40,957 nucleotides of DNA from a virus (taxonomy: Duplodnaviria; Heunggongvirae; Uroviricota; Caudoviricetes), in the IMG/VR virus record IMGVR_UViG_2778261455_000003, positions 1-40,957 of that record; one strand, written 5' to 3'. Numbering within the stretch: position 1 is the first letter of the stretch; every line of letters begins with the position of its first letter. Of the stretch, positions 1-40,957 are shown piece by piece. The translations under genes and the position numbers were made by a program. The notes under the pieces are model-generated. The model was not told the DNA's origin. It searched no databases and was given only the letters and a program-made list of their open reading frames with translations.

Positions 1-1284
1 TTACTTCTTCGCCTCTGCAACCACTTTACTACCCACGCCGCGGTTATTGTATTCCCACATGCGGTTGTAGTTAGTGTCATTCAGATTGCGCTGTATTTCG
101 TCGTTATCATCTACGCTGCCGGTATTACCCGCAAACGGACGATTAGAGATCACCGCATCGGCCCACGGTTTAGCCGTGTTAAAACCTTCGTTGATGGCGC
201 TATCACGGATCACCACCTGACCGTTGGTATTGGCATCAACATCCAGCGAGCGGCCCAGTTGCGCCACACCATCACCGAAAGCATTGAAACGGCTGTTTAC
301 GGCGAGGAAACCGTAGTAAATGTTGGACAGCGTAGCCGGTGCAAACACATACGCTTCTTGCTGAGTACGTGAGTTCACCACGCGGAATTCGGTGTTATCG
401 AACACCACTGCGCCGCGACCAGAAACGATATCCACATCCCCTTCAATGTAGCTGTTGGTCACCAGCGTACGCGGCTGACGGTTGGTTTCCAGACGGTTCT
501 GCACACCGCTGTTGGTGACAAAGAAGGTGTTCTGACGACCGAGAATGTTAACGTTGTTAATCTGTACCTGGTCACCATCAGTACGCAGTGCCACCGCCGG
601 ATGGTTACCTGCATCTACGCTATCGCCCAGCGTGTTTTCGATGGTCAGATTTTGCAGTTGCAGGCCATTGTTTTGTGACCAGAAGACCGCAGAGCAGAGA
701 ACACCGATACTGTCGCTGCGTTTGCTCTGGCAGCTATCGTACATATACCACGCTGGTTTACCTGGCATATATTTGCCGCGCGGGTTGACGTCGTGACGCC
801 AGTCGGCAGGGCTCATGCCCCCATCAAGGGAAAGCCCAATCTTCACATCAATCGGTTTTTCACCTGTACCGTACAGAGTAATTCCACCCGGAGCAGCAGG
901 GACATACACCGTTCCCTGATACTCACCAGGCATCACGGCAATATACTGGCGCTTGTTAGTGCGCTTGATAATTGCCGCATCTACCGCCGCCTGAATCGTG
1001 GTATGCGTTACACCTTGAGTACCCGCCGGGCCGACAACAAAGTCAGGTTGCGCAGGCAGGGTAATCGGGGAAGGATTCCACGCTGCAGCACCTGGTGTCA
1101 GGGATGCAAAATAGTGTTGAGCATCGAAATTCTGCGCTTCTTTTGCCGACAGAATCGGGCGAGAAGAGGTACCAGGCGCGGTTTGATCAGAAGGACGTTG
1201 ATCGGGTGGTGTTGAGCTACAGGCGGTCAGCGTCACGCCAAAAGCCAATGCCAGCGCCAGACGGGAAACTGAAAATGTGTTCAC
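1..1284 (-). CDS. ybhC: YbhC-like outer-membrane lipoprotein (pectinesterase-fold acyl-CoA thioesterase family); host gene flanking attB-lambda
   Basis: Complete 427-aa ORF with a lipoprotein-type N-terminus (…LTACSS); recognised from memory as E. coli YbhC, which sits next to attB-lambda. Confidence 0.85.
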   Translation of the reverse strand: MNTFSVSRLALALAFGVTLTACSSTPPDQRPSDQTAPGTSSRPILSAKEAQNFDAQHYFASLTPGAAAWNPSPITLPAQPDFVVGPAGTQGVTHTTIQAAVDAAIIKRTNKRQYIAVMPGEYQGTVYVPAAPGGITLYGTGEKPIDVKIGLSLDGGMSPADWRHDVNPRGKYMPGKPAWYMYDSCQSKRSDSIGVLCSAVFWSQNNGLQLQNLTIENTLGDSVDAGNHPAVALRTDGDQVQINNVNILGRQNTFFVTNSGVQNRLETNRQPRTLVTNSYIEGDVDIVSGRGAVVFDNTEFRVVNSRTQQEAYVFAPATLSNIYYGFLAVNSRFNAFGDGVAQLGRSLDVDANTNGQVVIRDSAINEGFNTAKPWADAVISNRPFAGNTGSVDDNDEIQRNLNDTNYNRMWEYNNRGVGSKVVAEAKK

Positions 1285-1330
1285 AGGTTGCTCCGGGCTA
1301 TGAAATAGAAAAATGAATCCGTTGAAGCCT

Positions 1331-1345
1331 GCTTTTTTATACTAA
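1331..1345. other. attL core (GCTTTTTTATACTAA), followed by P' arm with arm-type Int sites
   Basis: Core followed by GTTGGCATTATAAAAAAGCATTGCTTATCAATTTGTTGCAACGAACAGGTCATTATCAGTCAAAATAAAATCATT, matching the lambda attP P' arm with a few substitutions. Confidence 0.85.
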
Positions 1346-1418
1346 GTTGGCATTATAAAAAAGCATTGCTTATCAATTTGTTGCAACGAACAGGTCATTA
1401 TCAGTCAAAATAAAATCA

Positions 1419-2489
1419 TTATTTGATTTCAATTTTGTCCCACTCCCTGCCTCTGTCATCACGATATTGTGATGCCATGGTGTCCGACTTATGCCCGAGA
1501 AGATGTTGAGCAAACTTATCGCTTATCTGCTTCTCATAGAGTCTTGCAGACAAACTGCGCAACTCGTGAAAGGTAGGCGGATCCCCTTCGAAGGAAAGAC
1601 CTGATGCTTTTCGTGCGCGCATAAAATACCTTGATACTGTGCCGGATGAAAGCGGTTCACGACGAGTAGATGCAATTATGGTTTCTCCGCCAAGAATCTC
1701 TTTGCATTTATCAAGTGTTTCCTTCATTGATATCCCGAGAGCATCAACATGCAATGTTGTAGGGATGGCAATTTTTACGCCTGTTTTGCTTTGCTCGACA
1801 TAAAGATATCCATCTACGATATCAGACCACTTCATTTCGCATAAATCACCAACTCGCTGCCCGGTAACAACAGCCAGTTCCATTGCAAGTCTGAGCCAAC
1901 ATGGTGATGATTCTGCTGCTTGATAAATTTTCAGGTATTCGTCAGCCGTAAGTCTTGATCTCCTTACCTCTGATTTTGCTGCGCGAGTGGCAGCGACCGG
2001 GTTTGTTGTTATATGGCCTTCAGCTATTGCCTCTCGGAATGCATCGCTCAGTGTTGATCTGATTAACTTGGCTGACGCCGCCTTGCCCTCGTCTATGTAT
2101 CCATTGAGCATTGCCGCAATTTCTTTTGTGGTGATGTCTTCAAGTGGAGCATCAGGCAGACCCCTCCTTATTGCTTTAATTTTGCTCATGTAATTTATGA
2201 GTGTCTTCTGCTTGATTCCTCTGCTGGCGAGGATTTTTTCGTAGCGATCAAGCCATGAATGTAACGTAACAGAATTATCACTGTTGATTCTCGCTGTCAG
2301 AGGCTTGTGCTTGTGTCCTGAAAATAACTCAATGTTGGCCTGTATAGCTTCAGTGATTGCTATGCGTCTGTCTCGGCCTAATCCGAACTCTTTACCCGTC
2401 CTTGGGTCCCTGTAGCAGTAATATCCATTGTTTCTTATATAAAGGTTAGGGGGTAAATCCCGGCGCTCATGACTTCGCCTTCTTCCCAT
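1419..2489 (-). CDS. int: Tyrosine integrase, lambda Int type
   Basis: 356-aa ORF starting MGRRRSHERRDLPPNLYIRNNGYYCYRDPRTGKEF…, recognised as lambda Int; sits directly beside the attL P' arm. Confidence 0.95.
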   Translation of the reverse strand: MGRRRSHERRDLPPNLYIRNNGYYCYRDPRTGKEFGLGRDRRIAITEAIQANIELFSGHKHKPLTARINSDNSVTLHSWLDRYEKILASRGIKQKTLINYMSKIKAIRRGLPDAPLEDITTKEIAAMLNGYIDEGKAASAKLIRSTLSDAFREAIAEGHITTNPVAATRAAKSEVRRSRLTADEYLKIYQAAESSPCWLRLAMELAVVTGQRVGDLCEMKWSDIVDGYLYVEQSKTGVKIAIPTTLHVDALGISMKETLDKCKEILGGETIIASTRREPLSSGTVSRYFMRARKASGLSFEGDPPTFHELRSLSARLYEKQISDKFAQHLLGHKSDTMASQYRDDRGREWDKIEIK

Positions 2490-2685
2490 TTCTGATCCTC
2501 TTCAAAAGGCTACCTGTTACTGGTCGATTTAAGTCAACCTTTACCGCTGACTCGTGGAACAGATACTCTCTTCCATCCTTAACCGGAGGAGGGAATATCC
2601 TGCATTCGCGCACCCATCGACGAACTGTTTCAAGGCTTCTTGGGCGTCGCTGGCGTGCGTTCCACTCCTGAAGTGTCAAGTACAT
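2467..2685 (-). CDS. xis: Excisionase, lambda Xis type
   Basis: 72-aa ORF MYLTLQEWNARQRRPRSLETVRRWVRECRIFPP…; its end overlaps the int start, as in lambda. Confidence 0.9.
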   Translation of the reverse strand: MYLTLQEWNARQRRPRSLETVRRWVRECRIFPPPVKDGREYLFHESAVKVDLNRPVTGSLLKRIRNGKKAKS

Positions 2686-2724
2686 CGCAAAGTCTCCGCA
2701 ATTACACGCAAGAAAAAACCGCCA

Positions 2725-2892
2725 TCAGGCGGCTTGGTGTTCTTTCAGTTCTTCAATTCGAATATTGGTTACGTCTGCATGTGCTATCTGCGCCCACAGC
2801 ATCCAGTGGTCATAGCAGTCGTTGATGTCCTCTGCTTCGATAACCCTGTTGAATGGCTCTCCATTCCATTCACCTGTAACTCGGAAGTGCAT
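2725..2892 (-). CDS. Small hypothetical protein (55 aa) next to xis
   Basis: ATG preceded by GGAGATG; translation MHFRVTGEWNGEPFNRVIEAEDINDCYDHWMLWAQIAHADVTNIRIEELKEHQAA; below the 60-aa cutoff of the ORF track. Confidence 0.35.
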   Translation of the reverse strand: MHFRVTGEWNGEPFNRVIEAEDINDCYDHWMLWAQIAHADVTNIRIEELKEHQAA

Positions 2893-2964
2893 TTATCATC
2901 TCCATAAAACAAAACCCGCCGTAGCGAGTTCAGATAAAAGAAATCCCCGCGAGTGCGAGGATTG

Positions 2965-3250
2965 TTATTCAGTGCTGATATTTACCTTTATAGCGAACAC
3001 CTTTACCGGTTTATCGCCGAAGTGCGGATGTGTGATTGTCTTGATTTCATATCCGTCATACGGAACATCAATTCTGCGACTGGAGTCGTCGCGCTTCGGA
3101 TATCCCTTTGTGATAATCAGGCGGTCATACCCCCGGAACATAATTCGCTTATTCCAATAGTCATTACACAGGCGATACTCTTCCGTTTTCTCCCCGCGAA
3201 TCATGGCATCGAAGTATTCACCTTTGACGGCAAGTTGCAGGTTAGCCACG
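2965..3250 (-). CDS. Hypothetical protein (about 95 aa, GTG start)
   Basis: GTG start preceded by GGAGG; start overlaps the stop of the upstream DUF551 gene; the longer 142-aa track ORF is probably an over-extension. Confidence 0.4.
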
Positions 3251-3805
3251 GTTAACCTCCTGCGGCGGTTCTGGTAGCGGCATCCAGTGTGTGACGTTGC
3301 GGCTCTGCGTTTCGAAAAATTCATCACCATCACGGACGACATCAAAAAACTCACCGTCTCGATATTGCGCATAAAGAACGAATGCGCCATCACATAAAAT
3401 AATTACGTGCTGACCATCATCTGGCATTCGATCACTACAGCTTATCCAACCATCCGGAGTTACCGGAGAGTTGCCATTCACAAGGTCAGCTCGAACATAT
3501 AGTGTGTCATCATGGTGCTGATTGTGGCTGCACCACGTTAATTCGCTTAACTCGCCATCTTCTGGCCATACTCCAGCTGTTTGCAGCCAGATATGGGCTG
3601 GCGCATCTTGGCAAGGTGTATTAACTGGCAACTTGTAAGTTTGGCTTACAGGTTCTGCACTATCAGCTTCGCGCCGCTTCTGTAGCTCTGCTGCCATCGC
3701 TCTCACAACTTCAACTGGTGCCCTTGCAGCAAACTCTATGTTGGTGATCAGCTCATTAAGATATTGCTCGCCTGGATACTGTTTCTTATCGGTTATAGTG
3801 GTCAT
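3242..3805 (-). CDS. Hypothetical protein with DUF551-like C-terminal segment (…THWMPLPEPP)
   Basis: 187-aa ORF with RBS TAAGGTGA; C-terminal motif shared with the ORF at 20468..20683. Confidence 0.55.
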   Translation of the reverse strand: MTTITDKKQYPGEQYLNELITNIEFAARAPVEVVRAMAAELQKRREADSAEPVSQTYKLPVNTPCQDAPAHIWLQTAGVWPEDGELSELTWCSHNQHHDDTLYVRADLVNGNSPVTPDGWISCSDRMPDDGQHVIILCDGAFVLYAQYRDGEFFDVVRDGDEFFETQSRNVTHWMPLPEPPQEVNRG

Positions 3806-3807
3806 AG

Positions 3808-3999
3808 CTATTTCACCTTAATCTCAACATTTCGCAGCTTTAGCTCTACTGGCAGGTCTGACTTTCCGGTTAATGCTAATGCGAGATTTTCTGGAGTAAT
3901 GAGAGCCGTTATTGTTTTCCCCATCGACAGACGAATAATCATTCGTATCTCGCGATCGTCACATGCTCCCGGTCGAACAATTGAGATTTGTCCGTTCAT
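3808..3999 (-). CDS. Small hypothetical protein (63 aa)
   Basis: Internal ATG MNGQISIV… preceded by AGGAGAG; directly abuts the stop of the upstream gene. Confidence 0.4.
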   Translation of the reverse strand: MNGQISIVRPGACDDREIRMIIRLSMGKTITALITPENLALALTGKSDLPVELKLRNVEIKVK

Positions 4000-4000
4000 A

Positions 4001-4630
4001 TCACTCTCCTTTGATGCGAATGCCAGCGGCGCGCTCGGATTCACTTTGTTCCCAAAACCACTTGTGAAGCTCCATAAGCTTTTCGTCAATCGGTGCATAT
4101 TTGCGATTAAAGTAGGCCTGAGCATCTTTCTCAGATTCGTCCGGCAATTCGCCAGGGCCAAACAGTGTGTTATAAATCCATGCCAGTCCGCTCTTAGCGT
4201 CGCCAGTTGCCTGCCATTCGATAATCGCAGCCTGCATGACCAGAATGTTTTTCCCGATTAACAGGTCCAGTTCTTTGAACCGGTTGCGGATGTATGCATT
4301 CTCGCTTTGTAATTTTGCGTTGCGCTTCTCTGCGGCTTCCAGCTCAACACGCAGCTTCCCTACCGTTAGCGCAATTTCCTCGTTCTCCTGATCGCGGAGT
4401 TTGATGTATTGCTGGTTCCTTTCCCGTTCATCCAGTAGCGCCAAAGCAACCTTTGGATTAAAGGCAGCAATAAATTCAGCGTTGTTTTTCAGAACGTGTT
4501 GCGCAATCGCCTGACTACTTAGTCGGACCTCATAACCACGTGCGCCACGGTGTGGTTTATATGAGTCCCAGTCTCCCCACGTTGCTTTCTCTGCCGCCTC
4601 ACGCAGTGCCTGATAGTCAATCTTGCTCAT
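4001..4630 (-). CDS. Hypothetical early protein, possibly Ead/Ea22-like
   Basis: 209-aa ORF with RBS AGGGTGA; position and charged repetitive composition resemble Ea22-type proteins; family assignment is from recall only. Confidence 0.45.
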   Translation of the reverse strand: MSKIDYQALREAAEKATWGDWDSYKPHRGARGYEVRLSSQAIAQHVLKNNAEFIAAFNPKVALALLDERERNQQYIKLRDQENEEIALTVGKLRVELEAAEKRNAKLQSENAYIRNRFKELDLLIGKNILVMQAAIIEWQATGDAKSGLAWIYNTLFGPGELPDESEKDAQAYFNRKYAPIDEKLMELHKWFWEQSESERAAGIRIKGE

Positions 4631-4631
4631 G

Positions 4632-4931
4632 TCACATCACCCTGAATCCGTTGCATTTACGTAAGAAATCGCAGATGTAGCCCTTCATTTTTTCGTGCCA
4701 ATCTCGATCATTCCCATTGCACCAACCATCAGGTGGAGTCCAGTTTTCTATCAGAGCAGCCATTTTCTTTGCTTTCGCCGGAGTAGCTGTTGCGGTATCG
4801 CAGTAATGACGAGTGTCAACCAAAGCATCCATACCATCGATATCAAGTATGCAAAACCATGTGTGATTCGGCATTTCAACAGATGGTGTTTGTTGCCCAC
4901 GTCGACGTTTATCAATAAGACATACAGTCAC
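4632..4931 (-). CDS. Hypothetical protein (99 aa, GTG start)
   Basis: GTG start with strong RBS AAGGAGG 7 nt upstream; overlaps the stop of the upstream gene. Confidence 0.45.
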   Translation of the reverse strand: MTVCLIDKRRRGQQTPSVEMPNHTWFCILDIDGMDALVDTRHYCDTATATPAKAKKMAALIENWTPPDGWCNGNDRDWHEKMKGYICDFLRKCNGFRVM

Positions 4932-5470
4932 TGGTTGCCTCCTTTGCGAAGCTGGGCAGCAAAGTCAACTAACCACTCAGTCATTTCAACCTTCCCTACC
5001 AGGTCTGAACCAGGGTGCATACAGCAATCACTTTGCGCCGCTTTGAAATCCTTATACTCATATTCTTGGGCCACCAGATTTTTTGCAGCTTCTATAGCAG
5101 CATCCACCCCCTGCGCCCGAACTTCAGCCAGGAAAGCATCGGTGGCTGGGGTTTTGATTTCGTTAAGCGCATCACTGAATCCACCACGCTCCATACCTAG
5201 CTCTGCTTCGTAATCGGCATCGAATGCAGCGTCTTTGCAGAACTTCTTCATCCCCGCACTCTCCGCTGCCAGCGCCGCGCACTTGGCCTCAAGGTTATCA
5301 ATCGTGATTCCAGCAGAACGACACTCCCGCAACGCCGTTTCTAGTTTTGATTCAAGTTCACCGAACTTACGGACAAGATATTCAGCGTTTGTTTCGTTAA
5401 CCTTTAAATCTCGTGGGATGCATTTACCTTTCAGAAAACCATCCATCTCAATTAGTGACATTTGTTTCAT
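4928..5470 (-). CDS. Hypothetical protein (about 180 aa), possibly Ea22-like
   Basis: [15 protein letters not shown]… preceded by GGAG; its start overlaps (ATGA) the stop of a 54-aa upstream ORF. Confidence 0.45.
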
Positions 5471-5631
5471 TTTTTCCCACTCCGCCACATCGCATTCAGA
5501 TATTTGTTTTGATTCACTGATGGGAAAGAATTTCTCTTAAGTAATTCCTCTCTCGATGGCATTGGCTTTACGCGTTGGCGAATAATCATTTCTGCCGGAA
5601 GAATGCCGGGATTGTATGCAAGTCCTCTCAT
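5467..5631 (-). CDS. Small hypothetical protein (54 aa)
   Basis: Strong RBS AAAGAGGAA before the [41 protein letters not shown]…; found by manual translation. Confidence 0.3.
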
Positions 5632-5647
5632 GGTAAATTCCTCTTTG

Positions 5648-5962
5648 TTAATTTATTCGTATGCCTGCTCTTTCTTCATCGAGTTTTTTTAGCTTGTATC
5701 GCATAGCTCTTACTGAATAAATTGAGCGGCAGGTTGCAATTGCTATTTCTTCTGCGGAGAACTTACCGAAAAGTGATACTTCGGCTCTTGTCCAGCGTCT
5801 TCCACGAAGTCGGCTAACAATGTCAGCGCCAATCCTTGTTGCTTTCGCCATAACTGCTTTTTCAGTCCTTTCCAGTTTTTCAGCGATAACTTCAACTGGC
5901 ATTGTCGCCGCCACTTCGCGCAAGAAATCGACTTCCCATTTCTCCCATGGAGTCTTTTTCAT
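5648..5962 (-). CDS. Hypothetical protein (104 aa), two helix-turn-helix-like repeats
   Basis: Two similar segments beginning WEKWEVDFL… and WTRAEVSLF…, suggesting a tandem small DNA-binding fold; inference only. Confidence 0.4.
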
Positions 5963-5973
5963 AGTCGATACCG

Positions 5974-6462
5974 TTATTTGATAAGAAGTGAAGGTTTCCC
6001 AACCTTGAGTTGAGCGCCTGGGATATTTATTCCTGCTTTTAGTTGGTGCTTGATTGCCAACTTGTCGGCTTTAATTGTCGTTTCAAACTCAACGTATTCA
6101 GGAGGAAGGGCGCTTGAGTCGATGATTTCTACAGTTTCTGACGGTTTGCGGATTGTTACCTGGTGAATACCTGCTCGAATCTTTTTCTTGCCAACCATTT
6201 CAAGCGATGACGCTATATATGATTTGATGCTGTCAATCTTATTTTGAATTACTGTGGCTCGCTCATTCAGTGATTTTGCCTCTTCCTTGAGGCGTTCGGC
6301 ATAACCAGATTCATTTTTAATGACGGAAAGAAGTTGCTCTATTTTATCGGTAAATTCTCCTTCCATGCCTTCTATTGTGTCAGCAATCATCTCTGGTTCT
6401 AAATCTGAATCCATCAATTTTGCGTATTCATTGGCAATTTCATACAGTTTGCTCACTGGCAA
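5974..6462 (-). CDS. Gp157-like protein (siphovirus Gp157 family), RecT-associated
   Basis: 162-aa coiled-coil-rich ORF directly downstream of and overlapping recT; family assignment from recall. Confidence 0.45.
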   Translation of the reverse strand: MPVSKLYEIANEYAKLMDSDLEPEMIADTIEGMEGEFTDKIEQLLSVIKNESGYAERLKEEAKSLNERATVIQNKIDSIKSYIASSLEMVGKKKIRAGIHQVTIRKPSETVEIIDSSALPPEYVEFETTIKADKLAIKHQLKAGINIPGAQLKVGKPSLLIK

Positions 6463-7342
6463 CCTCCAGTTTCGCTTTGCATTCTGCGTAAATGGCTTGT
6501 ACGTTCTGCTGCAATTTCATTCCAGATGTCAGGCGATATGCTTCTGCAAAATACCTCTTCAAATCATCCATGTTTTCAGCCTGAGCCATTTCATCACAAA
6601 GAAGTTGTGCTTTTTCCATTATTTCCTGCTGGCGTTTCCGTTCATCTTCGCGGATATCTTCCTCTGATTTGTGCGGCATAACCGGTTCCTGATGCATACC
6701 CTCATCTTCGTTAAGCAGGTGAATGGCATTATCCAGTCGCTGGGCTTTAGGCCAGTATTTGCTGGCGCGTTTAACTATGGTTTTACGCGCCATCTCTTCC
6801 CAGAATGTCTTCCACGGTCCATTCTTTGCCTTGCTCGTTGCTTCCACAGCTTTAATTTCTGCCAGACTCATTTCTTCAGTCAGGTAGTCACCATCTGCTG
6901 TTTTAACCGTGCAATAACCTCCAACAATAGAGCCTCGCTCACCAAATGCGTTGTATTTGTGGGTTGGTGCCGAATCAAGGCCATTTGATTCATAGGTGTC
7001 GTTTGAGTACACCAGTTTGCATTGCCCCCACTTAATTGATCCTGTCGATTGCGCAAGATGAAGTAATCCCATGTAACTGATATCAAGGCACACCATGCCG
7101 TCGCGAGGAACCAGATAAGCCAGTTTGCTGGCCGGGTTTAAGGTGATGCCGATCGCCGCAACATTGATGATGGCGTTCTGTGCGCTGGTTGGATTTGCCA
7201 GTGCTGTTTTAGCCAGGTAATCATTTTTCTGGAAATACTGAATTGCAAACTGGCTTTCCTTAGCCCATGTCACCGTCTGTTCAGTCAATGCTCCGCAGAA
7301 TAACTGCTCTTGCTGTTTAACGAATTCAACGATATTGCTCAT
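6440..7342 (-). CDS. recT: RecT-family single-strand annealing recombinase
   Basis: 300-aa ORF; segment NGPWKTFWEEMARKTIVKRASKYWP matches the conserved RecT motif NGPWVTHWEEMAKKTAIRRLFKYLP. Confidence 0.8.
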   Translation of the reverse strand: MSNIVEFVKQQEQLFCGALTEQTVTWAKESQFAIQYFQKNDYLAKTALANPTSAQNAIINVAAIGITLNPASKLAYLVPRDGMVCLDISYMGLLHLAQSTGSIKWGQCKLVYSNDTYESNGLDSAPTHKYNAFGERGSIVGGYCTVKTADGDYLTEEMSLAEIKAVEATSKAKNGPWKTFWEEMARKTIVKRASKYWPKAQRLDNAIHLLNEDEGMHQEPVMPHKSEEDIREDERKRQQEIMEKAQLLCDEMAQAENMDDLKRYFAEAYRLTSGMKLQQNVQAIYAECKAKLEVASEQTV

Positions 7343-7650
7343 GCAGCTTCTCCATAAATATGTCTGCGTTTGAATATTGCGAAGGCATATTCAGCCTTAA
7401 CTCTTTCGGTTATTGCATCCCAGAACCATTCAGCGGCTTTTTCCTGATAGTTACAGTCATCATCTTCCAGCCAGTCGATAGCGTCCTTAGTATGTTCATC
7501 TGGTTTATATGAGCGAAGCATTTCGCTTATTGGGTCGCAACGTTTGCAGAGGCGATCAACTTCACTGTTGATTCGTTCGTAATCTTCATCAGTAAAACTT
7601 GCGATTATTTGCGATATTTCACGCTTATCATTCAGAGTCAGAATCATCAT
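7339..7650 (-). CDS. Hypothetical acidic protein (103 aa)
   Basis: ORF whose stop overlaps the recT start; no recognisable family. Confidence 0.4.
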   Translation of the reverse strand: MMILTLNDKREISQIIASFTDEDYERINSEVDRLCKRCDPISEMLRSYKPDEHTKDAIDWLEDDDCNYQEKAAEWFWDAITERVKAEYAFAIFKRRHIYGEAA

Positions 7651-7731
7651 CTTTCTCCTGTTCTTTGTGCTGATTGAGCATTTCTTTCATCTGACGAATG
7701 AATTCTTCGTCTAACCAGTTATCTGTAAAAC

Positions 7732-7884
7732 TCATTTCCTGCGATACCACGGAAGGTTGATAGCTGATTTCATCGCTTTATTTGCTTCAAGCCACATTTT
7801 TGAATCACCAATAAATCTGGCTATTACTGCTTTGTTCTGTGCAGCACGAAGCATCTGGTGATTAATGGCTATTTCATTGCGCAT
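7732..7884 (-). CDS. kil: Kil-like small protein (host cell-division inhibitor family)
   Basis: 50-aa ORF MRNEIAINHQMLRAAQNKAVIARFIGDSKMWLEANKAMKSAI…; resembles lambda Kil (…TIATFIGDEKMFREAVDAYKKWI…) and lies beside cIII as in lambda. Confidence 0.5.
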   Translation of the reverse strand: MRNEIAINHQMLRAAQNKAVIARFIGDSKMWLEANKAMKSAINLPWYRRK

Positions 7885-8003
7885 AACGCCTCCAGTTGTT
7901 TCTTTGCTGCTCTGATTAATTGTTTAACTCGGCGTGATAATTCAGATTCGTGCGGGTAGAAAGCGGACATGACGCCGCTACCCGCGAGCTGAAAGTGCAT
8001 CAT
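7869..8003 (-). CDS. cIII: cIII-like protein (FtsH inhibitor family)
   Basis: 44-aa ORF with RBS AAGGAG; MMHFQLAGSGVMSAFYPHESELSRRVKQLIRAAKKQL… has the lambda cIII pattern (…AIAGWPVAGCPSESLLERITRKL…). Confidence 0.55.
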   Translation of the reverse strand: MMHFQLAGSGVMSAFYPHESELSRRVKQLIRAAKKQLEALCAMK

Positions 8004-8068
8004 GGGTAACTCCTTATATTTGATTGCATAACGAAAACGCCTCAAGTGAAGCGTTATTGGTATGCATA

Positions 8069-8093
8069 TAAAAAGGCCCTCACACTGGAGGGC
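8069..8093 (-). terminator. Putative intrinsic terminator inside the pL operon
   Basis: On the minus strand GCCCTCCAGTGTGAGGGCC followed by TTTTT; a 6-bp GC stem, placed where N-mediated readthrough would be needed. Confidence 0.35.
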
Positions 8094-8188
8094 AAAGAAG
8101 ATTTCCAATAATCAGAACAAGTCGGCTCCTGTTTAGTTACGAGCGACATTGCTCCGTGTATTCACTCGTTGGAATGAATACACAGTGC

Positions 8189-8401
8189 TTATTCGCGAGC
8201 TTTGAGCATGGCATCAGCAATAAAGTAGGCATCATCTGCTAATTCTTTGTACTGTGGTGAATTCTGTCCACCACCAAAGGAATGTCCGTCCCATCTGCGC
8301 ACTATTGCTGCCATAGCCTTAGCAGCGAAGTAATCACGTAATGTCGCATCACTTGCAATTTCTGGGCGTTTGATATGTGCTTCATAAAACTCGCACATCA
8401 T
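8189..8401 (-). CDS. Hypothetical protein (70 aa)
   Basis: ORF overlapping the stop of the upstream gene (ATGA), in the cIII-to-N interval. Confidence 0.45.
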   Translation of the reverse strand: MMCEFYEAHIKRPEIASDATLRDYFAAKAMAAIVRRWDGHSFGGGQNSPQYKELADDAYFIADAMLKARE

Positions 8402-8694
8402 TCACCTCCCAGAGCCTTGCTGATTGCTGCAAGACCTTTATTAACAGCTCCATACCATTCTGGATATGTTGTCGTTGTTCTATTTTTGGATTGCTTAAGT
8501 AATAACTGAAGTGCTTCGAGAAGGTCAGGTGCTGCCGCTATTAAATTGGCATCTTCAATACATTGAACTTCCTCACAGATTGCAATATACGAACGCCAGC
8601 CTGCGCCATTTTCAAGTGAGTCTGCCTGGATTATTTTAATCTCATCGCCATCCATCATTATTTCCCACTTACCTTCAGTACCTTTAAATTCCAT
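8398..8694 (-). CDS. Hypothetical acidic protein (98 aa)
   Basis: ATG MEFKGTEGKW… preceded by AGAGG; the track's longer version begins at a TTG. Confidence 0.45.
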   Translation of the reverse strand: MEFKGTEGKWEIMMDGDEIKIIQADSLENGAGWRSYIAICEEVQCIEDANLIAAAPDLLEALQLLLKQSKNRTTTTYPEWYGAVNKGLAAISKALGGE

Positions 8695-8741
8695 GTTAGC
8701 CTCTGTTGTTAGTGCCAAAAATAAAGGCCGACTATGCGGCC

Positions 8742-8924
8742 TCAGAATGGGTTGTATCCATGTTTAAAGGCGAAATCGTATGCCTCACCCTTAGTGCTGA
8801 AGTATTCATAATCAGCAAATCCATCACGATAAAACTTGCAGCACCAATGAGGCGGAATGCCATCCTCAGGGCCATAGTTTTGATGGAAAACATCCTCGAC
8901 GATTATATTTTCATCTTTTCCCAT
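8742..8924 (-). CDS. Hypothetical protein (60 aa)
   Basis: ATG preceded by GGGGTGAG; MGKDENIIVEDVFHQNYGPEDGIPPHWCCKFYRDG…. Confidence 0.4.
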   Translation of the reverse strand: MGKDENIIVEDVFHQNYGPEDGIPPHWCCKFYRDGFADYEYFSTKGEAYDFAFKHGYNPF

Positions 8925-8978
8925 ATCTCACCCCAAATAAGTGGTTTGCTGCGAAAGTAAATACGCTTAAGTTACCTG

Positions 8979-9116
8979 TTATTTATCCCACCAAGTTCCG
9001 TATCTATCTATCCAGATACACCAATCATCGACACTCCATTTTGTTGTGTCGCATTTTGGCAACTGGCATGAATATCTACCTTCTTTGTAAAGTCGGCGTT
9101 TGACTTTCTTGAGCAT
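8979..9116 (-). CDS. Small Cys-containing hypothetical protein (45 aa)
   Basis: RBS GAGGTGA before the ATG; MLKKVKRRLYKEGRYSCQLPKCDTTKWSVDDWCIWIDRYGTWWDK; found by manual translation. Confidence 0.35.
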   Translation of the reverse strand: MLKKVKRRLYKEGRYSCQLPKCDTTKWSVDDWCIWIDRYGTWWDK

Positions 9117-9124
9117 GGCTCACC

Positions 9125-9430
9125 TCAATCGTAATAAGCTGGAATTGATTTTCCGCGTTGCTTCTGGCGGCCTGAGCAAGTCACACCCATTTCACTGCGT
9201 GGCTTGCGGTAGTAAATACGGTTCTGTTTACGCTCGACTTCTTCTGCCTTCTTGCAGCGAAGGCTTCCGAGTGATGCTGCTTTATCTGCTCTGACGCAAC
9301 CAGAGAGCTTTAGCGCAATTTTTCGCGCCAGTCGCTGCTCTTGCATTGCCTGTTCACGTTGAGCCTGTCTGCGTGCTCTGCGGCGATTTCTGGCGTTATC
9401 GTCAGCCAGATATGTAATGACTACTGTCAT
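9125..9430 (-). CDS. N: N-type transcription antiterminator
   Basis: 101-aa ORF with RBS GGAGG; arginine-rich N-terminal motif NARNRRRARRQAQ; C-terminus …YYRKPRSEMGVTCSGRQKQRGKSIP resembles lambda N …WYSKPGERGITCSGRQKIKGKSIP. Confidence 0.75.
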   Translation of the reverse strand: MTVVITYLADDNARNRRRARRQAQREQAMQEQRLARKIALKLSGCVRADKAASLGSLRCKKAEEVERKQNRIYYRKPRSEMGVTCSGRQKQRGKSIPAYYD

Positions 9431-9740
9431 GTTGACCTCCGATGAAACAACTTTGGAATTGATAGTGATTGCAAAGTGGTTTCTGGCCCCTCGAACTGAG
9501 GGGCAGAAAGAGCATCTCGCCACCTAATAGGTCAATGCTCGGATCGAGAGATTTAATTAACCTCGGTTTTGAAGTTATGCATTCACATAAATCCTCCTGT
9601 TGCATGTGCAGCATTGGCTGTGTTTGGCGGCTGCATTTCGCCTATGGAATTGACTTTGGCGGTGACGCGCCGGGTGCTTATCTTCCGGTTGCCGTCGTGC
9701 AGCTGCACTTCACGTCACCCCAAAGCCAACTACTCTTTGG

Positions 9741-9782
9741 TTCCCGCATTTCGGCGGGACAATCCCATCAATGTTAAAGAGC
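9741..9782 (-). promoter_or_regulatory. nutL-like site (boxA GCTCTTTAACA, boxB hairpin TCCCGCCGAAATGCGGGA)
   Basis: Read on the minus strand between the candidate pL and N; the same boxA and boxB recur on the plus strand downstream of cro. Confidence 0.55.
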
Positions 9783-9828
9783 CTGCCAATCTGTTCCGTT
9801 TGGCTTCCAGCGTCCTGCTGATGGCTAA

Positions 9829-9916
9829 AGAATACTGTAGGTATTTTATTGTGTAAATACCCAAGGTATTTATTTTTGGTGAAATAATGATAAGCAAATG
9901 AATACAAAGGATATTT
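9829..9916 (-). promoter_or_regulatory. Candidate OL operators and pL promoter
   Basis: Three 17-bp inverted repeats of the AATAC-N5-GTATT type at 9830..9846, 9855..9871 and 9900..9916; minus-strand -35 TTTACA and -10 TATTCT with 17-bp spacing overlap them. Confidence 0.5.
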
Positions 9917-10001
9917 ATTTTTTCGGTGTCTGCTTGTTCAGTGCTTTTTATGCGGGATATGTGAAGTGGATCCCGATAGCTATTGCTGCCGGGATTATAG
10001 G

Positions 10002-10370
10002 TTAGTCAGCGAAGGTTAAGACGAGAATTACCTTAATGATGTCTGCTACAACAGACACGGCCATAGATAAACCAAAGACGATCCAAGCCACAGTGATGTC
10101 TTCACTACCATCGTATAGAGTTCCGTAATCACTGGTGTAAGGCGTAAATGTCGCGCCTTGATACAACAGGTATAAGCTTGATCCATAGAGGATAAATGCA
10201 GATATCCCTTGTATTGCTATGACCACTAGAATCATGAAACGAGCTGATCTATGCGCCCAAGCCTGGCTTATTTTTTCTGATAGAGATTTCGCAATAAAAG
10301 CATGCGCTAAGCCGTAAATTGTTGAGATTGCCAACATCCCAAAAAAGCTTGCTATAGCGGTTCCAACCAT
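10002..10370 (-). CDS. Small multi-pass membrane protein co-transcribed downstream of cI; unknown function
   Basis: ATG preceded by AAGGGGAG, 15 nt after the cI stop; about 122 aa with three long hydrophobic segments; occupies the rexAB position relative to cI and N. Confidence 0.55.
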   Translation of the reverse strand: MVGTAIASFFGMLAISTIYGLAHAFIAKSLSEKISQAWAHRSARFMILVVIAIQGISAFILYGSSLYLLYQGATFTPYTSDYGTLYDGSEDITVAWIVFGLSMAVSVVADIIKVILVLTFAD

Positions 10371-10387
10371 AAGCTCCCCTTGCGTGA

Positions 10388-11104
10388 TCAAACCAGCCTT
10401 AGTTTTGTCTCAATTGCAACGCCTATAATCTTGCAGTTTCCATTGATTGGCACGAGAGGCCATGCAGGATTAAGTCCCTTGAGGTATTTATTTCCGCCGT
10501 CGATTATCAGCTTCTTGAATGTTGCTTCGTTAGAGTCAGAAAGTTTTGCTATGACCAAGCTGCCGTTGATCGCCTCCCTTCCGGTATCGAAAAGAACGAA
10601 TGTCCCCTCTGGGATGCTTAACCCAACCGGTGCCGTCATTGAATCACCTTCCACTTTAAGCCAGAACGCATTACCTTGAATATGCGCGTCAGACTCAAGC
10701 CAAACATCTATGTCTTTAATGGTGTATGGTTCGCATGCTTCACACCACGAGCCAGCCTGGATACTGCTTAACACCGGATACCTCTTTCCTGCTCTGTATT
10801 CCCCTGCATACCTTACGTTGGCATCGCTCTTAAGGCTTTCTGCCTGTTCTGCAACCTTGGCAGCAATTGACTGGCTAAAATCAGCAATTGAGACTTGCAA
10901 CAAACGTGCAAAACCAGATGCGACCTCAACGTTTAGCGCGTTTCTGCCATTAAGATAATGCCCTACCGCTCCTTGGGTGATACCCAGTTCATCAGCGATT
11001 GAGTATTGGGTTATTCCCAATTCTTTCTTTTTTGACTCATACAAAGCCTTAAGCCGCTTAGCGTCTTCGAGCTGTTCTGTCGTCAGTGATTTTTTATTTT
11101 CCAT
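10388..11104 (-). CDS. cI: CI-type prophage repressor (HTH plus LexA-like S24 domain)
   Basis: 238-aa ORF; N-terminus …LTTEQLEDAKRLKALYESKKKELGITQ…, similar to lambda cI …[27 protein letters not shown]…; C-terminal GDSMTAP / FKKLI motifs. Confidence 0.9.
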   Translation of the reverse strand: MENKKSLTTEQLEDAKRLKALYESKKKELGITQYSIADELGITQGAVGHYLNGRNALNVEVASGFARLLQVSIADFSQSIAAKVAEQAESLKSDANVRYAGEYRAGKRYPVLSSIQAGSWCEACEPYTIKDIDVWLESDAHIQGNAFWLKVEGDSMTAPVGLSIPEGTFVLFDTGREAINGSLVIAKLSDSNEATFKKLIIDGGNKYLKGLNPAWPLVPINGNCKIIGVAIETKLRLV

Positions 11105-11210
11105 AGCTTAATTCTAATAGCTAAGGTACTTAAATTAAAAATACCCTGAGTATTGATTGCTTTGAATACCTGTAGTATTCTTTGTTCATGGTTAATAACG
11201 GAGAGTGCAT
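11105..11210. promoter_or_regulatory. OR region: candidate operators with divergent pRM and pR
   Basis: Inverted repeats AAATACCCTGAGTATT (11139..11154) and GAATACCTGTAGTATTC (11164..11180), same family as the OL repeats; plus-strand -35 TTGATT and -10 TATTCT (17-bp spacer) overlap them ahead of cro. Confidence 0.55.
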
Positions 11211-11405
11211 ATGATTCGAATGACACTTGCCGATTACGCCAAAATCCATGGACAGGCTAAAGCAGCCAGTGACTTTGGTGTAATCCAGTGCGCTATCAGC
11301 AAGGCCATTCTGGCAGGCCGTAACATCATGGTTACGGTAAAGCCTGATGGCAGTGTGATTGGAGAGGAAGTTCGTCCTTTCCCAAGCAACAAGAAAAACA
11401 AATAG
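11211..11405 (+). CDS. cro: Cro-type repressor
   Basis: ATG after [71 protein letters not shown] resembles lambda Cro. Confidence 0.85.
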
Positions 11406-11411
11406 TAACAC

Positions 11412-11455
11412 CGCTCTTTAACAGTCATGGTCCTCATTCCCGCCGAAATGCGGGA
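11412..11455 (+). promoter_or_regulatory. nutR-like site (boxA CGCTCTTTAACA, boxB hairpin TCCCGCCGAAATGCGGGA)
   Basis: Immediately downstream of the cro stop; boxB identical to the nutL copy. Confidence 0.55.
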
Positions 11456-11513
11456 ATACAACGCGCATAAGTTGATGCGCATAACTTCTTATTAGTTAAG
11501 GAAATACTTACAT

Positions 11514-11792
11514 ATGGAACTTACAAGTGCTCGCAAGAAAGCGAATGCAATTACAAGCAACATCCTGAATCGAATTGCTGTACGTGGTCAGCGAAAGGTT
11601 GCCGACGCGTTAGGGATTAATGAATCGCAAATTTCGCGATGGAAAGACAGCTTCATCCCAAAAATGGGAATGCTTCTGGCTGTTCTTGAATGGGGTGTTG
11701 AAGACGAGGAGTTGGCGGAACTGGCTAAGAAAGTAGCCAGAATGCTGACAAAAGAAAAAGCCCCGAAGAACGGCGAATTCTTCGAGGCCTGA
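11514..11792 (+). CDS. cII: CII-type transcriptional activator
   Basis: 92-aa ORF; …QISRWKDSFIPKMGMLLAVLEWGVEDEELAELAKKVARMLT resembles lambda cII …QISRWKRDWIPKFSMLLAVLEWGVVDDDMARLARQVAAILT. Confidence 0.8.
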   Translation: MELTSARKKANAITSNILNRIAVRGQRKVADALGINESQISRWKDSFIPKMGMLLAVLEWGVEDEELAELAKKVARMLTKEKAPKNGEFFEA

Positions 11793-11826
11793 TGTAGAAA
11801 GACTGGATCAATCCACAGGAGTCATT

Positions 11827-12672
11827 ATGACAAATACAGCAAAAATACTCAACTTCGGCAGAGGTAACTTTGCCGAACAGGAGCGAAGAGTGGCTGATAT
11901 CGATGATGGTTACACCAGATTCGCTAACGAGCTGCTGGAAGCTATCGCAAGTGCCGATTTAACCGCTCGCCAGTTGAAAGTTATGCTGGCCTACGTCCGG
12001 AAAACATATGGATTCAATAAGAAAACAGATCGAATAGCCGATGAGCAAATTGCTCAGTTAACAGGACTATCAAGGCAGAATGTTAACAAGGCTAAAAAAG
12101 AACTGATTTCAATGAATTGCCTGTTTATGGATGGAAATAAAATCGGTGTAAACAGGGAGGTATCTGCGTGGCAATTCAGCAAGTGTCTCCAAGTTAGCAA
12201 CTTTGTCTCGAAGTTAGAGACAAAAAATGTCTCTAAATTAGAGACACTCAATGTCTCGAAGTTAGAGACACACAAAAGACATTCTTTAAAGACAAAAGAA
12301 AATATTAATAAACCCCCTATATCCCCCAAAAAAGTTTCTCAGAAGTTCGACCCGCTAGAAACAGAGTTGCCTGATTGGTTATCAGCAGAAACATGGTTGT
12401 CTTGGGTTACCTATCGCAAGGAGATAGGTAAGTCGATCAAGTCTAAGCAAAGTGTCACTCAGGCTATCAACGTTCTAAGCAGAAGTCTGGAGAAGGGATA
12501 TACACCTGAAGAAATTATAAACCAGAGCATCGCCAGTGGTTGGCAGGGGATTTTTGAGCCCAAGACTCCAAAGGGGAAACCTCAACCTAGGCCGCAGCAT
12601 CGAGCTATGCAGGAAAACTTTGCCGCCAAAGATTACGGACAAACTGAAATGCCTTCATGGGCGCAGGAGTGA
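11827..12672 (+). CDS. O: Replication initiator, lambda O type
   Basis: 281-aa ORF; N-terminus MTNTAKILNFGRGNFAEQERRVADIDDGY… near-identical to the lambda O N-terminus; iterons lie inside the gene. Confidence 0.85.
   Translation: MTNTAKILNFGRGNFAEQERRVADIDDGYTRFANELLEAIASADLTARQLKVMLAYVRKTYGFNKKTDRIADEQIAQLTGLSRQNVNKAKKELISMNCLFMDGNKIGVNREVSAWQFSKCLQVSNFVSKLETKNVSKLETLNVSKLETHKRHSLKTKENINKPPISPKKVSQKFDPLETELPDWLSAETWLSWVTYRKEIGKSIKSKQSVTQAINVLSRSLEKGYTPEEIINQSIASGWQGIFEPKTPKGKPQPRPQHRAMQENFAAKDYGQTEMPSWAQE
12184..12270. repeat. Replication-origin iterons inside O
   Basis: Three perfect 19-bp palindromic copies of TGTCTC(G/T)AA(G/A)TTAGAGACA at 12204, 12228 and 12252 (24-bp phasing), plus a degenerate copy at 12184, followed by an AT-rich tract. 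Confidence 0.6.
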
Positions 12673-12674
12673 AT

Positions 12675-13568
12675 ATGAATACGACAAATGGTTACAATCT
12701 GGCACTGCAAAGGCAACTTGTAGACTCAAAAATCAATGACATTTCTGATCTGAAACAGAAACTTGAGTTTAGCAAAATTGGATCAGCATCAGATGGAATG
12801 TCAGTTACCAGCACGGTGGAAGAGTGCGAGAAACACGGTAAATATACTTCCTATGAGAAATATCTGACCATCTCAGGAAAAAGAATTACTTCAAGTAAAT
12901 CTGAGTGCCCACAGTGCCTTGAGGAGAAAATTCGTAAGAAAGAGATTGAACGTGAGCAGGCAGAACAAAGAGCAAGACAATCAAAAATTGAATATTTGTT
13001 GAATTCTCTCAATATTCCAGAGAGGTTCAAAAATTGCACTCTTCAGAATTATGAGCCTGTTAACGATGATGCAAAGCGAGTTCTTAAGGTATGCCAGGCA
13101 TATGCCAGTAAGTGGCCTGAACGCCTTCAAAAAGGTGGCGGACTGGTCATGTGTGGTAAGCCTGGAACTGGAAAGAACCACCTTGCACTGGCTATCGCTA
13201 GGCACGCCATTATCGAGCATCAAAGCTCTGTGATATTTACCACTGCGTTGAAAATTGCCAGAGAGTACAAATCAACATGGTCTAAGGCCGCAACCAGAAC
13301 TGAAGAAGAAGTCATTAGGCAATTTACGCATCCTGACTTGTTAATAATCGATGAGGTTGGCGTGCAGTTCGGCAGTGATGCTGAAAAGCTAATCATGTTC
13401 GAAATTATCAACACCAGATATGAATACATGAAGCCAACAATCCTGATTAGCAACCAGAGCAAAGATGAACTGTCTGCATTCATTGGTGAGCGTGTTATTG
13501 ACAGGATGAATGATGGCGGCGGGTGCACTCTTGCGTTTACATGGGATAGTTACAGGAGCAGATCGTGA
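12675..13568 (+). CDS. DnaC/IstB-like AAA+ helicase loader
   Basis: Walker A motif GKPGTGKNHLA and Walker B LLIIDEVG; N-terminal Cys/His cluster; ATG after GGAGTGA overlapping the O stop; takes the place of lambda P. Confidence 0.8.
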   Translation: MNTTNGYNLALQRQLVDSKINDISDLKQKLEFSKIGSASDGMSVTSTVEECEKHGKYTSYEKYLTISGKRITSSKSECPQCLEEKIRKKEIEREQAEQRARQSKIEYLLNSLNIPERFKNCTLQNYEPVNDDAKRVLKVCQAYASKWPERLQKGGGLVMCGKPGTGKNHLALAIARHAIIEHQSSVIFTTALKIAREYKSTWSKAATRTEEEVIRQFTHPDLLIIDEVGVQFGSDAEKLIMFEIINTRYEYMKPTILISNQSKDELSAFIGERVIDRMNDGGGCTLAFTWDSYRSRS

Positions 13569-13855
13569 CTGGAAAAGAAATCATCCTGGAATATCTGAAA
13601 ACTCATGAACAATTCTCCCCACATGAATTAGCACTGATCACAGGAATACCAAATAACAGAATCGCTCAAGCAGCAAGGCATATGGTGAAACAAGGGCATT
13701 TGAGTGTTGTTGAGCGTAAGTGGAAGACGGTTATTTATGCAAAGCGCAAAGTGAAGAAGGAGCCAATTAAAAGAAATCCAGATGGTACGGGGTGGGGATG
13801 TGCAAATCCAATGACTGCATTTATCAACAAGGCATTAAGAGAGGTTAGGGCATGA
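13565..13855 (+). CDS. Hypothetical protein (96 aa), possible winged-helix
   Basis: ORF translationally coupled to the loader gene; no family recognised. Confidence 0.4.
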   Translation: MTGKEIILEYLKTHEQFSPHELALITGIPNNRIAQAARHMVKQGHLSVVERKWKTVIYAKRKVKKEPIKRNPDGTGWGCANPMTAFINKALREVRA

Positions 13856-14151
13856 GCAAGATGAAGAAAAAACTGAACTGGCTTAAGAATGCAATATTAA
13901 ACCGCAAAGAATACCGATCACTTTCTTGGTGGGAAAATTTCATGAGTGGCCATGTGAGCTTTGGTCCTGTCACTATATTCGGAGAAAACGCCATGCATTG
14001 GGCAGTGAATATCAAAACCAAACGGTGGGGATATATCTGTTTCCGACTGCCATTGCGTTGCTTTGGTCAATGGTGGCCAGTTTATTTCTATTGCTCACCA
14101 AATGGAACTCCTTGGGCTGCAACATTCAAGCTACCGAAACATATTGACTAA
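13852..14151 (+). CDS. Hypothetical protein (99 aa)
   Basis: ORF overlapping the stop of the upstream gene. Confidence 0.4.
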   Translation: MSKMKKKLNWLKNAILNRKEYRSLSWWENFMSGHVSFGPVTIFGENAMHWAVNIKTKRWGYICFRLPLRCFGQWWPVYFYCSPNGTPWAATFKLPKHID

Positions 14152-14176
14152 CATCCCTGCACGCTGATGGAGAGGA

Positions 14177-14428
14177 ATGATGACATATCCGCACATTTTA
14201 GAAATTCACGAAAAGGCGGCAGCGATTAACGCAGGACGAAAGCCTCAGTTTGGGGACAAAATGCGAAACCTTGTGGCCGGTGAAGACAACCCGCGCCGCG
14301 ATGCCTACTTCGTGAAACAGAAAAGAGTGACAGGACGAATGAATCCCGGGCTCTGGTACACGATGACAGACCGCAAAGGTAACTTCTGGGACTCCTGTCC
14401 GAAAGGCCTGATTTTCATTGACGAGTGA
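14177..14428 (+). CDS. Hypothetical protein (83 aa)
   Basis: ORF in the ren/nin-equivalent region. Confidence 0.4.
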   Translation: MMTYPHILEIHEKAAAINAGRKPQFGDKMRNLVAGEDNPRRDAYFVKQKRVTGRMNPGLWYTMTDRKGNFWDSCPKGLIFIDE

Positions 14429-14706
14429 TGGAGAGTGATATGGACGAATCAAGAAAGCAGTTTGAAGAATGGTTTGAAAACAAATATCACGTTTCAAGTG
14501 ACGTGATGAAGATTATGCACATCAAGGTCGAGATTGCATGGGAAGCGTGGCAGGCATCGCGAGCAGCTATTGAAATTGAGTTGCAAAAGCCAAAGAAAGG
14601 CCCACTTCCCGGTGATTATCACATTGGCTATGACTCAGGTGCAGAATCACAATACGAAAGCGATGTAGAGGCCATCCGCGCTGCTGGAGTTAAAGTGAAG
14701 GAGTGA
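14425..14706 (+). CDS. Hypothetical acidic protein (93 aa)
   Basis: ORF overlapping the stop of the upstream gene. Confidence 0.4.
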   Translation: MMESDMDESRKQFEEWFENKYHVSSDVMKIMHIKVEIAWEAWQASRAAIEIELQKPKKGPLPGDYHIGYDSGAESQYESDVEAIRAAGVKVKE

Positions 14707-14708
14707 GT

Positions 14709-14846
14709 ATGAGACTGAAGATACTAGGCTGGCACATCTCGATATCATGGCAGCCGAAAACCAAGTGGGGGTATTTCTCGTTTTGGCATGATGGACCCAT
14801 GAGAGCATTCTGGATAGGCCACATCGTAATAGAGTGGTGGTGGTGA
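14709..14846 (+). CDS. Small Trp-rich hypothetical peptide (45 aa)
   Basis: Strong RBS GAAGGAG 6 nt before the ATG; stop overlaps the ninB start; not in the ORF track because it is under 60 aa. Confidence 0.25.
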   Translation: MRLKILGWHISISWQPKTKWGYFSFWHDGPMRAFWIGHIVIEWWW

Positions 14847-15256
14847 TGAAGCAGACAATCTTCCTTCGAAGTAAGCAGCAACAGCAAGCCGCAATCAACG
14901 CCATCCTCGCAACACCACTCGATAAAGACAAGCCAGTCACCATCCGCATTACTGACTACAAGCGCAACATTGACCAGAACGCAAAATTTCACGCGATGCT
15001 GGCGGATATCGCACGTCAGGTTCAATGGTGCGGCAAATGGTTAAAACCGGAACAATGGAAGGTTTTGTTGATCAGCGGTCATGCAGTGGCAACAAAACAG
15101 GAAGCTGATGTTTTGCCCGGCCTTGAAGGTGAATACGTCAACATTCGCGAAAGCAGCGCGCAGATGAGTGTGAAGCGTATGGCAAGTCTGATTGAGTACA
15201 CGACAGCATGGGCTATTGGTCAGGGTGTCAGATTTACCGACAGGAGGTACGAATGA
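14846..15256 (+). CDS. ninB: NinB-family recombination protein
   Basis: 136-aa [30 protein letters not shown] resembles lambda NinB RSLDQNRKLWACLGDVSRQVEWHGRWL. Confidence 0.8.
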
Positions 15257-15429
15257 GACGACAGCGACGAAGTATCACCGACATCATCTGCGAAAACTGC
15301 AAATACCTTCCAACGAAACGCTCCAGAAATAAACGCAAGCCAATCCCAAAAGAATCTGACGTAAAAACCTTCAACTACACGGCTCACCTGTGGGATATCC
15401 GGTGGCTAAGACATCGTGCGAGGAAATGA
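15253..15429 (+). CDS. ninE: NinE-like small protein
   Basis: 58-aa ORF after [67 protein letters not shown]; identity from recall. Confidence 0.5.
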
Positions 15430-16376
15430 CGATGACTGCGTATTACAACGAAATAGATCCGTATGCAGCGCAATGGCTGCGTAACTTAATTGACGCTGGA
15501 GAAATTGCCCCCGGTTATGTAGATGAAAGGAGTATTGAAGATGTCACACCAGGTGATTTGCGAGGATTTACCCAGCACCACTTTTTTGCAGGAATCGGAG
15601 TTTGGAGCTATGCACTTAGAAAAGCAGGATGGCCAGACAACAAGAGTATCTGGACAGGAAGTTGCCCATGCCAACCTTTCAGCTCGGCAGGCAAAGGAAA
15701 AGGGGTTGATGACGAGCGGCACTTATGGCCGGCATTCTTCTGGCTTATTGAAAAATGCAATCCTGGCATCGTTATTGGCGAACAGGTTGCAAGCGCAGAC
15801 GGCCTCGCTTGGCTCGACCTTGTACAAACTGACTTGGAAGGTGCGAACTACACCTCTGCAGGTACCGATATTTGCGCTGCGGGCTTCGGTTCTCCGCACA
15901 TCAGGCAGCGATTGTATTGGGTGGCCTACTCCAACGACAAATATCAACTTTCAGCCAGAGACGCGCAGGGGAATTCAGAACCTATCTGGATGCGTGAGAC
16001 TAGCGGGATGGCAAACTCCTTTAGCGAACGATGCAACAGGTTCAACGCATTGCTACAGCGGAAAAGACAAGAGCGGAACCCCAAGAATCTGCTTGAAACT
16101 TCCCGGGACGGTGAAGCTATGTACCCATTACCGGTTAACGGCTTCTGGAGAGATGCAGACTGGCTTTACTGTAGAGATGAAAAATATCGTCCAGTTAGAC
16201 CCGGCTCATTCCCGATGGTTAATGGCATTGCCAAAAGCTTGGGACGAGGCAAGTCCACACTGGGAAGAATGGCAAAGCGCAATCAAGATCAGCGAATTAT
16301 TGGATATGGAAACGCAATCAATGCAGAAGTAGCAACGGCATTCGTGAAAGTTTGTATGGAGGTTGTTAATGCTTAG
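15426..16376 (+). CDS. DNA (cytosine-5) methyltransferase, orphan
   Basis: Motif I-like FFAGIG, catalytic PCQPFS, and an ENV-like EQV segment; no restriction-endonuclease-like ORF adjacent. Confidence 0.75.
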
Positions 16377-16548
16377 CCCATCCCAATCCATTCAATACCA
16401 GAAAGAAAGCGTCGAGCGGGCTTTAACGTGCGCTAACTGCGGTCAGAAGCTGCATGTGCTGGAAGTTCACGTGTGTGAGCACTGCTGCGCAGAGCTGATG
16501 AGCGATCCGAATAGCTCAATGTACGAGGAAGAAGACGATGGTGATTAG
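16369..16548 (+). CDS. ninF: NinF-like small protein
   Basis: [50 protein letters not shown]… after RBS GGAGG; matches lambda NinF from recall. Confidence 0.7.
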   Translation: MLSPSQSIQYQKESVERALTCANCGQKLHVLEVHVCEHCCAELMSDPNSSMYEEEDDGD

Positions 16549-16930
16549 CCGATATGGACAAATAACGTTTAAACATTTTCAAGACAATCCAACATGGGCT
16601 GCTGCGGCTGGATATGACTTTAATTATTTTGATTGTCTGTCAGTCGCATGTATTGCAACTACCAATGTTGCTAACAACATAATCGATGAATTCTTGGATT
16701 TTCCAGAATATCAGGTCAGAGAGTTGCCTGCATTTTTTGTGAAAGTATCTGTTGCTACAGCTCTGTTATTTATTTTGTTATTCGCATATCCATTGCTTGC
16801 CGTATTTGTTTATGTGAGATGCAAGCACTCACAAAAGGAATACAGCGGAGAGCATACCGATATTACCAGCACAAATATGCGAGTGTGGTTGAGGAGATGC
16901 CAAGAGAATTGGGGGAGACGTCATGGCTAA
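16538..16930 (+). CDS. Hypothetical protein with one hydrophobic segment (130 aa)
   Basis: ORF overlapping the ninF stop; putative transmembrane helix ATALLFILLFAYPLLAVFVYV. Confidence 0.4.
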   Translation: MVISRYGQITFKHFQDNPTWAAAAGYDFNYFDCLSVACIATTNVANNIIDEFLDFPEYQVRELPAFFVKVSVATALLFILLFAYPLLAVFVYVRCKHSQKEYSGEHTDITSTNMRVWLRRCQENWGRRHG

Positions 16931-17213
16931 CCTACGCAAAGAAGCGCGCGGCAGAGAATGCCAGGTACGTATTTACGGCGTATGCAATGGCAACCCTGAA
17001 ACTACAGTTCTGGCACATTACCGGATGGCTGGAATTTGCGGAACGGGAATGAAGCCTGACGACCTGATCGGTGCATGGGCTTGTAGTGCGTGTCACGATG
17101 AAATCGACCGACGCACCCATAATCTCGACAACAAAGACGCCAGACTTTACCACCTCGAAGGCGTGATCAGAACGCAGGCGATACTGCTGAGGGAGGGGAA
17201 GATTAAGTCATGA
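16923..17213 (+). CDS. DUF1364 / YbcO-like putative nuclease
   Basis: MANLRKEARGRECQVRIYGVCNGNPETTVLAHYR… resembles DLP12 YbcO (MADLRKAARGRECQVRIPGVCNGNPETSVLAH…); followed by rusA as in DLP12. Confidence 0.65.
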   Translation: MANLRKEARGRECQVRIYGVCNGNPETTVLAHYRMAGICGTGMKPDDLIGAWACSACHDEIDRRTHNLDNKDARLYHLEGVIRTQAILLREGKIKS

Positions 17214-17572
17214 ACGAATATCAGTTTGTGCTTCCATACCCGCCGTCGGTGAATACCTACTGGCGAAGACGGGGAAGCCAATATTACATAAGCGATAAAG
17301 GCCAGAAATACCGAAAAGACGTTCAGCAAATCATCCGCCAACTCAAGTTAGACATTTTCACCAAATCACGACTCCGTATCAAAGTCATCGCAGACGTTCC
17401 AGACTCCCGCCGCCGCGACCTCGACAACATCCTGAAAGGTTTACTCGACTCCCTTATCCACGCCGGATTTGCGGAAGACGACGAGCAATTCGATGACATT
17501 CGCGTAATTCGTGGTGTGAAAGTACCAGGCGGACGGCTTGGAATAAAAATCACCGAACTGGAGAACGCATGA
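17210..17572 (+). CDS. rusA: RusA-type Holliday junction resolvase
   Basis: 120-aa ORF containing the conserved RRRDLDN motif; overall resemblance to E. coli RusA. Confidence 0.85.
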   Translation: MNEYQFVLPYPPSVNTYWRRRGSQYYISDKGQKYRKDVQQIIRQLKLDIFTKSRLRIKVIADVPDSRRRDLDNILKGLLDSLIHAGFAEDDEQFDDIRVIRGVKVPGGRLGIKITELENA

Positions 17573-17757
17573 ACGCCACAATTCAAACGATACCAGAGCT
17601 TCTTATCCAGACACGAGGCAATCAGACCGAAGTGGCAAGGATGCTTTCCTGCGCAAGAGGAACAGTGCTCAAGTACAACCGAGACAGCAAAGGCGAGCGT
17701 CACGTAATAGTTAACGGCGTCCTGATGGTCAAACAGGGCAAGAGGGGAAGACGATGA
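17569..17757 (+). CDS. ninH: NinH-like small DNA-binding protein
   Basis: …NQTEVARMLSCARGTVLKYNRDSKGERHVIVNGVLMV… resembles lambda NinH. Confidence 0.6.
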   Translation: MNATIQTIPELLIQTRGNQTEVARMLSCARGTVLKYNRDSKGERHVIVNGVLMVKQGKRGRR

Positions 17758-18377
17758 GACTCGAAAGCGTAGCTAAATTTCATTCGCCAAAAAGCCCGAT
17801 GATGAGTGACTCACCACGGGCCACGGCTTCTGACTCTCTTTCCGGTACTGATGTGATGGCTGCTATGGGGATGGTGCAATCACAAGCCGGATTCGGAATG
17901 GCTGCATTCTGTGGTAAGCACGAACTCAGCCAGAACGACAAACAAAAGGCTATCAACTATCTGATGCAATTTGCACACAAGGTATCGGGGAAATACCGTG
18001 GTGTGGCAAAGCTTGAAGGAAATACTAAGGCAAAGGTACTGCAAGTGCTCGCAACATTCGCTTATGCGGATTATTGCCGTAGTGCTGCGACGCCGGGCGC
18101 AAGATGCAGAGATTGCCACGGTACAGGCCGTGCGGTTGATATAGCCAAAACAGAGCTGTGGGGGAGAGTTGTTGAGAAAGAGTGCGGAAGATGCAAAGGC
18201 GTCGGTTATTCAAGGATGCCAGCAAGCGCCGCATATCGCGCTGTAACGATGCTAATCCCCAACCTTACCCAACCCACCTGGTCACGCACTGTTAAGCCGC
18301 TGTATGACGCTCTGGTGGTGCAATGCCACAAGGAAGAGTCAATCGCAGACAATATTTTGAATGCGGTCACACGTTAG
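17754..18377 (+). CDS. Q: Late-gene antiterminator Q, lambda type
   Basis: 207-aa ORF MRLESVAKFHSPKSPMMSDSPRATASDSLSGTDVMAAMGM… recognised as lambda Q, followed by a pR'-like promoter. Confidence 0.9.
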   Translation: MRLESVAKFHSPKSPMMSDSPRATASDSLSGTDVMAAMGMVQSQAGFGMAAFCGKHELSQNDKQKAINYLMQFAHKVSGKYRGVAKLEGNTKAKVLQVLATFAYADYCRSAATPGARCRDCHGTGRAVDIAKTELWGRVVEKECGRCKGVGYSRMPASAAYRAVTMLIPNLTQPTWSRTVKPLYDALVVQCHKEESIADNILNAVTR

Positions 18378-18419
18378 CAGCATGATTGCCACGGATGGCA
18401 ACATATTAACGGCATAATA

Positions 18420-18448
18420 TTGACTTTTTGAATAAAGTTGGGTAAATT
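18420..18448 (+). promoter_or_regulatory. pR'-like late promoter (with qut region downstream)
   Basis: -35 TTGACT, 17-bp spacer, -10 TAAATT directly after Q, matching the lambda pR' arrangement. Confidence 0.6.
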
Positions 18449-18482
18449 TGACTCAACGATGGATAAATGCACTCGTTAAATA

Positions 18483-18520
18483 AAGCCCTGAGTTAATAGC
18501 TCGGGGCTTTTTGCGTTTTA
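18483..18520 (+). terminator. Putative tR'-like intrinsic terminator of the short late leader RNA
   Basis: Imperfect hairpin AGCCCTGAG…CTCGGGGCT followed by TTTTTGCGTTTT, roughly 30 to 60 nt downstream of the predicted start. Confidence 0.45.
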
Positions 18521-18810
18521 AGCACGGCCTTTCTGAAAGCACATCAAACCAAATACCAGACAGACAAAAATAATCACCTTATCCGCTGTGGCTACGGTGT
18601 GGTGTGCTTTGCATAAAAGAAAACCAGCGCAATGGCTGGCTTCGTGAAAGCGGGTGGCAAGAGGTTGCGCTAACAACCTCCTGCCGTTTTGCCCGTGCAT
18701 ATCGGTCACGAACAAATCTGATTACTAAACACAGTAGCCTGGATTTGTTCTATCAGTAATCGACCTTATTCCTAATTAAATAGAGCAAATCCCCTTATTG
18801 GGGGTAAGAC

Positions 18811-19134
18811 ATGAAGATGCCAGAAAAACATGACCTGTTAGCCGCCATTCTCGCGGCAAAGGAACAAGGCATCGGGGCAATCCTTGCGTTTGCAATGGCG
18901 TACCTTCGCGGCAGATATAATGGCGGTGCGTTTACAAAAACAGTAATCGACGCAACGATGTGCGCCATTATCGCCTGGTTCATTCGTGACCTTCTCGACT
19001 TCGCCGGACTAAGTAGCAATCTCGCTTATATTACGAGCGTGTTCATCGGCTACATCGGTACTGACTCGATTGGTTCGCTTATCAAACGCTTCGCTGCTAA
19101 AAAAGCCGGAGTAGAAGATGGTGGAAATCAATAA
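18811..19134 (+). CDS. S: Holin, lambda S type (dual-start MKM)
   Basis: 107-aa [51 protein letters not shown]… recognised as lambda S. Confidence 0.9.
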
Positions 19135-19594
19135 TCAACGTAAGGCGTTCCTCGATATGCTGGCGTGGTCAGAGGGAACTGATAACGGACGGCAGAAAAC
19201 CAGAAATCATGGTTATGACGTCATTGTTGGCGGAGAGCTATTCACTGATTACTCAGATCACCCTCGCAAACTTGTCACGCTAAACCCAAAACTAAAATCA
19301 ACAGCTGCCGGACGTTACCAGCTTCTTTCCCGTTGGTGGGATGCCTACCGTAAGCAGCTTGGCCTGAAAGACTTCTCTCCAAAAAGCCAGGACGCTGTGG
19401 CATTGCAGCAGATTAAGGAGCGTGGCGCTTTACCGATGATTGATCGCGGTGATATTCGTCAGGCTATCGACCGTTGCAGCAATATCTGGGCTTCACTGCC
19501 GGGGGCTGGTTATGGTCAGTTCGAGCATAAGGCTGACAGCCTGATTGCAAAATTCAAAGAAGCAGGCGGAACGGTCAGAGAGATTGAGGTATGA
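19118..19594 (+). CDS. R: Endolysin, lambda R type (lytic transglycosylase)
   Basis: 158-aa [52 protein letters not shown]… recognised as lambda R. Confidence 0.9.
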
Positions 19595-20028
19595 GCAGAG
19601 TCACCGCGATTATCTCCGCTCTGGTTATCTGCATCATCGTCTGTCTGTCATGGGCTGTTAATCATTACCGTGATAACGCCATGACCTACAAAGCCCAGCG
19701 CGACAAAGCCACATCCATCATCGCTGACATGCAGAAGCGTCAACGTGATGCAGCAGAACTCGACGCCAGATACACAAAGGAGCTTGCTGATGCTAACGCG
19801 ACTATCGAAAGTCTCCGTGCTGATGTTTCTGCTGGGCGTAAGCGCCTGCAAGTCGCCGCCACCTGTGCAAAGTCAACGACCGGAGCCAGCAGCATGGGCG
19901 ATGGAGAAAGCCCAAGACTTACAGCAGATGCTGAACTCAATTATTACCGTCTCAGAAGTGGAATCGACAGGATAACCGCGCAGGTTAACTACCTGCAGGA
20001 GTACATCAGGACGCAATGCCTTCGATGA
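19591..20028 (+). CDS. Rz: i-spanin Rz
   Basis: N-terminus [30 protein letters not shown]… matches lambda Rz; central and C-terminal part diverges. Confidence 0.85.
19790..19975 (+). CDS. Rz1: o-spanin Rz1 (lipoprotein), embedded in the +1 frame of Rz
   Basis: 61-aa [36 protein letters not shown]… with lipobox-like VSAC and a Pro-rich mature region, nested inside Rz. Confidence 0.65.
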
Positions 20029-20467
20029 TAGCGATAATTTTACTCATCATCCTTCACATCTGGCTCTGTAGACAGGGTGGTGATCACTTCTGGAGTGAAT
20101 CCAGATTAAACATCTCATTGCTGATGCTTGATATTGAGCATCTTGCGCGCGGTAAGGGGCTGCGTTGAGATAAGAGCCAGTTCATTACAAAGCCTATCTA
20201 CGGGTGGGCTTGATAATGAAACCAAAATTTATTCTGGGTAACCAGTTACGGCAGTACAGCGAAACAACCCAAGCCAGAAAGTGGGGAAATAACACTGGCA
20301 GCCACTGAAAGATGAACCTCCAGCCTTATGGCTAAAAAGATTCTTTGTGGTGGCGGACTGATGGAAAGACATCGGATAGAATCAAGCAGTGGCTAGGGTA
20401 GCTCCCGAAAAGCGGACTCGTCACCGCCTGCCACTGAATCTATGGCGAACAACTAGACGAGGTTGTG

Positions 20468-20683
20468 ATGGATGATAACGGAAACCAATGGATCAATGTT
20501 GAACACCGGCTACCAGAAAGCAAAGAAGGGATGTGGTCTAAAGAGGTTATAGCTCTTACTGATACTGGTGACGTGTTCAAACTATCATGTATGGGCTCTT
20601 ACTGGCAGAGAACCAAGGCATTCATCGATTCAGGAGCAAGCAAGGTTACACACTGGATGCCGCTTAATTACCCAGATGATTAA
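20468..20683 (+). CDS. Hypothetical protein with DUF551-like C-terminus (…THWMPLNYPDD)
   Basis: 71-aa ORF after RBS GAGG; shares the HWMPL motif with the ORF at 3242..3805; followed by a terminator-like hairpin. Confidence 0.5.
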   Translation: MDDNGNQWINVEHRLPESKEGMWSKEVIALTDTGDVFKLSCMGSYWQRTKAFIDSGASKVTHWMPLNYPDD

Positions 20684-20700
20684 AACGGATGAAAAATGAA

Positions 20701-20726
20701 AGGTCGCTCAGGCGGCCTTTTTTATT
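20701..20726 (+). terminator. Putative intrinsic terminator
   Basis: AGGTCGC-TCAG-GCGGCCT stem-loop (one G·U pair) followed by TTTTTT. Confidence 0.45.
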
Positions 20727-20830
20727 ACCATCACAAAAGCCATTCCTTACTGAGTGGCTTTGATAATGGCTTATACCCTACACGGGATAACTTAACTGAT
20801 ATCCCTTTTAACGGATAAACGGAGCCAACA

Positions 20831-21073
20831 ATGGCAGAGATTATTCCCATGACTGAAGAACAGAAATTCCAGTTAGAGATTTACAAGCTGGTCATGAACC
20901 AGAACGCAGCCGCAGAAGAAGCATTTCAATTCATTGGCACTGACGAACTGAAGCTTGAGCTATTCAAAATTCACTTCCAGTCAGGTGGCGCTAATTCAGA
21001 TATCACGACCCGCACTATCGAAGCGGTGCGTAAATCGAAGGAAGCGTTAGACCTGTTCACTACCGGAGCGTAA
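20831..21073 (+). CDS. Hypothetical protein (80 aa) upstream of terminase
   Basis: ORF after RBS ACGGAG; no family recognised. Confidence 0.4.
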   Translation: MAEIIPMTEEQKFQLEIYKLVMNQNAAAEEAFQFIGTDELKLELFKIHFQSGGANSDITTRTIEAVRKSKEALDLFTTGA

Positions 21074-21152
21074 ACATGGCAACTCAAGGTTTCGACAACC
21101 CATACAAATTCCGCGATGAATGGGATAAGCAAGCAGAAGGGAAATAATCAAT

Positions 21153-21641
21153 ATGGCAGCACCAAAGGGCAACCGATTTTGGGAGGCCCGCAGTAGTCAT
21201 GGGCGAAACCCGAAATTCGAATCGCCTGAGGCGCTGTGGGCTGCTTGTTGTGAATACTTCGAGTGGGTGGAAGCTAACCCGCTATGGGAGATGAAGGCGT
21301 TCTCGTATCAGGGTGAAGTGATACAAGAGCCTATCGCCAAGATGCGAGCGATGACCATTACCGGCCTCACTCTGTTCATTGATGTGACGCTTGAAACATG
21401 GCGCACATATCGCCTGCGAGAAGATTTATCTGAAGTCGTTACGCGAGCAGAACAGGTCATCTACGACCAGAAATTCTCTGGCGCAGCCGCTGACCTTCTC
21501 AACGCTAATATCATCGCCCGTGATTTGGGCCTCAAAGAGCAGTCGCAAGTTGAAGACGTGACACCTGATAAGGGAGATCGCGATAAGCGGCGCTCTCGTA
21601 TCAAGGAGCTATTCAACCGTGGAACTGGACGCGATTCTTGA
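21153..21641 (+). CDS. Terminase small subunit, P22 gp3 type
   Basis: 162-aa [47 protein letters not shown]… recognised as P22 gene 3 product; contains the pac-like sequence. Confidence 0.8.
21421..21446 (+). other. pac-like packaging initiation site inside the small terminase gene
   Basis: GAAGATTTATCTGAAGTCGTTACGCG, about 268 nt into the gene; resembles the P22 pac site as recalled (GAAGACTTATCTGAAGTCGTTACGCG). Confidence 0.45.
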
Positions 21642-23118
21642 TAACCTGAACGACGAAGAGCAAATCGAATTGCTCGAGCTACTCGAAGAAGAAGAGAACT
21701 ACCGTAACACACACCTGCTATATGAATTTACGCCATACAGCAAACAGCGTGAGTTCATCGACGCCGGACATGACTACCCAGAGCGATGTTTTATGGCTGG
21801 TAACCAGCTTGGTAAGTCATTTACTGGTGCTGCTGAAGTCGCGTTTCACCTTACAGGGCGTTATCCTGGCACAAAAGGCTATCCTGCTGATGGTAAATAT
21901 GGCGGTGAGTGGAAAGGTAAGCGTTTCTATGAGCCTGTTGTTTTCTGGATTGGTGGCGAGACAAACGAGACTGTAACCAAAACGACTCAACGCATCCTGT
22001 GCGGTCGTATCGAAGAGAATGATGAGCCTGGCTACGGTTCCATACCGAAAGAAGACATCATTAGCTGGAAGAAGTCTCCTTTCTTTCCGAACCTTGTTGA
22101 TCATCTTCTGGTTAAGCATCACACGGCTGATGGCGTTGAAGATGGCATTTCAATCTGCTACTTCAAACCATACTCGCAAGGCCGTGCTCGCTGGCAGGGT
22201 GACACAATCCACGGCGTGTGGTTTGACGAAGAGCCACCATACAGCATTTATGGTGAAGGCCTTACCCGTACCAACAAATACGGGCAATTCTCAATTCTGA
22301 CGTTTACCCCGCTGATGGGGATGTCTGACGTTGTTACCAAGTTCCTGAAGAATCCCAGCAAGTCGCAGAAAGTGGTCAACATGACCATCTATGACGCTGA
22401 GCACTACACAGACGAACAGAAAGAGCAAATCATCGCATCCTATCCCGAGCATGAGAGAGAGGCGCGTGCTCGCGGTATTCCTACGATGGGTAGTGGTCGA
22501 ATCTTCCAGATACCGGAAGAGACGATTAAGTGTCAGCCGTTCGAGTGTCCTGATCACTTCTACGTAATTGGCGGGATGGATTTCGGATGGGATCACCCAC
22601 AGGCGCAGGTTCAGCTTTGGTGGGATAAGGACGCAGACACAATCTACGTTTCACGCGTGTGGAAGGCGAAAGAAAAAACAGCCGTTCAGGCGTGGGGAGC
22701 CGTTAAATCATGGGCGCATAAAGTGCCAACCGCATGGCCTCATGACGGAAACCAGCACGAGAAGGGCGGCGGTGAGCAGCTCAAAGGGCAGTATGCAGAC
22801 GCTGGTTTTATGATGTTGCAGGAGCATGCGACATGGCCTGATGGCGGTAATGCCGTGGAGCCTGGCATCACTGAATTGCGCGACATGATGCTCGATGGTC
22901 GCTTCAAAGTATTCAACACCTGTGAGCCATTCTTTGAGGAGTTCCGCCTCTATCACCGTGATGAAAACGGGAAGATCGTCAAGCTTAACGACGACGTGCT
23001 ATCCGCCGTTCGCTATGCATACATGATGCGCCGCTTCGCCAAAATGATGCGCGACATCAAAAAACCAAAAGAGAAAAAGATACCAGCCCCAATCAGGCCC
23101 ATCGCACGGAGAACTTAA
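21619..23118 (+). CDS. Terminase large subunit, P22 gp2 type
   Basis: 499-aa [40 protein letters not shown]…; start overlaps the small-subunit gene. Confidence 0.9.
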
Positions 23119-25284
23119 ATGGCCGACGAAAACAGACTCAATTCCATTCTGTGTAAGTTTGACGCAGACTGGATGGCGAGCGATGAAGCCAGAACCGAGG
23201 CGACAAATGACCTGTATTTTAGCCGAGTGTCGCAATGGGATGACTGGCTATCAAACTACACCACCCTGCAATATCGCGGACAATTCGATGTTGTTCGCCC
23301 GGTGGTCAGGAAACTGGTCGCAGAGATGCGCCGGAACCCTATCGACGTTCTATTCAGACCAAAAGACGGCGCTAATCCTGATGCTGCCGATGTGTTGATG
23401 GGAATGTATCGTACTGATATGCGCCATAACACGGCAAAGATTGCTGTTAACGTTGGCGTTCGTGAGCAGATAGAGTCTGGCGTTGGTGCATGGCGTCTGG
23501 TCACGCAGTACGAAGACAACGATCCAACAAGCAACAATCAGGTAATCCGACGCCTTCCAATCCATGAAGCCTGCTCACACGTCATATGGGACGCAAACAG
23601 CAAGCAGATGGATAAGAGCGACGCTAAGCATTGCACGGTGATTAACGCCTTGTCGCGCAATGGCTGGAAAGAGTTCGCAGAGGATTACGGTATTGATCCG
23701 GATGCCTTGCCATCTTTCCAGAATCCGAACGATACATGGCTGTTTCCGTGGGTATCGAATGATGTCGTCTACGTCGCTGAGTATTACGAGGTAGAAGAGA
23801 AGAAGGAGAAAGTCTTCATCTACCGCGACCCGCTGACAGGTGAGCCGGTCAGCTATTACCAGCAGGATATCAAAGACGTCATCGACGACCTGGCTAATCG
23901 TGGATTCATTAAGGTAGCAGAGCGTAAGGTCAAGCGTCGGCGTGTGTATAAGTCGATCATCACCTGCACGCAGATACTGAAAGACCGCGAGAAGATAGCT
24001 GGAGAGCATATCCCAATCGTTCCTGTGTACGGCGAATGGTCATTCGCTGGTGACAAGGAGTGCTACGAGGGCGTGGTAAGGCTGACGAAAGACGGTCAAC
24101 GCCTTCGTAACATGATCATGTCGTTCAACGCCGATATTGTTGCTCGTTCACCGAAGAAGAAACCTACCTTCTTCCCTGAGCAAATCGAAGGCTACGAATA
24201 CATGTACGGTGGAAATGATGACTATCCGTACTATCTGCAGAACAGGACCGATGAAAACGGTAACGACCTGCCGATTGGTCCAATCTCCTACATGGAAAAC
24301 CCTGAAGTGCCGCAAGCCAACGCTTACATGCTTGAGGCTGCCACCAACGCAGTGAAAGAGGTGGCTAGTCTTGGTGTGGATGCGCAGGCAGCAAACTCTC
24401 AGGTCGCTTTCGATACCGTCAATCAACTGAACATGCGGGCAGACCTTGAGACATACGTGTTTCAGGATAACCTGGCTACCGCAATGCGACGTGATGGCGA
24501 GATTTATGCCTCAATGGTCAATGATATTTATGACGTTCCTCGTCATGTAACGCTGACACTTGAAGATGGAAGCGAGAAAGACGTTCAACTCTATGCGCAA
24601 GTTGTCGATTACCAGTCCGGCAATGTGGTCACACTCAACGACATTCGCGGTCGCTATGAGTGCTATACAGACGTAGGACCATCCTTCCAGAGTATGAAGG
24701 AACAGAACCGCGCAGAGATTCAGGAGTTGCTCACCAAGGTTCCGCAAGGTACTCCAGAGTTCCAGATGCTGATGCTGCAATACTTCACGCTGCTTGACGG
24801 TAAAGGCGTCGAGATGATGCGAGAGTACGCGAACAAGCAACTGGTGATGATGGGGCTGAAGAAGCCAGAAACACCTGAAGAGATGGAGATGGTACAGCAG
24901 GCACAACAACAGCCGCAGCAGCCATCAGCAGAGCAAATTCAGGCGCAGGGTATCCTTCTGCAAGGTCAGGCTGAATTGCTCAAGGCAGAGAACCAACAGG
25001 CGCAGATTCAGGTTGAAGCTGCCAAGGTTGAAGCCCAAAACCAACTCAACGCCGCGAAGATTGCAGAAATCTTCAACAATATGGACCTCGACAAGCAGGC
25101 AGAACTGCGTGAGTACCTCAAGCTCGTAGGTCAATTCCAGCAACAGCGCAGCAAAGATGCTCGTGCTAACGCGGAGCTGCTTCTTAAAGATGCAGACCAG
25201 ACTCATTCACAACGCATGGATTTCGCGAATCTTATGCGTCAAGTTCAAATCCCCTCCGGCGGAGTAGCCGAGACACCTCAATAA
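23119..25284 (+). CDS. Portal protein, P22 gp1 type
   Basis: 721-aa ORF; …[12 protein letters not shown]…[18 protein letters not shown]…[19 protein letters not shown]… matches the P22 portal. Confidence 0.9.
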
Positions 25285-25297
25285 GAGAGAGTTAATC

Positions 25298-26209
25298 ATG
25301 GACCAAACCACCGACATTCAGGCTTCTGAAGAATTAACCCTGCCCGGCAATCATGCAGCGGCATCTGCTGATGGCTTAGTTGTCGATAATGCCAACGACA
25401 ACGCAGGTCAGGAAGAAGGCTTCGAGATTGTCCTGAAAGACGATGAGAAACCAAAACAAGACCCGGCAACTAATGCTGAATTTGCCCGTCGCCGCATCGA
25501 ACGCAAACGCCAGCGTGAGCTTGAGCAACAGATGGAAGCGGTTAAGCGTGGAGAGTTGCCGGAGCACCTGCGGGTGAACCCTGAGTTACCAAAACAACCA
25601 GACCCTAACGATTATCTTTCCGAAGATGCACTGGCTAAGTACGACTATGACCAGAGCCGCGCACTGGCTGCCTTCCAGCAGGCAAATAGTGAATGGCAGA
25701 TCAAGGCTATGGACGCACGAAGCCAGGCTGTCGCCGAGCAGGGTCGCAAAACTCAGGAGTTCACCCAGCAATCAGCGCAATACGTCGAGGCAGCCCGTAA
25801 GCACTACGACGCAGCGGAAAAGCTCAATATCCCTGACTATCAGGAGAAAGAGGATGCATTCATGCAACTGGTGCCGCCAGCAGTCGGTGCCGACATCATG
25901 CGCCTCTTCCCGGAGAAATCCGCTGCTCTCATGTATCACCTTGGTGCTAATCCTGAGAAAACACGCCAGTTGCTGGCGATGGACGGGCAATCCGCGCTGA
26001 TTGAACTCACTCGACTGTCAGAACGTTTAACTCTCAAGCCTCGAGCCAAACCTGTTTCAGAAGCCCCGCTACCTGATGAACCCATTCAGGGACACGCTGT
26101 TGCTGCAAATATATCTGCGATTGAAAAGCAGATGGAAGCGGCAGCAAACAAAGGGGATGTAGAGAGATACCGCAAGCTCAAGGCGCAACTGAATAAAGGA
26201 ATTCGATAA
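25298..26209 (+). CDS. Scaffolding protein, P22 gp8 type
   Basis: 303-aa acidic helical ORF between portal and coat; same length and position as P22 gp8. Confidence 0.8.
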
Positions 26210-27504
26210 TGGCATTAAATGAAGGTCAACTGGTCACGTATGCTCTGGATGAAATCATCGAAACCGTCCAGAACCTGACGCCAATGGCGTCCAAAGTGAC
26301 AAAATACACCCCTCCGGCAGAATCCATGCAGCGTTCAAGCAACACCGTGTGGATGCCTGTTGAGCAGGAAGCGCCAACCCAGACTGGCTGGGATTTAACT
26401 GGCAACGCAACCGGGATTCTGGAACTCTCCGTGAAATGCAACATGGGCGATCCGGATAACGATTTCTTCGAGCTTCGTGCAGATGACCTGCGTGATGAGC
26501 GTTCTTACCGTCGTCGCATCCAGGCATCCGCCAAAAAACTGGCGAATAACATTGAGTCAGCAATTGCAAAACAGGCAACTGAAATGGGCTCGCTTGTTGT
26601 TCACGATACCCGCGCAATTGGTCCATCTACTGGCCTGTCTGGCTGGGATTTTGTGTCTGATGCAGAGCGCCTGATGTTCTCCCGTGAGCTAAACCGCGAT
26701 ATGGGCATCAGTTACTTCCTGAACCCTGACGATTACCGCAAAGCAGGCCGCAACCTGGTAGATGGTGACATCTTCGGGCGCGTTACTGAAGACGCGTATC
26801 ACAACGGTACTATTCAGCGTCAGATTGCTGGCTTTGATGAAATTCTTCGCTCACCGAAACTTCCCGCAGTTACCAAGTCAACCGCTACTGGTGTAACTGT
26901 TTCTGGTGCGCAGAAGTTTAAGCCGCAGGCATACACCCTTGATACCGATGGTAACAAAGAGAACGTCGATAACCGTGTTGCAACGGTGACCGTATCCTCC
27001 ACCACCGGATTTAAGCGCGGCGACAAAATCAGCTTCACTGGTGTGAAATTCCTGTCTCAGATGGCGAAGAACGTGCTGACTGATGATGCGACTTTCTCAA
27101 TCACCCGTGTGATCGATGGTACTCACATCGAAATCACGCCGAAGCCGATTGCGCTGGATGACGCATCACTGACAAAAGAAGAGAAGGCTTACGCTAACGT
27201 AAACACCTCTCTTGCTGATACCACTCCGGTAAACGTTCTGAACGTGGCAACAACCACCGCTAACGTGTTCTGGGCTGATGACTCAATCCGCCTGCTGTCT
27301 CAGCCGATCCCGGTAACCCATGAACTGTTTGCTGGCATGAAAACGTCTTCCTTCAGCATTCCTGGTATTGGTGTTAACGGCATCTTCGCAACGCAGGGCG
27401 ATATCAACACTCTGTCTGGTAAGTGCCGTATTGCTGTGTGGTATTCAGCATGTGCTGTACGACCAGAGGCAATTGGTGTTGGTCTGCCTAACCAGACTGC
27501 GTGA
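26209..27504 (+). CDS. Major coat protein, P22 gp5 type
   Basis: 431-aa [32 protein letters not shown]…[13 protein letters not shown]…GVGLPNQTA resembles P22 coat protein. Confidence 0.9.
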
Positions 27505-27548
27505 TAACCAGAGGGAGCTTCGGCTCCCTTTTTTATCTGGAGACAAGC

Positions 27549-27792
<244 letters not shown>

Positions 27793-27815
<23 letters not shown>

Positions 27816-28293
27816 TTTAGTTCTTGCGGCATTACGTAAGCTCGGTGTGGCATCAAATGCCACGTTAACCGATATCGAACCGCAGTCTATGGAAGACGGC
27901 GTCAACGACCTTGAAATGATGATGGCTGAATGGCTTGGTGGTGATGTGTCACCTGGCATCAACGTTGGCTACATTTTTGCTGATGCAGATATCGCTCCGG
28001 ATCCGGGAGATGAGCACGGCTTATCAAATAACGCTATCAATGCCGTCATTTTCAACCTTGCCTGCCGCATTGCTCCAGATTATGCGCTGGAAGCGTCTGC
28101 AAAACTTATAACCACTGCCAGATACGGGAAAGAGCGACTCGTCAAACTGTCTGCAATGGACAGAGCAAAAGCCGCTAAATGTAAGTCCGGTTATCCAAAC
28201 CGTATGCCTGTTGGTAGCGGTAACCAGTTGGCGAAGTGGAACGGTTGGAGTTACTTCCACCGGAAGGAACCTTGCGATAACGGGAGCGAATAA
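27793..28293 (+). CDS. Head completion / tail accessory protein, P22 gp4 type
   Basis: Internal [36 protein letters not shown]… resembles P22 gp4 ([33 protein letters not shown]…); the longer track ORF starts in the repeat. Confidence 0.8.
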
Positions 28294-29712
28294 ATGCCGA
28301 TTCAGCAACTTCCGCTCATGAAAGGCGTCGGCAAAGACTTTCGAAACGCCGACTATATCGACTATCTGCCAGTGAATATGTTGGCTACACCCAAAGAAAT
28401 CCTCAACAGCAGCGGATATCTTCGCTCATTCCCGGGCATTGCCAAACGTTCTGATGTGAACGGCGTATCGCGAGGCGTCGAGTACAACATGGCGCAGAAT
28501 GCTGTTTATCGCGTGTGTGGTGGCAAATTGTATAAGGGCGAAAGTGAGGTCGGTGACGTCGCCGGAAGTGGTCGCGTATCAATGGCGCATGGTCGGACAT
28601 CACAGGCGGTAGGCGTTAATGGTCAACTGGTCGAGTATCGTTATGATGGCGCGGTCAAAACCGTCTCAAACTGGCCTACAGACAGCGGATTCACGCAGTA
28701 TGAGTTAGGCTCGGTCCGCGACATTACGCGCTTACGTGGGCGTTATGCGTGGTCAAAAGACGGAACTGATTCATGGTTTATCACTGACCTTGAAGACGAA
28801 TCGCATCCTGACCGCTACAGCGCACAATATCGCGCAGAATCGCAGCCGGACGGCATCATCGGCATAGGTACATGGCGAGACTTTATCGTCTGCTTTGGTT
28901 CATCGACGATTGAATATTTTTCCCTGACAGGTGCAACCACCGTTGGTGCTGCTTTGTATGTCGCACAGCCATCACTGATGGTGCAAAAAGGCATCGCCGG
29001 GACTTACTGCAAAACGCCATTCGCTGATTCTTATGCGTTCATCAGCAATCCGGCAACAGGTGCGCCGTCTGTGTATATCATCGGCTCCGGTCAGGTATCA
29101 CCAATCGCCAGCGCGAGCATTGAGAAAATACTACGCTCCTACACTGCTGATGAACTGGCTGATGGCGTGATGGAATCGTTGCGGTTTGATGCTCATGAGT
29201 TGCTGATTATCCACCTGCCGCGCCACGTCCTAGTATATGACGCATCTTCAAGTGCCAATGGTCCGCAATGGTGTGTACTGAAAACAGGCCTGTATGACGA
29301 TGTGTACCGCGCTATCGACTTCATTTACGAAGGCAATCAGATAACGTGCGGCGATAAGCTGGAATCGGTTACTGGCAAATTGCAGTTCGATATCAGCAGC
29401 CAGTATGGGCTTCAACAGGAACACCTGCTGTTTACCCCACTGTTCAAAGCGGATAGCGCCAGATGCTTCGATCTGGAGGTGGAATCATCCACTGGCGTAG
29501 CTCAGTACGCCGACCGCCTGTTCCTCTCTGCAACCACTGACGGCATAAATTACGGTCGTGAGCAGATGATTGAGCAGAATGAACCGTTCGTTTACGACAA
29601 ACGCGTTTTGTGGAAGAAAGTAGGGCGCATCAGGAAAAACATTGGCTTCAAATTGCGCGTTATCACGAAGTCACCTGTCACTCTGTCTGGCTGCCAGATA
29701 AGGATTGAGTAA
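28294..29712 (+). CDS. Tail accessory protein, P22 gp10 type
   Basis: 472-aa ORF in the gp10 position and of gp10 length. Confidence 0.75.
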
Positions 29713-30560
29713 TGGCGGATTCGAATCTCAATGTGCCGGTAATCATCCAGGCTACGCGGCTCGACACATCAGTCCTTCCACGCAATATCTTCTCGCAGTC
29801 ATATCTGCTGTACGTTATCGCACAGGGTACTGATGTTGGTAACGTGGCGAACAAGGCCAACGAGGCCGGACAGGGCGCTTATGACGCACAAGTCAGGAAC
29901 GATGAGCAGGATGTGATTCTGGTCGATCACGAAATTCGACTGGCATCAGCTGAAGCGAAGATTCAGGACCACGAAACAAGGATCACTAACGCAGAATCGG
30001 CGATAGTCGGCCTTGATTCCCGATTAACGACAGCAGAAAACGATATTGATTATCTGACTGATGAAGTTATCGCCATTCAAAACACGCTTTCAGACCATGA
30101 AACGCGCATTGATGCTCTGGAGTATGCCACTACTCGCAAAAAGTCAGAGGTTGTTTACTCTGGCGTATCTGTAACCATCCCGACAGCGCCGACCAACCTT
30201 GTTAGCCTGCTGAAAACGCTCACGCCGTCATCCGGCACGTTGGCACCATTCTTCGACACCGTTAACAACAAGATGGTTGTGTTCAACGAGAACAAAACCT
30301 TGTTCTTCAAGCTGTCGATCGTCGGGACGTGGCCCAGCGGAACCGCCAACAGGTCAATGCAGCTAACCTTTTCCGGCTCTGTTCCTGACACACTGGTAAG
30401 CAGTCGCAACTCGGCGACAACGACCGATAACATCCTGTTAGCTACGTTCTTCAGCGTGGATAAAGACGGCTTTCTTGCCACAAATGGCAGCACGTTAACC
30501 ATTCAGTCGAATGGTGCGTCGTTTACTGCCACAACCATCAAGATAATCGCGGAGCAGTAG
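29712..30560 (+). CDS. Tail needle protein, gp26 type with an alternative C-terminal domain
   Basis: N-terminus [43 protein letters not shown]… resembles P22 gp26; 282 aa versus about 233 aa, with an unrelated C-terminal third. Confidence 0.75.
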
Positions 30561-31015
30561 TGATTCAGTTCAAACCAACGCGAAACATCGACCTGATAGA
30601 AGCCGTGGGAAATCACCCCGACATTATCACCGGGAGCAACAACGGTGATGGATACGACTACAAACCTGAATGCCGTTACTTTGAGGTGAACGTGCACGGG
30701 CAGTTCGGCGGCATTGTTTACTATCAGGAGATTCAGCCGCTGACATTCGATTGCCACGCCATGTACCTGCCAGAGATTCGCGGCTTCAGCAAGGAAATCG
30801 GGCTGGCGTTCTGGCGATACATTCTGACTAACACCACCGTTCAGTGCGTCACATCGTTCGCCGCACGCAAATTCCGCCACGGGCAGATTTACTGCGCAAT
30901 GATTGGCCTTAAGCGTGTAGGAACCATCAAGAAATACTTCAAAGGCGTGGATGACGTGACATTTTACAGTGCTACACGCGAAGAACTAATCGAATTCCTG
31001 AATCACGGGAGATAG
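30560..31015 (+). CDS. gp14-like head/ejection-associated protein (by position)
   Basis: 151-aa ORF between the needle and ejection-protein genes, as in P22; assignment by synteny only. Confidence 0.45.
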   Translation: MIQFKPTRNIDLIEAVGNHPDIITGSNNGDGYDYKPECRYFEVNVHGQFGGIVYYQEIQPLTFDCHAMYLPEIRGFSKEIGLAFWRYILTNTTVQCVTSFAARKFRHGQIYCAMIGLKRVGTIKKYFKGVDDVTFYSATREELIEFLNHGR

Positions 31016-31017
31016 CC

Positions 31018-31710
31018 ATGTTATATGCATTTAAGCTGGGCAGAAAACTGCGCGGCGAGGAACCTTATTGCCCTGAAAAAGGCGGGAAAGGTGGCAGTTC
31101 TGATAAAAGCGCAAAGTATGCCGCAGAAGCTCAGAAGTATGCAGCAGACCTGCAAAATCAGCAGTGGCAGACGATCATGAAAAACCTTGCTCCGTTCACG
31201 CCTCTTGCGGAGCAGTATGTTAACCAGCTTCAGAACCTTTCCAGTTTAGAAGGTCAGGGGCAGGCACTTAATCAGTATTACAACTCTCAGCAGTATAAAG
31301 ACCTTGCAGGTCAGGCTCGTTACCAGAGTCTTGCTGCTGCGGAGGCTACGGGAGGACTTGGTTCGACAGCCACAAGCAATCAACTGGCTACGATCGCGCC
31401 GACTCTCGGTCAGTCTTGGTTATCAAACCAGATGAGCAATTACAACAATCTGGCAAACGTTGGGCTTGGTGCTCTGCAAGGTCAGGCAAACGCCGGGCAG
31501 ACGTACGCCAACAACATGAGCAGCATTGCACAGCAAAGCGCAGCTCTTGCCGCTGCTAATGCCAACAAACCATCAAGTCTTCAGACAGCAATTAGTGGCG
31601 GAACGTCTGGTGCGATTGCCGGTGCAGGTCTTGCCAGCCTTTTGGGAACATCAACACCTTGGGGCGCTGGCATTGGTGCTGGTATCGGATTGCTTGGTTC
31701 GTTGTTTTAA
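31018..31710 (+). CDS. Ejection protein, P22 gp7 type
   Basis: 230-aa Gln/Ala/Gly-rich ORF of the expected size and position. Confidence 0.65.
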   Translation: MLYAFKLGRKLRGEEPYCPEKGGKGGSSDKSAKYAAEAQKYAADLQNQQWQTIMKNLAPFTPLAEQYVNQLQNLSSLEGQGQALNQYYNSQQYKDLAGQARYQSLAAAEATGGLGSTATSNQLATIAPTLGQSWLSNQMSNYNNLANVGLGALQGQANAGQTYANNMSSIAQQSAALAAANANKPSSLQTAISGGTSGAIAGAGLASLLGTSTPWGAGIGAGIGLLGSLF

Positions 31711-31719
31711 GGGGTAATC

Positions 31720-33108
31720 ATGGCTACTTGGCAAGGATCAAATGGCGGATTGTTGGCTGGTATCGGCGGCGTCAACTCAAACGCTCCGAGCGTAAATGAC
31801 ATCGGCAATACGCTTCAGCTTATCAGGCAGAACAATGATATTGAGCGTTCAGGCGCTAACAATGTTGGGCTGACTGCTTTGCAAGGCCTTTCAGGTATTG
31901 CGGGGGTGTTTCAGCAGGAAAAGCAGGCTCAGCGGCAGAAAGAATTTCAGCAGGCATACGCTAATGCTTATGCGTCTGGTGATCGCGGTGCTTTGCGTCA
32001 GTTGGCTACTCAATATCCAGACCAGATTGAATCCGTTCGTAAAGGCATGGGATTCATTGATGAAGACCAGCGCAATTCTATCGGCACCTTAGCGGCTGGC
32101 GCACGCCTTGCGGCCTCGTCTCCAGAAGCAATGCAATCATGGCTGCAAAACAACGCCAATGAGCTGGCGCGCGTCGGTGTTGACCCTAATAACGTTGCTC
32201 AGATGTATCAGCAGAATCCTTCAGGATTTGGTGAGTTTGTTGATCACCTTGGGATGGCTGCTCTTGGTCCGATTGATTACTTCAATGTTCAGGACAAGAT
32301 GGCTGGTCGTGAAATTGACCGAGGCAGGCTGGCAGAGACAATCCGCAGCAATCAGGCTGGAGAGGCACTAACAGCACGAGGTCAGAACATCACGATGCGC
32401 GGTCAGGACTTATCTGCTTCTACTGCGCGACGAGGTCAGGATTTGGCAATGCAGCGAGCGTCAACAAGAGGAATCGCTGGGAATGATGAGCGTACAGTTC
32501 AGTTATCAGATGGCAGAACTGTAACGGTAGGCGGGAAGCTTCACGGCGCTGGGGCTAATGCGTTCTACGAAGGCATCGACAACGAGGGGAATATGGTTCG
32601 CGTTCCTGCCAGTTCAATCGCAGCGCCTGCAACATCGTCTGCATCAGCACAAAACTATGCCATGAAGAAGGATATCGACGCGATCGCAAATGCAGACGCT
32701 TCTGCTCTCGATTTCATGACAGGAATGACAGGCGGTGCAGGTAATCCAGCAATTGGTGCTGATGTTCGCAGCCGATTAACAGGAAAAGAGCAGCGCCAGT
32801 TATATAACTCAGCACAACGTATTCAGGGCAGAATGCAGAATCAGGGTGTGGCGGCAGCAAGGGACATGGGTGCCAGTGGTATTAACACCGTTGCAGAAGC
32901 GAAGATGTATTTTCAGGGGATGCCGCAGGTTGACTATTCAAGCCCGGAGGCTATGCAGCAGTCGATTCGTGAGATTCAGGAATACACCAACAATTACAAC
33001 CAACAATATAACGTTAATGTTGGTAAATCTCAGCGGCAGCAATCTCAACCTGCACAGGTATCACAGCCAGCAGCCAGCAGTAATTTTTCTTCACTATGGG
33101 GTGATTAA
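31720..33108 (+). CDS. Ejection protein, P22 gp20 type
   Basis: 462-aa ORF of the expected position and composition. Confidence 0.65.
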
Positions 33109-35105
33109 TGGCTAAAGCATGGAAAGATGTTATCGCCTCTCCACAGTATCAGGCGTTAGCACCAGAACAAAAAGCGCAGGCTCAGGAGCAATACTTCAAT
33201 GAAGTCGTGGCCCCGCAAGCCGGAGAAAATGCAGAGCAGGCTAAGCAAGCTTTCTATGCTGCCTATCCATTGCCATCTGTGCAGCCAGTGGAGACACAAC
33301 AACCAGTAGCACAGCAACAACCACAGCAAAGTGGATTTATGTCTGATCTTGGCGAAGCAGTAAAAGAGACTGGTCGCGGACTGGTGCAGGCTGGCGTGAA
33401 CGTGGCAAACATACCTGCATCAGTTGCCGATGCTGTAACAAGTGCGGCTGCATGGGCTGGCGGTAAACTCGGCATTGGCGATGGTACATATCAACCAGCG
33501 CCACGAGTAACAACGCAGGGATTAGAGCAGGACTTTGGCCTTCAGCAAGGCGCGCTGACTCCACAAACGACAGAGGGCAGGGTGTTTGCTGAATCATTGC
33601 CTTACCTCACTCCTGCTGGCGTTGAGAGAGCGGCAACACAGGCACCAACACTTGCTGGTCGAATTGCTCAGGGGGCAACTCGCCTTCTCGCAGAAAACGC
33701 AGTTGGATCACTTGCTGCAAACAGTGCGAAAGATGATGCGGAAGCACTCGCCACCGATTTAGGCGTTGGTGTGCTGGCTGGCGGTGCTATTAACGCTGCC
33801 GGACGTGGATTAGGTGCTGCTTATCGTGGCGTTCGTGGTGCTATTGCGCCAGAAGCGCAGCAGGCTATCAGATTTGCAGAGCGTGAAGGAGTTCCTCTGC
33901 ACACCACAGACCTGTTACAGCCCACTTCCCGCGTCGGAAAAATGGCGCAGACTACAGCAGAAAATATCCCCCTGGCTGGCACAAGCGGAATGAGAGCAAC
34001 GCAACAGGAAGCGAGAAGCCAGTTGGTGCAGAGATTTGCTGATAAATTCGGTGAGTATGATCCAGCTGTTGTTATTGACAGCCTTAAAGCGAAAACATCA
34101 GGAATTCGTCGTGCTGCAGGGAACCGTCTTGAGCAGGTTCAGAATGCTATGGCTGGAGTAAACATTCAGCCTGCGCGAGCAATTCAGCAGATTGATACAG
34201 AAATATCTAACCTGCAGAAGCTTGGTAAGGTCGCCGATAACGAGACTATTTCAAAACTTCAGTCCTATCGTGATGAGCTTGTTCGCAATGCTGGCCCTGA
34301 TGGTCCGGTTAATCTGGATTTGAAGCAATTAAGCGATCTGCGCAGCCAGTTCAGAATGGACGTGAAGGGTGAGCGACCAGTGTTACCAAACCGTTCCGAT
34401 GCTGCCATTCAGCGCGTTTACAAGGCAATGACCGACGATATCAATGGTGCCATTGGTCAGAATCTTGGCAACGATACTCTCCGTAAATATCAGCAGGCCA
34501 ATGCCGTCTACGCTGACGAAGCAGCGAAACTAAAGAATACCAGGCTGAAGAATGTTCTCATGAAAGGCGATCTGACGCCGGAAGTTGTCAACAACATGCT
34601 ATTCAGCAAGAACAAATCTGAAATTAAGACGCTGTATAACTCAGTTGGTCGTGTTGGCAGGGCGCAAATGCGCAATGGCATCATTGGAAAGGCGATGGAG
34701 AAATCTGGCGGATCCCCTGACCAGTTCCTTCGGCAGCTTAACATCCTGCAAAACCAGACTGGCATCACATTTAAGGGGCAGGACGCTGCTTATCTGAAGG
34801 GATTAAAAAACTACCTGCAATCCACGCAGCAGGCTGCAAAAGCGGCAGTAACAACACCCACAGGGCAGCAAACTATCCCGTTCATTATTGGGTATGGGAC
34901 GGCAATGAACCCGGCGACAACTGGCGCAGCAGTAAGCTACGGACTTCTTACTCGCGCCTATGAGAGCGAGCCATTCAGAAATGCAATGCTCCGAATGGCA
35001 AACACCCCGCGCGGATCAACAGCGTTTGAGAAAGCCATGCAGCAGGCGCAAAAGGCCATTAACGCCCTGACTCAAGGTGCCAAGTCTGATGCGTTGTCAG
35101 AATAG
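33108..35105 (+). CDS. Ejection protein, P22 gp16 type
   Basis: 665-aa ORF, last of the three-gene ejection block. Confidence 0.65.
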   Translation: MAKAWKDVIASPQYQALAPEQKAQAQEQYFNEVVAPQAGENAEQAKQAFYAAYPLPSVQPVETQQPVAQQQPQQSGFMSDLGEAVKETGRGLVQAGVNVANIPASVADAVTSAAAWAGGKLGIGDGTYQPAPRVTTQGLEQDFGLQQGALTPQTTEGRVFAESLPYLTPAGVERAATQAPTLAGRIAQGATRLLAENAVGSLAANSAKDDAEALATDLGVGVLAGGAINAAGRGLGAAYRGVRGAIAPEAQQAIRFAEREGVPLHTTDLLQPTSRVGKMAQTTAENIPLAGTSGMRATQQEARSQLVQRFADKFGEYDPAVVIDSLKAKTSGIRRAAGNRLEQVQNAMAGVNIQPARAIQQIDTEISNLQKLGKVADNETISKLQSYRDELVRNAGPDGPVNLDLKQLSDLRSQFRMDVKGERPVLPNRSDAAIQRVYKAMTDDINGAIGQNLGNDTLRKYQQANAVYADEAAKLKNTRLKNVLMKGDLTPEVVNNMLFSKNKSEIKTLYNSVGRVGRAQMRNGIIGKAMEKSGGSPDQFLRQLNILQNQTGITFKGQDAAYLKGLKNYLQSTQQAAKAAVTTPTGQQTIPFIIGYGTAMNPATTGAAVSYGLLTRAYESEPFRNAMLRMANTPRGSTAFEKAMQQAQKAINALTQGAKSDALSE

Positions 35106-35174
35106 CTTCGCAAACACCAGGAACGTGCAAAAACCAAATATGTAGAACGCAATATTCAGCATATCTCTTTGCAT
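35097..35174 (-). CDS. Candidate 25-aa hydrophobic peptide
   Basis: Strong RBS ACGGAGGA before the ATG; MQRDMLNIAFYIFGFCTFLVFAKLF; directly downstream of mnt on the same strand; found by manual translation. Confidence 0.25.
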   Translation of the reverse strand: MQRDMLNIAFYIFGFCTFLVFAKLF

Positions 35175-35194
35175 AAATCCTCCGTAACTGATAG

Positions 35195-35455
35195 TTAGCT
35201 GCTGTCTTTTTTATATAGCTCTTTGAGCGTATCAAAGACAATTTTCTTAACCATATCGGATTGTTGTTCTGCCATACGCTCTGCATCGTCAATGTAAACT
35301 GATGCAGAGCTTTGTTTATCCAGTGATTCTTCAATCGCTGCAATTATCTCTGAGTTCAGAGACCTGTTATTCATCTTCGCGCGCTGCTTAATTTTCGCGT
35401 GGAGTTCATGCGGAAGTCTCAAGTGAAACTGCGCCTCGTCGTATTTGCTGTACAT
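35195..35455 (-). CDS. mnt: Mnt-type ribbon-helix-helix repressor
   Basis: 86-aa ORF; …FHLRLPHELHAKIKQRAKMNNRSLNSEIIAAIEESL…DDAERMAEQQSDMVKKIVFDTLKELYKK resembles P22 Mnt. Confidence 0.75.
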   Translation of the reverse strand: MYSKYDEAQFHLRLPHELHAKIKQRAKMNNRSLNSEIIAAIEESLDKQSSASVYIDDAERMAEQQSDMVKKIVFDTLKELYKKDSS

Positions 35456-35576
35456 CCTTGATGCCTCACCAATTGGGTGGAATGGCATCGTAACTTACTG
35501 GATAAATACTCAATAGTACCATTTCGGTATGCAATCACATCATGGTTGCATCATATCATTCGTCTGGAGCAATGAA

Positions 35577-37958
35577 ATGTCAGATATCACCGCAAATGTT
35601 GTGGTAAGCATGCCTTCGCAACTCTTCACTATGGCTCGTTCTTTTAAAGCGGTTGCCAATGGCAAAATTTATATCGGAAAAATTGACACTGACCCGGTAA
35701 ATCCTGAAAACCAGATTCAGGTTTATGTGGAGAACGAAGACGGCTCTCACGTTCCTGTTTCGCAACCAATCATCATTAACGCTGCTGGATATCCGGTATA
35801 TAACGGACAGATTGCAAAATTCGTTACCGTGCAAGGCCATTCTATGGCTGTGTACGATGCGTACGGTGCGCAGCAGTTTTATTTTCCAAATGTGCTGAAG
35901 TATGACCCTGATCAATTCCGTATATACTTTGACAGAGTTATGCATGATATGGCAAAGCCTATAACATATTTTGGGGCCGTACCTGGTGAAGACTGCTCTG
36001 AAGCATTGGAGTCGGCTTTGCATACTGGATTACCATTCTTTTTCCCGGACGGTGAATGGGTTGTAAACAAGAAGATAATATATACAGGAAGTTTCCAGAT
36101 GTTTGGGGTTGGGAATGCGGTTATTAAATCAGACAAGATGTTTGAATTTACTGACGCCAATAATTCAGTTATTGCCGATCTCACCTTCCAGACAATCAGT
36201 GTTCCGTACGTTATTAAGCGTGACACTACTGCATGGGATGCAACAGTATCAGATGTTAAGCAGTCACGAGATGGGTATCAACCAACATCATTGGATACTG
36301 ATATATGGGATGCGCTTCCGCAAATTATTAAAGACCAAGCAATAAATAGAACGATTGAATGTGGAGCAAAATTTTTCTCATCTACATCTTCAGGAGTAGA
36401 CAATGTCAACATTCTGCGAGTTTCCGGGCTTGGTGTTGCATTTGAAATTTATGGTTCTAAAAATTCAGTTGCTAGTGATTGCAGCATAACCGGAAACAGT
36501 AGAGATGCTATAACATTTATAAACGATACTGTCTTCAACGGAATTTCATTGCCGCGAGGCACAGGAAATAGGGCGGTAAATAACAACGTAACCTACGCTT
36601 CGCAGTGCGGTATATCATGGTGGGGGCAGGATGAATTTTTATGTGATGGCAATAATACACAATATTGTGGCGAATCAGGAATAAAAATTTATCAATACGA
36701 TACCAACCATCCAGTATCAATTGTCAGCAAAGGAAGTCGCATAGTTAACAACTATTCAGCATACAATTACTACGATGGCATTGATGCTCAGGTATGGTAT
36801 CCGCCAGCAACAGATCCGGGTGTGGTAGCTAGAAACGTTATAAAAAACAATATATCAATAGGTAGCAGACATACAGGAATAACTTCTAACGGCGGTCAGG
36901 AATTAGTTTCAGGGAACCATTGCCGAAGTACTGGTGGGTCTGGTATTAGAATTGTCTCAAACAGAAGTGTTATTGAAACGAATATTGCAACTGATTGTGC
37001 CAATGCATCATCACAGCACTCATTCCAGATTTTTGGTATGAGCATCCAAGGTGATGGTATTATTTCTATAGGTAACAGGGTTAATAATTCATCATCTCCT
37101 GCGAGCACCTATGATTATTTGCATACTGGAATAAATGGAAACGATCCAGCATCCGGGGATCCCGGGCTTGATTTTGGTAATACCTGTAGCGCAGGACCGG
37201 ATGTGATGTTTATTTCTAATAATATCACATCGTCAATGTCTGAGTTTCTTGTTGGAGCTTCCTCTAAAACAAATACATTTAACGCTTCGTTAATAGCCAG
37301 AAAAAACGGCTATGGCGTTGATCTTTGCGGTGGTAACGGGGAGGGTTCGGTAAACATACGTGGAGATGCTACATTTGGGGCGAGTATTAATTTTCAGCCT
37401 GTTTCCGAAGATCCTTCAACAACCACCCCTAAAGGTGGTCTGAGATACAGCTTTTCAGCAAAAAAACTTATCATCTCAACTGAGAGAGAAGCAAAAGTCG
37501 AAATTGGCGAGACTGCCGGAGTATATCCAACAGCGGACAATAGCATCGGACTTGGCCTGCCATCAAATCGATGGACAGCAGTTTATGCTGCAAATGGAAC
37601 AATTGTCACATCAGATGGGAGACTAAAATGTAATGAAAGAAGTTTGAGTGAAGCAGAATTAGCAACAGCTAACGCATTAAAGAATATGATTAAAGCATAT
37701 AAGTTTACCGAATCCGTTGAAGGTAAAGGTGAAAATGCAAGGATTCATTTTGGCGTTATCGCTCAAGAGGTTATTAAGGCATTTAACGCAAATGGTCTTG
37801 ATGCTTTTAAATATGGAATAGTCTGCTATGACGAGTGGGATTCTCAATCAGATCTAAAAGATTCCTCAGGAAATATAATCACTCCAGAAATAAAAGGCGG
37901 TAATAGATACGGCATTAGATATGATGAATTATTGTGCTTCATCATTGCTGCACTATAA
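35577..37958 (+). CDS. Tailspike protein: P22-type head-binding N-terminus, divergent central domain, C-terminal auto-chaperone-like segment
   Basis: N-terminus [47 protein letters not shown]… matches the P22 tailspike head-binding domain; the rest is unrelated to P22, Ser/Asn/Gly-rich, and ends with a segment (…[23 protein letters not shown]…) resembling intramolecular chaperone domains. Confidence 0.85.
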
Positions 37959-37984
37959 AAAAAGGGGCATTAGCCCCTTTTTTT
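37957..37984. terminator. Bidirectional intrinsic terminator between convergent tailspike and acyltransferase genes
   Basis: AAAAAAAGGGGC-ATTA-GCCCCTTTTTTT: a perfect GC stem flanked by an A-run and a T-run. Confidence 0.6.
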
Positions 37985-39899
37985 ATTCGAATATTTCCTT
38001 TCTGTATTTATCTACTATGTAAGTAGATCCTGCCTCTGTAAGATGCCCCCAATCAACAGCAGTTATACCTTTTGGTCCTTCTGATGTTCTTGTAAGACAA
38101 CCACCATCTCCACACATAGCCGAATATGGTGAAACGTAATCCACTCCAAGCGTTGGAATATTCTTTTTGAGAAAATCATCCCATTCCTTAATCTGAGGCT
38201 TTAATCCATCCTTCATGTAGCGTGGAGGTTCATTATGATTATTTGTATAGTACAAGACTATTTGTTTTATAAGGCTTTCATCCCACTCAGGCACAGGACC
38301 AACAACAATGATTTTTGATTCAGGAGAAGCAAACTTAATCTTTTTAATTGTTTCATTAAGAGATAAGATGGCCTGATTCTTATCAAATATAGCATTCTGA
38401 CCTTCAACCATCCATGATATTATAATTTTCTTCGGCTTATACATTTCAACGAAATTTAATCTCTCATTATTTGCATCTGTGAGAGTTTTTAGTGTATCTG
38501 TCTTTCTGTTGTCAAAATAGAAAGGAGGCCCATTCCCATCGGTCATCTGGCTAATGAAAACATCTTTGTAATACTTGTCGCTAACATTTTTCAATCCGCT
38601 ATATAAAGCGGCAGCGTATGAATCACCCCATATAAATATTTGATTATCGCTCTTAGCTACGCAACCACTACTTACTGCAACCTCTGGTGTTACAGAGTGG
38701 CATTTATTGCTTCTCATTAAATTTGGGTAATCGAAAAAATCATAAACGTTAATTATTGAGCTATATTCCTTGGCTATTTCGTTAATCTTTCTATCTTGTA
38801 TTCCATTATGCTTATATACGTACAGTCCAGCCTGGCCAACTATGAAAAGAATGATGGCGGAAACAGCAGCATTATAACCCCTATGCTTTCCAAACCTTAC
38901 TTTACGCTCAACTAAGTAAAACGATAGGAACGCTAAAATCATTGAGGCGAAAATTATAAAAATACCGTTCAGTAAGTCTATATCGCTTGCCGTTTTCAAC
39001 TTGTAGAAAACTATTAAAGGCCAGTGCCACAGGTAAAGCGGGTAGCTAATTAATCCAATGAATACAAATAACTTATTAGACAGCAGACGCCCAACACAAC
39101 TATCATTGCCATAACACACTATCATAGCAGTACCAGCAACAGGAACCATTGCAATGTATCCCGGGAAATTCATTTTGCTGTTTATAAAAAACATTGAAAA
39201 AACAATCAAAATAAAACCAATTACCGGCACGATAATATTAAGCGTGGATTTTCTATTACCCCCATCTCTGAATGTTAGAGATATGGCAGCCCCTGTCATT
39301 AATTCCCATAATCTCGTTAAAGGAGAGTAATAGCTTACACTTTGGTTATGTATTGTTTCATATATACAATATAGCAGGCTTGCTATAAATAATAACATTA
39401 TGTAAATTCTTGCAGAATTCTTTCTTTTGACAATAAGAAGTATTAATGCAGGCCATATTATATAGAATTGCTCCTCAACACCCAAAGACCATAGGTGTAG
39501 CAATGGTTTCAATTCAGACGCTGTATCAAAGTATCCTGACTCAAGAATATATCCTATATTAGCAACGAAGAATGCGCCTGTAAAAACGTTCTTTCCTAGC
39601 GAGGCGTATTCACTCTGAAGAAGGAAGAACCAACCATAAATTAATGAAGCTGCCAGAACAGCAATCAGAGATGGGAATATTCTTAGCGCTCTTCTTTTAT
39701 AAAATTCAGTGTAACTGAATTTATTAGTAAGTGCTTCACTATAAATAATGTTTGTTATAAGGTATCCAGATATAACAAAGAATATATCAACACCAACGAA
39801 TCCACCTGGTAGAGTGCTTGGGAAAATGTGATAAACAATTACTGACAATACAGCAATTGCTCGTAGCCCATCGATATCAGGTCTGTATTTTATAGACAT
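37983..39899 (-). CDS. Membrane acyltransferase (AT3 domain plus C-terminal SGNH-like domain); probable O-antigen acetyltransferase
   Basis: 638-aa ORF with about ten hydrophobic segments in the N-terminal two-thirds and a soluble C-terminal domain; markedly AT-rich compared with neighbouring phage genes. Confidence 0.8.
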   Translation of the reverse strand: MSIKYRPDIDGLRAIAVLSVIVYHIFPSTLPGGFVGVDIFFVISGYLITNIIYSEALTNKFSYTEFYKRRALRIFPSLIAVLAASLIYGWFFLLQSEYASLGKNVFTGAFFVANIGYILESGYFDTASELKPLLHLWSLGVEEQFYIIWPALILLIVKRKNSARIYIMLLFIASLLYCIYETIHNQSVSYYSPLTRLWELMTGAAISLTFRDGGNRKSTLNIIVPVIGFILIVFSMFFINSKMNFPGYIAMVPVAGTAMIVCYGNDSCVGRLLSNKLFVFIGLISYPLYLWHWPLIVFYKLKTASDIDLLNGIFIIFASMILAFLSFYLVERKVRFGKHRGYNAAVSAIILFIVGQAGLYVYKHNGIQDRKINEIAKEYSSIINVYDFFDYPNLMRSNKCHSVTPEVAVSSGCVAKSDNQIFIWGDSYAAALYSGLKNVSDKYYKDVFISQMTDGNGPPFYFDNRKTDTLKTLTDANNERLNFVEMYKPKKIIISWMVEGQNAIFDKNQAILSLNETIKKIKFASPESKIIVVGPVPEWDESLIKQIVLYYTNNHNEPPRYMKDGLKPQIKEWDDFLKKNIPTLGVDYVSPYSAMCGDGGCLTRTSEGPKGITAVDWGHLTEAGSTYIVDKYRKEIFE

Positions 39900-40375
39900 A
39901 TCATAAATTCATCGAGTTAAACAGGTGCAAAATTCTAGCATTAATGCATAGTGCGTTCAGCAATTATCTTATTCATAACCTTATTCTGGCTTCTTCGATG
40001 TGGTGATGAGACAAAACTGAGACACACAAAGCTTTGCACTGGGTTGCAAGGCTTTGTGCTATTCGATAATGGTTAGGGTGGATCACTCTGGCTTTTCATC
40101 AAGCCAGTCCGCCCACCATTGCATCATTTCTCTGCGCTTATCGAGATACTGAGCATGGTTGTAAATTCAACTAACCCAGTGCGTTGACAAAAAATTAGCG
40201 CAAGAGGACAAAAAATCACCTTGCGCTAATGCTCTGTCTCAGGTCACTAATACTATCTAAGTAGTTGATTCATAGTGACTGGATATGTTGTGTTTTGTAG
40301 CATTATGCAGTCTATTTTTTAGACTGAATTAGGTGTAACACATTGATATTATTGTCTTTTGATGTTTCGCGTTCA

Positions 40376-40390
40376 GCTTTTTTATACTAA
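40376..40390. other. attR core (GCTTTTTTATACTAA), preceded by the P arm with arm-type Int sites
   Basis: Upstream …CAGGTCACTAATACTATCTAAGTAGTTGATTCATAGTGACTGGATATGTTG… resembles the lambda attP P arm; downstream CTTGAGCGAAACGGGAAGG is the bacterial B' side. Confidence 0.85.
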
Positions 40391-40480
40391 CTTGAGCGAA
40401 ACGGGAAGGTAAAAAGACAAAAAGTTGTTTTTAATACCTTTAAGTGATACCAGATGGCATTGCGCCATCTGGCAGAGTGA

Positions 40481-40957
40481 TTAACTAAACATCGCAGTAA
40501 TCGAGGCGCTTGCCAGAGAGTGGAAATGAACGTTAAACCCGACCATCGCGCCGCTGGCACCTTCATCGACATCAATACGTTCTATATCCAGCGCGTGAAC
40601 GGTAAAAATGTAGCGATGAGTTTCGCCTTTCGGCGGTGCTGCGCCATCGTACCCGGTTTTACCAAAGTCGGTACGCGTCTGCAAAACGCCGTCTGGCATT
40701 GCTACCAGACCAGAGCCAAACCCTTGCGGTAATACGCGGGTATCAGCGGGTAAGTTAACAACTACCCAGTGCCACCAGCCGGAGCCGGTTGGCGCATCCG
40801 GGTCGTAGCAGGTGACAACAAAACTTTTCGTTCCCGCAGGAACATCATCCCACGCCAGATGCGGTGAAATATTATCGCCATCGTAACCCATGCCGTTAAA
40901 GACATGACGATGCGGCAATTTATCGCCATCGCGCAGATCGTTACTGATGAGTTTCAT
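40481..40957 (-). CDS. ybhB: YbhB-like PEBP-family protein; host gene flanking attB-lambda
   Basis: Complete 158-aa ORF MKLISNDLRDGDKLPHRHVFNGMGYDGDNISPHLAWDDVPAGTKSF…, recognised as E. coli YbhB. Confidence 0.85.
   Translation of the reverse strand: MKLISNDLRDGDKLPHRHVFNGMGYDGDNISPHLAWDDVPAGTKSFVVTCYDPDAPTGSGWWHWVVVNLPADTRVLPQGFGSGLVAMPDGVLQTRTDFGKTGYDGAAPPKGETHRYIFTVHALDIERIDVDEGASGAMVGFNVHFHSLASASITAMFS

What the first reader, a model, noticed from the sequence alone, without database searches (positions are those of the whole stretch)
12184..12270. Palindromic iterons with 24-bp phasing inside the O gene
Three perfect 19-bp palindromes plus one degenerate copy, followed by an AT-rich tract, sit in the middle of O. 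They encode a repeated VSKLET peptide in the O linker, the same origin-inside-initiator layout as ori-lambda but with a different iteron sequence.
Basis: partly seen in the sequence, partly recalled or inferred. Interest (0 to 1): 0.4.

Follow-up and report, generated by a model that had tools for sequence, protein, structure and literature searches.

The report
Lambda-type replication origin inside gene O
The repeats are almost certainly this lambda-like phage's replication origin, built like the textbook lambda origin but with a different, so far undescribed binding-site sequence for its own initiator; this is expected for such phages, not surprising.

Summary
There are four 19-bp sites at 12184, 12204, 12228 and 12252, spaced 20, 24 and 24 bp. 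All share the left arm TGTCTC. Three have the right arm GAGACA. Only one (12228-12246) is a perfect palindrome, two have 8 of 9 symmetric pairs, and the first has a decayed right arm. An 81% A+T tract follows at 12271-12312.

The array lies in the linker of a Phage_rep_O initiator gene (11827-12672), at the same codons and with nearly the same spacing as the four iterons of ori-lambda. It is followed by the same CACAAAAGACA junction as in lambda.

In relatives found by protein similarity alone, synonymous codon positions in the arms are frozen, while the inner 7 bp, the spacers and the encoded peptide drift. Iteron sequence switches class together with the predicted recognition helix of O in 72 non-redundant loci.

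I conclude that this is the phage's origin, read by its own O protein, with a DnaC-like loader encoded downstream. Binding and replication were not tested. It is a new member of a well-known kind: the class (GTCTC-N7-GAGAC) is unannotated and absent from the searched literature, but the architecture is textbook. Interest is low.

The parts
11827..12672 (+). Gene O: replication initiator, 281 aa, which contains the origin
   Evidence: ORF. Pfam Phage_rep_O matches aa 21-115, E 4.6e-36. The gene is 98.7% identical to the gene annotated 'DNA replication protein O' in phage mEpX1.
11887..12171 (+). N-terminal origin-binding domain of O (aa 21-115)
   Evidence: Pfam PF04492 covers it at full length. 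It is conserved at 65% identity or more in all relatives that carry GTCTC-type iterons, while the C-terminal domains differ.
12064..12099 (+). Inferred recognition helix of O (GLSRQNVNKAKK, aa 80-91)
   Evidence: This is an inference. It rests on a weak phmmer alignment (E 0.08-0.11) to the winged helix-turn-helix domain of CRP/FNR regulators, which places SRQNVNKA on their recognition helix. The segment is essentially invariant in 55 GTCTC-class loci and differs in each other iteron class.
12184..12202 (.). Iteron 1, degenerate: left arm TGTCTC intact, right arm GCAACT
   Evidence: It is conserved in this decayed form in close relatives. At the same position it is a full palindrome, AGTCTCCAAAAACGAGACA, in distant ones (L115, L121, L122). 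It aligns with lambda iteron 1.
12204..12222 (.). Iteron 2, TGTCTCGAAGTTAGAGACA (8 of 9 symmetric pairs)
12228..12246 (.). Iteron 3, TGTCTCTAAATTAGAGACA (the only perfect palindrome)
   Evidence: The T at 12234 is C in every relative found by the DNA-pattern scan.
12252..12270 (.). Iteron 4, TGTCTCGAAGTTAGAGACA (8 of 9 symmetric pairs)
12271..12312 (.). AT-rich tract, the presumed DNA-unwinding region
   Evidence: 81% A+T and 60% A on the top strand. It begins with CACAAAAGACA, as in lambda directly after iteron 4. CACAAAAGA is invariant in all iteron classes aligned and at synonymous sites.
12331..12669 (+). C-terminal domain of O, the presumed partner-recruiting domain
   Evidence: No Pfam match. 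Relatives that keep the same N-domain and iterons have other, unalignable sequences here, and the downstream gene changes with it.
12657..13568 (+). DnaC/IstB-like AAA+ helicase-loader gene, overlapping the end of O
   Evidence: Pfam IstB_IS21 E 1.3e-18 and Bac_DnaA E 1.7e-07. Annotated as a DnaC-like helicase loader in mEpX1 and Bas106.

Best explanation
The segment 12184-12312 is the phage's origin of replication, of the ori-lambda type, embedded in the linker-coding part of its own initiator gene O.

Proposed mechanism:
1. O is made from the rightward early transcript (cro-cII-O).
2. Dimers of its N-terminal winged-helix domain bind the dyad-symmetric sites. Each recognition helix (about aa 80-91) reads one GTCTC half-site. 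Iterons 2-4 are the strong sites and iteron 1 is a weak half-site.
3. The bound array bends or wraps the DNA (an 'O-some') and destabilises the adjacent A-rich tract 12271-12312.
4. The C-terminal domain of O recruits the DnaC-like loader encoded next door (12657-13568), which brings the host DnaB helicase to the opened DNA.

Shown here by computation: the anatomy, the positional homology with ori-lambda, DNA-level selection on the arms and the junction, and co-variation of iteron class with the O N-domain.

Inferred from what is established for lambda: dimer binding, O-some formation, unwinding and helicase loading.
For: 1. Context. The ORF is a Phage_rep_O protein, preceded by cI, cro and cII and followed by a DnaC/IstB-like gene. 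The locus is 98.7% identical to lambdoid phage mEpX1.

2. Positional homology with ori-lambda. Lambda iterons start at O codon 117 with spacing 20/24/23. Here they start at codon 120 with spacing 20/24/24. Both arrays are followed directly by CACAAAAGACA and an A-rich tract.

3. More than chance: 3 sites against 0.14 expected, and the tract is in the 99.9th percentile for A+T.

4. Specific to O genes. All 65 viral contigs that carry a double TGTCTC-N7-GAGACA array have it inside an O homologue. So do 13 of 14 genome hits. In the 14th the O frame is broken at a spacer with one extra A.

5. Selection on DNA, not on the peptide. I used 12 relatives found by N-domain protein similarity only. Third-codon positions are invariant at 6 of 8 arm codons and 3 of 3 junction codons, against 4 of 70 conserved codons of the N-domain (Fisher p = 2e-5 and 1.4e-7). 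Meanwhile the inner peptide residues change: K to S/N/E, L to S/P/A. Over 95 iterons, positions 2-6 (GTCTC) carry 1.9-2.0 bits and positions 14-18 (GAGAC) 1.5-2.0 bits, against 0.2-0.8 bits at positions 7, 10 and 11.

6. Co-variation with the initiator, over 72 non-redundant loci. The helix xLSRQNVNKAK goes with GTCTC/GAGAC (55 loci), NLPRQKVNKAK with GTCAC/GTGAC (1), GIHHTHVCKAK with TTAGCC/GCTAA (15), and lambda's KLPVKRCNEAK with TCCCTC/GAGGGA. The GTCTC to GTCAC switch is a symmetric change in both arms, as expected for a dimer site.

7. Modularity. The same N-domain and iterons are joined to different C-domains, each with a different downstream partner: DnaC-like, DnaB-like helicase, DUF6475, or lambda-P-like.

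8. Background for lambda. The origin sits in the middle of O, O dimers bind 18-19-bp inverted repeats, an AT-rich unwinding region lies adjacent, and the linker peptide is dispensable (PMC7466680, PMC6022878).
Against: - There is no experimental evidence for this phage or its close relatives. No paper in the library holds these iteron sequences, and the mEpX1, N7, Bas106 and Pocitis76 records annotate no origin.
- Only three full sites are present, and iteron 1 is half decayed.
- The window lacks the inverted repeat that lies right of the AT-rich tract in lambda and in some relatives. It has CCCCCTATATCCCCC instead.
- The recognition-helix assignment rests on a weak alignment (E about 0.1). 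The structure model was unusable (pLDDT 44.6).
- Iteron classes coincide with clades. The helix/iteron association is therefore not a set of independent events.
Confidence: 0.88

Rival explanations
1. The repeat is only a protein feature. It is a tandem 8-residue repeat (xNVSKLET) in a flexible linker of O, produced by slippage, and has no function as DNA.
For: The repeat is in frame with a period of 8 codons, and it lies in a linker between two domains. Copy number varies among relatives in 24-bp steps, from 2 to 5.
Against: - Synonymous positions in the arms are frozen: 6 of 8 against 4 of 70 elsewhere.
- The amino acids in the middle of the unit change freely.
- Iteron 1 is read in another frame (CLQVSN) yet keeps the TGTCTC arm.
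- The dyad symmetry is kept across class switches.
- In lambda, in-frame deletions within the AT-rich part of ori leave O able to complement (PMC6022878).
Confidence: 0.03
2. The sites are bound by O but are not the active origin. They would serve in autoregulation, copy-number control or exclusion, or be a vestigial origin, while replication starts elsewhere.
For: Nothing positive was found. It cannot be excluded by sequence alone. Relatives with only two sites exist (L082), and iteron 1 is decayed here.
Against: - The adjacent AT-rich tract and the CACAAAAGA junction are conserved in every class, including at synonymous sites. This is expected for an unwinding element and not for an operator.
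- No other TGTCTC-N7-GAGACA site exists in the 41-kb window.
- The layout matches the proven ori-lambda element by element.
Confidence: 0.06
3. The palindromes act as nucleic-acid hairpins (a terminator, an attenuator or a cruciform) independently of O.
For: The single strand folds far better than shuffles (z = -6.8). The scan reports a terminator-like hairpin with a T-run on the minus strand at 12249->12225.
Against: - The fold score follows trivially from the palindromes.
- The stems are 6 bp with only 3 G-C pairs.
- All copies in one phage, and in all relatives of the class, share the same arm sequence rather than showing free compensatory variation.
- The A-run that gives the T-tail is not conserved: the spacers are AAATG, AAGAA or CGAAA in relatives.
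- The extra pairing of iteron 3 depends on a T at 12234 that is unique to this window.
- No Rfam family matches here.
Confidence: 0.03

Closest known systems
ori-lambda (four iterons plus an AT-rich region inside gene O of phage lambda)
   Same: - Host gene family is Phage_rep_O.
- The position in the linker matches: codon 117 in lambda, 120 here.
- Both have four sites of about 19 bp with dyad symmetry, spaced 20/24/23 in lambda and 20/24/24 here.
- The same CACAAAAGACA junction and an A-rich tract follow the last site.
- The first ~30 residues of O are nearly identical.
   Different: - The arms are TGTCTC/GAGACA instead of ATCCCTC/GAGGGAT.
- The N-domain is only about 51-59% identical and has a different recognition-helix segment.
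- Iteron 1 is half decayed.
- There is no inverted repeat right of the AT tract.
- The partner is a DnaC-like AAA+ loader rather than lambda P.
Origins of Shiga-toxin phages (933W, P27), which have six lambda-type iterons
   Same: The origin lies in the middle of O, and iteron copy number varies in frame-preserving steps (PMC7466680). Relatives of this window carry 2, 4 or 5 copies.
   Different: Stx phages keep the lambda iteron sequence and an O N-domain only about 59-60% identical to this one. Their similarity to the window at DNA level is limited to the first 93 bp of O.
Other lambdoid specificity classes found here: GTCAC-N7-GTGAC (L132) and CATTAGCC-N4-CAGCTAAT (L134-L149)
   Same: Architecture, spacing and the CACAAAAGA junction are identical. 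The N-domain is 62-64% identical.
   Different: The half-site sequence and the recognition-helix residues differ: S82P and N85K in L132, and HHTH..C in L134.
Iteron origins of theta plasmids (pSC101, R6K, F, P1, RK2)
   Same: They also have repeated initiator-binding sites next to an AT-rich unwinding region.
   Different: From general knowledge, plasmid iterons are direct, asymmetric repeats. They are bound by monomers of Rep proteins with two winged-helix domains and usually lie outside the rep gene. Here the sites are palindromic, lie inside the initiator gene, and the initiator is Pfam Phage_rep_O.

Membership tests
Lambdoid (ori-lambda-type) replication origin | Lies inside the coding sequence of a Phage_rep_O-family initiator, between its N-terminal and C-terminal domains | tested here: met
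   The array is at codons 120-148 of 281. Pfam PF04492 ends at aa 115.
Lambdoid (ori-lambda-type) replication origin | An array of about 18-19-bp sites with hyphenated dyad symmetry, spaced about 20-24 bp | tested here: met
   Four sites, spaced 20/24/24. Three have perfect 6-bp arms and one is degenerate. Lambda spacing is 20/24/23.
Lambdoid (ori-lambda-type) replication origin | An AT-rich tract directly after the last iteron | tested here: met
   12271-12312 is 81% A+T, the 99.9th percentile. It is homologous to the lambda tract, sharing CACAAAAGACA.
Lambdoid (ori-lambda-type) replication origin | Iteron sequence is specific to, and co-inherited with, the N-terminal domain of the initiator | tested here: met
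   The association between helix motif and iteron class is perfect over 72 non-redundant loci. C-domains are swapped independently. Caveat: the classes are clades.
Lambdoid (ori-lambda-type) replication origin | The sites are constrained as DNA, beyond the needs of the encoded peptide | tested here: met
   Invariant synonymous positions: 6 of 8 in the arms and 3 of 3 at the junction, against 4 of 70 in the N-domain. p = 2e-5 and 1.4e-7.
Lambdoid (ori-lambda-type) replication origin | A gene for a helicase-recruiting partner lies immediately downstream of O | tested here: met
   A DnaC/IstB-like AAA+ gene at 12657-13568 overlaps the O stop codon.
Lambdoid (ori-lambda-type) replication origin | The initiator binds the iterons (footprint or gel shift) | not testable with these tools
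   This needs purified O protein. No report was found.
Lambdoid (ori-lambda-type) replication origin | The segment supports O-dependent replication, and initiation maps to it | not testable with these tools
   This needs a plasmid replication assay or marker-frequency mapping.
Plasmid-type iteron origin (Rep proteins with two winged-helix domains) | Direct, asymmetric repeats bound by Rep monomers, with an initiator of the plasmid Rep family | tested here: not met
   The sites are palindromic. The initiator matches only Phage_rep_O in Pfam.
Intrinsic terminator or structured RNA | A stable G+C-rich hairpin with a conserved T-run, or a match to an RNA family | tested here: not met
   There is one scan hit, on the minus strand only, with 3 G-C pairs. 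Its tail is not conserved in relatives. No Rfam match lies in the region.

The most novel reading that the evidence does not exclude
GTCTC-N7-GAGAC defines a separate, experimentally untouched replication-specificity class of lambdoid replicons, spread across Enterobacterales. Its nearest neighbour class (GTCAC-N7-GTGAC, locus L132) differs by one symmetric base pair per half-site and by a few residues of the recognition helix (S82P, N85K). The pair would then be a natural minimal switch of initiator-origin specificity, usable to work out how O reads its iterons and how new origin specificities arise.
Probability: 0.45. Interest if true: 0.35.

Novelty: new member of a known kind. Interest (0 to 1): 0.2.

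Why it matters
The finding supplies the missing origin annotation for mEpX1/N7-like phages and for related prophages. These are present in 47 of 5426 complete E. coli genomes and in Pantoea, Erwinia, Proteus, Providencia, Morganella, Xenorhabdus and others.

It defines the consensus site (T/A)GTCTC-N7-GAGAC(A/T). It also points to the O residues that probably read that site.

This helps with predicting which lambdoid replicons share an origin-initiator specificity, with building orthogonal lambdoid plasmid replicons, and with studying how initiator and origin co-evolve. It does not change the picture of how such phages replicate.

Tried and rejected
- **First wobble-site test.** It used loci found through the iteron pattern itself, so arm invariance was partly built in. 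I repeated it on loci found by N-domain protein similarity only and report that result.
- **Structure of the O N-domain.** The single-sequence AlphaFold2 model had pLDDT 44.6 and pTM 0.28. It is unusable, so no fold search was run. I ran no further search on building a deeper alignment, because the verdict does not depend on it.
- **Solved structures.** No real relative was found by sequence or by profile. The only hits were weak ones to CRP/FNR winged-helix domains (E about 0.1), used only as a hint for the position of the helix.
- **Rfam.** Nothing at the locus.
- **Literature.** No paper holds any of the 19-mers. Papers that mention mEpX1 do not discuss its origin.
- **Terminator-like hit on the minus strand at iteron 3.** Rejected as a by-product of the palindrome plus an unconserved A-run.
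- **Strong single-strand fold.** Uninformative, because it follows from the palindromes.
- **Two scripts failed on regular-expression errors** and were rerun.

Full report
**What is in the sequence**

The window carries a lambdoid early-right region. It reads: a cI-type repressor (10388-11104, minus strand), cro (11205-11405), cII (11514-11792), a 281-codon ORF (11827-12672), and an overlapping 303-codon ORF (12657-13568).

Pfam assigns these as follows:
- Peptidase_S24/HTH_3 for the repressor.
- Cro and Phage_CII for the next two.
- Phage_rep_O for aa 21-115 of the 281-codon ORF (E 4.6e-36).
- IstB_IS21/Bac_DnaA for the last ORF, which is therefore a DnaC-like AAA+ loader.

The O gene is 98.6-98.7% identical to those of the E. 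coli phages mEpX1, N7 and CurroJimenez_Bas106. None of the four related records I examined (mEpX1, N7, Bas106 and Hafnia phage Pocitis76) annotates an origin.

**Checking the observation**

There are four 19-bp units, starting at 12184, 12204, 12228 and 12252, spaced 20, 24 and 24 bp.
- Units 2-4 have perfect 6-bp arms, TGTCTC...GAGACA, around a 7-bp centre.
- Only unit 3 (TGTCTCTAAATTAGAGACA) is a perfect palindrome.
- Units 2 and 4 (TGTCTCGAAGTTAGAGACA) have 8 of 9 symmetric pairs.
- Unit 1 (TGTCTCCAAGTTAGCAACT) has an intact left arm and a decayed right arm.

So 'three perfect 19-bp palindromes' is overstated. The rest of the description holds:
- The motif, allowing one mismatch, occurs three times in the window and only here. 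The expectation is 0.14, and none of 100 shuffles reached three.
- The tract 12271-12312 that follows is 81% A+T (99.9th percentile) and 60% A on the top strand.
- The encoded peptide is FVSKLETKNVSKLETLNVSKLET.
- Unit 1 is read in a different frame (CLQVSN) because its spacing is 20 bp rather than 24.

**Comparison with ori-lambda**

In the lambda record the four annotated iterons start at O codons 117, 123, 131 and 139, with spacing 20, 24 and 23 bp. They are followed directly by CACAAAAGACACTATTACAAAAGAAAAAAGAAAAG.

In the window the units start at codon 120 with spacing 20/24/24. They are followed by CACAAAAGACATTCTTTAAAGACAAAAGAAAAT.

A multiple alignment of the window, lambda and four other O genes puts the four sites of each in register. 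The block ACACAAAAGA after the last site is invariant. The array is therefore the positional homologue of the lambda iterons with a different half-site sequence, and the AT-rich tract is homologous to lambda's.

**Is the DNA, rather than the peptide, under selection?**

A scan of viral contigs for two adjacent TGTCTC-N7-GAGACA units found 65 loci, and in all 65 the array lies inside an O homologue. That set is biased for this question, so I collected relatives by N-domain protein similarity only. This gave 80 loci, 58-100% identical.

Every locus with an N-domain at least 65% identical has (T/A)GTCTC-N7-GAGAC(A/T) units at the same place. Information content over 95 units from 33 distinct arrays:

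| Positions | Sequence | Information |
|---|---|---|
| 2-6 | GTCTC | 1.9-2.0 bits |
| 14-18 | GAGAC | 1.5-2.0 bits |
| 7, 10, 11 | variable centre | 0.2-0.8 bits |

In a codon alignment of 12 such sequences I counted invariant third-codon positions:

| Region | Invariant third positions | Fisher p vs N-domain |
|---|---|---|
| Arm codons | 6 of 8 | 2e-5 |
| His-Lys-Arg junction codons | 3 of 3 | 1.4e-7 (arms and junction together) |
| Conserved codons of the N-domain | 4 of 70 | reference |

Meanwhile the middle residues of the peptide change freely: K to S/N/E and L to S/P/A. This is the signature of a DNA site. It agrees with the report that lambda O tolerates in-frame deletions within the AT-rich part of the ori-encoded linker (PMC6022878).

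**Who reads the sites?**

Below about 65% N-domain identity the iteron sequence changes class, while the architecture and the CACAAAAGA junction stay the same. L132 has TGTCAC-N7-GTGACA, a symmetric change in both arms. L134-L149 have CATTAGCC-N4-CAGCTAAT. Lambda has ATCCCTC-N5-GAGGGAT.

The O segment corresponding to aa 80-90 changes with it, over 72 non-redundant loci:

| O segment (aa 80-90) | Iteron class | Loci |
|---|---|---|
| GLSRQNVNKAK (conservative variants in 4 loci) | GTCTC / GAGAC | 55 |
| GIHHTHVCKAK | TTAGCC / GCTAA | 15 |
| NLPRQKVNKAK | GTCAC / GTGAC | 1 |
| KLPVKRCNEAK (lambda) | TCCCTC / GAGGGA | 1 |

A weak alignment (E about 0.1) to the winged helix-turn-helix domain of CRP/FNR regulators places SRQNVNKA on their recognition helix. 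I therefore infer that this helix reads the GTCTC half-site, one per subunit of a dimer.

Two caveats apply. The classes are clades, so the association is not a count of independent events. The helix assignment is not backed by a structure: the single-sequence model was unusable and no solved relative exists.

**Modularity**

The same N-domain and iterons are fused to C-terminal domains that do not align with one another. Each comes with a different downstream gene:
- DnaC/IstB-like loader: the window, L002, L007, L016, L061.
- DnaB-like helicase: L052, L055.
- A DUF6475 protein: L044.
- A lambda-P-like protein: Proteus phage Pm34.

This is the classical two-module organisation of O. The N-terminus goes with the origin, and the C-terminus goes with the helicase-recruiting partner (PMC6022878).

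**Mechanism proposed**

O dimers bind iterons 2-4 strongly and iterons 1 weakly. The array distorts the DNA and opens the adjacent A-rich tract. The C-domain of O then recruits the DnaC-like loader, and with it the host DnaB.

The steps after binding are taken from what is established for lambda (PMC7466680 and PMC6022878). They are inference for this phage.

**Rivals**

- *A purely protein-level repeat.* Contradicted by the synonymous-site result and by unit 1 keeping the arm in another reading frame.
- *Hairpin functions.* The strong single-strand fold (z = -6.8) and the terminator-like hit on the minus strand at unit 3 follow from the palindromes. The A-run that forms the tail is not conserved, and neither is the T at 12234 that perfects the stem.
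- *O-binding sites that are not the active origin.* This cannot be excluded without experiments. It does not explain the conserved unwinding tract.

**Distribution and novelty**

- The origin segment occurs in 47 of 5426 complete E. coli genomes, always chromosomal.
- The class is found in species representatives of Pantoea, Erwinia, Tatumella, Dryocola, Providencia, Proteus, Morganella, Xenorhabdus and Arsenophonus.
- Among deposited phages it is confined to three mEpX1 records, N7, Bas106 and Hafnia phage Pocitis76. I read GTCTC-type iterons directly in Proteus phage Pm34. Morganella phage IME1369_01 is a likely member on N-domain identity (72%), but I did not read its iterons.
- Among the named phages listed in the protein searches, lambda, Stx phages, the P22-like ST104 and several HK and mEp phages fall below 60% N-domain identity.
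- No paper in the library contains the 19-mers.

It is thus an undescribed specificity class of a thoroughly known kind of origin. The result is useful for annotation and as a possible model for initiator-origin co-evolution, but it would not surprise a specialist.

Noticed in passing
window 11758-11852, minus strand: A promoter-like site (TTGAGT-17-CATAAT with TG, 11852->11824) and a strong terminator-like hairpin with a T-run (11790->11758) lie antisense across the cII/O junction. This is the layout of lambda pO and the oop antisense RNA (lambda layout from PMC6022878).
   Followed up: partly
window 20386-20448, plus strand: This is the only Rfam match in the window above the gathering score: int-alpA RNA, 45.1 bits, E 2.8e-06.
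   Followed up: no
window 27694-27745: The hexamer CAGAGC is repeated 8.7 times at 97% match, inside overlapping ORFs (27300-27962 minus strand, 27688-28293 plus strand).
   Followed up: no
window 12234: The T here makes iteron 3 the only perfect palindrome. All relatives found by the DNA-pattern scan have C at this position (TGTCTCCAAATTAGAGACA).
   Followed up: yes
L082; L006, L015, L027, L048 (= L073, L087, L090); L017/L077: Iteron copy number differs among near-identical O genes: 2 sites (L082), 4 (most) or 5. The difference is always a multiple of 24 bp, so the O frame is kept. L017/L077 has three identical copies, which suggests recombination between the repeats.
   Followed up: partly
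L128 near 1830; L163 (Morganella psychrotolerans DSM 17886) 1323-1373: The spacer between iterons 2 and 3 has one extra A (GACTAAAAAAAGTCTC). This gives 25-bp spacing and a frameshift inside O. It could be a defective prophage, a sequencing error at the A-run, or slippage. The two records may be the same genome.
   Followed up: no
window 12313-12327; relatives L102, L106, L109, L123-L129, L150; L107, L115, L134: The sequence right of the AT-rich tract varies. The window has CCCCCTATATCCCCC. Some relatives have the lambda-like inverted repeat TCGTCCGAGAATTCTGACGAATCCTCTGAC. Others have a CCCCC...GGGGG palindrome. Whether this element matters for origin function is open.
   Followed up: no
L044, L052, L055, L061, L150 (genes downstream of O): One origin/N-domain module is combined with four kinds of downstream replication partner: DnaC-like, DnaB-like helicase, DUF6475, and lambda-P-like. 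DUF6475 sits in the helicase-loader position and may be an uncharacterised loader.
   Followed up: partly

Follow-up and report, generated by a model that had tools for sequence, protein, structure and literature searches.

A lone mnt gene in a P22-like Escherichia coli prophage: a candidate operator next to its own promoter and a separate small hydrophobic reading frame

Results

The DNA between the gene 16 homologue and the tailspike gene of the prophage studied here is best explained as a reduced "ant moron", a self-contained mnt cassette with no antirepressor. Its Mnt would act at a dyad, O1, beside its own promoter, it appears to define a third class of operator specificity, and the small hydrophobic reading frame downstream looks like a separate gene. 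We put the probability of this explanation, taken as a whole, at about 0.6. The window, by which we mean the whole 40,957-nt stretch of DNA that was analyzed, is a P22-like (Lederbergvirus) E. coli prophage, in which mnt sits between a gp16-like gene and the tailspike gene; the features discussed are collected in Table 1.

Table 1. Genes and candidate control elements discussed in the text (coordinates of the window)
Feature	Position	Strand	Description
S24-type, autocleavable CI/C2-type repressor	10388..11104		Possible antirepressor target
gp16-like DNA ejection protein gene	33108..35105	+	ORF; final late-operon gene ahead of the moron
25-aa hydrophobic ORF, MQRDMLNIAFYIFGFCTFLVFAKLF	35097..35174	-	Begins 20 nt past the mnt stop; unannotated
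Shine-Dalgarno sequence of the 25-aa ORF, GGAGG	35179..35183	-	4 nt upstream of the ORF
mnt	35195..35455	-	86-aa repressor from the second ATG; N-terminal ribbon-helix-helix, C-terminal tetramerization coiled coil
Inverted repeat GATGCC-N18-GGCATC	35460..35489	.	Conserved; inner CACC/GGTG pair; contains CCAATTGG
mnt Shine-Dalgarno sequence, GGTGAGG	35464..35470		Within the inverted repeat
Degenerate Pant positional homologue, ATGGCA-17-AATACT	35482..35510	+	Toward tailspike; 8/12 matches; weak call
Pmnt homologue	35487..35513	-	-35 TTGAGT (35513..35508), 15-nt spacer, -10 TACGAT (35492..35487); column-for-column match to annotated P22 Pmnt
Candidate Mnt operator O1, dyad CATACCGAAATGGTACT (mnt strand)	35515..35531	.	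Centre 35523; aligned to annotated P22 Omnt
Extended -10 promoter-like site, TGaTATGAT	35550..35578	-	-10 at 35555..35550; toward mnt, upstream of O1; speculative
Tailspike gene	35577..37958	+	Pfam Head_binding 2.2e-67 (P22-type), Peptidase_S74 2e-10 (C-terminal chaperone domain)

The initial annotation had placed a Mnt homologue between the ejection genes and the tailspike, and both domains of Mnt are indeed present in its product. The N-terminal Arc/MetJ-type ribbon-helix-helix matches Pfam Arc (PF03869, 8.3e-15) and the C-terminal tetramerization coiled coil matches Repressor_Mnt (PF11423, 3.3e-14); among structures, 1MNT is matched over residues 6-79 (5e-19) and 1QEY over residues 56-84 (1.7e-8). 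Identity to P22 Mnt is 49%. The gene is oriented against the late operon, between gene 16 and tailspike, as expected of a P22-type Mnt repressor; only 121 nt separate it from the tailspike gene, and homologous records name the product of the gene on its other side a DNA transfer or P22-gp16 family protein. In E. coli G3/10, PGAP likewise annotates an 86-aa ORF from this start. The 97-aa version used in Sf101 records, which starts at 35488, is unlikely: when the sequences were read by eye, an in-frame stop followed that ATG in a Buttiauxella relative, and in Gally the ATG was out of frame.

The absence of arc and ant, also claimed at the outset, held up over the whole window. P22 Arc, Ant, SieA and orf59a, used as tblastn queries, had no match in the 40,957 nt at E<0.1; the same was true of the JEP4 Rha and KilA proteins and the VSe13 antirepressor. 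The locus is thus not a complete immI region, since arc, ant and the sar RNA downstream of Pant are all missing. It has the form of the mnt-only ant moron of the ST64T / L type, with mnt kept, arc and ant gone, and the tailspike gene immediately divergent from mnt. The cassette travels as a single block made up of mnt, its control region and the first tailspike codons, and HNH endonuclease genes insert just outside this block.

This arrangement is not unusual. It has already been described for ST64T, ST104 and phage L (PMC2629481, PMC8022706), and it is common in E. coli, where 421 of 5426 complete genomes match a query that runs from the peptide ORF through mnt to the control region. In two of the three Mnt classes that we sampled, lone mnt is the norm, and none of their ~235 loci (~170 of the window's class and ~66 of the Gally class) has arc or ant beside mnt. 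For the lone mnt of phage L, the possibility of a functionless relic has been raised (PMC8022706). A relic of a degraded immI would account for the loss of arc, ant and sar and for the decay of the Pant homologue, and in one Citrobacter copy a premature stop does occur together with a mutation in an operator arm. Against this, mnt is under purifying selection (omega ~0.2 across 59 alleles; median pairwise dN/dS 0.16), implying that the gene is not in decay. More than 140 loci have an intact ORF with 95-100% conservation, and hundreds of E. coli genomes carry the locus; different genera have kept the operator arms, -35, -10 and Shine-Dalgarno sequence; and the cassette recombines as an intact unit. 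We therefore regard a functionless mnt as extremely improbable.

Where might Mnt bind? A candidate operator, the dyad O1, lies at the position of the annotated P22 Omnt and abuts the -35 of the Pmnt homologue, the invariant ATTG following directly after the dyad. An alignment that includes P22 shows no variation in the CC-N5-GG core, in the ATTG at the -35 or in the TA..AT at the -10. Across ~170 loci the arms of O1 are kept, and the centre varies (GAAAT, TAAAC, AAAAT, GTTAA). Conserved arms around a variable centre are the pattern expected of an operator, and the position of O1, just upstream of the -35 of the gene's own promoter, is at the level of sequence that of a P22-type Mnt operator. 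The motif TACC-N5-GGTA occurs twice in the window, compared with 0.2 occurrences expected by chance; the second match (27219) lies inside the coat gene and was rejected as an extra operator.

The dyad and the N-terminal recognition residues of Mnt change together. Proteins with DDPHFNFRMP, as in P22 and epsilon34, pair with the dyad AGGTCCACCGTGGACCT, and those with DDPQFNLRLP, as in Gally and ST160, pair with AGACCACNGTGGTCT. The window's class, DEAQFHLRL, pairs with RTACC-N5-GGTAC, and this pairing extends to members that are just 61-65% identical overall, for example those of JEP4, VSe13, Buttiauxella and Serratia. On the DNA-binding strand, P22 has His6, Asn8 and Arg10, where the protein studied here has Gln, His and Arg. 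This covariation suggests that the window's Mnt represents a third operator-specificity class. The three natural pairs of recognition residues and operators offer an existing set of specificities in a classic model protein of the ribbon-helix-helix type.

O1-type sequences occur as one copy per locus. A recurrent TACCATATTGGTA in L220-type loci was considered as a second operator copy and discarded, as it lies inside a gp16 gene, and no second regulatory copy was found in the window or in any locus examined. The single operator at each locus thus gives no evidence of a cis target other than mnt, and any target of Mnt beyond autoregulation is inferred.

One such target could be in trans. Prophage-encoded Mnt of P22 shuts off ant on the genomes of superinfecting phages, and the lone Mnt might mainly be an immunity factor of this type, silencing the antirepressor promoter of incoming relatives with the same operator and so protecting the resident S24-type repressor from inactivation, with the operator beside mnt serving autoregulation only. 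This would be compatible with the explanation that we prefer. It fits the presence of an autocleavable CI/C2-type repressor, the purifying selection on mnt in a locus with no cis target gene, and the Rha, KilA or antirepressor genes that JEP4 and VSe13 carry in the same moron. However, arc and ant stood beside the cognate operator in none of the loci of either class, the search for a second operator was equally negative, and among the loci examined there was no phage with an antirepressor under an O1-type operator. The Rha/KilA operon of JEP4 has its own divergent C2-like repressor and no O1 copy ahead of it. On balance, we consider a mainly trans-acting role unlikely.

The initial annotation had proposed a different operator, the perfect palindrome CCAATTGG. 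The palindrome is present at 35469..35476, but it does not behave as an operator would. The window contains 98 8-bp palindromes of that kind, and 24% of 121-nt windows contain one, so that its occurrence is no more than chance. Nor is it conserved: CCAACTGG is more common than any other allele, and CATTAG, CACCTG and CATTTG also occur. A fuller version of the proposal would take the dyad around it (TCACCAATTGGGTGGA, within GATGCC-N18-GGCATC) as the Mnt operator, with autorepression at +1..+25 over the Shine-Dalgarno sequence. The larger inverted repeat is conserved and occurs once in the window versus 0.02 expected; it overlaps the predicted -10, start site and ribosome-binding site; and its inner arms, CACC-N5-GGTG, have ACC-N5-GGT in common with O1. 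Yet the centre is variable and the spacer ranges from 4 to 6 nt, which suits a loop rather than an operator. In addition, the outer GATGCC/GGCATC arms are identical in the Gally class despite different recognition residues and a different O1, a Buttiauxella member keeps O1 but has GTCC/GGAC as inner arms, and P22 has nothing at that position. We conclude that CCAATTGG is probably not the operator, that O1, 47 nt further upstream, is the better candidate, and that the proposal in its fuller version is very unlikely to be correct.

On the mRNA that the Pmnt homologue would give, with an inferred start near 35480 and a leader of 25 nt, CCAATTGG occupies about +5..+12. There it would form the variable loop and inner stem of a small inverted repeat covering the Shine-Dalgarno sequence. 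The RNA fold of this repeat has a z-score of -1.9 (mnt strand) or -2.3 (plus strand), and shuffle z-scores are modest (-1.0 to -4.1). The repeat showed no double compensatory changes when inspected for RNA covariation; there were three one-sided, G-U-compatible changes and one break, and the shared part is the invariant 6-bp outer stem only. A scan of the viral collection with ACGATGCC-N14-22-GGCATC was too loose, as 2 of its 120 matches were mnt loci.

The P22 counterpart of the Pmnt homologue is TTGAGA-17-TATCAT; the alignment shows no change in the -35 TTG or the -10 TA..AT, and the 15-nt spacer found here is poor. The Pant homologue is the best plus-strand match between the genes, with a score of 6.8, but this is background level (338 sites score at least 5 in 20 kb). 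Its -10 is not conserved in the spacer of the JEP4/VSe13 type, its predicted start, near 35517, lies inside O1, and no convincing promoter toward tailspike emerged from the promoter scan of the intergenic region. The strong, Omnt-overlapped Pant of immI therefore has no equivalent here. The highest-scoring promoter candidate of the region (9.8) is the extended -10 site upstream of O1, within a spacer version found only in loci of the window, IME10 and Sf101 type; if that site were used, O1 would be a roadblock rather than an activator site. The weak Pant homologue, the poor Pmnt spacer and the better-scoring extended -10 site all count against the explanation that we favor. On the other side, the lone-mnt prophage Gally induces mnt and tailspike 7-50-fold in macrophages, and several of its late-operon head and DNA-injection genes are repressed (10.1101/2022.10.28.514194). 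This opposite behavior fits late-independent promoters in the mnt-tailspike region.

In the model that we propose, a Mnt tetramer on O1, immediately upstream of the -35 of the Pmnt homologue, would set its own level. Because the scan detected no terminator between mnt and the 25-aa ORF, or just past the ORF on the minus strand, Mnt would also control the level of this co-transcribed 25-codon gene. It may further block late-independent rightward transcription from the decayed Pant position into the tailspike gene.

As the initial annotation reported, a strong ribosome-binding site precedes a 25-aa hydrophobic ORF directly downstream of mnt on the same strand; the site reads GGAGG, and the ORF begins 20 nt after the mnt stop. 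The ORF encodes a single hydrophobic segment (mean Kyte-Doolittle 2.05 over residues 5-22), and its last 9 nt, stop codon included, are shared with the 3' end of gene 16. Of 50 DNA variants from 150 loci, 49 have the ORF intact, including VSe13, at ~80% DNA identity. By crude site counts on closely related sequences, its omega is 0.40 (P=0.0017), compared with 1.22 for the plus-strand frame in the same register, and most replacements are conservative within the hydrophobic core. The GGAGG lies in junction-specific sequence and is found, at 4-nt spacing, in almost every mnt-linked variant (one has AGAGG). Read-through of the gene 16 TAG into the plus-strand frame was also considered; 48 of 50 variants keep that frame open, but we reject the idea because omega is ~1.2 there.

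The suggestion of a small membrane peptide is strengthened by the hydrophobic core, the conserved Shine-Dalgarno sequence and the coding-type substitutions; a partnership with Mnt is not. IME10, Sf6, Gally and VSe13 all have a conserved copy of the ORF. In Sf6 it stands alone, with no mnt, and in Gally and VSe13 it comes after a lipoprotein gene; Sf101 has the same mnt and lacks the ORF. The ORF follows the gene 16 allele, not mnt, and on this distribution it is not a Mnt partner. It looks like a real, separate small membrane-protein gene of the gene 16 module.

The contrary reading is that the ORF is untranslated, its conservation coming from linkage to the gene 16 3' end, itself highly conserved, or from a nucleic-acid element of the late mRNA. 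The ORF sequences are closely related, so that substitutions are not independent events; an open 25-codon frame is, by our own estimate, ~30% likely by chance; the Shine-Dalgarno sequence is weak in Sf6-type and Gally-type contexts; and the last 9 nt, with the stop codon, are constrained by gene 16. The peptide also had no match in Pfam, PHROGs or NCBIfam, six variants looked up exactly were absent from a collection of 15 billion proteins, a literature search for the sequence returned nothing, and no gene caller annotates the ORF in the records examined. However, synonymous changes are enriched in the minus-strand frame only, and neither the intact frame of the diverged VSe13 copy, nor the conservative core, nor the retained GGAGG is what an untranslated sequence would lead one to expect. 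Although it deserves some weight, we find this reading doubtful.

Discussion

Lone mnt is the majority state in the P22-like prophages of E. coli and Shigella, and the purifying selection on it argues against the idea of a decaying remnant that was raised for phage L. The other product of this analysis is a conserved, unannotated 25-codon gene at the end of gene 16, present even in Sf6, a phage described as having no moron; as a candidate for a lysogen-expressed function it would be inexpensive to follow up. More speculatively, the ORF may be an unrecognized, prophage-expressed membrane peptide locked to one gp16 allele. It could then be a minimal superinfection-exclusion factor against gp16-mediated DNA delivery, or a toxin-like peptide that the late mRNA, as its antisense, keeps silent, its dose in loci of the window's type being set by the lone Mnt through co-transcription. 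This is a long shot; if true, the ORF would be the sole content of the supposedly empty Sf6 moron.

Compared with P22 immI (mnt-arc-ant-sar), the locus shares the two-domain Mnt, with its matches to 1MNT and 1QEY, the site between gene 16 and tailspike, the orientation against the late operon, and a dyad at the Omnt position adjoining a Pmnt-type promoter. Unlike P22, it lacks arc, ant, the sar RNA, an Arc operator and a strong Pant; its recognition residues are Gln/His/Arg rather than His6/Asn8/Arg10; its candidate operator is RTACC-N5-GGTAY rather than GGTCCAC-N-GTGGACC; and its leader has the additional GATGCC...GGCATC inverted repeat. The same layout is seen in Salmonella phages ST64T, ST104, L and ST160 and in E. 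coli prophage Gally, in which mnt faces tailspike across ~120-150 nt with no arc or ant, and the GATGCC...GGCATC repeat is there too. These phages differ from the window in belonging to the DDPQFNLRLP class, with operator AGACCACNGTGGTCT, and in their accessory genes: the Salmonella phages have orf62/orf64, and Gally has lipoprotein genes.

The 25-aa ORF, for its part, occupies a slot like that of P22 sieA, directly after gene 16 on the anti-late strand, with predicted membrane insertion, but it has no sequence similarity to SieA (164 aa) or orf59a and only one hydrophobic segment. Type I toxins and small membrane proteins of the Ibs, ShoB, TisB and Hok class resemble it in size and composition. 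The ORF matches no family, and its antisense is the late mRNA, with no dedicated antisense RNA gene identified; what it has in common with type I toxins is a polar N-terminus, a hydrophobic core of 18 residues and a transcript that is fully complementary to it.

The Mnt protein and its prophage

The window is an integrated P22-like (Lederbergvirus) prophage of E. coli that also carries cII, structural genes and a tailspike gene. Its nearest phage records are IME10 (96% over 34900..35700) and Sf101, and the nearest bacterial record is E. coli G3/10 (98.9% across 35060..35600). The acyltransferase gene is likely an O-antigen-modifying conversion gene.

As the initial annotation had proposed, domain matches identify a genuine Mnt homologue. 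Its product matches Pfam Arc (8.3e-15) and Repressor_Mnt (3.3e-14), as well as the solved N-terminal domain (1MNT, 5e-19) and the tetramerisation domain (1QEY, 1.7e-8) of P22 Mnt, to which it is 49% identical. The gene starts at the second ATG, with GGTGAGG 8 nt upstream, in agreement with the 86-aa PGAP call; the more upstream ATG chosen in the Sf101 records was rejected, being followed by a stop in a Buttiauxella relative and out of frame in Gally. Among 59 intact alleles there are 42 synonymous and 39 non-synonymous site changes (omega ~0.22), and the median pairwise NG86 dN/dS is 0.16, which argues that mnt is not a relic. A Citrobacter sp. copy (L012, 2925..3010 of that locus), with a premature stop at codon 5 (MYSK, then stop) and a mutated operator arm, ATACCGAAATAGTAC, is apparently decaying. 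RefSeq phage records (NC_027398, NC_002371, NC_014900 and others, P22 itself included) call Mnt a "partition protein ATPase"; this phrog_795 label is a misnomer and a propagated misannotation.

Features of the prophage and of the mnt locus (window positions)
Feature	Position	Strand	Remarks
Integrase	1419..2489
S24/HTH repressor	10388..11104
gp16-like ejection gene	end at 35105
25-codon ORF	35097..35174	minus	20-nt spacer to mnt
GGAGG	35179..35183
mnt	35195..35455	minus	86 aa
mnt-tailspike intergenic region	35456..35576		121 nt
Inverted repeat GATGCC-N18-GGCATC	35489..35460
Palindrome CCAATTGG	35469..35476
Positional homologue of Pant	35482..35510	tailspike strand	ATGGCA-17-AATACT; best site there
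Pmnt homologue (predicted)	35513..35487		TTGAGT-15-TACGAT
O1, candidate Mnt operator dyad	35531..35515		CATACCGAAATGGTACT
Direct repeat	35533..35559		ATCACATCAT / ATCATATCAT, starts 17 nt apart
Extended -10 promoter-like site	35555..35550	minus	TGaTATGAT; aimed at mnt from upstream of O1
Tailspike	35577..37958		P22 head-binding domain, C-terminal endosialidase-type stalk, Peptidase_S74 chaperone domain
AT3-SGNH acyltransferase	37983..39899	minus	gene next after tailspike

A candidate operator and a third specificity class

In the annotated P22 sequence, the operator Omnt, AGGTCCACCGTGGACCT, abuts the -35 (TTGAGA) of the mnt promoter Pmnt, and the ant promoter Pant lies on the opposite strand. 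When six upstream regions were aligned with MAFFT, the Omnt columns held the O1 dyad of the window and Gally's AGAGACCACTGTGGTCT; a CC-N5-GG core, a -35 ATTG and a -10 TA..AT were invariant. About 250 loci fall into three Mnt/operator classes. In the DDPHFNFRMP class the dyad is GGTCCAC-N-GTGGACC, and arc and ant adjoin mnt in 16/16 loci; 12 of these are typical, with the standard 90-nt spacing and this dyad, and in the other four, MPLEV variants, the spacing is 398 nt and the proximal 95 nt contain no dyad. The DDPQFNLRLP class, to which Gally belongs, has GACCAC-N-GTGGTC; it includes ST160, and therefore covers the published type in which mnt stands alone. The DEAQFHLRL class, that of the window, has RTACC-N5-GGTAC. 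In these last two classes arc and ant are never present.

In JEP4, VSe13, Buttiauxella and Serratia, members of the DEAQFHLRL class with only 61-65% overall identity, the N-terminal strand is retained along with the arms of the dyad; at its centre, five bases vary. The varying positions of Mnt correspond to His6 and Asn8 of the P22 protein, which, with Arg2 and Arg10, reportedly determine its operator specificity in the mutational work of Knight and Sauer. With 0.2 copies of TACC-N5-GGTA expected in the window, two are present, the second of them within the coat gene. The sequence places the window's Mnt in a third specificity class, and its operator is probably at 35515..35531.

This candidate is better supported than the palindrome CCAATTGG, which had been put forward as the Mnt operator. 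Palindromes of 8 bp occur 98 times in the window and are present in 24% of 121-nt windows, a chance level, and the site is not conserved: the commonest of 47 distinct upstream sequences reads CCAACTGG (32 loci; 78 in a larger sample), other alleles are CATTAG, CACCTG and CATTTG, and CACC and GGTG are 4, 5 or 6 nt apart. Conservation is seen instead in a larger inverted repeat, GATGCC-N18-GGCATC, found once in the window against 0.02 expected and overlapping the predicted -10 (TACGATGCC), the mnt leader and the Shine-Dalgarno sequence (GGTGAGGCATC). Its outer arms are common to both classes of lone mnt; because they are identical in the Gally class, whose Mnt specificity differs, and absent from P22, the repeat is probably not an Mnt site. 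It lengthens to ~10 bp in the relatives from Buttiauxella and Serratia. RNA folding z-scores range from -1.0 to -4.1, and RNAalifold found only the invariant outer stem, with no compensatory changes in the repeat. Possible roles for the repeat include a leader hairpin hiding the Shine-Dalgarno sequence of transcripts from upstream starts, an element of late mRNA and a site for another protein.

A probable small gene linked to gene 16

The 25-codon ORF encodes MQRDMLNIAFYIFGFCTFLVFAKLF, with a polar N-terminus, an 18-residue hydrophobic core and a C-terminal KLF. The 150 fetched loci contain 50 DNA variants of it, 49 of them intact and the remaining one starting with CTG. With the part shared with gene 16 excluded, crude column counting on related sequences yields 19 synonymous changes over 12 sites and 36 non-synonymous over 57, an omega of 0.40 (binomial P 0.0017), against 1.22 for the same-register plus-strand frame. 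On the plus strand, the gene-16 frame continues without another stop for ~31 codons beyond its TAG (35106..35198) in 48/50 variants, but an omega of ~1.2 is neutral and makes read-through unlikely. The GGAGG lies in junction-specific sequence, Sf6 homology ending at 35175 and Sf101 homology starting at 35187; it is found in almost every mnt-linked DNA variant, with AGAGG in one.

A terminator scan found no site between the ORF and mnt, and in the window the two therefore probably form an operon with the ORF in second place. Comparison of relatives links it to the gene-16 allele and not to mnt. Window-type loci have it after mnt, and in Gally and VSe13 the gene before it encodes a lipoprotein; Sf6 and an E. 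coli prophage (L377) have it on its own, and Sf101, with the same mnt but a different gene-16 type, lacks it. In Sf6 the moron, the gene set between gene 16 and the tailspike, has been described as absent (Villafane et al.). The ORF is without annotation in the IME10, Sf6, Gally and VSe13 records and in the fetched PGAP-annotated E. coli prophages. An exact look-up of six peptide variants found none in a collection of 15 billion proteins, and neither family libraries (Pfam, PHROGs, NCBIfam) nor the searchable literature gave a match. The hydrophobic ORF and strong ribosome-binding site of the initial annotation stand, but as a credible unannotated small gene independent of Mnt.

Lone mnt as a mobile cassette

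By tblastn, the window contains no match for P22 Arc, Ant, SieA or orf59a, nor for the Rha, KilA and antirepressor proteins of JEP4 and VSe13. The absence of arc and ant is therefore borne out, but this "orphan" state is known, common and already published (Villafane et al.). There are 227 relatives in IMG/VR. Of 5426 complete E. coli genomes, 421 match a 541-nt query (peptide ORF, mnt and control region); coverage of the query reaches 80% or more in 141, and in some matches is limited to the gene-16/peptide end.

The 121-nt spacing between mnt and tailspike is found in 114 of 142 loci sharing an identical Mnt N-terminus. In loci with a larger spacing, an HNH endonuclease gene is inserted just past the first codons of the old tailspike start, so the cassette moves as a single block, made up of mnt, its control region and ~15 nt from the start of the tailspike gene. 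The HNH/AP2-type homing endonuclease gene (179-180 aa) is present in ~14/142 window-class loci (2330..2869 in locus L009, 2327..2869 in L017; equivalent to a position just right of window 35590), where the old tailspike remnant MSDIT... is followed by the new tailspike start. Two unrelated endonuclease alleles occupy the identical junction.

Most relatives have, in place of the window's spacer, a ~55-nt block nearly identical to the stretch that directly precedes P22 gene 9 (L004, 1059..1120); it is seen in L005, L006, L007 and L029 and contains the hairpin CCGTAGCCATGCTGCGG. Such loci look like precise arc-ant deletions or non-insertions. Behind mnt, the JEP4 moron (L093, 1634..4294) contains another immunity-like unit, in which a C2-like repressor is divergent from an Arc-like 57-aa ORF that precedes Rha, KilA and an additional small ORF (JEP4_18); the unit is not preceded by an Mnt-type operator.

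Possible regulatory targets of Mnt

Every class keeps the -35 and -10 of the Pmnt homologue, and most relatives separate them by 17 nt. The Pant homologue has its predicted start inside O1; its score does not rise above background, and the other spacer version has a different -10. Autoregulation would therefore be the only well-founded cis role of Mnt. The extended -10 promoter-like site scores better, and lies in sequence specific to the spacer type of the window, IME10 and Sf101. The direct repeat, found in this spacer version only, forms that site on the minus strand.

Any Mnt target other than mnt itself is one that we infer. By analogy with P22, Mnt control of late-independent tailspike transcription is plausible. 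The transcriptome of Gally in macrophages fits such control: mnt and the tailspike gene are up 7-50-fold, and several late-operon genes for the head and for DNA injection are down (10.1101/2022.10.28.514194).
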